This document shows, piece by piece, positions 1 to 64,000 of a stretch of DNA of 64,000 nt (position 1 is the first letter of the stretch; each line of letters opens with the position of its first letter). Below the pieces are notes generated by a model. The model made no database searches. It saw nothing but the letters and a program-made list of their open reading frames with translations, and was not told the origin of the DNA. The stretch is taken from contig NC_134026.1 in the NCBI RefSeq assembly GCF_964204645.1, positions 5,479,950 through 5,543,949 of the forward strand. Reading direction: 5' to 3'. Origin of the DNA: Tubulanus polymorphus (lineage: Eukaryota > Animalia > Nemertea). Position numbers and translations under genes: made by a program.

Positions 1-2999
1 AGTTGATGGCCAACAGATGCACCTCCATAGACAACTACTGCTCGCAAAATGGTGCCGATAGCAAACTTGTACGCCTCCTGGTGTATTTGGATAGCCAGCT
101 CCCTGGTAGGAGCCACAACTAAACACTGTGGCTCCTGAACCTGGCTAAAGGCTGAAGATTCCAAACCACTGCCGATCATAGCTGTTATAATTGGGAGAAG
201 AAATGCGGCCTGCAAAATATATTAACTCTGAATATGAATATATCACTAATAAACCAACTATACGCTGAAAAGTGAGTTATTTACCGTTTTTCCAGATCCA
301 GTTTGGGCGCAGGCCATCAAATCACGGCCATTCATAATGATGGGAATTGAATATTTCTGAACTGGTGTCGGTTTGAGGTATTTAGCTCTTTTAACATTTT
401 GCATACACCGCTCGTAGAGCCCTGCTTGCTCAAATAACTCGATTGGCGCCGGTTTATTCGTACCGCTTACTTCCACTGGTATCTTATCATACTTATCAAA
501 GTTGATACCAGCCTGTACAGAATGGAACAACTCATCTTCTTCAGGGGGTGGAGGTGGAATGTATGGAGGCGGGCGTTCTTTAAGAAAAGTAAAACACAAG
601 AAACGTTTTATTATTCATCAAGGATGTCTCCGTCATACCGCTTCAATGAGACGCATCATATCGAATTATGATGACACTACGAAATTATCGAAAAAGCATC
701 TGAACTAAGGATGAATTTCATCATACAAAGACTTATATAGATGGTCAAGACAAATACATACCTCCCTCAGCTCCAGCTTGGGGGCAATCAGCCTTTCTAT
801 GGCCCTCTTCGCCACACTGAAAGCAGGTGCTGCCGCCGCCGCCGCCGCCGCCACCACCACCGCCTCGACTACCACCACCATTTGGACAATCAGCCCGCCT
901 GTGGCCTTCTTCTCCACAGCCGAAACAAGCATTGCTTCCTCCACCACCTCCGCGACTGCCACCTCCATTTGGACAATCGGCCCGCCTGTGGCCTTCTTCT
1001 CCACAGCCGAAACAAGCATTGCTTCCTCCACCACCTCCGCGACTACCACCGCCATTTGGACAATCGGCCCGCCTGTGGCCTTCTTCTCCACAGCCAAAAC
1101 AAGCATTGCTTCCTCCACCACCTCCTCGACTGCTACCACCGTTTGGACAATCCGCACGCCTGTGTCCTTCTTCTCCACACTGGAAGCAACCCCGACCTCC
1201 TGAAATAATTGAATATGTATGACGAATAACATTTTGTACAACTGATTCTTCATTAATGCTCGACAATTGCAAAATTCCACAACCGCAACAATTGTGGCTG
1301 GTGACCACAATCCAACCTCTACTTTCAAATTGCCTGTTTTCCAAAACTTTCCCTTTCTAATGAATGGCAGTAGGGAAGACCCAAAGTTTTTGTCTTGACA
1401 GGAACAAGTAGTAGGCTAGGCTAGGCTAGGCTAGGCTAGGCTAGTCTAGTAAATATTCTGACTTTCATCTGGTATACTTAATACTAATAGGAAATTCTAC
1501 AATTTACCATATGAAACAAAGATTTTAAAATTATCTAAGTTCTGATGAAAGGCATAGAGAACATAAAATTCAATTCGCGGGGAAAACACGCCAAGCAAAA
1601 TAAACTTCCTTGTGTACTTATAAAATTCCCGTTGTTTCGAAAACCTGGGGAAATTTCCCAGGAGGAATTAGTTCCCTGTTTTCCGGAATCGTGATTACTC
1701 TTGTCATATAACCCTATACATCACAAAACAAGCCCTAACTAACAGTAAAACAGGGACGAGATGAAAGGTATTGAAATTTTAACATTGCCATTTTTCACTG
1801 TGACTAAATTTCACATTTCTAATATAAAACTTAACATACTAAACATCTGCACTTCTTAGTTCTCAAAAATAGGCTCACCTCCACCTCCGCTGGAGCTGAA
1901 TCCCCCACCTCCGCCAGAACTGAACCCTCCACCTCCAGAGCTGAATCCACCTCTGCCGGAGCTAAACCCTCCTCCAGAACTGAAACCGCCAGAACTTGAA
2001 CCAAATCCTCCACCTGAGCTGAACCCACCGCCAGAACTAAAACAATAAATCAAATTGTATAACAAAGCATGAATAATTCCAGGGGCAAATCTAGGCTCTG
2101 ATAAACCGAAGGCTGCAGCCTCAAAATAAAGCATATTTGAATTAAAAGAGTCCCTGACCTCCATAAGAAAGCCGATTGGAAAACATCAACTCATTTTTCT
2201 AAGTATAAAGAACAACCCTTTTTCACTTTTGTTCCCATAACATTGGCAGATTTTCAAGATAAACTTATTTTATCAACAACGAATTTGAATTGTTGTGATT
2301 ACAAAAATTTGAGTTACTGAACTGGATTGAAAATCCGGCTATAATGACAATCTTTAGATTGTATCATTGGTTAGTGCAGGTACTTTGAAAATCAAAGCGC
2401 ATAGCAGTGGAAATAACTTACCCATTTGAGAAACCGGTACTAGGCGATTCATCCCAACCATCACCGCTGTCATCCACTCCATTAGTGTTGCTGTTGGTCA
2501 TACCAAAACTACTCGTCGCAGGTTCATTGTTGTTGTTGTTGCCCCAGTTATCGGATGTATCTCCAAAACCATTACTTAAACCGCCTTCAAGGATATTAAA
2601 CGATCATTTGCATGATTTTAACATAACAATGGCGAGAATAAAAGCCGTCGGAGATTTATTTTACCTGGCTTTGCAACAGCTGTGGATGCAGCAAATCCCA
2701 TACCGCGACCAAAAGGCCGGCTAGAAATAGATCAAACGCAAAAAACATAATGATACGAACACAACAAGAAATGCTACACCAACCAGAACTAATGGTTAAA
2801 ACTACAAATGATCTTCTCATATTGTTAGTATATCCCACATGAAGTAACCGTTATGTATTTATGGACAAGATTGATTTATGGGCAAGCCATATGGCATCCA
2901 GTACATGGTATCCCCATGATTAGCCTATACAACAGAATTAATAGGTAATGCAGTATGTTCACGTAGTAGTAACACTTACCCTCGTCCTCCAAAAGACAT
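1..2999 (-). CDS. vasa: Vasa/DDX4 germline DEAD-box RNA helicase, 5' part (continues past the left window edge)
   Basis: Phase-consistent GT-AG exons 2999-2980 (MSFGGRG), 2720-2665, 2584-2422, 2036-1879 (GGFSS repeats), 1199-762 (5 CCHC knuckles), 577-285 (GINFDKYD, Q motif [10 protein letters not shown], motif I AQTGSGKT) and 209-1 (AAFLLP, motif Ia PTRELA, VVYGG). The start codon assignment is inferred. Confidence 0.95.
762..1199 (-). repeat. Coding tandem array of five CCHC zinc knuckles (87-bp / 29-aa unit) in vasa
   Basis: CFxCGEEGHR(R/K)ADC occurs 5 times with [13 protein letters not shown] linkers; the central units are near-identical at DNA level. Confidence 0.95.
1412..1449. repeat. 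(TAGGC)n pentanucleotide microsatellite in a vasa intron
   Basis: taggctaggctaggctaggctaggctaggctagtctag. Confidence 0.9.
1879..2036 (-). repeat. Low-complexity (GGGFSS)n FG/RGG coding repeat exon of vasa
   Basis: [52 protein letters not shown]. Confidence 0.9.
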
Positions 3000-4832
3000 T
3001 GTGTTTCTTAAATCTATATGTATTTCAACGATTGGTTTTTCTATCTACCAGGTTTACAGCCCTTGGAATACGACAAAATTGTGTTTTTCAACAAATTCTT
3101 ACCATAAATTCTGAAAAAAGAAAACATGTGACAGTTTTTTTCTTTCTAATAATGCACATGGTGATAGTTATAGACCAGGATGAAACAACAATTAAGGTTG
3201 TATTCTGATAACCAATGAATACCACATAATAGCATTATACCAGCATACAGTTCACAGGCATTTATGACCATAATTCCAGACAGAACTTATTGACCCAAAT
3301 TTGGGAGTCCCCAGCAGGGAGTGAACTAGTTATAACAGAAATGCCATCTAAACATCTCGGTGCAGCAGCGCTGGCTGATGTAACCGATAATGAAAAGATG
3401 AACATCATTTGTTTACTTCTCACAGACCTACTCACTAATATACGTTTATCGTGTCAACATAATATGAAATGTCTGGAACCCTCATAAATTGATTAAGATA
3501 ATTAGAAATAACGTAACACATGCTAACATAAACAATAACAGTGAACACAGCTGAAATTATCAATTAGATATTTTTGCATGTATCACATATCGAAAATAAC
3601 GTTTAAAACACAATTCACACTATATTCTACATGGCATATGCCCATTAATCTCTAGACTAACTAAAAATACCATGGAGTTAGGGGTAAATCTAGCAGCTTA
3701 ATTTCAGTACCAATGTTGCGGTAGGCCTAAAAGAGTAACTCACAGGATTGTTTTCAAGCTTTTTGAGCAACAAATCATTGCCAAAGTTGTTCAAAATAAA
3801 ATAACTATCGCCAATTTCATCGATCCTGACAAATGACATAACTTAAAACTAGCATTAACAGCTGATTTGCACATGACATGTAAACAATGCTAATATACAC
3901 GAACCCAGAAGTTTATCGAAATACCAGGAATCAAGGATCTAGCTATTTTTTTCGATTAACCCAAACTTCACCCCAATTAACGAATCAACATAAAACCTTT
4001 TGCAATATCACTCTTACGCTTGGGGCCTGCTATATTTCAACTCTTGGGCACAACATATATCTAAATTACATCGCAAAATCGGTCATGTTGTTCGTACAAA
4101 CAAGTACAGAATATACTTAGATGTCAATCAAGAACTTTTGAAAACACCTGTGAAGGTTTTGTGATCCCCAGCCCCTTTCCTGCGAGATCACCTAGAATTT
4201 GGATGGGCATCGCAGAACTGCATTTTTCCACGCACACCTGTCAATCAGCACTTAAATTGGCTGGTGTTTCATGTACTACACCGAAGTTTCAACACACTAT
4301 AACAAGCTCCCTTGTGATTCTATATAGTTAAGCGCCGCGACCGTCTGATACTGATCCTTAACAGCCAATTGTTTATCGGAACTTAATAGCGGATAAATAA
4401 ACAATATAAACACAAGGTCTTACTGTGATATTTCGAATTTATTAGCAGTTCATATTTAGCGCCATTCTTGCGAGATTATCAGCAATCCGGAAATAAAAAT
4501 CCAAGCCCATACACTGACAAACCCCTGTGCAAAAATACAAGTCATAAGCCCCATGGGTCAAAAACCTGCCATGCATCTTAAAGACCAAGCTTTATCTAAG
4601 GACAATTTCATAATCGGTCAACTATTAAGATATGCCCAACCAAGAATATGAACTAACAAGAGTGTGGTGAATATTTTGAGTGAGACGCTAACTAAATGGG
4701 ATGTTTTTGGGACATTTACATTTTCAAAATTATTCACATTTTTGTAAATCATATATTGATAAATTTTTCACCTCAGTTTCACACTAACCCCTGTATGAAT
4801 CTAGGCTGAGCTCTCACTAGTAGCAAGAATTA

Positions 4833-5166
4833 TTTCCCGCGTCGAAAAAGAAATGGCGGCGGCGGGCGGCATGCCTATAAAATCCGGCATCATGCTTTGA
4901 TTATTTCTCCTTTTTTCGTCAATAAAATTCAATGACATTCGAGAAAACCTACCAAAAACGACACTACATAACCATACATTCAACCCAAAATAATCGGCTT
5001 GGATAAAATAATTACCTTTAGTTAATAGATAAGAATTTTTGCTGCCAATAGAGCTGGTTTCGGAGTTTCAGTACAGCATCAATGGAGAGAGAGGAGTACG
5101 TATGTATAGTTCGGGGATGAGGCCTCGTGTTTAATCGGAATATATCTCCGCTTTCGCCCGCCAAAA
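4833..5166 (-). promoter_or_regulatory. Probable vasa promoter and non-coding first exon
   Basis: CpG-richer patch; minus-strand donor AAAG|gtaat near 5014; E2F-like TTTCCCGCG (4833-4841) and TTTTGGCGGG (minus, 5157-5166); YY1-like AAATGGCGG (4851-4859). Confidence 0.45.
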
Positions 5167-5676
5167 CTGAAATATACGAATAATCTGGTAAATGTAATCA
5201 TTTGCTTGAATCTGAATTCTCAATATTTAATTTTTCTACTCCTAACGCCTAATTAGTTATATATTATTCTATTTAGAGGTTCGATATTAATATAAATTTT
5301 AGAACTATTTGATTGCGGAGTAAAACTGCCCAAATTTCTGTGTCATCCACATCACTCGCTTACCACAGTTGCTTAAAAATGCAATGAAGGTCGAATCCCT
5401 ATATTCAAACATACAAAATCAAAGGCAACACTCTTTTCGAAATCACAGATTGTCAAGAATCCTCAATGCAACATTTTAATCGCGTTCCTTCGAAAAAAAC
5501 CTTTTACTTCATACGCCTGTTTAGACATGAGTAACAAAAAATCTGAATACATAAAATTCTTTATTCTAAATATATCACAATTTTTCAAATGCTTATAAAA
5601 CAGTAGTCAAGCAATTCAAGTTATTATCAAGTGCTGTTTGCTGTCCACTGGCTATATAATACCCAACATTCATCTT

Positions 5677-8379
5677 TCATTCCACAATGGGATCTCCCCA
5701 GACATATACTTTATCAGCTGCCGCAGTTATTAGGGTATTTTTACTAGGATGATGAGCTAATGAATGAACCACAGATGAGCCATGATCCAAAGTATCCAGG
5801 AACTTTGCCTAAAAACCGAAATTATGAAAAAATAACATATTTATTGCAATAAAAATCAGTATGAGGCTCAAGTATTCATGATTTGCTTATGGAGATGTTT
5901 TCATACTGCTGAGTCTATCGTTACGTACTTCAACTAAATCCCAAATATAAACTTTTCCATCTTCAGAACCGCTGAACACTTTTGTATCGTCTGCACTTAA
6001 ACAGCTGTCAATCTTGTAGTTATCATTTTTGTGACCAGTGTACCTAAATACAAAACATGATCAACTCAATAAAACAAGTACAACAAATAAGCTCTTCGAG
6101 ATCTGCCACAAATATCCACACATTAATTCAACAATACAGTAGAACCAAATTTATTCAGATCATTTGAGACTGAAGAAATTCATCTTATTTATAAGAAATA
6201 TGGATTAAAAATCATCACATTTTGCATACATATGGTGGATTGTAAATGATATCCAGATTAGATCAAAATCCGGATTAAACTGATCTAAATGAAGCAGGTT
6301 GCTACTGTAATGATTTTAAGTACTTCCACATCATGAAAGCCAAATCTATTTTTGAATATGAGGATCATTCTAAAGCATTTTAAGAATGGCGGACTTACTC
6401 ATTTAACATTTCTCCAGTTTCCTTATCGATAAGTTTCACCGAACTATCAAGGCTGCTGACTAACATACTCTGTCCGTCTTTCGATAAGTGAACACACGTG
6501 ACAGGCTCTGAAATAGAATAATATGTTCCAGTCTCTATCACAGTGTATTACATATATATGAAAAACAAATTGATAACTAGGGTCCAGTTTTATAGATCTA
6601 TTAGAAGCATAAAGCCCTTCATTAAAATCATTAATTCAGGATAAAAATTTGTAACACAAAATAACACAAATACTCTCGATACAGTAAGTGAGTCCCACAA
6701 TTTACACAAAATTGTTTTGATCTTTTTTTCAAAAACTCCAGACTATTTCAAGTCTTGATAATTAAACCAACCCACTATATCAATAACAACAACTGTTCTT
6801 GATTGAGGTTTCGTGTGGAATCCTTCTATTTTCAGAGTTCATTTCAATATAAACTCTGAATATGGGTGAAAGGATTCCACCCAAAACGTAAAGGAAAAAC
6901 AAAACAGTTTGAATTGATATTGAGGCTATATCTTAATGAGAGTCTGAAATGTTCTTCAGGAAAAGTGAATACTGCAGATGAGTAATTCGAATAAATATGT
7001 GCTCAAGGAAACATTTCGTACTCTTATGATCCTTAGTGTCGGATTTGATACTTTATGATGGGTTTACTTACGTCCAATGCAATCGACAACCATCGAACCA
7101 ACTCTCAAATCATACCGCCGTATCGTACAATCAGCTGATCCAACTAGTATCTCATGATCTGATACCTGTATCGTTGTTACGCTATCCTTCGCTTCATTCA
7201 AAACCTTTCAATAAAAAAAGTAAAGCACATTTTTGTCCTAGTGAAGCAATCGCATTAAAAATGAGGCTGACAAAATCGATCGAGTTAAACAAAAGTCAAA
7301 GCTTATAGGATTGGAATATGTGTTAGAAAATAAGTAAATGCTTGTTTTTGTCATAGTTGGTCAAAGGTTAGTCAGTAACCTGTTTGTGGTTTAGTTTCAC
7401 GATTGGATATTTATCATATTGAGCATACTGAGTTAGCCAAGCCATGTTGATAAAGATTTACTGCATTGAAGCTTGATTTAATTTTCTGCTCTCATCATAT
7501 CTACCGAGACATTGTCAATTGAATTTACCTGAACTGGTTCCATTCGTCTGCTTTTGACATCCCATATTTGAACTGTTCCGTCGATTGATCCAGACAATAT
7601 GAGCGTCGATTGTTCATTGAAGGATACACAATTAACTGTTCCTATTGAAGACAATAGAATAGCTGTACTACCGTCATATACACTTCATGAAAGATCTCTT
7701 AAATAAGACATTTAGAGGCAAGGATAAGCGTAATATTCTATTGATATTTTTGCTGTATGAGCTAGTGTATTTGTTGTATCAGCCTTCACTGGATGGAGCA
7801 ATTAAGGGTTTCGCCAAACGACATAGTAATAGACCTAGCATTGCAAAGTAAGCATCAGCCTTCGGTATGCTATCGATTAGGCCTAGTGCTTACCAGCATG
7901 TCCTCTGTACTTTCTCAGGACCTTTCCCGAGGCAACGTCCCAGTATATGACAGTCTTATCCAATCCGCAAGAACAGATATTTGTATTATCGCAAGAAGAC
8001 TGAGCATCCAGTACTTCATAACCGTGACCGCTGTATGTTTTCAGGAGAGTCGAAGTGATCGGATTCCATAGTTTCAACGATTTGTCGCTTCCACAAGTTA
8101 AACTAAAATTTCCGTCAACTAGAAGAAATTACAAATAAATTGCCATCAGTATTTAACTAGATTTTGTCAAAGTCTAGTTAGACCAAGGCTTACACATTAC
8201 AATTGCACACCAAACAAAGGAATTATAAAGGATAATCTTATTTGGCGAGTATTAGTAATTTTGTTTTATTTAATTGAACGTTTTTTAAAGTTGAATGAAG
8301 TTCTCTTTTTAAACTTGCCGTTAAATCTCGCCGATCGCACAGCTCCCTGTTTGCAATCTAATGTGATTATCTTCTTCAT
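5677..8379 (-). CDS. WDR83: WD repeat-containing protein 83 (MORG1)
   Basis: Exons 8379-8319, 8118-7894, 7641-7529, 7204-7072, 6507-6399, 6043-5929, 5808-5677, all phase-consistent. Peptides TLDCKQGAVRSARFNVDGNFSLTCGSDKSLKLWNP, YSGHGYEVLDA, YTGHKNDNYKIDSCLS match WDR83. Intron 1 has a GC donor. AATAAA on minus near 5560-5565. Confidence 0.95.
6740..6950. mobile_element. Degenerate foldback; each arm resembles a decayed Penelope-type hammerhead/pLTR segment
   Basis: Inverted arms gtttcgtgtggaatcctt...ttttcagagtt / aactctgaatatgggtgaaaggattccacccaaaac, with outer matches aactgtt/aacagtt and atatcaat/attgatat; centre ~6845. Confidence 0.55.
7369..7416. mobile_element. Terminal fragment of the repeat family at 53858 and 62898 (opposite orientation)
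   Basis: tagtcagtaacctgtttgtggtttagtttcacgattggatattt is the reverse complement of the right end of those copies. Confidence 0.75.
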
Positions 8380-8632
8380 GATAGCTGGGCTTTTATTTCA
8401 TTTAAAATGACATAATTCATATTTATTTTATTGGGCTGTAAGTGAACAATAAAGGTTTTATTGAATTGAATATATGCCGGCTTTTCCCCAAGTGAGGAAG
8501 TCACTGGATGGCGGATGGTGCTTCAAATAGTTAATTCGGGAAAACACATGCATATGATGGATGGAGCATTGTTTTACATTTTGCATAAAAACTATTCTCG
8601 TGTTTCCTATTTTTCAAGATAGCAACTATTTA

Positions 8633-8803
8633 CCACAGATCTGTTTAGTTTTATGGGGAAATAAAGCAATTTGATATTGAACTATTTCCTCACTATGGAT
8701 GACGGGCGGGGGCGTCGTTCGTTCGGGAAATTGAAATAGCGCCATCTGTATTTGGCATCGTGTAATTTTTTAGAAAGGAAATCGACACTTTTGTAGTTGA
8801 AAT
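8633..8803. promoter_or_regulatory. Compact bidirectional promoter WDR83 / mago nashi
   Basis: Divergent ATGs 425 bp apart; GC box gggcgggggcg ~8704; YY1-like gcgccatct ~8739; probable WDR83 5'UTR exon with donor TGTG|gtaaat near 8633. Confidence 0.6.
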
Positions 8804-10199
<1,396 letters not shown>

Positions 10200-11536
10200 A
10201 CTGGAAACTATTTTTTCTTATCACGAGTGCATTTCTAAATGAACAATTCTTCGACTAATGACAAACAAGGCATAAAAAAACTCAACTTATAGGTAGAAAG
10301 TGCTGCATCGCGATACTTTTTCTGTGTCTGACCTTTTTTTTTAGATTTTAAATTGAATAATAAACATTGTATAATATGTATTTGAATTGTTGTTGTTTGC
10401 TAAATTTTTTTCTGGCCCAGTGTATGCAGAGAAAGGGTAGTGATAGCTACCACCTAGATTTGATCAAATTGTTGCAGCATTAATGATTGGTGACCTTCAC
10501 GGTATACAAATTGTTCTTTTATAATTTTCACTAAAAATCAATTTACTTATACCGGTACATTGAAATTTCTTGCTTTACCACAAATCAAACAATTATCCAA
10601 TTAATCTAGTCAAACAGTATAAGATTAATCAGCTGATCAATTTCAACTACTAGTAATCTACTAAATCAGTGAGAGATTAAACCAATCAAGGAATTAGAGT
10701 CTGTCTTCCTACAAACAACGTTTAAACCTAGTTACAACGGCAAAGAACATAAGCTGAGGAATGCGTGTAAAACCATAGGCTCTCTTCAGAGCATTAAAAA
10801 AAGATATTGACCCATTTCTGTTATCTATTATTATGCTATTATATGATATGATCGTCAAGTGAATTGAAAGGGATTCGAACCTCCACACTGAAACACATAA
10901 ATGTCATCAAAAATATTTTAGAAAATTGTCGAAATCTATTTTCCCCTTCTCAATTTTGAGGATTGATCGATATATTTCCAAGATTATTTGTATTTTGATA
11001 CATTTTTGCAATCCGCCACCATATATTTGGTTTCCATGGTCACGTTTACGGGCACCTGTTCATGGCGTCCGTTCTGGTTGAGTGCAGAATTCACATGGAC
11101 GAATTAAGCTGCATTTAACAATCGAAATACACCTGTCCAACTGAGATTTCTGCTATGAAACCTTGATAGACGAAACAATGGAAAACGATAATTAGACTGT
11201 ATATATTATGTAAGTAGATTACAACCGAGCATTTGGGCAAATAAAATACAAAATGTGAAATTTCATAGCCATAGGCATCTTCTTCAATCAAATCAAATAT
11301 CAATACCCTATTTTATTCAACAGCCGAGATAAGTAATGTCAAAGTTACATATTCATTGTTAATAAAGAAAAAATGATTTATGGATTAGAAATTAAATTGA
11401 TTTGATTGAAAGGGTTTTTGTTAGGTAATTTTTGTGTAACCATAGAACTTGAGTTAAAAAGTATAAAGAATGCTTAAAAATACTTAAACAAGCATGACTA
11501 TTGGTTTCCATAGACAAGTGGCTGTCCAATATCAAT

Positions 11537-11648
11537 GAGTCGACAAAAACCCACAATAAAAAAAAATTTTGAAAATGGCTCATAGATTTGAGTCGAAACG
11601 TCAAACTATCAGATAGTTTTTCTTTTTTATTGTGGGTTTTTGTCGACT
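11537..11648. repeat. ~26-bp inverted repeat within a dispersed repeat (related sequence at ~55890-55977)
   Basis: agtcgacaaaaacccacaataaaaaa / ttttttattgtgggtttttgtcgact; the pattern ggtttccat...aaaaccca...ttttgaaaatggctcat recurs in CMPK1 intron 3. Confidence 0.7.
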
Positions 11649-12106
11649 AAGCACGACTATGTCTTGCTTATTCTTAAAATTCTCTAAACAGGCAATTAAT
11701 GAGCTTTTATTATTTAATGCCAGTATGTATGTAGCTGTACTGATGAAGTGATAATTTTGATTAATAGAAAGACTTAAGTGTGGTGAGCAAAATTTAATTA
11801 GCCTCGGCCAAATTGATTTAGGGCCTATTGTTCCAGTTATCAATTAATAAATAAAAGGGAGGTCAGTAAAAGTCCTGGAAAGTCAGGTCTTTGGAAGCCA
11901 GGGAATTTCAGCTCTTAGTGCTCAAATAAAAGTTTAATGATATTCTCATGTTAATTGAGTATCCTTTTCTTGACTGATGATCTTCTTGTTAGTTGAAATT
12001 CCCTAGAACTCCTGAACATTTTGTAGATTAAACCCTGACTAAGTGTGAGTGAAAATATTAATTCTTTATTTAGTAGCTCCCTATACAATAAAGTGTGAAC
12101 GAGACA

Positions 12107-15100
12107 ATGGATTCAACTGAAAGATACAGATGTGAAGACTGTAATATGAGTTTCCGTCAAGGGTCACAACTTCAAAAACATAAAGAGAAGTTTTGCATCG
12201 GGGCTTCGATCGGAGATCCGATGCATTTAGGATCTAGTATACCCCCAGCTGCCGTGCATGTTCCCGCCATTGAAGTTTGGAGCCCTTCAAGCCATGGATC
12301 TGGTGGTTCAAGACGTCCATATACTCCGGTATAGTAACTTTTCATTCCAGTCATAACAAGTGAATCTGATTGAACTTAAAGCATAATGTTTCATAATCTA
12401 AAACCTAAAAATTCTGTTTTCTATGAAGGCTTAGGTAATTTTTGAAAGTAAGTTTTGAAGTCTATCATTTATTTGGATTTCCAATGTTAAGTTGATTATA
12501 TTTATAAATAAAATTAGAATTTATGATTGTATAGGTTTCATGAAAATGAAGTGTTCGAATAGGCATAAATATTCTTATCCGCTAAATTGGAATCCTTTTA
12601 TTTTGATATTTGATAACTCACTCCTTATCTGGCATTTCGGTGGAACTTAAGGGTTAAAATGAACGACCCTCTAATAATATTCAATACATTGTAAGATATT
12701 CAAATCATACAGAAGTGTTGGAGTCTAAAAAAGTTCTTGTCAAGCGATATTCAAAAAATGCCGAAAAAATCTCTCAAGTTTCCATTGATTTATAGTCAGT
12801 GCTTGTGAATATGACAAAGGAGCGAAACTATTTCAAACCAACTTTTGTTTCAATCACTTCTGACGAGTCTTTTTTTAAGAAACCAGTTTCGTTGATAATA
12901 GTTCACGTTCTATGTAAGTTTCTTCGTATGAAAGTCATGTGTTTAGAAACATATCGTAAACACTGTCTCTAAGGTGGCTTTATCAAACTAAACTCAATGG
13001 AGACTCCTCACCAGGAACCCTGCTGTCGGCATGTTTGCCCAAAATGTTTTAAATTGGTACAAACTGTTTTTTTTTATTGCTTTGGTGGAAGACTAGCATA
13101 TCATATATATATATATATATCTTAATATCAAAATTATGAGCTTTTCTAAGGTGGTGGCTACTTTAAAAAAAAAAAAATTGCTTTGATTTTATCTCATGGA
13201 GATGGTTTTTTTTTAAACGGTGCTTCGATAACTACATGGTATTTGGCCATCATTTATACAAACGTGTATTCTAAACGTTATTTTCAGATTATGGGCACAT
13301 CTTCCGATATCAATTCTGTTGCTAATGGGGTAATTTTTCTCATCTGATCAGAAAGCCTCATCCTTAATGAATATTATGTTACGCCTTGGTTTCAACCTGC
13401 AGATATTCCTAAACCCTTTTTGGCTAACATTCGGTGATAAGATTACCTATTATCAAATGATACCTCAACCAGGGGCGGATCAAGGGGGACTCATGAGACT
13501 TGTACACGTCAATAACAGTTTTTTGAGTGCCCTTTTTCGTTTTATCAACAAAACAAAATTTGCAATTTATAGTATTATGTGTGAATGAAACTGATTCATC
13601 TTCACAGAGAGAACAGAAAATTACATTGAAAGATTGCACTTTGTTTGCTAGAATCATTGCATTTAATGGATATTCAAAGAATTCATTGGATATGGATATC
13701 ATTTTTCCCCTGGGCATGATGCCTGGGTTCGTATGCCTTCTTGGACATGAAAGCGTATTTGGGATATGACAAGTTCTTCAAAACAAATGCCTAGATCCAC
13801 CCCTGCTCCATATGAATAATCATCACATTTTCCCTTTTTTCAAATTCATGAGTTTGAGCTTTGTTTTATTCTGTTGATATTAATTGCTTCCATTCAGTCT
13901 AACAAATGCTACATGTGTAATTCCATACACATTCTCTAAATAAGAGGCGCTTGAATTCTATTTTACCATATCGCACTTAGGCTTGCTTGCACCAATGAAT
14001 AAGTAATTCAATTTATTAGAATAAAGCTATATTTACACTTGTTGTATTCTACTCTTTGTTAGAACTGTCTTCGGCAATAGTTTTTGCAATTCACTTTGAA
14101 TAAAGTAAAATATTCCTTTGCATACCGAGTTTTAGAAACAACTTCCTACATACAATCTGTATGGAACAGTATTACAATTGTATTTTGTGTCAATCGATCA
14201 GAAAATCACCATAAGCCTATGGCAGTTCAGGCTTACAGTTTCTACCATTCAACTTCTTTTGGCTTAGGAAAGAGTTGCTAGATTGTGAACACGTTGCGAT
14301 TGCCAACGCACTTAAAATGAACTTTAGCGAAGTTATTGAAGATACTAACAGACGTTTAGGTCAATTTGATCTCATCAAAAAGGTGACGATGACGACTAAG
14401 TTACATTATCAAATACTGTATTAAGACGAAACCAATCAAAATTGATACCGTAATTAGAATATCATATAGATATTACTGACAGGTAAAAGTTTAGTCAATT
14501 AGATCTCATAGAAAGTGATCTTAGTACCTCGGTAAATCAGTAAGATCGCAATATCCGCGATGAAACAACAACTGTAAAATTCTGCAATTGTCGAAAAACT
14601 AGAAAGTTTATTCAAATATTTCTAGTATTTTAGATAAGATTTTTAGCCTGGCGACAATTGTGAGGTATTTTTCAGTGGTAAGAATTAGTAAGATGATTAG
14701 AGAATTGTGTTATTGATTGATAATGGAACTTTGTCATTTCGTCGAAGATTATTCGTCTGGGAGACATGCGAGAATATCGCGGCCGCAAACGACAAATTCG
14801 TAACCTCGAGGAATGGATGTTGCTCGAACAACTCGATCAGAAATCGAAAGAAATCCGCGATAACGAAGAGGCCATCGATTCCGGCGAACCGTTGACTGAT
14901 TTGCTCGGCGGCGACGGTCGTAAGAGTATGAAAGATACGATTAATATTACAGTATCCGGTAGGGGCAAGGTAAACGCAGAGAAAAGCGGAGATTGTGGTG
15001 AATCCTGAGATTGGAGCTCGGCTTACTGGTGCTTTATTTCCAAACGATAAACGCTATTCATAACTTCACCCCTATCCTGACGCTTTTTAACCCACGGAAT

Positions 15101-18100
15101 TGTCTTATTAGAAAATTTAGCACTTTCTAACTTTTTTTTCTAGATTTCAGAGCATGCATCGGTGCGTTCGAACACTTTGAAGGGAGATGGACGCGACGAA
15201 CCGTACAAATTTTACAAGTGATGAACGATGATATTTTCTAAATTTCAGAAATCGGGCAGAGAGAGTGAACTCTCTAATTATAGTGACACGTCTAGTGTGA
15301 GCATTTTTTCTAATTCTCAAAACAGAAAACAACGGCACCGTCTTGGTGCAGGTGGTGGTGGTGCTGGTAGGAGGTATAGGGATGTAAGTGGTGCTAGTGC
15401 CGCCATTTATAATATATATATATATTTATGACTTATATGCTGGATCTTTAGTAGAGAATATTACGTATTCAACAAACTGCTTTTTCTACGGTGTTTTTCG
15501 CTTTCTAACGTTCAAGTTTTCTACGTTAAAGTATTGAATCGTGTATGTTTGTATAATACCGGTAATAGTAGGTAGTTATCAGTTTGTAATGTAGTGACAG
15601 GTCAACTCATCTGTGACATTGGCGGATCCTGGGGAGCTTTTGCAACTCATACAAATCCATCAAGTATTTTTTTGAGTGTTCTATTTCATTTTGTTAACAA
15701 AGATAATCGGTGCATTTCAATATCACCTGTTTGGACATCAAAGTGCTTTTTGGGATGTTATTGGCCTCTGGAAACTTCCCTGGGAAATGATTTCTCCCAT
15801 TTGTCAGACTAATGCGAGACCTGTTGCTACACACTGATATAGTATACAATGTATATTGATATGCCTAGTGTTTTGCCGTGAGATATGACTATAGTTTTGC
15901 TTTAATTCATGGAATACGTTTAGAGATATTATATTATATGGATTGAATAGAATAGATTCAGTTATTCTGAGAAACGCTGAAATCTTTCATTCATTTTTTG
16001 TACATTTACCGCTACAATATGTTCTAGTGTATTCAAGTAAAAAGCAGTCCATTTCTAGCAGGACTATTTACAACATTGTTAATTCACACTACAGGCTGTT
16101 ATTAATTCGATTGATATATGAAGAGCACCATTTATCAGCAAAATAGAGGTGTTTGTCTGATTTCGTTATGAAGGTTTTTGGATAATATGCTAATTCCACA
16201 TTCAATTTCCTCATTATATCGGTATTTGTTGTGTGAACCTAGAATTAGACAATTGTTATGTGAGATAAATTCTGTCGAAGCCATATTTAAAAATGTGTAA
16301 TGTGAACAGAATTTATTTCATATAGTGTGATGCTGTACATAATGTAGTTACCTCCAGTTACCTCCAGTGTTCTCCATATGCTGGAATTTGAAATTTCAAA
16401 TGACATCATGGCTGCTGAAGTAGCAATGCTTTCAATTCCCAAAAAAAATTCAGCTTTAACTTACTTTCGATGTAATATCTTCTATTTCTGGTTGGGGCAG
16501 AAGATATTCTATAAGGGGTTGCTGATTTTCAGAGGGGTGGATGTAAGGAGTGGCCACCCTTCAAGAAACTGTTATGGAGAACACTGTTGAAATGCTGATA
16601 TATGTAGAAAACTAATAGGGATCTTACAAAAATTGTGTATAGACTGCAAACCTTCCATCTACCATATTCCCTTCCAAATGGCTGAAAAGTCCCTTCGCTT
16701 CTTGCCGTTGCCCAAAAATTTCATAAAATTTTGTGATTTTCCTTGAATGAATAGCAGTCTCTTAATTCAAGATGCTGTACTTTACGAGACATTAACACAA
16801 TTTTTCATTGTCCTGTCTTTTTAGCAGGATAGCTACGAAGACACAAAACGGTCAAATAGAGGTGCAAATTTCCACGTATTGCAAGCCGCAGAAGAACATG
16901 GCCGACAGATCGCGACTATCAGAAACAGAAACCTGGAACTGGAGAGGCAGAAAGAAGGTAAGACTAAGGCCAAGACGGGCTGGCCAGTTTCCATCCATTT
17001 ACGAATCCGCTGAGTTTTCCCTGATTCTTCCATAGAATCAACTACTGATTAGAAGAAAAATGCTGTCAATAGTCCCTGAGTTTAACAGGTTTTTGGTAGA
17101 ATTCAAACTCTCTGAGTTTTCCCTGATTTTTTCTAGATTTTTTTGATTCCCTGATTTTTCAGGTCTGTAGCCGCCCTGTAGGAGTTGATCACCTTTTTGG
17201 ACATCAAATAGAAAATTGATGAAATCTTGCAGTAAACAGCAATGCTAGGTCCAGGAAAGTTAAATATAACATTTTCTTTGGTAATGTTTTAGATATTCGC
17301 AGACGTTTGGAAGAACTAGCCAATCGTGATTTCAAAGATCTAGAAAGTTATCGCACGAACAAAGTCATAGAAGATCTGCAGGATCAGGAGAAAAAGAACT
17401 CGAAGATTCTCGTCGATCTGAAAAACCAGATGGAATCGTTATCAGCGAGGTGAATTTCTATTGCTACGAATTACAGATCAGAGAGCATTATTGTGCTCTG
17501 GCCTGGGCCCATTTGGCACCCTTGTGAACGGTTGTTGCACAAAAAATGCTTGTGTGATCATGATATTCCAACTAGAGCTTTGTGTTGTATCCCGGGTGCC
17601 TCACTTTTGTCATAAGTGCTTGGACTTTTATCTCCATAGATGATGTGAGGAATGTGGAAGAACTTTTGGTCGCAAACAAATTGAGGCCTTACATATAAAT
17701 TTTGATAATGAATTGCTCTAACATTTGGTTCTAGACTTCTGTTAGACATTTGAAGACTTTTCATATATGCCCTTGGAAAGACCAGGGAGACTTTCAAGTT
17801 TGAAAGACTTCCCAATTGAGCCTTTTTGATCCCTTAGTGATGAGAGCATGCGAAGATGAACTGAATACAATTAAGGCCTTGTTAAACTGTCTTGCAGGGA
17901 ATCTTATGATGAAAATTTTCTGAGAAATCTTTACGATGATCTATTTTTGAAGCACCCTGAAAACCTTGTTCATGGTAGTAGATTACTTACGATATCTTGC
18001 CCAGAAAGTCTTTTCATCCTCGATTATTTTACATGTGTCTAAAAATCTATTCCTATACGAAGGTTCGAAATCGGTAGAAAAGATTCCACATAATGAAGAA

Positions 18101-21100
18101 GGCCCTAATGTAAAAAATGAATTTAAAGAAACATTAGACAATAGGGAAAATAAGGCAGTGGCCGGAATGAAACGGAATACAGATATTGATGATCGGTTTC
18201 AAGATTTACTCAGATATTTTCATAAACAAAAACAAAAGTTTGAGGAAGAATCTTACATAGACGAAGAGGAAGAATCCTCTCTAAATGAGGAGAGGTGACT
18301 GATTTTAGAATTTTCATTTTAAGGTTTTGAAGTTTTAAATATTTGTTTATTGTTTTGATTTGAAGCGTTGACTATAGTTGCTTTTGTTTTAGCATCTATT
18401 CAATACCTTCTGCTTGTTTTTTGTGTTATAAATACTTCTTGTTCTTGGTTTAAGCTTGTGTCATAAAAAGATTTCACTAACACTTAGTGAATTTTCTGAT
18501 TTCAGAGATAACAGGCTGAAAACTTATCCGATGTTTCCGGCGGGATCATTATTAGCTGAAATAAGGTATTCAACGATTTCTTCTGAGAAAATCCTATTAT
18601 TTGGCATCTATTCTCATCATTCGTTCTATCGTTTTCAGTGCTCTGAGGCAGGCGTATGTAGATGGTGGCGGCAATGACCCGATCGTGCTGGCTCAGTTGG
18701 CCGAAATGTTGTACGAGGCTCAGAATATGGAACAGTTGAAATCAAAGCGAACTCCAAGACGAAAAAAGAGTTAGTAGTGTTTATCTATATTTAAACTGAA
18801 TTATTATATGATATCATATTGTATATCATATTACCCCGGTATATGAAAAAAATTGGAGCTTTTGAATTTTTTCAATCATTGCAGAAAGAGAACACAATAG
18901 TTTAGCCGATCAGCTCATCGCATTTGAAATGGAAAACCAACGTTTGCAAAGAGAATTACTGCAGCTACAAGCGCAGGAGATGCAGAAACCGAAAGAAACG
19001 AAACGCGAATCGCAAGACGAAGACAAATTCGAACGACAAATGAAACAACTGCAGATGGAACATTTACAGAAGATGCAACAGTTACAGCAGGAAATGGAAC
19101 TAGTTCGACATCAGCTGGCTTTAGAGAAATATCGGCGCGAGCTAGATATTCCATATACTCAACCAACACAACCTGTAAGTGGAAAAATACCCATTGATTA
19201 CCTCACAGCGAGAAAATCTATAATCAATAGTTCATTCATGGTTCTCATAATTGAAGCACGTACATACTTAGTTTTACCGAAATTAAATATATTTGCAGCT
19301 TGTTATAAGACATTTAGAGGTATATCCAGTGTTCACATCACCTAGTTCTTTACGATGTACTCCTCCTATTATGACTTCCTTTCAATTTGTTGCATTCTCA
19401 AAACATTTGTCATTTCTTAATGCTCTTTTTTGTAGTGAGAATGAGTTACTTAGTTTGTGACTATCGTCATTTGCCTTGGACGGGCTCAGCCACTATACTC
19501 GTTAAGAGCTGTGCTGGGCAAATGGCGATTGAGACTTGTGTAAACAAAGCGGAACATATAGTACCCGTATCTTCTTGCAGGTCCCTCGCCCTCGCCCTGT
19601 TATTGTCGCCGCTCCTCCCCCTGCTCAACCACCTCATTATACTCCCGTCATTCTCTACTCCCCTCGCTACTCCTACCGTCCTTTCTAATTATCATCTCTG
19701 CTTCTATTACTGTCTCTTTCATCACCGCTTGTAGAAAACGTAACCTTCACGACTAAAGCCCAACGTTCACAGCAACAAGCAGCTAAAAAATTTTTTGTTC
19801 GTGTCTTTATTTGAAAACACAATTCAAAGCTACGAATCAACTTGCTATTGAATATCAGAATTCTAATAGGTTATTGGAGTAGCTGTGTTGTGTGCATTGG
19901 GCTTCACTCTAATAACGTAATGTGTGCGATTGTTTTAGCCTTAAAGATTTGTCTCTGTTACTAACAAATAGAGTAGATGTGTGTGAAAAAAATATCTTAT
20001 AGTTCTATTAATTATAATGTAATGTAATGTCTGTTGGTGTAAATAATGTTTAGATATATAGTTAGCAATTGCTGGATCTCAAAACCCTATATTCTAAAAC
20101 TAGACTAAAACCAATGTCTGTAATTTCCTAAAAGCTTTGCTTATCCCAATAGCTTTTATGTATGTTCAAGGTTTTGGTTTGTCGTAGTCTTATATACCTT
20201 GTATTGAGAGGGTTTCCTCGGGAAATCTGCTGCCTTGTTTCTGAAGAGTAGATACCGGTTAAGGTTTCCCTGAAATGACAAATGATTTGATGAAGTCTAT
20301 CAAACATTCATTGATCATCAATAATAAAAAAGCTGTATCTTAGCGCGGGATTGTGGTTTCAACGTTTTAGTCACTGCTTAATATTCTCTTCATCTTTTCA
20401 GTAGTAAACATATATACATATAGAACATTAATTGATATTTCCGATAACTTGCATTCATTTCAGCCCCCGCCAGCCCTGCCGCCCCGCCCCCCAGATGCTG
20501 AAATACCGCAACTGAATCTTTTACAGCAACAAGGAGGTGGTCATAATCAGTACGATAATGAGCCACTCTACCCCTCAGGTTATGATGCCAGGTGAGTAAT
20601 CGGACCTAACAATTCATTCACCTTGTCATAAAGCATGGATTTATCAATTAATTTCGGACGGTACAAAAATATGTTTTTTAATATGTACACTATATCTATT
20701 CGGTTGATAATTGTTTGAAACCTATCAGAATTATCTTGTTTTGCTTTCTGAAAAGATTATTTTATATTACTTTACAGCACGGGATTTGTGATCTTCCATG
20801 ACTTCATATTAAACGTAGATGCGCACATTAAAGCAGTACGATTAATCGTTAGTTTGTATAATGCTGCTCAAGAGATGGGCGATCCTTCAGTTTTACCGAC
20901 AACGTTCACGGAGCAGCAAGAGACGGGTGCAGGAGGATATGAAGGAGGAGGAGGAGGAGGTGGAGGCAGTTCTACCGTAGCTATCATCGGTGCCAAACAA
21001 CCCGTACCTAGGTGAGTCCATTCGAAGTTTTAGTTAAATCAAATAGTAATCTAAAAATCAATTCATTATGTTTTGTCGTCAGTTTCTGACATGATAAGAT

Positions 21101-24100
21101 TTAAAGCATCAGGGACCAGTTGCACAGTCGTGGCTTAAGTCCAAAAGTGGTCTTAAATCTTAAGACTGGTCTTAAGTTGTTAGATTGGCTATAGAACTAA
21201 GTTGGTCTTAGACTGGTCTTAGGTCTGGCTGTGCAACCAGCCCTTGGGTTCAAATGGGCCAAATGGTCTTAATATTGGACCAAAAAGCTTGGGTATTCAT
21301 ACTCATCATATTACACATACCTTCTCAAAAGAATTATACCCATGATACGATTTACACATTATCATCAGGTATCGAATGTTGCTTTTAGGTGTCCTCCACA
21401 GCCGGATATGGCCTTGCTGATTGAGTTGCAGATGGCTGAAAGCACTCACGCCAAACTCACGACGAGAGCTTGGTCGAAAATTGACGTATTTGACGACCAG
21501 GGAAGAGTTAATACCGGCCGGTGGAGAATACAGCTGAAAAGTTTACCAATTAAACCGGAGCTTTCGTCGCAAGAAGTTAGCACGATGCCACCTGTAAGTT
21601 TTTGATCGCCATTCTGACCGAGACATTCGAAAGTAATGTCCGCGCAGGTTTTTGTTGATTTGTTTGTGTTGATTATAGTACGGTCAGTTGGAGCTTTATT
21701 TGCGTTTGGTGAATCATCGCGATGCAGATCGACAATCTCATGCATCTATTACTACTTCGCATGCTAACAGTTATAGGAATCCTCCTGTTGTAAGTATCCG
21801 CTTTAAACGCTTATGGAATGAAATATACAATAATGTGGAATTGAACATTTTTTGACTGAAAATTGTCTTAAAGGACCTGTTAGCTAAATCAGAAACTTAA
21901 AAAGTTTCTGCAGTCGATATGATATAGGAAACCATAATTCTTCATTTAACTTTAGAATCTCATTAGCATTGAACTGATCGTAACAAACTGATGAAAAATA
22001 ATTGTATTCATTTTGACAGCGTTTCCACAATAGCCGAGGCTATTCACCTGCAGTCCAACCTCAGTATCAACAAGCTCCGACACCTAGACATGTAAGTACA
22101 ATACGTAACAGTAATCAAATCTACTAAAGTTTTATGATAAGGGGACAATTCAGTTACTGACCATCTTGAATCTGTTGAGAATCATAATTCTTTGTCCGTG
22201 TCTGGAAATAATATGTTTTGCATTGTTTTACATTCGATCTGAATGCACAAATTGATTAACTGCCTGGTGTGAGTACCTAACTAATGCATGCCTTATATAA
22301 CACCATCTTCATTGCAGAACTTTAGAAAATATGTTTGTTTTGATTTAATCGGGTAAACGTTGATTTCACTATGTTTGTCTCTATCTGCCGGATTTATAGA
22401 AATTAGTTTAAATCTTAGAGAGAATCAATTCTTGTCTGTTCTACTGATAACTTGGTCATGGTTGATTTCCGAACTTCTGTCTGAAAAAGTAATAAAACTT
22501 GAAATTTGCTCATATAAAGATGAGCCTCTATATTTCATTCTAAACCGTGTAAACATGTAGATTTAACTTCAGCAATACCCGTGTACATAGAATTACTGTT
22601 AATATTCTCCACCTTAGATACCCATGAGATTTCTGGGTCTAGTCAAATTTCGTCAGAGCAAAAATGTTACCCTAAATTTCTTCATTAATTCAGTTTAGTC
22701 AATTGAGCAGTTAATCTTTTTGCGAAATACGCCTTAGACCCAGTTCCACGTATGAAGAGATGAGCACCCTAGTATCGGCTAGTTTTGAAAAAACCAAAAA
22801 TTACAAAATTTGCTAAAAAGTATGTTGATTTGACTGTGTATCCTTGGTCGCAGATATAAGAAGCAAAATTGAGCAAATGTATACATGGTATGTTGTCTTA
22901 TGCAGGGAAGAAATCATTATGAGCAGAGCGAACTAGTTGATATCTTTAAAGACAAATATGATAGTAGAAGCCAGGTATATACATACAGTGGTGCATGTGT
23001 ATGGTGTTGGGAGTTCATCAACTGATATATACTATTCTAAAATCAAATTTTGATTGCTGTGAATTAGAAAAATCAATCCAAGATTTATCAACAAGGGCAC
23101 AATTTGTAACCATGAAAAAACAAATCACATTTATTTGTGTTGATTATGGCTTTGTTTAGCTTAGGAAAAACTGACTTAAAAGCATATGGATCCAGTTCCA
23201 CAGTTGTGAGTTGGAGTTGACTCTGAGTAAAATCAGCTCACTTTCAATGAGTTAACTTTTAAACTCAGAACTATGGAAACGGGTCCAGGCTATTTGGGAA
23301 AATTGACACCGGTATTTTTCATAACCAAACTAAATCTGTTGTAGCTTTAGAGTAGTTCATCTTATAGTTCACTGTCTCTTCTGCAAAGCTTTCGCTTCTG
23401 CTTATAGCTCTACGATGGCATGAATAGTTTAAAAAACTGAGACTTAATCTGAGACCCTTCACTTGAAACCTCAACCAGAAGAAACCCAGTCCATTCTTCC
23501 ATCTGAATTGTGCTTATAGTAACCAACTTTTAATTGAAAAGCATCTTATACCGAATCAAAACATAAGCATGTACTTACTTAAGGTTTGAGTTGATGTTCA
23601 GGAGAAAGGGTAGAGCATTTCATGATTTTATGTAGTTGGTCCCTCAATTAATGAGTATTTTGATACTGTCTATGCTGTGGTAGTGTAACCCATCAGTCTT
23701 TCTGTTTATATCTCTTTGCAGGCCATTAGTAATTCTCGGCCAACTCGTCCTCCTACTACTACTACCACCACTGCCCTGATCCCGAAAACCGTTCCACCTA
23801 TACCACCATCCGCCCCACCCAGACATATTTCTACACCTCCTGTGCCAATTATTGAAACGCCTCAACAAAATATCGAGACTCATCGATCTAATGTGGATAC
23901 TGCACCTATTGACGATGATAACAGGTAGGAATTACTGGGTGGTTTGGGTGAATATGTTTGTTATAGCCACATAGGCTTTTGCTGTGTCATGTATGAGCAT
24001 CGTGTTTCCGAAAAGAAATAGATGTTGGCATGGACGGTAGTACCCCGATAGTCTTTCCTCCTAGCGCTTGATAGCAACTGCTTTCGGTAACTTTTCTCCA

Positions 24101-27100
24101 TCTGTCATACTGGTACATATTCTTATTCCAATATTACACTATCCCTTTAGCCACCTGTAGCATTTAAAATGCACATTCTGTGATATCTCACCAAATATAT
24201 TAGACATTGCTGCTGAATAACCACCATCAAGAATTGTTTTCATAAAAACGATGTATATTTTTGCCTTGTCTAAAGAGAAAGCTAACGATGAACAGTGAAT
24301 TGTATATAATGTTGTATTTCAGACTCAAGCCGGTGGAAGGCACAAAGGATACCACAGTAGGATTTCAAATTATTAGAGTAAAGAATGCAGACCCAGGAGA
24401 AGCAAAAGTTCGACTCACCGGTTACTACACTAACACCGGAAAGGTATAGAAATTTAGAATGTAGAAATTCTCATTTAATTGAGAAGGATTTTGGATTTGT
24501 TCTGAATTCAGAAATTCAAAAACTAGTTACTGTGTTACATCTTCGAAATGTTCGTAATACTGATATCAATCAGGGTATGATGTAGGCTATTTTAGGTATT
24601 TCATATGACTTAATTGAAGAAAACATTTTTGTAGGTTGCTCAATCTTTTACTAGTCCATTAACATGTAGCACGACGGCTGTGCGTTCGAACTTCAAATAT
24701 CGTTACCACAATTACGGCCAACAAGAAGCAACGTTTCACGGTGTTGATGTACGCGCTCCAATCATGCTTGTAGTTAGATTGTATTTACGTAAATCACGAA
24801 TAGCCATCGACCCCGATCCGGGAGCAGACATGGAATTAGGCGGAGAGCCGCCTAATGATAATAAAGCTGATGATTCTGAAATATTGACTGCTTGGGGAGC
24901 AGTTCCACTCATAACTCCACAATTGCACAACAAAAACCGTAAGTTCTTTAGCTTACTTTGATGAATTATACTATAACCCCGAGAAATGTTTTAAAGGGTT
25001 TTCAGTTATTTCTGTGGTTTCTTATTTTAAGCCATCAATGACATTCTAAGATTGGTCTGTGGGGTTTGAAATCGTTTCACCTTTTAGATTTGATCTTTGT
25101 CAATTGTTTTTTAAGTGAAATGCTCTTTTCATTTCTGTTTTCTATTTTTGTTTCAAGGCAATGGACACCGAAAGTTTCCTGGTGAATGGGAATGGAAGGA
25201 TTTATTTGTGAACGTCGGTACGAAAAACATTCAACTGTACTTGCCTCCTGTTCCAAATCCGGATACGATCCCACTCGAGCCGCATTATGTGTCGAAAGAC
25301 TGGACAAGATATGGAAAAGCAGATCTTCGATTGCATGTATTCCATAATATACCGCGACCGGGTTCGGTGACACCCAGTGAAGTGTCCGAAGATGAGGACA
25401 ATGACTCATTGATACCACCAGAGGTATGTTCACATTCACTATCTGTCAGTTAGCTTCATGCACCATAACTAACACGAATCATTTGGCGATAATATGTTCA
25501 GGTAATAACTACCCAAAATATGGTGTCACCTTAAGTGTTGCGCTGTGAAAACTGCAGATCCTCAAGTACATGTATATGCCCTTTTGGTAGGCCTTATAGT
25601 TACTCAAACTGTAATGCTTATGATTTCTAGCCATGTCAATAATTATGGGTTAACTGACTTTAGAAAGTACTGTATTATGATAGATGTATCTATTATTTGG
25701 TTGCAGGTGGCTTGGATATCATTTGAAAGAAAGATGGTAATCAGTGAACAGTTTGGTCCATCAGACGGATTTGATTTATATATTGACGGTTGTCGATTCC
25801 TACCTGACTCTGTCACTATTACGCGGGTAAGTCTCTGTTACTTTGTTTATACATGCATATATAAAGTATCCAGATTCTATATCTCGTAAATATGTTTGCA
25901 TTTTCTTCTAATGTAGGTAGCTGGGCGAATTCTGACGCGAAGATATGAGATGGTTGGAAGAGATATAACGACTATAGTCCGTCCAGATAGTTATATATAC
26001 AACCCAAAATTTGAACATAAAATGGAATTCCGTGAACCAAATATTCCTCCATCTTCAACTCTATTACTTAAAGTAAGAAAAAACGTCAAAATATAAAAGG
26101 GTTTTCATTTCTCAAATGACTTATCTTCTCTTTGAACTGTTGTTTTATGCTAATTTTTTAGGTTTACACGATAGATAGATTTTCAAATAAACTCACGGTT
26201 GTTGGATACACAGCGCTGAACATATTCGTTGAAACTGGTACAGAAAAACAACCATCTCTCGATGAAGGTGGACAACAGGTCAGAAGAACTAAGAAGTAGT
26301 GATGATAGCAGATATTCATATCGTACAAAATCCTAGAGGGAGTCAAAATTATATAATTTGTATTTACAATAAACAGGTTTCACTAAATGAAGGAGCTCAC
26401 CAGTTACGATTGTATCATTTTGGTCCGAATGGTTCAGATCCATTAACTGAGGGATCGATGAGAGATGCCGGAGTTCGAATTATCCCGTGTGCTTCATTAC
26501 TCGTTAGACTTATACGAGCTCCAATTGGTCACAATGGTCTGGCTTTGACTGTAAGTTTTAATTGAACTGTATTTGGAAATCTGAATTTCTGCTGAAATCT
26601 TTGATCGATTCTGGTATAGTTTGAAATTGCTCTCTACCACTGTCTCTTTATTGTTCTGTTGCTTCAATTAAAGAACCTCTTACATTTATTAATTCTGGTC
26701 TGTATTCTTCTCATATCGTTTCCTGTGTTTATAAATGATTTTCAGGGTGATAAAATTCCTGAGAAAGATTGGGCGAGGTATGGACTTTGGGTGCCACGTC
26801 CACGGTATTCCGACCGTGTATATCTGTCACGCAAATGCGAACCAACCAGAGGCGAGCGGATGATATTCAAAGCGATGTTACGGCGACCTCAAGTATCGAT
26901 TGCTGAGGCGGTCGAATTTTTGTCGGGGAAGAAAATAACGGGTGAACTGAAAATCGAACAGTTCATGAGGGTAAGAGAATTGTCGCACAGAATCACGAAA
27001 TCATCTTAGAATGAATTGGAATCATATTTGGTTCTCGTTAATGTCCTTTTAGAATCAGTTGACCAAACTGATGGATACAACACCCCAAGATCAAGACATG

Positions 27101-28494
27101 ACATTCATTTCAAAATATGACCCTCAATCGGGTATCAAAGTTGCGATTGATACGGCCATGAATTTACCATGGAGCGGTTTTACTCATGCTGTCTTCTGTT
27201 TGAATCCACCTGGAGCATTTTACATGGTATGTTAAATTTCTTCTCAATGATTATCTAAGGTTTTTTGTTCATTCCTCTATTCGTGGATCTGCATCAATTT
27301 TCTCGATTTCCAGGGAGCGCCTCACGCTTCATATGACAAACCACAATTCACCTCGCAGCTGGATCTTTACAGCACAAACAAGTCACCAACGTGGAAAGAT
27401 GGATTCAGGGTATGAACTTTCTAATCTTTCATCAACTCTCTTAATCAGCAATAGACTATTCATGTAAATTTTGCGTTTCAGCATTTTCAAAGTCGATCGT
27501 ATCATCGTTATTTGTGTGTGATAATACATCTACAGGAGATCAGCGTCTCTGTGAATAAAGAAAACTACAAATACGGTTTACTTGAACAGGTAATATAGAT
27601 TTAATCTCTATTATTGCTGATTATTTATCCCATGATTGTATCATTAGCTGACATGTGCAATTCTCCCATCATTTTCTAGGGTTGGACAGCAGTTCAAGTG
27701 TTCAATGATATGTACGCTAATACACAAATCTATCAGTTACCAGTATTTCATGGCTCTCCTACTCAGAGCATGCTTAAACTTTTAGCTCGCGAACCGTGTA
27801 TAGAGTTTGTACAACGAGGACTACAAAATGGCTCGGTAAGTCACTTGTTTTCCAAGAAATATCATATTCCTCCGCTCTTCGATGGTACATGGACCCGTTA
27901 ATAACGTTTTCTACTGAATATTTCAGTTAAAACTGCTGGAAGGAGCTTCGTTGTTTGTGCGATTATGTGATGCTAGACGAGATGAAGAACTTACTGAAAA
28001 AAGAGAGGATGACGTTGTAAGTACATTATCATGTACATTCAACATCAGCATCCTGTTTGATTGCCCATCAGGGCTAAAAATCTTTAATGATTTTATTCTG
28101 ATTTTAGGTTTATTTGCAATTGTTTATTTCATACTCTCAATAAAGCAAACGTCATGAAATTAGTTTATGAAATCAGGCTCCACTGAGCATGCCTTTATGT
28201 GATGCCTTATTTTGGGTCCATTTCAGATGGAATTGTCAACCGAATATATCCCACTTCCCTTGTATCAAAAATACACCACGGAACTACCTGGTCAACAGTT
28301 CATACAGATGATACCTCCTGGTAGAGAAACCTCTGAATTTACCGCTGGTCTTGCTGCCAAATTCAAAAGTGTAAGTAGTCAGTGCTTTGCTGATCTATCT
28401 AATGTACTGATAGGCATATTTTGAATATTATCGATATATTCCAATTTTGTAGTTGGTATACAAGTTATACGAAGAAGGAAACTTAAATGTATGA
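12107..28494 (+). CDS. CCDC17: Coiled-coil domain-containing protein 17-like with a long C-terminal extension (~30 exons)
   Basis: N-terminal CxxC..HxxxFC motif (RCEDCNMSF..HKEKFCIG); GSLLAEISALRQAYVDGGGNDP; GYDASTGFVIFHDF; KQPVPRCPP; GRWRIQLKSLP; LELYLRLVNHRDA, all aligning with CCDC17 as remembered. Exons 12107-12328, 14748-14969, 15249-15383, 16828-16957, 17293-17449, 17898-17974, 18063-18294, 18506-18565, 18639-18769, 18885-19174, 20464-20591, 20778-21011, 21389-21593, 21679-21789, 22020-22091, 23722-23924, 24323-24443, 24635-24938, 25158-25423, 25707-25826, 25917-26072, 26162-26278, 26377-26550, 26746-26970, 27053-27226, 27314-27409, 27482-27589, 27680-27835, 27927-28016, 28227-28370, 28453-28494, all phase-compatible. 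Confidence 0.85.
13470..13805. mobile_element. hAT-like non-autonomous element
   Basis: Termini CAGGGGCGGATC / GATCCACCCCTG; no clean TSD seen. Confidence 0.55.
16975..17179. mobile_element. Degenerate DNA-transposon derivative with internal TTCCCTGA subrepeats
   Basis: gggctggcca...repeated ttccctga...gtagccgccctg; a similar copy lies at 33140-33320. Confidence 0.55.
21113..21243. mobile_element. Harbinger-like MITE (family also at 31078 and 41753)
   Basis: TIRs ggaccagttgcacag / ctgtgcaaccagccc; internal ttaagactggtcttaa and gttgttagattggct shared (reverse) with the other copies. Confidence 0.75.
23188..23287. mobile_element. Short foldback MITE
   Basis: ggatccagttccacagttgtgagtt ... aactcagaactatggaaacgggtcc. 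Confidence 0.6.
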
Positions 28495-29478
28495 ATGCAA
28501 TGAATACCTACAAGACTCGAGCTGTCACTTTACAAACTGCCCTTCATCAGCATGAAATGGAATGTTTAATAAAGTGGAATGAACTCCTTGGCTTTCAGAA
28601 TCAAAAAATATCCGTGTCTCCATTCTTTGTATTGTTAACAAATGCATTGCGAGTCAGCTAGTTTTAGATTAACAATAATTCTTGTTATTAAATGTATATA
28701 TTACTTTTAAAAAGATTGCTTCTCCTGGGTCAAAAATGTGCATCTTAAATTTAGTATTGTCTCATATAGATACAGTATACTAGTGAAATATGTAATTATC
28801 TTTGTAATGTTGTATATTAAGTTGTGTGACTATTTTTTGTATATGCTTATTTATGTTTATGATGCCATCCATCTGCTGTATTTGTGGATACAATAAGTGC
28901 TAATATAATTTAACCGTCCAACAAATTCATACTTCAATATACCGATGTTCGTATTTACTTATTGTATTTTTGTGTATAAGCATAAGGAATAATAATGAAG
29001 ACTTTACCATATTTGAAAATTGTTTTATTATCGCTGGATTGTGGTCCCGTTTTAATCAGATATTGTCAAGCCCTATCCGACATCAAAATCTAACAATGCA
29101 GGGTGTCATCTGAATCTGTAGCCTTGAAGCCATCTCCCATTTAAACATTCACCAATGAAGTGTCAAATCTCAATGATTGCGGGGATAAAATGACTGGATG
29201 TCCGGTGTTTGTGGTGCATTCTTTTGTTCATTTTTTATCAAAATGTCCGATGTGAAGTCCAGACGACAGATGACGCGTCGACAATCGTGAATTGGGAAGA
29301 GTGGTGGATTGATAATTGAATGCCTGAGGGGTGGTTCCATACTGTAAATTGAAACCTACGTACAACCTCGACAGAGCAGTTTCACGGATCCTTCAGTCGA
29401 TGAAATATTTAGCTAAAGAGGAACTGCTGATAATTTTAGTTTATTTCTATACACAATTTATTTACAATCAACCGGTAT

Positions 29479-32400
29479 CTAAACTTTATGTTTGATCTTC
29501 TTCAGAATATTACTCTGTTCTAAAGCCGCTCTTCTTTTACGCTGAAAAATAAGAAAGAAAATGCAAGAAAATAAACAATAAATCAACTACATCACAATAC
29601 AGTGTATAACAAATAACTCAACGAATAGAAGTTACTCACCAGTTCTCCAGAGTTAGGTGTACCCGGTGTTCCGACTACATCTATCGTTTCTGAGATCTTC
29701 TTCTCTTTTCCCGGTGATTCGTTTATAGATACATCGATCGCTGCTAACGTCGACGAGGTTTGCGTCATGTTCAGGATCGGACCCAAGTCTAAAGGCTACA
29801 GACAAAAATATGTAAGGAATATCTATAATGCTTTCGAAACAAGATAGGGTAATTTCTTCTAGGAGTCCAGCTATGAACAATGCTCTTACCTTTCCAGGCG
29901 CTAATTGCTCGTATCTGTGACGTAAAGTTTGTAGCTCGTATTCACAATTCGCCAATGCTACCTTTAGTTCGTACAGTAATACAATATCTTGTCTTAACTC
30001 GTTAAAATTCTGTACAATTTCCTCCGAAGGTATAGGATTGAATTCTGAAAATAATTTCAATAATTTCATAATCGAGGACTAATCTATACATATGAATTTC
30101 AAAACGTCATTTTTTGATACAGTCAAACCAACTCAATTTGGATAAAATTTTATCTAATCTAAATATCATTTACCAGTATGGCCCAGCTATACGTAAATGT
30201 AAGTAGAATATGATGTTTAATTCAGATTTCCTATAAACCGCATTCACTTGTCCCTTACCTATTCCCAATTCTTCTAAAACTTGTTCTAACGCTTTAGTTT
30301 TCTTCTGTCCAACTGACGAAGGCAATTTCATCTGAGAAAGTAAAGGAATGGTTATCAATTAAGAATTGCAGTTGTCAACTATACATAAGGGACTGTTCTT
30401 GAAATTCATATAAGAAGAGGAAAGAATCTTGCATGTTCCATTCGTGTACAACCCCTGAATGAATGTTTTGATTTGAGAGATTACCCTTTGGCTTCTGAGC
30501 GTGACACCGGGTTGTTTGAAATCGGGGAATTTAATACCAGTCGTTTCTGGAACGGTCTGAAAACAAAAAAGGTATAACGGAGTAAGTCTAACTCAAATAC
30601 AAGTCATCGGCGATTGCTGATCTAAATCATCAGTATCCCTACCACATCTTTACTCTTCTGCGTGAAAGGCATCTTCTTTTTCGGGTTTTTCTTATCGTGT
30701 TTGCGAGCGTCGACGTTACTGTCGGCGGCCGTTATCAGTTTCTGGAGATCTTGTGTTTTCTTTTCTCGTTCTTTCTTTCTTTGCTCGATTTTCTTCAATT
30801 CATTCATGAGATTTTCTTCCTCTTCGATCTAAAATGCATAGAATAATAGAATATTTTGAAGCCATCAGCATTTTCACAAATAATCAATTAATTTACTGTT
30901 ATCATATACATGTAGTTAGGCTTTTACTCATTTAAGAAAGTGATTCAGCAGAATTAGCTTCTACTGACAATACGTTGGAGTTAAAAGAAAGAAAAATATC
31001 ACCAACTACAGCAGAAAAGAGAAATAACAAATGTGCACTTTTCCCCCCCCCCCGAGACCCTATCATAAAACAAACATGGGGCCGGTTCCATAGTCATAGC
31101 TCAGTATAAGACCAGCATAGTTCTAAGCCAATCTAACAACTTGACACTGGTCTCAGGAAGGTTAAAGACCACATTTGGACGTAAGTCCCCTTTTCCTAGA
31201 ATGCAGTTTCACTGCGCATTACATAGCGGTCATGCAGCTATGTGCTTTTATTACTTGACAACGCCATATTGAAGGTCATACACAATGGTATATTTACATG
31301 AAAAATCCCTGAAATTTGCAAGTGACCATATCATCTTTTGTTAAGTATAGCAAGTCAACACTGATGGGCTAACAAACTAAGACGTCTATCATGGAGGTTT
31401 TTATTTTGCGCTGATACCTGTTCATTAGTCCTGTTAAACAATTTATTCAGTTGGTCTTTTCGTCTTCGTTCGTGATCGGCGTCAAATACTTTGACTTTCG
31501 CTTCGTGACCGGGAGGAGCGTGCAACTAAAAATACACCGAAAAACATGAACAGCCGCTAAAATCTTCAACAGTTTAATGCCACAAAGAAATGAAATCCCA
31601 TCCCATCTATATGAAGTAGATAAATTTCATTCTTAATAATCTTAATAATCTGTATTTACTGTACTCTCATCAGATTTAATCATAAATTCACAACCTACTC
31701 AAGTTTTTTGGTTTCTCATTCCAAAACTCTTTATCTATCTTTTTTCGAATATTTCTCGACGTTATCAAATTTACCTTCGTTAAAATGTTACAAATGCCGT
31801 AGTAACGCTCTTTCAAATCTTCGACGCTTCGTTCGGAGAATTTCTCGCGGTCCCACCGATCGTGCATGACGATGAATCGTAAATCGAACCGCCGTCCCAA
31901 CTCGAACAGATGATCGGTCTCCTGACGAGTCCATTTATCGTCGTGTAAATTCTGCTGGTATTCGATGTCGGAGTACGACGGAATGTCCACTTGCTGTACA
32001 TAAACAATTGGAACTTCGATGAATAAATTCATGAATACGTGTACATTTTGACGAGTATAACACTACTAGGGGGAGTCCCAGAGAGGCGCAGTGGCCGAGT
32101 GGGTTAAGCCGCCAGTCACTGGTCTCGTCAATCCAGGGTTTATGGGTTCAAACCCTGGTGGCGACAGAGTTTCTTGGTCGAAGGTTCTTCTCTGGTCTCT
32201 CCCCCATTGGGAAAAAGAAACATCGAACCCCCTTATAATGCCTTGTGTGGCGCTGATTTTGATTTCACGAACACCCTTTTTAACTTAGCTTAGCGGGTTA
32301 AGGGTGTTAAAAAAAAGAGGGAGTCCCAATTTGGCTTTGAGGTAGTTAGATAATCCAGTATCTGCTGTATGAAATCTTTGTTTGTCTTTAATTTCATGAT

Positions 32401-33814
32401 ATGAAGGGAGTTGTGGAGGGCCGCATTGAATCAGAGTAAGCATAAAGACAGCACTGCGTAGGTTTACTAGATTTAACAGAAGTACGAGTTTTAGCAGCAA
32501 CTATATGGTAGCTGCATCAAGTAGATGAGTCACTCATTTTACGAAAAGCATGAAATCAAAATCATCGAAGTACATGTAGTTTCTTCAAAAATCAAAGATC
32601 CTAACAATAACGTACAAGAGGAGGGTGATTATAGAATCTAATCGAGCCTCTCTACAAAATTGATAATAATGACGACACAGTCTAATAGCCGCAACTACTA
32701 TGCCAAGGAAACAATTTGTATTAGAATATATAGTAAATTATACCTTATTGAATCTTGCAAATGGATAATCCTTTCCTTCATCGGCCACCCTTCTCCAATG
32801 ATAGAACACTGCACCATCCTGAAATTTTAAAGTAAATTTTAACATTAATTCCAAGATAATCTGATTTTTACGATATTCTTCAAAAACTTTTTAGGCAATG
32901 ATTCGCACCTTTCTGGCTGGATTGGTAAATGGCATCCATTTCCACGGTCGGACTTTACTGCGACCGATCTTGGCTTTCATTTGTTTATAGCCCGATTGTG
33001 GACTATCAGTCGGAATTATCGGCGGTAAATCTCTGCAAAAAATCAAAATATCAAGACAGCATAAGTTAACACTGATGGACACGTTTTAACTTTGCAAATT
33101 GTCTAAAAGCTGCTACAGCCTACTTCACCCATATTTCTTGGGTGGCCACTTTTATTATGTCATTTGATCTTTCCCTGAATTTTCCCTGGCTATTCCCTGA
33201 CACTCAACAAATTTCACTGACTTTTCACTGACTTTTCGCCTTTTTACAATTTTCCTTGACTTTTTTAAAGAAATGAAATTCCCCTGGCTTTTCCCTGAAT
33301 TCCAGGTAAGTTGCCATGGTGTTTTTGAGGAAGTGCAATCTAAAGTAGAGTACACTTCAAGTAGTAAGTAGTGATATTTGAAACGTCTGATATGGTATGC
33401 AGATCAAGAAAGTAGGCTTTGTGGTTTGTAATTGCTGACATAACTTCTTCATACTTGCTATCAGTCCACAGAAGTCCCCATAGTTCTCTGTGCATTCCTT
33501 CTGGGCGTTTCTGTTGCGTTTCAGTTTTCTTTGTCTTTTTCTGTTAATAATAGAAACAAACAAAATATATTTTCTTCTAGAATTCTGTGAAGATTCAAGA
33601 TTGCAAATGGCTGGTAATTCGCTATAGATGCTCGACCAATAGGACCTTCACGTTTATGGCTAAATTATTGTGGGATTTTTTCTCGGCCTCGACCAATTTC
33701 TTAAGAAAATATTCTTACCTTTTTATCGGAAGACATGATTGCATCTTTGGTCATCGGTTCACTGCTGACCTCCCCGAGCTCGAGGATATCTCTGACATCA
33801 CTTACAGCCGCCAT
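29479..33814 (-). CDS. DMAP1: DNA methyltransferase 1-associated protein 1 (NuA4/SWR1 subunit, SANT domain)
   Basis: Exons 33814-33719, 33540-33455, 33032-32909, 32818-32744, 31993-31775, 31525-31418, 30828-30643, 30556-30485, 30331-30259, 30044-29890, 29795-29640, 29541-29479. Peptides SDVRDILEL, KRPEGMHRE, VRPWKWMPFTNPARK, WTRQETDHLFEL..RSVEDLKERYY, KKTQDLQKLITAAD. Confidence 0.97.
31078..31190. mobile_element. Truncated Harbinger-like MITE (family of 21113)
   Basis: ggggccggttccatagtc...agccaatctaacaactt...agaccacatttggac is the reverse of the 21113 copy; the right TIR is missing. Confidence 0.65.
32081..32318 (+). mobile_element. Full-length tRNA-derived SINE with 10-bp target-site duplication, antisense in a DMAP1 intron
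   Basis: A box TGGCCGAGTGG (32092), B box GGTTCAAACCC (32145), 3' hairpin aacaccctt...aagggtgtt, A-rich tail; TSD gggagtccca at 32071-32080 and 32319-32328. Confidence 0.85.
33140..33320. mobile_element. Degenerate DNA-transposon derivative with TTCCCTGA subrepeats
   Basis: gggtggccac followed by repeated ttccctga/ttcactga motifs; same family as 16975-17179. Confidence 0.55.
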
Positions 33815-35174
33815 TCTTCAAACTTCAATTCAGTAGAATATAATTTTATTATTGTGATGAAATTGTATTGAATTGAATTGACATGGATGCAAAAATGGGA
33901 CGGAAAATCGCTTTCTTCGACACCTTTTGGTTCAGCTACAAAAATTCTGTTTGGTCAATTATTTTCAGAAATATGCTCTCCTTAAATGCATCTATTGTTC
34001 ATGTAGCAGATATAAGCATTTATTGAGATAATTCACCTTTTTCTGATTGTTTTTGTAAAAATTTGTTCAAATGGCAAATCAGCGACCGCTTTTAATAACC
34101 AAAGTCGATATTCGAACGGACCGGCGTACGGATAACTCCAAAGCTATTCATACGGAACTAGCTCTAAATAAAATCTGGTGATATAAAACCTGGCATGGCA
34201 TGGCATTTGGTAGGGCATGGAATGCAAAGACAAATGGAATTTGATATTTTCTATTTTTCAAATTCCGCAATTATTTTTTCTAATTGCGGCGATTAAAATT
34301 CGCGGCAGTTTTTTTGTACCGAGTGCGCCTCGGCAAATCTCGCTCCTGTTGTAGTGCGTTTTGTCCTCTCCACAGCACAGTCACTTTCGTCCTTGAATGA
34401 AAATTGGCCGAATTGCAATGCTTGATGCTGTTCCCCTGTCGAAGACCCTCACGACAATGACCATTGGTGACGACGAAGGAGTGCTCCGATATTTGTTTGT
34501 TGACGGAAGTAAAATCACATGCGCAGAGTGCGACGACGCGCAGGTTTAAACATGGAGGCGAGCCAACTACTCTAGCAATGTATTCTATCTACTGGAAATA
34601 CGCTCGATTTTCTGCTGTTCAACATTCGCCAACGGCATGAAAATGCGCGACGATCGTCGAGTAGATGTTACTGATTCGACGGATAGCAAAGACGCGGTTT
34701 TAAGACTGTGTTTGTTCTCGGAAACGGTCACTAAAGTTGAAGCGACGCAACAGGCATTCGATTCACGGCACATAGTTATCAGAAATACACACGGCAATAA
34801 ATAAGTAAATGATAATTCGATATCGAGAATCTTATATTCTTGGCTTCGTTATTGTACATTGAGAATTATCGTCAAAACCAGTGAATTGTTCATAGCACCC
34901 CTCTTAAACTGAGCGATGATTGCATTTTTTGGCGATGTTGGCCGCCACTGCGCCGCTGTATGCCTACCATTTCATCGCTGTTGGATAGTTGTCGGATTAT
35001 CGTATCGCCAAAAATCAGTTTTGCATTGCGAGCGATCTTGTTCTAAAATGCATCGAACAAGTTAAACGGAGTATTGCGCTGTAAATAGTGGCGAGAATTC
35101 GTGAATATATCATCGTAGAATTTGAGGCGCGGTTCGTTTCGAACCAACGAGACATTTTGTGATGAAGTATCAAT

Positions 35175-38100
35175 ATGAAAATTTTGATATTATTGCTTTG
35201 TATGATTCTACAACTGCTTCCAGCAACTGGGCTTATAGGAGGTACGTATATGCTTCAGTTTAAGTATCTGACAGTAGACAGCGTTCATTTTAGATCTTTT
35301 CCTTGGCATCATAAGTGATTTGAGAGGTAGCAGGTCAAGCCGTACCTAGGTCAAACCCTGTTGCAGACTTGTCCCTGCATTCTGACAAGCTGTTCGCCTC
35401 CCCTACTTAAAACAATTATTTTCCTGTTTGATATTTGACTATGATTCCTGTTTGACATCGAGACAAAGCAAAAAACACATAAATCTTCCCTTTTGCGACA
35501 TCAGATGTACGGGCCTTCATGTGTATATAGATTTTTTTTCAGTGAAAAACCCTTTTTCTGATAACGGTTTTACATTTAGTACCTTTTTTTTGTTAATACC
35601 AGCAAAAGCGGGTAATCTTAAACAAGGTAAATGTTGAGCATAGTTAGGTAGATTAAGTGGTACGAATTGACCAGGTATGAGTTGACTGGCAGGCCTTATC
35701 ATTTGAGAAGGTGAAGGGTGGGGGGATATTGTGACCGCCAAACTCTGTCGCCTCTGATACCATTCATTGAGACTGCAGTACGCACGAGAGGCTGATGCTG
35801 AAAATGACCGGGCTACTACCTCTCTGATCACAAATTGAATGATTAGCTAGCCAATCCAATTTGAGTAGTAAAAAGGTCAGAAAAAATATTTTTTCAGCAA
35901 TTAGCCCTATGTCGGAGTTGAGGGGATTCTAGGCCTACTGTATTTTCATTTTACAGGTGTTTACTACTACCAGCCATCTGAGCGTGTGAAGGAATCGGGT
36001 CATTCTCCTCTATTCTAAAAAAGCAGTCGGCCTTTATAGGTCAAATTAGAGTGTCGATGCCCTTTTTCTCTTCCGCGTTGTTTTATTTTTTTTTATTGTA
36101 AAAAAAGGTTAAATCCACCGTTTTTATTTAAGCTGTTTTTTCGAAGTATGAGAAGCAAACGTGTGATAAAACGGCTTGCGTAACGTATAACAGAGCGACA
36201 GTTGATTGATCTATCAGGATTGAGGGAGTACTGCCCTTAAACAGTTCATTCATCTGTCTGGAAAAAATTAATACGATTCTCAGATCATTAGCGTCCCTGG
36301 TAGGTTGTTGCACTAGAGACAAGCGAGTTCGAGTCCTGCTGGCTACTTACAGCGTGCTGGCAACAATCCTAAGGTGACACCTGACGATGATCTCTAGTGT
36401 GAGATCGAAACGTCGCGTTCTTATATTTTAGATTGTTTCAATAAATGAATTCTCGATTTTAGATTTCTTTTAATTTTTAAATAGTGGGTTTCTATCTTAT
36501 CATCTGTTCACCACGTTTGAGTGTGGTTATTGTACCAATCGTAGGGTTAGTCTGCGTTACTAGGAGGCAAAAAACGTTTCATTTTATTGAATTCAACCAA
36601 AATCTTTCCGGTTATACCAATTTGAACTATGATTTAAGGAAATTGATTTCATGATTGATCACATTCATTCAGGATATGTCTATGTGGTGCCTGAACTTAT
36701 TCACTTCAGAATTCATCAGCCGTTCTAGAATTCAGGTTACCAAAGAATCTTACGCCCGATCGCTTAATTCTTTCCATCGTCAAACGAATGGATGCAAGAA
36801 TTTGAGAAAGGGGGCGCCATTGGTCCAATTAAGATGTGGCAGGCAGTGCGGGACGGCTGTACCGTCCTCTCATGGTCGCTTCAGTGCGGTGCTCCCCAAA
36901 TGGGTCTGTCGGCCTTCCTCCAGCAAATTTTGAAATATTAAATGCTTTCTGGTGCATTCTTAGCACTTTTTGCTAAAAATCGAAAGATTATAATGACGAA
37001 ATTTGTGTAAAATTTTTTAGCAATGAGCAATGTATCTTTTGAGCTGATATTGACTATGTTTTTTAAAAGGTTTAGAAGAGAGCACACGGCGGGTATGTCT
37101 CCTTTCGATCTGCCACTAGTGATGTAAACAAAAATTGTGATTTGATCATAAAATACTACAATTTTTGAAGGTTTTTTTTCACTAAGTGGATGAACGTATT
37201 GTGTGCATTTCAGCCAATGATAACAAATAGCAAATCTTCAATCCCGTTGAGTAATAAGAAATTCATGCTAATGAATCATATTTAAAATGCTTGGACTGAT
37301 TCACGAGTCACTTGCCAGTGGTGGAATTCGGTATTTTGTAAAAGCATTTTGAATACCTTCGGCATGTATTTTTAGAAATCGCCACGTTTTTTTCCGCTGC
37401 CTAACATAATAATATTCATGTTCGTTCCTTCAAAATTGATGGCTTTTCAGCTCATCTTGACAGAAATAATTCCATCTGCTACTGATAGATAAATCAGTAA
37501 AGAGCGAAGCACGAGATGATGCATCAGGAGATCATTCATTTCTCAACTTATTCGTTTATATCAACCAGTTCGAAATCGAAGATAATAACTTTTTAGAGGT
37601 CGATTTTGGCAGACCAGAGAATACTTTTTTTTCTATCTATGGCAAGATGTCGACCCTCTAGATGGCATAATTTGAGTAGTAAAGCCAAAGGGTTGGATGG
37701 ATAAGACAACTCAAAACATTATGGAAGAAGTCACATCAAACTTCGTGAGGCTTATTTGCTTTCAAAGATTTTTTTTAGTAGTAGGCCTCGAGGATTGGCC
37801 AGTATCTACCTATCCTATTTTCATATTTAGTGCGGCTGCTTTGGAACAATGGACAGTTTTCGTTTTCGGCACCTTTATAGTCGTAACGTTGCATTGTAAG
37901 CTTTCTAGATTGTTTCCGAATGATAGTAATCGGTTTTAAAAGCAATCTTTGAAGTTGTTATATCATTGATTACACTGTTATATGAGTAATCTCGCTCATG
38001 CCGGAGTTGTTTTATTTCGCGCCGAGCGTAAGGGCAGAAACGTATCGTGTTGGACCCGGGCCAGGAATGTTCTGTCATTATGCCAATGCTTATTCGCTTC

Positions 38101-41100
38101 GGTATCGTAACGCACCGTGGGTGGAAGAAATGGAAAGATATTTAGCATTTTTCGTTTCGGATATGACACGAGGTTCCTCCTTGTGAACCGGTGAACTTCG
38201 GTAAATTACCGGCCATTTTTCCTGTAGGGCCTAGACCGTCGAGTGCGTTCCCGGTGCGTAACCTTACCGGAATAAGATTTCGAAATGACGACGTTGCTAG
38301 ACAATTGAGAGATCCTTTTAAAGCGTTGATCAAAGTCCGGCGATGACGCCCTGGGCAAAGTTCTATCCGTCGAGAATATTCCCAATACTTTGAATTCCAT
38401 TTGCACTTCAAAGTATTGACTCAATCGTGATAAAGAGTTATTCATGCTGTACTGGCTACTACTATTACTAGGCCACCACCAAACGCGTGGCGGCTGACCA
38501 GCTTGTATCCGGCTGTTTTCGGTTTTAAAAATGATTTTGAAGAATAAGGTTTTTCGAGAAAAAAAATAAATAGGTTTCATTTTTTATCACCGCGCCCAAA
38601 AGTTTGAACGGCAAAAAGGGAAGATGGATTTTTTATTAAAGAGAAAAAAATCGAATCTATGCGTTATATTTAGTTTGAAAATCTTTCATGCAGGTAGTTC
38701 TGGTGAGGCGTACGCTGGAAGAGAATGAACGATTTCGGAATATCGCATGGCCGTAATTTTTTCATATCTGCAGCTCTGCGGCGAGCGTACATATCGCGTT
38801 TTGAATATTTTTAACGCCGGTAGCTCGGGTAACTCGGGGAGGAGCGCAGGCAGTCGTAGTCGTGTATACTCAGTTCATTCTACGGTTTTACACATGTATA
38901 TCAAATAGAAAGTGTGCATGAATGGCTTCGGCTATTCATCGCGAGAGAACATTGTCCCAGTTTGAACTCCCGGCGAACAAAGCTGTTCTGAGAATTTCGC
39001 CATCCCCGTACAGAAGCTACGAATCGACGGTGTGCCCCCGTGATGTCGAAAAATTCATATATTCTTACTCGAAAAACGGCTCAACGTTTAATTGCTTTTT
39101 AAACGTTTAACGTCTCCTTTTCTGTAGGTGATACACGTGTATCATCAGAACTACGATCATTGGATCAGAAAGCATGATAATCTATAAAAAAGTGATGAGT
39201 GATGGGATTGTATTACAGCTAAAAGCGCTGAGACAATTTGGCCTTGGCCGCATTGCCCCAGATCAGGCCCGAGTCAAATATGGCCCTTGCCTTATTAGTG
39301 CGCACATTCACACGAAAACCATTCACTCGATACTTAAATGAAATGAGTCACTTCTGGAACCTGTAGCTAGAATTTAGCTCGGGCCTGGTCTGAGGTTTTT
39401 GGTTGGGCTAAATTTGGCGTGTACGTGTGAACAGTTGTTGCAGGCCAAATTTGCTTGTGTGATCGCGGATATAGTGGACTCTTCAGAAAGATTAGCCCTG
39501 TCCCCTGTGCCCAGCCTTTAATGAAAAACAATGTGAATGTTTAGCATTTTGTCCTAAATTCTCATCGTGTTATCCGCCCCTTTTTGTCGATTATCCAATA
39601 ACGATCTCAAACAAGGATATTTTAGAATGATAAAAACATTTAATACGATTGTCAATGTATTGAATGCTTTTAAGATCGTACAATAAATTTTATTTTTAAC
39701 GAATATTTTCTATGTCTTTGTCTGACCTGTATTAGAGTTGATTAGCCTATAGTCATACATTCTACAGACTAATGCGATTGTAATCGACGATTAACGCAGT
39801 CCTGTCTGCTCCATACTTAATTCAACGGGTCTCAAAACCAAGCGTTAAATATTTACCTGCGCTCACTTAAGGGTATTACCTCGTTTAGCCTCGAGTTTTT
39901 AATGTAATCGATTCCCATGACTGTTGATGACACCATGTTTTAGTTTCACTAAGTTATTTTCATAGTTGTATAAATCAGAGGGAGCTGCTAAACGCTACTG
40001 TCGCAATCGAGGATTCCACTTATGGCAAGCGAGGATCCACCAGGTTCGCTAGTATTTACTCGGTCTTCTGCGTTCAATTTCTTCTACATTTCATTTTTAA
40101 GTTGAATGAACTGTTCTCTCGAATAATTCAATTATTAATGAAAAAGTACTGAGTAGAAACAATGATTAAATGTACATGGTATTTCGTGGGTCCTAAGATA
40201 ATTTATGGATTCCGGAGCCTAAATATTCAGTTCACAGTTCGTTGATTGTGAACTAATTTTGACAACGTAAGATCGAGCGCGAGTCACGCCATCTTGTGTT
40301 GCAGTTCCCCATTCAAGTTCATGATTATGAATGTGCGGGAACTATCAAAAACTAAAGCAAACATGGATTTAAATGAAGTTGTATTATATTTCTTTCTCAT
40401 TGCGTTACAGATGTAATTGAAAAGGAGCCTACTAACTGTACAGTATTAGTCGACTCGAAGACCACTCTTAACTGCCAAGTAACGCAAAATAATACTCAGG
40501 TCATCTGGCAGAAAGGACTGAAGAATCGACATTATTATGAGTTACCTCGTAAAGGGCCTAACTTCCGAATGCTTCGTTCCGGTTCGCTACGTTTTCATCG
40601 AGTGAGAATGTCCGATCAGGGTTGGTACCGGTGTATAGTTCAGAATTCACACGGAGTCAAGCTCGATCAATCGGATTACGTGTTTCTTACCGTTCAAGGT
40701 TAGCCGACAAATATTTTTATTTCTTACACATGAAATTATCTATGTCCCCGTTGTATTATCCCTGCCTTGATTATTGCTTGAATGACTAAAATCTCATCGT
40801 CAACAAATCGATTCATTTTATACTAATGCCACATCACCTTTTTGTGTGGTTATGCCTTACTCGGTGCTAACACATTTTCAGGAAATGGGAAAATCCTTCT
40901 TCAAGTCTGCACTAGTTTCAGATTTGTTCCAAATGCTAGTTCATTTATAGGTCTTGCTTGTCTGTTCATATCTTAGATCCTTTGGTTGGTTACTGGGCCG
41001 ACTCGGCCCTGTAAAGCCTAAATCAGGTCGTGTAGTGTCAAACCCGATTGTCAGATCTTAAGCAGATCGGCAACCAGTCGCCAGTTGCCAATTTTTCAGT

Positions 41101-44100
41101 GAGACAATATTTGTGGCAAGAGTGTACCGGTACTTCAGATTGTTAAAACTGATCGGATCGTAGACCAGTCATAAGCGCAATCGTCACCCGATCAGGCATG
41201 TTCTACTACCTATGATGATTGGATCTGAGCTTACTTAAAGACCTTAAGATAGTAGCCAATGAACAATTATGTACACATCACATCACTAAAGCGGTCGGTT
41301 CAAAATGATCGTGGATCTCGGGTGACCCGAGTGTAGCTGAGATCCAACAAACGAGTCTTGGTCGAATCGGCTATTTGACCTCGTGATGTGACGAATTTTG
41401 CTTAAAAGACCAAATCGCAGATCATCATCAGATCTGATCTTAGTACGACCTGAGTTAGGCTTTAAAATGATGAGGTCTGAAAACTGATCATCGTTTATCT
41501 TGCAGCTGTTGTTGAGATACCTTACGGTCGTGCACCTCAGGATCGACGCGTTAATTACGGCACTGAAATCGAGATCAAATGTGAAGCAGTCGGTAAACCG
41601 ATGCCTAATGTTAGCTGGACAAAAAACGGACAAGTTGTAAGTAGTAGTCAGCACAGAGATATTAATGCATAATCGTATGTAAACAAGATGAAATTAAATT
41701 CATTTTCAATCTGAAATCTACCTAGCATCTACGGAGCTACTGGTAGGCCCAGGAACCAGTTGCATAGTCATGGCTTTTAGAGTTAAGACCAGCTCGGTAA
41801 TAAAGCCAAGCGAACAACTTTAGGTACAGTAGAGCTTACTTAATACGGATGACTAGGGACTGCCCAGATTTCTCAGAATTAAGTAAAATCCGAATTATGA
41901 ATAATAGTTTACGTGGCTCAAGAGGTTAAATGGACAAGTTTTTTCATCCGAAATTAAGCAAGTTCTACTGTATATATCTTAAGATTTAGGCCACGTTAGG
42001 ACTAAAGCAATTGTGCAACTGGTCCCAGAACTGTAATTAATATAGACCTCTTATCGACATGATTTGAGTTTATCACTCATCACTCATTGTCTGTGTTTCA
42101 GATGGCCGAGGAAGAGAATAAATTCATCATCAAAGTAAACGTGACCGAGTCGGCAGTGTACGGATGTACAGCGGTCAACACGGTCAACGTTAAGGGTAAA
42201 ACAGTGATACAACGATCAGCGAAAATTACCATTATTAATTCCGGTGAGTCGATGAATCAAGCGGTTGTTAATCCTCTTTTGAACGTACTGGTCGTAACTG
42301 TGTAAGATTTCAAGTATCTTATAATAGGTCTTACGGGTTTTGGAAAGTTTTCGAAAATGGGAATTTTTTTCCAGGCCTTCGAAAAGCTATAGAATTTTTT
42401 TTTCTCTTTGGCTACTGAAAAAGGTATGCATGATCATAAAAAGGACTCAAAATTTTCCTTCTATTTGAAATTTTAGGCTACATGCCCTGACTAAACATCT
42501 GGGGCCAGTTGCTCAAAAGTTGGTTAAAGATAACCGGCCGTTTAATACCAAAGTAACAATGAAATTTCAATTGTCACCATATCAACTATCCACTGGTTAA
42601 CTCTTGCCAACTTTTGAGCAACCAAGCCTGATAACAAACTTTATGAAAACACTTTGTCGATAGTCTAAAATTTCAAGCGTCTGTGATTAGTTCAGTACGC
42701 CAGTATGTCTGATCGATCAATTCGAAAAAGTATTTCTATTATTCCTAGGCTACTTAACATCGTGTGTCGTAAAAGATGCGAAAACCTATTGTGTTAATGT
42801 GCATCACAACACGCCATATGGCGCTAGTGCGTTGTTCGACGTAGGTCCCCCTCCTCCTCCTTGCGTGTTATATTCTCGAGAATTATATTATCATCGGTCG
42901 ATTCAATTTAATGTGTTTGTGATTTGTTGATAAAAAGAACCGGTTATCGTCTGCGACGCAAATCTGTGTGGTCCGGACCATCGACTCACTACTCTTGTTG
43001 TTGTTATTATTATGCTGCGTGTAATAATCCATTCGACGAGCTGGTCCTCGTCGGGTTTTTGTATCTGGGGCGATATGCGAGCCTCAGTCGTGTTTATTCC
43101 ATTGAATTTCGGCGGCTGGCTTTGTTCGCGGTGGTTGTAAACCGGGCGAACGCGCTCCCCGAAACCGGGCTAGGTCAAGTGATATCATTTGTTAAATAAT
43201 CATGTATAAATTTCGTATCTTTTTGAGAATGTTGCCAACCGTTTGTTATTGTCGATGTTCGTTTCGGTTGGCGACATATTTCTTCGGAGGAGTGAAATCC
43301 TATTAACAAATCTTTTCATGATTCGTTCTCTTTCATGTTCTTCGATTCCCGAATGGAAAATGAAAATTCGGTAAGTACACGCGAATGTAATGATAATGGA
43401 TATTTACGGTCTTTTACTTGAAATATCTCAACAGACTTCACAAATTACAGATATAAAACATTGGACAAATAGATAAGATGATAGTATAGTAAACATAAAA
43501 CAGTCGGCAGAAATCGGTAAAATCCCGAACTAACTTGTTTCCGGCAAAAGGTTTGCACGTGAAAAATTTTGAAGTCTTTTTCATAAGATAGGGTTTCTAG
43601 TCGGACAAAGTCTACAAAGTGCATCCTTTAAAAAAAAAAATGCAGGATAGCCCTGATTAGCGCTTGCTTTTCAGGTAAAATCCTGAAAGCACTGCCATCA
43701 CGCAAATATCATCACAGATTTTATCATTGTCTATTGTCTCAGTGCTGTCCTCTTACTAGAAAATAATTCTAAATTTTTCCTGAAATTTGAGAAATTTGTG
43801 AAATTTGATTGACATTTTCCACAATCCATAATCCAAAATCGGGTCAAAATGATTAGTTACCGTCCAATTTTCGATTTGTGATATTTATTTTGATAAAACT
43901 GCGAGCATTTTAAAAGTACAGGTGTTGTTATTTGAAAATAAAACACGTTAGATTCAAACCAGGCTTAAAGAAATATTAATAAAACAATTTTTTTTATGAA
44001 GTGTTCCACAAAGATGATGACTCTCAAAAGAGAGAATAAAGAAAATTAGAAACGGACTTTGTCAGTGCATGCTGTGAAATCAATAAGACAAATGTGTATA

Positions 44101-47034
44101 AAGTTTTTAAAGATGTTTCTCAATTTGTACGTATTTTCAGGTATAAAGGTATATGTATGTCATATAGCGGAAGTGCTTGTGAGAATGTGCTCGGTACGCG
44201 GTCGGTGTTCATCGACAAATCATTTCACGATATGGAACTGATTGAGAAAACGGCTTCGAGTTTACGAGACAAACTGACGAAAATCACGAAACGAAATCCG
44301 TACTGTAAAAAGACGGCCGAGTCGTTTCTGTGCCACCATCTATTTCCGGATTGTGATAATTCGCTCGGTGATGCGAGAGCTGCGCCTGTCTGCAGGTATG
44401 TTTCGTTTGATTAAGTTGTTAGAGGATCTGTAGTGCCGGTATTCACTTGAAGCGCTCGATCACACTTGCGACTGGAAACAAAATAACGGTGGTCTCCAGC
44501 ATTCGGTGGCCTAGTAGTGATAAGAAGATAAATTCTATGTTACTGATAGCGTTTCTGGGGAGGATTGTCACAGTTAAAGATTTCTACTGTCAAAAAGAAT
44601 GGCTTCTATGATACTTATATCATTTATAGGGAGGAATGTCAGGTTTTGAAAGATTTGTACTGTCAGAAAGAATGGACAAGTCTCCTGAATGATGTGAAGC
44701 AAAACAAGCCGCGTGTAGAGTTTCCCGAGTGCGATGACTTACCGATGATGAAAAACGATAGTTCTCCTTGTTCGGTAGCTGATATATATCAACCGGATCC
44801 TGTGCTTTTAACCAGTAAGTTATGACACTTCTCCTTCAGAGACCAACGGAACATAGAAGGATTTATGGAAAAACTATTGTCGTAGTACCTAGTGTAATTC
44901 CTGTGAGTACTCAGGTTACTCAGGTATTCCTGAGTCGATTCTTAAAAATAGTATTCTACATTTTCATTTACTGGTACATATATCCTATATCCTCTACAGC
45001 CCTCTACAATTTTAGAAATGAGGTCACATTCACAGGAAACACATTTTTAGCCGCTGACACCCTATGTACAGTATTCTGTTTGATATTGTGGTGACATCTA
45101 TCGCGCTAGTGTAACACTACAGGGATAGCTTCTGAGTTGTACTGGGACCTAAATTCTCAGTTCAAATCTCAAAAATTTCTCAATTTTACAAAGTGCTAAA
45201 AAAATTCTTTGACCATTGCATCTGGTCAGTTACATCACAAATGTCGGTTTATGGTGTAAATAAAGCATTGAGTATGGTTTAGGGCTTTTTAGGACATGGT
45301 TTAGAATTTTTGGGAAAAAAGATTTTCAGGCTGGGCTGAAACTTACAATATTAGTCCAATTAAGTAAGTGTAATTCTCAAATATGAAGGTAACTGGACCA
45401 AAATTTAGCTGTGGGTCTGTAGAGGATATTTTCTGTCAACAGAATGATTAGACCTCATTTAAGAGTAACCACAATTAAAGGTCTTCAAGTGCTTTGAGTC
45501 TCAGATTTCAGATTATTATTTTCATTTCTTCAGGTGATTGTTATCATGATAATGGTAGTTATTACAACGGCACAATAAACGTTACCAAAACGGGTCGCAG
45601 GTGTCTGATGTGGTCGCATCAGTGGCTACACACGGCTCATCCGCAGATCTTCCCGGAATTGATCAACGCGCAGAACTACTGCCGAAATCCTGGCGGCTAT
45701 CGTTTGCAGCCCTGGTGCTATTACTCTTATACGGAGAAGGAAGATTGTAACGTTCCGGAATGCGGTTAGTCTATTAGCCTATTTTTACATTAAAAGAATA
45801 ATACATGCGTAGTCTCTCTCCTATGCATACATATCTAAATACAAATTTGTTACTTCAATTTGCAGGTCTAGTAGACAAGGTCACAGGAAAGGAACCGTCG
45901 TTGGACTTATCTACAGTGATTATAATATCGGTCGTGTCGGGTGTAATAATATTAGTGATGTGCATAAGCATTATAGCGTTGTACAGGTGTCATTTCAGTA
46001 ATCAACATACAATACGGTACGACGTCACTCCGGCAGACGACGACGTTGTCGAACTGAATCTAGCGAATCTACGTCGTAACGTAATCTATCATAAATCATC
46101 GTCGATTCCGACGCTTAATCCGAAACTCGACTATCTCGAATATCCGCGTAATAACATCGTTTATCTACAGGATATCGGGCAGGGCGCGTACGGACGCGTG
46201 TTCAAGGCGTCATGTCCCGGTTTGGTGACCGGACAAGACGCGACGTTGGTCGCCGTGAAAATGCTCAAAGACGACGCGACCGTCGAAATGCAGAACAATT
46301 TCGAACGCGAGGCGTCTTTGATGACCGAGTTTCATCACCCGAATATCGTTCGTCTACTCGGCGTTTGTGCAATAGGTAAACCGATGTGTTTGCTGTTCGA
46401 ATTCATGGTCAAAGGCGATCTGAACGAGTTCCTTCGTTTGTGCGGTCCGGATTACGCGATCGCTCACAGTCATGAGTCGTACGGTCAAAACGCCGCGCGG
46501 CTAAACCTAACCGAACAATTGAGCATCGGCGCGCAGATCGCGTCAGCGATGTTGTACCTGTCGAAAAAAGGCTACGTTCACCGCGACCTGGCGACTCGGA
46601 ACTGTCTCGTCGGCGGCGAGAATATCACGGTGAAAATCTCCGATTTCGGTTTAACGCGCGCCGTTAATTCGAACGGCGAATGCTACCGAGGAAGCGATCA
46701 GGACGCGTTGGCGATACGCTGGATGCCGCTCGAGTCGATACTCTATAACGAATTCTCGCATAAATCTGACGTCTGGTCGTTCGGTGTGTTTTTGTGGGAG
46801 ATATTTTCGTTCGCGCAGCAGCCGTACTTTGAGATCGTCGATCACGAGGACGTGATCAATTTCGTCAAGGACGGCAACGTTATGGAGCGGCCGGAAAACA
46901 CGCCCGAACGCGTTTACGGCTTGATGAAAGAATGCTGGAATTTAAACAGCGAACATCGGCCGTCGTTTCAAGCGGTTTATCGTTCGCTGCGAGAATTATT
47001 CGATCGTTCATATATGAGATCTGAATTGACATGA
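35175..47034 (+). CDS. MUSK: MuSK/Nrk-family receptor tyrosine kinase (signal peptide, 2 Ig, Frizzled CRD, kringle, TM, kinase)
   Basis: Signal exon 35175-35241 (MKILILLLCMILQLLPATGLIG); Ig1 40411-40698 (DQGWYRC); Ig2 41506-41636 + 42102-42243; CRD 44149(or 44141)-44395 + 44630-44814; kringle 45534-45764 (NYCRNP); TM+kinase 45866-47034 with MuSK-typical LNPKL..LEYPRNNI, GQGAYG, LLGVCAIGKPMCLLFEFM, HRDLATRN, DFG. Confidence 0.88.
36289..36445 (+). mobile_element. SINE-like element: tRNA-like Pol III head followed by a hammerhead ribozyme and AATAAA
   Basis: A-box-like TAGCGTCCCTGG (36289), B box GAGTTCGAGTCC (36325-36336), hammerhead at 36376-36419, AATAAA 36440-36445. Element boundaries uncertain. 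Confidence 0.6.
36376..36419 (+). ncRNA. Minimal type I hammerhead ribozyme, Penelope-like
   Basis: Stem I GACAC/GCGTT (one mismatch), core CTGACGA + extra T, perfect stem II GATCTC-tagtgt-GAGATC, GAAA, palindromic ACGT stem III, GTC cleavage triplet ending at 36414. Confidence 0.8.
41012..41464. mobile_element. PIF/Harbinger-like MITE (~450 bp)
   Basis: taaagcctaaatcaggtcgt / acgacctgagttaggcttta, 19/20 inverted match including TAA/TTA flanks. Confidence 0.75.
41753..42025. mobile_element. Harbinger-like MITE with CAG TSD, interrupted by a nested element
   Basis: cag|gaaccagttgcatagt ... attgtgcaactggtcc|cag; internal sequence matches the 21113 family on both sides of the insertion. Confidence 0.75.
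41827..41970. mobile_element. Tigger/pogo-like (Tc1/mariner) MITE with TA TSD, nested
   Basis: TA|CAGTAGAGCTTACTTAAT ... ATTAAGCAAGTTCTACTG|TA. Confidence 0.8.
42499..42630. mobile_element. Harbinger-like foldback MITE with CTG flanks
   Basis: ctg gggccagttgctcaaaagttgg ... ccaacttttgagcaaccaagc ctg. Confidence 0.7.
44987..45429. mobile_element. TIR-bounded non-autonomous element (~440 bp)
   Basis: atatcctctacag / ctgtagaggatat perfect 13-bp inverted termini. Confidence 0.55.
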
Positions 47035-48257
47035 AAATAATGTCTACCCGTATAATAATGTGACGGCTATTTCTTTTTGTCTGGGATAAATTCTTTTGGG
47101 ATATTTCGCTTTTTATCTTTTGAACGCATACCTCGATTTGGTCTTAATAGGACCGGTGGAACTGTGCAGTTTGAATTAACCACAATTTTTACACTGTGCA
47201 AAATTGATATGAAAACGATGGCTTATTCTGACTGCACAGTTTTACTGGTCGTATTAAGACCAATCAGAGAGGTGTGTGTTCAAAAGATTAAGCAAAATAT
47301 CCGCAAAAAATTTGATCCCAGACAAGTGAATAGACACTAGAAAGGTTCATATTCAATGACTTTTTCAATAATCAAATCAAATAGTGGCAAATATCGGTGT
47401 CATGTGCGTAAGTGCGGTATTGATGTACTAGAGATAGATATTACAAATACTGACGTTATTCTTACCAGTTCTTTGATGATGTATTATTATTTACTACTGA
47501 TGTATTTGGATGATTTTATTTTATCGAATTATTGATATTACGATGAAGAACAGCACTGAAAATATACAATTTATCGGAGGTTGTACCTTGTCTTAAACAC
47601 TGCTGGTGTATGTTCGATATGGAGTTGAAAATGGTCAGTTTTATCGGAGATGATTATTATCACTATTATTATAATGACCGGCCTGTCCCCCTGAAGAAAG
47701 CAGTATTTCTGCAAGGTGCTGAAAAATGATACATATAGAAATATATATTTGCGTACAATTGCTCAATATGAAAATAATAAAAGTAAAGGCTTCGAAGCTG
47801 GTCTTTAGCCTGTAGAAGTTCTAATTTTTAGATGTACAATTTTTATGTGTAGACCTTCTGTACAAAGTTGATGGGTGTCACTAGCTTCCCTTTTACATAT
47901 GCTGCCAACTATGAGATATCTTGTACGTGAAGTTCTGCCATTATTGCTGCTACAAGTTATTTCAGTTATGTCATAGTATTTTGTCCTCTTTTGCAGAACT
48001 TCCACTCGGGCAATCGGAATGACATGTGGTTCCATTGGCTGGCAGTGTACGCAATTTCTGATTCATTGTCAATGCTCATTGTTTATTTTTCCTAGTATTT
48101 TGAGTGACTGGTCGTAAAAACTGGGAAGAATTATCATCGCAGAGCACTTGTTTTAAAGACTCGAAAAATTTATGTAGAGCAATATGATTTCAAAAGGAAT
48201 AACCGGTCCTATTTATCAGATACCACTCTAATTGTAGAACATGAATTACCATGATTT

Positions 48258-48470
48258 AATTTTTAGCCTACTTGGCTAAATTCCAGCAGGCCATCGCAGT
48301 TCACTTTTCGTCCATCGTCCGTCAGTAGAGATGTCATTTTCGGTCTGTAGCTTTTAATGTTTAGCTATTTTTTTATTGAAATTCGTGATGGGCATACTTA
48401 GGGAAGGAATCTTTGAAATATCGGATGGGTCTTGGATCAGTCATTTGTCTCAAATCGGCAGCCATCGACT
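48258..48470 (+). mobile_element. Helentron/HINE-like element fragment
   Basis: TTTTTAGCCTACTTGG start followed by cgtccatcgtccgtc microsatellite; the complementary motif CCAAGTGGGCTAA occurs at ~58894. Family assignment from remembered HINE architecture. Confidence 0.4.
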
Positions 48471-48868
48471 TAGTGTCATCAGTCCTCACTTGTACATGGA
48501 AAAAGGTTTTCAAAGGAAATATCCACAGGTTTTAACTTTCTTGATATTTGATGATTGTTATCACTGCCATAGGACACGTTTCCTAACATGGAATTGGGGT
48601 TATCCAGTGACTGTATTTTTCTAACCACCACGGGGGATTGAAAATTGAATTCTCTATATTTTGACCTCCCGCTATTTTGGTACCTATGCATAGTTTTTGT
48701 CACCACAATCAATTGCAAATTCTTAGCTCATGACATTTTCTATGATTGGGGAGAGTTCCGAGGACATTGGACTGTGTATATTCGCCAGGGGGTGTTGAAT
48801 ATTGAAATTATCAGATTGTGAAGCATTTCGACAAGTGGCCACGGTGTCCCCAGATCCCTAGTTTCTTG

Positions 48869-49027
48869 ATTTTTCATTTCATACACGGCTGTTAGCTGGT
48901 GTTGATTAGGTACCGTGGAATCACAATTCATTTGCAGCAGAATCACCATTTTTCATTTCATACACGGCTGTTAGCTGGTGTTGATTAGGTACCGTGGAAT
49001 CACAATTCATTTGCAGCAGAATCACCA
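48869..49027. repeat. Perfect 79-bp tandem duplication
   Basis: atttttcatttcatacacggctgttagctgg...cagcagaatcacc begins at 48869 and again at 48948. Confidence 0.95.
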
Positions 49028-49244
49028 CAAGTTAGTCCTCAGGAAGAGGGTGTATTTTCTTTTGCTTAAGTACTAGAGGCAGCCTTAATACAGTGTATTA
49101 ATTTTTATATAGTGATTACAATCTTTATAGCCGAACTGCTAATTTTAATATGAAACGGAAAAATGAGAAAATAATAATAGCACATTTTTTTGTCACTGTG
49201 GAACGTTTATTTGTATATTATGAAGTATGTATTGTATTATATTA

Positions 49245-49404
<160 letters not shown>

Positions 49405-50655
49405 ATATGTGAATATATTGTATTTGGTTGTAGATATATCTGATTGAATTAGAATAATTTATTGACCAGTAGCTGAAGGCTCGGTCATGTGATACAAAAC
49501 TGAATCATGTGTAAATTTTCCTCTCCTTACCAGAGTTGCAGTTTTCTGCATCGAAGAACCAGATTTTTTTTTCGTTGTGGATAATTGGTAGTGTTTATTA
49601 TATTTGTTAGCAAACAGGTTGATCGTGTTAATGGGGTACTGGCACATTAGCTCACCCATCAGATGGCGCCACTTTGATATCAGACGAACCTGAACAAAAT
49701 TGATTCATTTTCATTTAACTTTGATCTCAGTTTTCGGTATTCCAATCCAAAAATTAGGCAAATCATGCATCTTAATAAACTGGGATTAGTCGTAAGAGTT
49801 CATGGTATGATTTTTATACATCATGCATTTTCTATAGAATTTGAGGAATTATTGTTAGTTGAAAAAAACTTGAGTTTGAGAATAAATCCAGTGTCAATGT
49901 TGTACTGTACATTTGCGAACCTGGTGGATAATGGTGAAATTTCGCTTGCCACAGTAGCATTGCCAGTACCCCATTGTAGATGTATTTGTACAATGCCTTA
50001 TTTTTAAGAGGAGCCCTTTCTGCATTCACCTTGTACCAGATGATTTAGAAAAATCCCATACCCGCCTAATCTTTTATCATTATTAAAATTTTGATTCATT
50101 TTGGGCGGATAGATATCCAACTAGGACAACTGTGGAACCGATGATCAGGATTTTGACTTAATTCAAATGATACTGATATCAAATATCATTTTCTAACTGA
50201 TGGTTTCATCTAAATATATCTAAAATATTTGGGTCATACGTGCATTAGATAGAAGGGTTGCACTGTATATTGCTAGTTTTCTCGTTTCATCATGCATTTG
50301 AATGATTTAAATATCCTCAGATGAAAAAAAGTTTTCTTCAGAGACTTGAAGATACATGTACTCCGATTTCAACCAGTTTGCTTCATTAAGGCAATTAGGT
50401 AAGACCCCTGGACAATTTGGACTACTAGGTAGGCAAAACCAAATATTCTACTTGACTAGGGTACAGACTCGAAAAACTTTAAGGCTCTGTGATTAAGAGT
50501 AAACGCAAAACTGAAAAAAAACAATTTGAATGGTGAGAATATTCGCTTTAATAATCAACCTCTTTCATCCTCTATGCAAAAAGCCGACAAGCTTTCAAAA
50601 AATTCATATAAATAATGAAAATGTCAATACCCAGACTTTGGTGATCTCCACTGTA

Positions 50656-51210
50656 AGGGGTCATTCATTCATTATGTACTCAAAAATGTTTTAATGAGGC
50701 CTTACCTTCTGTACACACCTGTCACAAGTTGTCACAATGCTCCTATCCAGCGTATCCTTTCAATTGAAAATGATGGAGACAAGGGTATTAAGTGACTCGA
50801 CCATAGTATATGTGTCCGGGATATGTGTCTCTAACTAGCTTCACTAGTGGAAAAAAAGCCTGGGCCTACACTAAATAACCACTATCTAACATGGGGGATG
50901 AGATGCAAGGTTCTGAAATTTTCATATTTTTCACATTTCTAATTAATACAAAAAAACAGGATTTTTTCATAGCGAAAACAGAATTTTTCACAGAAAAACC
51001 TTATATGATTTCTTCATTTTCGACGAAGTTATATGCTTGAACTGCATTATTTCAAATGTTTCAAACAATATAACAATATCAACCTGTAATTAGGGTATAC
51101 AAATCAATGAACAAACTAGACTATGAATACACACCAACTAAACTAATCCGATACTTTTCTGAGAATTGACCCTACCTTTACTTTGCGTACGTAATAAATG
51201 AATGACCCCT
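50656..51210. mobile_element. Longer member of the 9591 MITE family
   Basis: TIRs aggggtcattcattcattatgtac / gtacgtaataaatgaatgacccct. Confidence 0.7.
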
Positions 51211-51938
51211 GATCATTGTCACATTTTTGCTCATTTTGCCTTTTCATTAATTAATGTGTGTATTGTAATCATTATTAGCTTTCTGTACATGCAATATACA
51301 TACTGTTTTTTTTTTCATGAGGTCATACCATTAAGAGGCTTTTTACGCTCTGAACTGGTTTTCTATTGGCTTCCTTCATAAATTGAATCAGTACAACCCC
51401 CAACTTGCGTAATCATCGGGCGCGACGAGAAATGGCGGGGAATTTTGTGTTGAAAAAGCGTCTTCAGTGAAGTGGTTGATTAACCTTTTATATATTTTAT
51501 CTATTTTTACTTTGTTATGTGAATAAAAAGCAACTCTGGATAACTTTCTTGAATCATGTTTGCCAACTGACAAAAAATAAATGCATTTGTTCGATCAAAA
51601 AATTGTTTTATAACGTGTATGGTTAGTACGGGATACATTAGTTCTAGATATTGTATAAGAGGCTGTGGAGATGATTTGACTGAGGTGGAAAAAGGTAAGT
51701 ACAGCATCAGTTCAGCTTTGCTTATTACCATGGATAGGAGATTACTCTACTTTCACAGAATATTGGTACGGCATGAATTGAGTGAAACTCGTACTGTGTC
51801 CCTACCACTCCCTGATTCCTCAAAAACTCCCTAATGGAAAATACTTTTGAGGTGCTTGAAACTCCTTTAATTTGAGCAAATGTTGGACACTGTTTCATGA
51901 TTTTGAGAAATAGGCAATTAGATACTTAAGAAGTTGTA

Positions 51939-52091
51939 CACTAGACTATGCCTAATTCGGTACATCAGGGAGCAGGATCTTTTTTACCCAATAAGTAGTT
52001 CTGGAATAAGAAACGAAGTGTCATGATGGATAAATATTTGCTTACAAAAAACCATTACCGAGATAAACAGTACCAATTTAGGAGTCTACTG
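51939..52091. mobile_element. Degenerate Tigger/pogo-like MITE, TA TSD
   Basis: TA|CACTAGACTATGCCTAATTCGG ... CCAATTTAGGAGTCTACTG|TA. Confidence 0.6.
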
Positions 52092-52276
52092 TAATTGGGA
52101 TTGATGCAGACGCTTCCTTGAACCATGAAATTTTCTCCTTAAAACTCGTATCCATGAATGACTGATCTGTACGGTGAAGGCTGTCACAGAGATGCCCATT
52201 TTGACAAATATTCCATTACAAGCTTGTGAATGTATAACTCAATGGAGAACTTTCTTAAGAAAATAAAAACGCTGAT

Positions 52277-53039
52277 TTATTGCGACCACAGAGAATTAAG
52301 TTTGATAAGTTCAGCAACGGTTTTCACCATCTTCGGTGTTTTCTCTTTCAATGAGACGGCTAACACAATCGGCTTAACAGTAGAAATTCCGGATACAAGA
52401 TTCTGCGCTATCACATGAGTCAGTGGCTGAAATGAAAAGCGTTTCAGCAAAGGTAATGTGTGTAGCTGTATGAAGTGAGTGGCAATTTCAAAACAATGTA
52501 TCGAGCGCAGATAAAATTGGAATTTACCTCATCAACTCCGAGTAGAACCTTTGTTGAAAATGTTGAGCTCTGTCTGTCCTCTAACACTATGTCTTTCGTT
52601 ACCTGCACCTAAAAAGGTTTTCATATATCTATTTATGAGCATAAAGATCTATTAGATTGAAATTCTCTACTCTCAACTATCCTAACTTAGACAATTTTGT
52701 AACAAAAAATGTTTACACCTATCCTCTAAGGATGGGCTAGGTGCAAACTATGGCTCTCACCAAAACTTGATGATGATGATGAATATATTACATTTCATTA
52801 CTCACCAGTGTTCCGAATTTTTGAAGCTGTGTCGCAACGATAAACGCCCTGTCATCAAAATCATAGCACACAACATCAGTATGAATTCCATTCAATACAG
52901 CGGCACCCTGCGGAGATTAATTGAACTAAATTCATTGATTTTGTTGTTAAATTTTTTACCAATAGTTTTTACTGCATAAAAACATCAGCAATACCTGTGA
53001 TGACTTGACAAATTTCCCTTTATTATTATCGGCTGCCAT
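52277..53039 (-). CDS. PSMG3: Proteasome assembly chaperone 3 (PAC3), 125 aa
   Basis: Phase-0 exons 53039-52995, 52907-52806, 52608-52528, 52426-52277 give MAADNNKGKFVKSSQGAAVLNGIHTDVVCYDFDDRAFIVATQLQKFGTLVQVTKDIVLEDRQSSTFSTKVLLGVDEPLTHVIAQNLVSGISTVKPIVLAVSLKEKTPKMVKTVAELIKLNSLWSQ*, matching PAC3 motifs TQxxKxGTLV and TKVLLGxDEP. Confidence 0.92.
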
Positions 53040-53857
53040 ACTGAACACGATATATTAAGTCTTTACGTTGACGTCCCTTCAAAAGCAACCCAGCAAAAAT
53101 AGATGCAATAGGCTGGCCTTATTTCAGTCTCAAAAAAAGACATGTACGAGTTCCCCGCTAATTTGGGGAACAACAACGAGCTAGTACCTATTTTAGCTAG
53201 GTAAGTAAGAGACTAGACTTTTAAGCCTTTTTTCAAAATATTTGCGGAAAAACAATGGATCTTTTGGTTTTGCATACAAATTCTATGAAAGACCTTCGCA
53301 AGTGTAACTTGTGTAACTATTTCTCACAGGAAAGGTGAACTTTAGGGCTCTAATTATCCTAAATTAGGACTGTAAAATAGAAATTCTACTTTTCAATTTA
53401 TACACGCTCAACAACCTTGAGTCAGAGTGCCCAGTCGTAACCGAAAAATCAAATTCCAATTTTTTTATTGCGCCTTTACACTAACACAAATGTTTGTTAG
53501 ATTACTCGAAACTCTTAGTTAAAGAATTATTGAAACACATTCCGATATCCGAAGGTTTTACTCATTGTGAAATTGGGAAGATCAGCACTTTAAACATTGG
53601 CCGGAGGCTGTATTTTAATAGTAGTAATAGCGGTCGGTAGGTTATCGTGCGAGTATTTTCATTTCCGCATGTGACGTGACATGTCATTCATTCATTCGTA
53701 CATGTGTAACTGCACTATTACCACCACTGTCCGTCTCTGAGACTCTTCTACGTTTTTATATAAAAAAGGCAAGATCTATGATCCTGATTATCTGTCAGTG
53801 TCTTCCTTTTTCCACATGACTTACAGGGGCCTGGATTCAAAAGATTTGCGTCAGGCC

Positions 53858-53971
53858 TAGTTAGTTACCTAATCGTTGGTGGTAAGCTTTTTATAATCGG
53901 ATGGGCTTATACCAACGTGGTTTGTGAAAATATCCGATCGTGAAACTAAACCACTGACAGGTTACTGACTA
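53858..53971. mobile_element. ~115-bp non-autonomous element with imperfect TIRs and a 9-bp TSD
   Basis: cgtcaggcc|TAGTTAGTTACCT...AGGTTACTGACTA|cgtcaggcc; near-identical copy at 62898. Confidence 0.85.
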
Positions 53972-54027
53972 CGTCAGGCCCTGCCTGTGCCTGTGCCTGT
54001 GGGACTAACTCAATCTGTCTGCTGGGC

Positions 54028-54161
54028 CCACAGGGGCTCGTATCAGAGTTGTAGGTAATGTAAAAATGATAATCTGTTAATCCTATTATATATACTATAG
54101 ACATTGGATTAACAGATTATCGTTTTTACATTACCTACAACTCTGATACGAGCCCCTGTGG
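54028..54161. mobile_element. Near-perfect palindromic MITE
   Basis: ccacaggggctcgtatcagagttgtaggtaatgtaaaaa(t/c)gataatctgttaatcc arm of ~55 bp repeated inverted around a short AT-rich loop. Confidence 0.9.
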
Positions 54162-54196
54162 CTAGGCCTGGAGCGATAACCGATACCCGTTCCGGT

Positions 54197-54349
54197 CACA
54201 GGGGTTGGTATCAGAGTTGTAGGTAATGTCAAAACGATAATCTGTTAATCCAATGTCTATAGTATATATACAATAGACATTGTCATTGGATTAGCAGATT
54301 ATCGTTTTGACATTACCTACAACTGTCAACTCTGATACGAGCCCCTGTG
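54197..54349. mobile_element. Second adjacent copy of the palindromic MITE
   Basis: Same arms with two small internal duplications (cattgtcattg, caactgtcaact). Confidence 0.88.
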
Positions 54350-55014
54350 GTCCCGGTTTGAGTTACTTTTGACATATATAAACTTATTGCACAAATTTTA
54401 AGTATAAAAGGACCATATCCAAGGTTCCATTTTAAGTTTTAAAACTGGTAGTATGTAACATAGAATGGACATAAGTGTGCGGGCAACACTTTTTCAAACC
54501 CAAAGCCCAAAGGCTGTCCTGTTGTGTGGTTTAAAATGAACCAAAAAGTCTTGGGAAACCATGATCAGGAGGACTCGTCTAAACAGCCTGAAAAAATTAG
54601 GGGATGCTTCATTACTTAATTCTATTTCCATTAAGCTTGTAGCTAACGATTGTAACAAGTAGGCCTGTATTTGGCTTACCAGTGGTTATGCCAATTTGAA
54701 ACTTCTTAGCCCTAAGTGAAGCCATTGTTAGTATGGCAACTTTTTTTTTTCGTATATTAATAATTCTTTCTCATCGCAGATCATTGAAAACCCACTTCAA
54801 CCAGACAGATTTATTGGTAACACGTGTCGTCTCATTCTAGCAAACCTTTTATATATATAAATACATCTGCTGCCTTGAACAGCAGCAGTTTTAATAATAT
54901 TCAATCACGGGTCTTATACCAACTAGTGGAGGAGGCGCTTTCATTTCACGTTTGTTCGACTGTCACAAATTGATCTCCAGATATTCAGCATTAGCCAAAA
55001 GCGTCGTAAGAAAA

Positions 55015-56821
55015 ATGTCCGGTGAATCGGTAAGACCAAACGTAGTGTTCGTGCTCGGTGCTCCTGGTGCTGGTAAAGGAACTCAGTGCGAGAGAATTAA
55101 CAAAGTAAGTATCTAGCCTCCCTAGGGCTATGTTTGAAAAAATTGAATTTTAAACAGTTAAGTCTGAATTTTTATCCCAATTTAAAATCAAGTTACTTAA
55201 AGCGATTAGACCAAACATTTGAATACGAAGTAACCAATAATAGTTAAACCAAAAATGTGAGGTTATGACATCACAGACTCGAAACAGGATCCTATCAGTT
55301 TTTGGAACCTCGCACTCTATCGTGGGAATCATCGTATTTGACTCTCTTTTTTTAAAGGAATTTGGTTTCGTGCATTTATCAGCTGGAGACCTTTTGCGAG
55401 CAGAGCAAAAACGTGAAACCGAAAACGCGACGCTGATCCGAGATTGTATCAAAGAAGGCGCCATCGTTCCCGTGGCTATTACCTGTCAACTACTACTAAA
55501 CGTATGTAGTGCTGGCTTCTTTCGATGTAGATCGTAAAAATATCTACGTCGTGTTCTTTCTTATGTTATCGCGATATTTTAGTGAAGTTTTATTCATTTT
55601 AGGCGATGAAAGAAAGTCAGCACAATAACTTTTTGATTGATGGATTCCCACGAAATAAAGATAACCTGGATGGTTGGAATAGCACAGTCGGTGATCGCGT
55701 CAATCTACAATTTGTTTTATTCTTCGAATGTGATCCACAGGTTCGTCTTTTAGGTATACACTATCCATTACAAGTCTACCAAGCGTTACTCAGCGCTGCT
55801 ATTTGGAAAAGATTTGTTAGGGCCCTGATTTGTGCTTACTTTTCATTTGAATGTCAATCAGTGCTGAAAATTCATTCAGAGTTATCGGTGGTTTCCATGG
55901 GCTAGTGAATGTCTAATTCAATTGTAGAAAAACCCATGATATGTGTTTTGAAAATGGCTCATTAGATTAAATCGACTTTCCTTCATATAATAGGTTTCTT
56001 CATTTAGTTATGTTTTATTGATAGGTTGGTGTTGATAGGTGTATGAAACGAGGCGTGAGCAGTGGAAGAACTGATGATAATCCGGAAAGTTTAAAAAAAC
56101 GGTTAGAATCATTTGTTTCAATAATTGTTTATTGAATAGATGCTGTCGCCAACCAAAAATTCATATGAATTTTTGTTATAACTGAGCATATGGGAACAAT
56201 GCTACATATTCCAAACACTAAGTGTTGACACTTGAAACAACAAACAGATGGCAAACTAACCAGCCCTGAAATAATCAGACATTTTCAACCATATGGTGAA
56301 TATATTGAAAAGATGAACATTGTATTTTGAAGTAAACTTTCATAACATAAATGAACTAAAGCCTTGTGTATTCTACCAGGGTTAGCTCTAAATTCATTAT
56401 AGAAAATTGTGAGATATTTCCTGCAAACTTCATCGAAAGTTGTTTATGATTCATTGTACTGTTGTAGGTTGTACATAATACCCTTGGGCTTGTTCATGTT
56501 ACAATGTGTATAATATTTCACCAGCTGTGACAAACTATTGACAGCTACGGTGCATAGCCCTTTAGATTTATCGATGTTTGTTTTTCATATTGCAGAATTG
56601 TGACATATCTTGAAAACACGATGCCCATCATACAACATTATGAAAAAATTGATAAAGTGCAACGAATCAATGCCGTACGAACACCAGATGAAGTAAGCAT
56701 CAGATACTAGAATGGATCTTAAGATGTCATTCTTTTTCAAGCAATCATGATGAAAATTCTATTGTTTCAGGTTTTTGGAGACGTACAAAAACTATTCAAG
56801 TCATTGATATCATCAAATTAA
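55015..56821 (+). CDS. CMPK1: UMP-CMP kinase
   Basis: Exons 55015-55104, 55358-55501, 55603-55740, 56025-56101, 56596-56692, 56771-56821; P-loop [50 protein letters not shown]. Confidence 0.96.
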
Positions 56822-56866
56822 CTAGCCGCCTACTGTAGATAAATGTACTCCATATCTGCAATGCAG

Positions 56867-56984
56867 GGACCCAATTCCACAGTTGTGGATAAGATTTGTG
56901 TCATTAAGAAAGACAATTAGTTTGATATCATTTATTTTCACTGAGTGTACATTAGATTTTATCCACAATTGTTGAACTGGCTCT
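56867..56984. mobile_element. Foldback MITE in the CMPK1 3'UTR
   Basis: aattccacagttgtggataa ... ttatccacaattgttgaact, beginning ~45 nt after the stop codon. Confidence 0.6.
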
Positions 56985-59248
56985 GTTAGTATGAATATGT
57001 GATAAATTAGCGTGGTGTCGTCATATACATTTCCAGAAGTCTTGACTTATTTATGCACACAAACTGTACTTAGAAAATGGGAATATTCTACCTGCACTTA
57101 TTTATTGTTCATTTCTTGTTTATTCAATGTTACCAAAAATGATCAGTAAGTTATGCTCTTTTTACAAGTAACTGGATCCAGATATCTTAATCTAGGTCAG
57201 GAAGCATCGTAATATAAATCTTTGAGTTGAGTTGCGTACCGGTAGCCATGAAAAGGGGCAGATCTAGGAAAATTGGCTGTACATGTGAAACTAAAATGAG
57301 GAGTTCTTGAGGTTGATGCTATGGATTTAGCCTTGGATGACTAGTCGCCCTTTAATTATGAATATCTGTATTTGATGAAACATTTAATCCGTAAAAAAAT
57401 GACTGAATGTAATTATGATATTCACGATTTGTTGTTATTTATTCGTTTTAATGACAAGTTACCCGTATTGGAGGTTATAAAATCTGTGATTTTCACCCAA
57501 GTCATTCTTACTGAAATGATATACGGGATTAGTAGTGCGCACCTCATTCACTGCCATTCCACCATTATCTCCTGAATCATTATTATGGTTCGTTATTTAT
57601 TCATTTCATTGTAGTTACGTAATCTTATTCTTAGGAGTCCTTGCTGTCTCTTAATGTTCAGCAAATAGTTTGCTTTTAAGATTTTTGAGATGATTTGAAT
57701 TAATGCCTTTTAATACCTTTGTGTGAAAGGTGCTATGTGCACACTTTCAGGCTACCGGGTCTTCCTTGAGCCTCTACTATTTATTGGAAGGTAGAGAATA
57801 TAATCTGATGAACAACACTTCAATCTGTGGTGGTGCTTTGCATAAGCATTAGGGTAATCAATACATAGACATATGATATTACTCATGATTTAGGTGAACA
57901 AATTTGATTACTATTTGTTGCATTTTATGTAAAGGTTTCCATGTACCTGGTTTTACAGACTGGGCTGAGTTATGCAGTTACTGGACTTGAAATTATAAGT
58001 CTTGAAATTATGAGTCTATTTTTCATCCACTACTGTGAAACTGGTACTTGGATAACTGGACTACATAACATACATAACTGTCTGTAGAATTAAACGTATG
58101 ATGTACAGGGGTCAGTTTTACAAAAATACTATTCAGCTAATCAAATAAGTGACAACTGTAACAGTCATAGTCAAGTTGAGGACAACAATATTCTGAGTTT
58201 GTCAACTTCTCAAGGAATCTACTTAATATATGAACAAATCTTTGCTTGATCAGTATTGAGTATTGTTCCTCAAGTCAAGCTGCCAATGCACCAACTATTT
58301 CAACATTTTCACTTTGACTTTCTTTTTGAAGCCAAGAGCGCGTATGTTTCCTGTCATCTTGTAGGTTTTTTTTAGCATTTTGCCAGATGATATTTTACCT
58401 GGTTTTAGTGCTTCACGACATGTGTTTCATATCGATTTTAATTTTGAATCATGCCATTTTCATTCACATCATCATACTCAGCACTTGTCGTTAACTGATA
58501 ATTATACTGTTCTATTTATATGTGCTGATGGTTTATATTGAAGTGGATATCATAATGATGAATAAAACGTATCTCCTAAATAACTCATTTTTCTAATTTC
58601 TTATAAAATTTTGATTGATTCATTGTTTATACTAGTGATATGCACCGACATCGGACTGGAAGACAAATCTTTTTCACATCTTCACATGGGGACTGATAGG
58701 ACGAAGATAAAGTATCAAGTTTCTGAGTATATCTACCCTTAATGAATTTCAATGGAAAATGGCAAACCGTTAGAAAGCTACGGCTCTTGGAATTCAGGCC
58801 AAAAATTTACCTTTCTGGTCACAAAAAATTCACAGGACGGCCATCTTGTTTCTGATCGACTCAATTACTCTTTTCTATGTGTCTAAGAAAGTCCCAAGTG
58901 GGCTAATGACACTGGGCTAACTAGAAGCTTGGTCTTTGCCAAAGAACTTGGCGTAAATTCTTATTTATCTCTTCATAAATCATGGATCATCCGTCATCTA
59001 TGTAATGATTTTGCGTATTGAATGACAACTTCTCTCTTTCCGCATTGAATCCTCTCCCTTAAGACAGCATTAAAATATCTCAGAATACGTAAAGAGTTTA
59101 GATTTTATTAAATGATATGAATATAAATATGTGCATAATTTATGTACAAAGCTAAAAAATCTCATGTAGGTCTGTCTCTTCTATCCATTCGTGTACCAGT
59201 ACATAGATATATATCTGATAATTGCTCAACGGTAGTTCACATTTTCTT

Positions 59249-62200
59249 TTACATTCTAAACAGCGTTTGTCTTTTATCCATCTGTGGTAGGTATGTTGAG
59301 TAGTTAACTACACTCAGACACTGAGCCAATACCTTAAAACACGGATTGAGAGTGTAAATCAGAATCACTTAAAATGAACAAATATCAACTTTCGTTTACG
59401 CCTGCTGCATGCACGTACCCTTCTAGTATCTTGAGGAAGTATTATTCCATCATCAAGAAGTCTTGAGGATGAGAAAAATGCCGATGATTCAAAAGCATAT
59501 TTCTTCGTTAATTTATCAGCCAGTGTACCCATTTCATCATCGGCAGTATCCTGTTTTAAGAGATTAGAAAAGAAGTAAATTCACTTGTTTCGAATAAAAA
59601 AACATCAGGCCATATACCGGGTATTGAACCGCACCTGCAAAGAAATTTTCACCATATCTGTTGGACTGTACATTCCAGTTTGTGAATTTGGCCACGAGAA
59701 CACAAATCTAGGACTAGTCGAGCGTCCAGCCTAAAAATTACAGTATCAAAATAAGTTGCATCGAAAATAAGATAATTTGAACACGGCAAAATGTGTTTGA
59801 AATATGACTTTAAATTACCATCATGAAGTTGGCTGGTCCAAAGCTGTTGCCTACGACGATAGTTATTTTTGGCACATTAGTAGATGAGACAGCAGCCATT
59901 AAACGACCTTGAGCGCGAATAGTGTCACCAGCAGTAAAACCTATAGATTAACACGTATAAAGTCATTCAGTAAAATTAAAAATTGTTCACTTTTGTCAAT
60001 GAAAACGATTGCAAGAGATATTGATCGTCATTTGAAGAATTCAATTAGTTAATGAATTTCAGATGAACTCACCATTAGAATGATTAGGGTATAAGGCATC
60101 GGAAGGATGCGTGTTCTGTAGAAATATCATTGGTATATCTCGTTGATTGCAGAGTTGCACGAAATGAGTGGCTTTTGATGCGGCTGAATCTGTGATCGAG
60201 CCATTGTTAGCGATAATGCCAGCTAATTGACTGCAATCCGTAAATGGAACTTCATTATCAGTAAATATTGATACAAAAGCGCAACTAGAAAACATATTTG
60301 TTTTATCTAGTTTTTTATTTCCGCGTCGAAAAGAAATCTATTGATACGGATTTAACTTCATTGTCATCTGGCAAAACTAACCCTTGGATATGGCAAAATC
60401 CTGTTATCAGTGTGCTTCCGAATTTTGCCTTGAATTCATGGAATCTGCTACCATCAACCAATCTTGCTAATACCTTTTATGTAAGGTAAATACTACAATA
60501 ATTTTCAATCGGAGGAAGGACTATAATATAATGGGTGTCCAATAAAAGGCAACTGTTTTTTTACAAGTAATTTCTCAACAATGGATTTATCAAATTCGTT
60601 GAAAATTTATGATGATATAATAATGATGATCTCAGGATATAATGATATTGCATCATTTTACAATTTGTGGCTGATCTCTTCGCTATTTTGGGGACTGAGG
60701 TTACCAGTATTCTGTGAAAATGTTCAATGAATACGGTTTATCTATCACCAAGAAAATACTGGTTATAAAGAGGGTCACTTTTTAGGTCACTCAAAATACA
60801 TAATAACCAGTTTCATTTATAAGTACCATACTTACTTTATACATATTCATATTATGTTGATCTTTTATCGGAATAAGGCCTGGTATTTCAGCTGCATCGA
60901 ATACCGGATCTTCTGCTTCTTTATTGGGCTCCAGTAATTCAGGAATGTTCAATGTTAATACTATATCCCTTGTCGTCTTGTAAGCTTCATCTTCTGTTTC
61001 GGCATAATAATCCGTACATCCACTGACACTAGTAACATCAGACAAGATCGATTTCGCACAAATACACAAGCTATGAAATCCATCGAGAAATTCTACTCCG
61101 ACTTATACACTGTATAAAAATCATTTCTAACTTGCTGAAAGCAAAATTGATACAAAAAGCTGATATTTTATCTATATGCTTGACTGGTACCTTGAATGTA
61201 ACATTGCACCTCCTAAATCATCAGCTGAAATTTTCACACCGAGTGCCGCCTGAACTAGGGGTGGACCAGCGAGGAATACGTGTCCAATTCTCTCAATTAT
61301 AACAGCCTCATCCGCCATTGTAGGCACATAGGCACCACCTGCGGTACAACTACCACAAACCACAGCTATCTATCAAACAAAAATATGAATCACTGTCATA
61401 TTGCTGAAAACATATTTATCCCTCCTACAGCAGTGCTTAGGTACATTATTGGTGATTACCTGGTGAATACCTTGTGCGGACATAACGGCTTCGTTGTAAA
61501 ATACGCGACCGCCGTGATTACTATCTGGAAATATCTCTGACTAAAATCAAAATAAAGCTTCATGGAATCATCATCAGTCATGAGGAATAATTGTTGATAA
61601 TTACTCTATATTACCGTCAGACTAACTTATTATAGTTGAGATAATTTTTACGCAAAAGACAACACACTTAGTAAAATGATTTGAAATACAAATTGGGACC
61701 CAAAATCATAGATGACTTTTCCAAGTTTCACTGCAATTACCTGTAATGGCAGAAATGCACCTCCGCTGTCTACTACGTATATGCAAGGAATTCTATTGTG
61801 TTCCGATATTTCCTGACATCGAAGTTGTTTCTTCACTGATATCGGAAACAAAGTTCCACCCTTCACAGTAGCATCGTTGGCAACTACCATACATGGCCTA
61901 CCATTTATCTTACCAATTACTACAATTAGATGAATTAGACATGAAAATTTCTTTTCATTAAAACTGAAATTTAACGCCGAGAAACTGTACCATGAAACTG
62001 GACTGGAATTTCATTCATAAACCACCTCATTCAAGGCTTTTGCATGTTTACATTTCTTCCTTTTTCTTCATTTCAACCGAGGCAGATTTCGATTTTCACT
62101 TTCGCAGGGAGTCGACAATTAAACAGAACTATTTTATCAACTTTCATCATGAGTGTCCCCTATCTTGAATTACCTAGTTCTGAACTCAGTAACCCTGCTA

Positions 62201-62811
62201 GACTGCCTATTTTAGGATTATAGTAAGTTCAAACCGCAAGCTAACATTTTGGGACTTTTTGATTGTGCTCTTCCAGAAGAAGACCTATCTATCGTCTCTT
62301 TAGATTGCCACGTTTGAAAGTTTCTACCAATTTCTCTGTCTTTGTAACACAGCAGAATATTCTGTCTTCCAAAAACGAACAATCAAAAAGGGCCTTGGTT
62401 TCACTGATAACTGAACATAGTTAACCTACCTGAAATAACACCTGCCGCAGGCACACTACCATACGGCATTTCTAGTCCCGTAAATTCCATCAATTCCAGA
62501 CGCTCCGAATCTTCATCCAGTAATTGTTTAATACGATCTCTTGGCAACACCTTTTTATTCTGTTTAACATGACGTAATTTAGCTTTCTCTCCTCCTCCCT
62601 CTTTAACAATCGCAAGCGTTTCCGATATTTTACGTTCATATTTTTGATATTGTTCTACATTTCGTTTAAATGCCTCTTCATTAGCATCAATTTTTCCGTC
62701 TAGCACAGGGAATGCAGAACCGCTAAATGCGTTGAGTCTACAGTAATTGGTATAAATCGTTCGCGTCAAGTTTCTGGTACCTCCTACACAGAGTCGAAAC
62801 ATCGCTGCCAT
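59249..62811 (-). CDS. Methylcrotonoyl-CoA carboxylase beta chain-like carboxyltransferase (divergent MCCC2 paralogue), mitochondrial presequence
   Basis: Exons 62811-62430, 61919-61741, 61540-61460, 61369-61191, 61028-60836, 60473-60382, 60230-60073, 59940-59819, 59730-59635, 59550-59419, 59332-59249. Motifs [55 protein letters not shown]-terminal LFRM*. Confidence 0.9.
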
Positions 62812-62897
62812 CTTAGTTAAATCATTCTCTCAAAACACTGTCCTGTAATTATTACAAATAATAGACAGTGTTGTAGTGTGGTGAGTATGATGAGGCC

Positions 62898-63027
62898 TAG
62901 TTAGTTACCTAATCGATGGTGGTAAGCTTTTTATAATCGGATGAGCTTATACCAACGGTTAGGTGGTTTGTGAAAATATCCGCTCGTGAAACTAAACCAC
63001 AGACAGGTTACTGACTAAATTTAGATA
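62898..63027. mobile_element. Copy of the 53858 element with a 9-bp flanking duplication
   Basis: gatgaggcc|TAGTTAGTTACCT...AGGTTACTGACTA aatttagata|gatgaggcc. Confidence 0.8.
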
Positions 63028-63587
63028 GATGAGGCCAGCACTGTGTGGGATTTGTTATCAGAACAATTCACGATATTCAATTAAGCCACATCTAATTTCA
63101 GGCTAGTTGGTTATTATAGTGGTTGTGGAGGGGTCCTCCTTTTTCAACCAAGACAAGAAGTCTCTTTTTCAATTAAAAATTCAGCTCCCAACAAAATACC
63201 AAAAGACTCATCAGGTGGGATCATCAGGTGGGGCTGGGTAGGACTGACAAGACTTGTTGTCCTTCCGAGGGGAATAGATTTATAATTCGGTTGAGAGTAC
63301 GTATAGTGGTTTTAAAACAAAGATGTTATTACCAGTAATATTATTACCATTTGGGGAATCCGGAAATAAATGTCAAGGAATTCCCTGCTTTTCCGGGTTT
63401 TGTTGCGGCTCACTTCTTTTACTGAAAAAAAAAGATTATTTCTAAATGTAATTTTTTGTAACTTTTATCAATATTTTTTCACAAACATATGGGTTTGACC
63501 AAGAATTATAAGAATAAAATCATTGAATAATAATAGAGAGAGGTTGTTTAGAGTTTGTTCGGCGATCGCACGACCGTTAGCTTCCTT

Positions 63588-63599
63588 CGCGCATGCGCA
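63588..63599. promoter_or_regulatory. NRF1-type site in a CpG-rich promoter patch
   Basis: CGCGCATGCGCA fits YGCGCAYGCGCR; lies upstream of the mitochondrial MCCC2-like gene and possibly of a divergent gene beyond the window. Confidence 0.5.
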
Positions 63600-64000
63600 A
63601 TAGCCTTAAACGTTTAACCGCGCCACGATTAAACGCCGAAAATCAACGAGTAAATGATATTTAATTGGATAAACCCACGAATAATACAAATATTTGATAT
63701 ATATTGTTTCAGGTGAATATCGTTCATTAATCGTTAAAACGTTTGTTATTGAATAGAGCTAATTTGAAGTTGCCAATGCCAGTAATTAAGAAGCGTCGTC
63801 GTTAATGTTTGAAGTCGAAGAAATTTTAGTCTGTTCACTTACCGTTAACCTCTCCGGCATTCGGTATTTTATTGACATAATTTTTGATTAGTGATGAAAA
63901 AATGTTAAGGAATTGTTTTAATTGTGTCTATTCAGCTAAATGAAGTAATGGAAAATGGCTTCTAGAATACATTCAAGCCAACAAAGGTAAACAAGTTTAA

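Follow-up and report, generated by a model that had tools for sequence, protein, structure and literature searches.

A 64-kb window (the whole stretch of DNA analysed here) contains, within a presumed intron, a hammerhead ribozyme motif lying just downstream of a B-box sequence. A sequence-only reading had joined the two into a single element ending at 36445, tRNA-headed and SINE-like, that may represent an undescribed SINE or retrozyme family mobilised by Penelope reverse transcriptases. The locus therefore raises the question whether head and ribozyme form one repeated unit. Our preferred answer, held at a probability of roughly 0.78, is that two repeats lie side by side, a Penelope-like hammerhead element of 160 bp and an older SINE-like fragment of 48 bp (Table 1). 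The type of hammerhead proposed in that reading was upheld; the SINE-plus-hammerhead unit was not, given the separate borders and the candidate target-site duplication (TSD) described below.

Table 1. Features of the locus and its host gene, in window coordinates
Feature	Position	Strand	Remarks
Likely first coding exon (signal peptide) of a MuSK/Nrk-like receptor kinase gene	35175..35241	+	phase-1 GT donor
Presumed first coding intron of the MuSK/Nrk-like gene	35242-40410	+	AG acceptor 40409-40410
Single-copy stretch with A-box-like motif and 5' hairpin arm	36289..36317	+	outside both repeats
48-bp fragment of a separate mid-abundance repeat	36318..36365	+	strict B box 36327-36336, T-arm-like stem
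Candidate TSD, left copy, 12 bp	36364..36375	+	10/12 identical to right copy
High-copy hammerhead-bearing element, about 160 bp	36376..36535	+	contig depth, end piles, joints
Minimal type I hammerhead	36376..36419	+	stem I (mismatch 36379/36416), core, extra U, 6-bp stem II, ACGU
AATAAA of the element	36440..36445	+	in 3 of 4 runs, loose-end majority behind 36415 has it too
Small hairpin close to the conserved 3' end	36510..36527	+	minimum free energy fold of 36490-36545
Candidate TSD, right copy, 12 bp	36536..36547	+	flanks the hammerhead element alone
Next exon, Ig domain	40411..40700	+	Pfam Ig_3, E 7e-10

Two repeats with separate borders

Copies of the locus elsewhere were followed in Logan DNA contigs from four public runs of one organism (X1 to X4), which represent at most two samples and one study; X1 is possibly the source of the window. 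At 80% likeness, 1306, 434, 212 and 261 contigs (X1-X4) mapped on 36100-36699. Summed depth over these contigs does not equal copy number and only its steps and ratios were used; 20-bp depth bins are too coarse for the 11-bp gap at 36366-36376, and rare variants are lost from contigs, which also break where repeats occur. Results on loose ends and on contig pieces hold among those listed (24 of 444 rows and 32 of 2319, respectively).

In X1, depth was 27 up to 36299, about 7,200 at 36320-36359, 186,000-241,000 at 36380-36419, 25,000-171,000 up to 36539 and about 28 after 36560, with steps at 36318, 36377 and 36535. The summed depth of the hammerhead exceeded that of the B-box fragment by factors of 33, 13, 21 and 13 in X1-X4. 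Hammerhead copies start at 36377 behind unrelated flanks in 49, 21, 18 and 15 contigs (X1-X4), and these flanks agree poorly among copies (agreement 0.40-0.45). Copies of the B-box fragment run on past both of its edges into common sequence that differs from the window's: before 36318 in 12 (X2) and 8 (X4) contigs (agreement 0.65), and after 36365 in 29, 20 and 13 contigs (X1, X2 and X4). Both repeats, each with its own borders, and the hammerhead motif are present. Breaks at 36365 and starts at 36377 place head and hammerhead apart in other copies, an outcome that the sequence-only reading had itself named as evidence against its single unit, and recurrence of the two together was not found in contigs, which would drop rare variants. 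No weight was given to the absence of a bridging contig, since contigs fail to bridge the window's own locus too. In the right flank, the window and an X1 contig differ by single bases at 36580 and 36589, reflecting allelic variation or error.

The ends of the hammerhead element pile up at 36377-36378 and 36530-36535 among the contig rows listed. Single pieces, among those listed, cover 36381-36531, so the hammerhead and the 3' end belong to one unit, which reaches about 36535, 90 bp beyond the end at 36445 given by the sequence-only reading; the AATAAA that it had pointed out is in place. By eye, the piles at 36530 and 36535 resemble two sequence variants of one end, which gives no support to a pair of 3' ends such as the optional 30-40 bp tail of Penelope-like elements (PLEs) would produce. 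The small hairpin near this end is no better than in shuffles (z 0.34), and a depth peak lies at 36500-36519. Flanks past 36530-36535 are AT-rich, and a poly(A) majority is absent. The 15 joints listed comprise eight with the opposite strand, three that go back and four that skip; seven of the 15 are opposite-strand joints starting at 36377-36382, and two are tandem joints returning to 36377-36378. Tandem joints of the element exist elsewhere in the organism's contigs; the window copy is a monomer. In three of four runs, the last five letters of the loose-end majority before 36377, together with 36377-36380, read by eye as the reverse complement of 36397-36405; this may be a 5' palindrome or snap-back junction like those described for Adineta pseudo-LTRs (pLTRs), or else folding that keeps stem II from forming. 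We also considered, and rejected, that 36250-36311 derives from the hammerhead end as a degenerate copy in inverted orientation, as 285-639 of 2798 other stretches of the window score as high.

Upstream, the strict B box beginning at 36327 lies 50 bp before the hammerhead, and 0.74 strict matches are expected per 64-kb shuffle. The fragment that carries it is likely, from its sequence, a piece of a tRNA-derived SINE. It shows no difference of at least 5% from its repeat family in the contigs, which is as compatible with a recent capture as with a long-standing neighbour. A possible continuation of the SINE through the target site into the right flank agrees in 6 of its first 9 letters, by eye. 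A second strict B-box match, at 10880-10871 (-), shows neither an A box nor tRNA-like surroundings and is probably due to chance.

The remaining parts of the proposed head fared less well. Depth at 36280-36299 was 27.4 in X1 and 0 in X2-X4, and the excess in the bin 36300-36319 amounts to only 0.8-1.4 plateau positions in the four runs, so neither the A-box-like motif nor the 5' hairpin arm belongs to repeated sequence. With two mismatches to the consensus, this motif is no better than two neighbouring positions. The claimed pair of boxes is thereby reduced to the B box, which is a strict match and the only one of the two within a repeated head; the A box is single-copy and at background level. 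Similarly, the hairpin described as enclosing the B box remains as an inverted repeat (36301-36311/36360-36371). Comparable inverted repeats occur in 13 of 639 tiles of 100 bp (1 of 153 when GC-matched), and the predicted fold of 36270-36450 does not surpass that of its shuffles (z -0.78), which does not support an enclosing hairpin.

The Rfam search that had been suggested for the hammerhead gave no match at the gathering score, neither hammerhead nor tRNA; none of its 13 weak matches overlaps 36289-36439, and ARAGORN found no tRNA at the site. These blanks say little because a clear SINE head at 32085 was missed by Rfam too. The latter, at 32085-32300 (+) in an intron of DMAP1 (a gene on the - strand), is a clearer tRNA-type head, with an exact A box at 32092 (0 mismatches), a B box at 32146 and a fold z of -4.0 for 32085-32170. 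It was also missed by ARAGORN and by BLAST is unrelated to the 48-bp fragment.

With borders taken from the contig evidence, the candidate TSD around the hammerhead element scored 6, against at most 1 for six composite border pairs. A score as high was obtained in 83 of 3893 random border pairs and in 42 of 4945 GC-matched left flanks (p 0.009-0.021). No TSD was found around 36318-36535 (best score 0), nor was one found around head and tail together in the six border pairs (best at most 1). These results lend modest support to insertion of the hammerhead element alone.

The hammerhead and its host intron

The Penelope-type minimal hammerhead named in the sequence-only reading was confirmed, with core, stem II, GAAA and ACGU all in place. 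The core CUGACGA occupies 36381-36387 and is followed by an extra U at 36388, a perfect 6-bp stem II (36389-36394/36401-36406), GAAA at 36407-36410 and a palindromic ACGU without a loop at 36410-36413; cleavage is predicted after C36414. In terms of the general CUGANGA/GAAA/UH core, helix II is closed by G10.1-C11.1 with an extra nucleotide after A9, and 15.2-16.2 are palindromic without loop 3. A descriptor of such minimal hammerheads (min-HHR) matched once in the 64-kb window and in none of 300 dinucleotide shuffles, both strands included. This descriptor, applied to the 64 kb, revealed no second hammerhead, self-BLAST of 36201-36600 gave no second copy in the window, and viral contigs had no match to a hammerhead pattern.

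Stem I is paired at 4 of 5 positions; the second is the mismatch A36379 x C36416. This mismatch is particular to the window copy because other copies carry the pairing T at 36416 (25,593 of 25,814 X1 depth, about 99% of mapped depth). Across contigs no difference of at least 5% was seen at 36318-36415, which amounts to conservation and not to stem covariation, rarer variants being below view. The monomer is predicted to misfold, with the core pairing with its own cleavage site (-15.6 kcal/mol for the inactive fold, -8.0 for the active one), and stem I pairs have a probability of at most 0.14. In a two-strand fold, computed with a model that leaves out pseudoknots and tertiary contacts, ACGU pairing was absent.

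The sense-strand placement of the hammerhead within a MuSK/Nrk-like gene, in its first coding intron, also proposed earlier, is supported by the exon structure predicted from sequence. The segment 35175-35241 is the best hydrophobic ATG..GT candidate in 33700-40400, and its phase 1 donor puts it in frame with the Ig exon starting at 40411. The best relatives of the kinase exon are at most 56-59% identical, the named ones being from molluscs and arthropods. This intron has three AATAAA on its sense strand, that of the element included. An effect of the element on the host pre-mRNA would be unlikely, because the copy is alone, its stem I is mismatched and it is predicted to misfold.

Besides MuSK/Nrk-like and DMAP1 exons, the window has exons of mago nashi and of a vasa-like gene (258-1415, -), which has a DEAD domain and an exon encoding five CCHC knuckles in tandem 87-bp repeats. 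Four fold-back (MITE-like) inverted repeats (54024-54354, 47077-47325, 11538-11648 and 6794-6901) are without a hammerhead by the min-HHR descriptor. Two dispersed repeat families are each represented by three pieces, one at 53853-53971, 62893-63017 and 7368-7412, the other at 21134-21243, 31079-31185 and 41977-42029. An exact 80-bp tandem duplication and a long (TA)n tract lie at 48869-49027 and 49243-49401.

Comparison with known hammerhead-bearing elements

Judged by its sequence, the 160-bp element resembles in build the end of a PLE pLTR that carries a minimal hammerhead. It shares with the min-HHRs described in metazoan PLEs (PMC4209133) the long helix II and short helix I, the extra nucleotide between 9 and 10.1, the G10.1-C11.1 pair, the palindromic 15.2-16.2 without loop 3, and an occurrence mostly as single dispersed motifs with some opposite-strand pairs. 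Helix II has 6 bp in the window, compared with 7-8 bp reported there for S. mansoni families; host and sequence family are new here, and no ORF linked to the window copy was seen. No reverse transcriptase or GIY-YIG domain, as an autonomous PLE would have, was found in the 40 of 151 window ORFs scanned, a point against our reading. PLEs are described as forming partial tandems and inverted copies next to their 5' end, as leaving solo pLTRs and as making TSDs of 8-10 bp (PMC8557442, PMC3846280); the inverted and tandem joints of the present element match this layout, in favour of the PLE reading. Its unit size resembles that given for the Adineta Pen2a/Pen3a pLTRs (181-218 bp, PMC3846280), and the inverted and partial-tandem joints, the length of the candidate TSD and the AT-rich flanks are like those described for endonuclease-bearing (EN+) Penelope/Poseidon elements (PMC3846280, PMC8557442). 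The target and tail traits seen here are the 10/12 duplication, AT-rich loose ends and the lack of a poly(A) majority; the anole Poseidon protein is reported to cut AT-rich DNA and to start reverse transcription at fixed internal sites (PMC11167929).

In the anole Poseidon element PAc, stem II is described as the start of the ORF, 26 bp ahead of the cut (PMC11167929). In the window, A9-U-G10.1 likewise spells an ATG at the base of stem II, 28 nt before the predicted cut, but its frame closes after 14 codons. Regarding activity, a single min-HHR was reported not to cleave in vitro (Cervera & De la Pena 2014, PMC4209133), cleavage by the Poseidon hammerhead was described as needing protein (PMC11167929), and 8 of 9 Xenopus dimers are given as uncut (Li, Clavereau & Pollet 2026, bioRxiv 10.64898/2026.07.22.740005).

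Two other systems resemble the locus in part. Animal non-LTR retrozymes are described as short, non-coding and pLTR-related, with a type I hammerhead and with monomer copies common, introns included (PMC7229834; bioRxiv 10.64898/2026.07.22.740005), as is the case here. Tandem units each bearing a hammerhead, a retrozyme trait, are not found in the window, where the copy is a monomer with one hammerhead that is minimal and sits at the 5' border. The Schistosoma Sm-alpha/Sj-alpha repeats, as reviewed (PMC6765202), are superficially similar in that a type I hammerhead follows a Pol III-type motif. In them promoter and hammerhead make up one repeated unit, in contrast to the two repeats with separate borders in the window. 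Joint recurrence of head and ribozyme, which defines an Sm-alpha-like SINE, is missing for this locus in the contigs.

Proposed neighbouring insertions and the alternatives

We consider 36376-36535 likely to be a solo pLTR or a short non-autonomous derivative of a PLE. The fixed 5' border favours a short non-autonomous family over the truncated end of an autonomous element; not being expected from random 5' truncation, it also counts against our reading, as does the imperfect TSD of modest significance. In the proposed course of events, PLE reverse transcriptase and GIY-YIG endonuclease supplied from elsewhere in the genome would have made a staggered cut beside the old fragment, copying of the element RNA would have begun at its fixed 3' end and stopped where the hammerhead starts, and the 12-bp duplication, altered at two positions since, would have been left behind. 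The ACGU hammerheads of tandem master copies may cleave as dimers, as published for the class, and the lone window copy would most likely be an inert passenger in the intron.

A true composite, in which a tRNA-type head and a Penelope hammerhead tail are driven by Pol III as a single unit and the window holds a member of a rare subfamily, appears very unlikely. It draws on the strict B box 50 bp upstream of the hammerhead, with 0.74 such matches expected per 64-kb shuffle, on the published pairing of a Pol III promoter with a hammerhead in Schistosoma (PMC6765202), and on the loss of rare variants from contigs. The A-box part and the 5' hairpin arm are, however, single-copy, copies of the B-box fragment enter other sequence at 36365, the depth of the hammerhead is 13-33 times that of the head, and the candidate TSD falls between the two parts while none brackets the composite. 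A rare subfamily of B-box-hammerhead pLTR fusions, mobilised by Penelope and hidden under the abundant headless element, seems to us equally improbable. Should the composite prove to be a family, it would represent a SINE that relies on the enzyme of a Penelope element instead of a LINE; in titles and abstract openings of the literature searched, no such SINE was described.

The two parts could instead have been inserted together once, as a chimera produced when a PLE reverse transcriptase, on arriving at its template's 5' end, switched to a SINE-like RNA. The fragment is short and internal, differs nowhere by 5% or more from its family and abuts the 5' end of the element, and capture of unrelated sequence by pLTRs has been published (PMC3846280), but the candidate TSD separates the parts and none surrounds 36318-36535; we regard such an event as improbable. 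Of similarly low probability is mobilisation without a PLE, the 160-bp element being a non-autonomous DNA element, Helitron-like or other, into which a hammerhead was captured. Both ends of the 160-bp element look fixed, the loose-end majority has TC a few bases before 36377, and the 3' end reads CTA plus a pyrimidine with a small hairpin inside, features that we take to recall Helitron ends. Against this, head-to-head inverted and partial-tandem joints are frequent, the min-HHR is intact and accompanied by AATAAA, the hairpin is no better than in shuffles, and a candidate TSD is present; to our knowledge, Helitrons make no TSD. CTAY as a Helitron terminus had no match in the literature searched.

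On the preferred reading of neighbouring insertions, the locus is unremarkable: animal genomes contain thousands of lone Penelope-type hammerhead ends, and this adds another. Host and sequence family are new for PLE-type minimal hammerheads; the kind itself is already known. The headless element holds modest interest: it seems to be very abundant and to have its 5' border fixed at the first base of the hammerhead, and such an element would suit the study of how bare pLTRs amplify.
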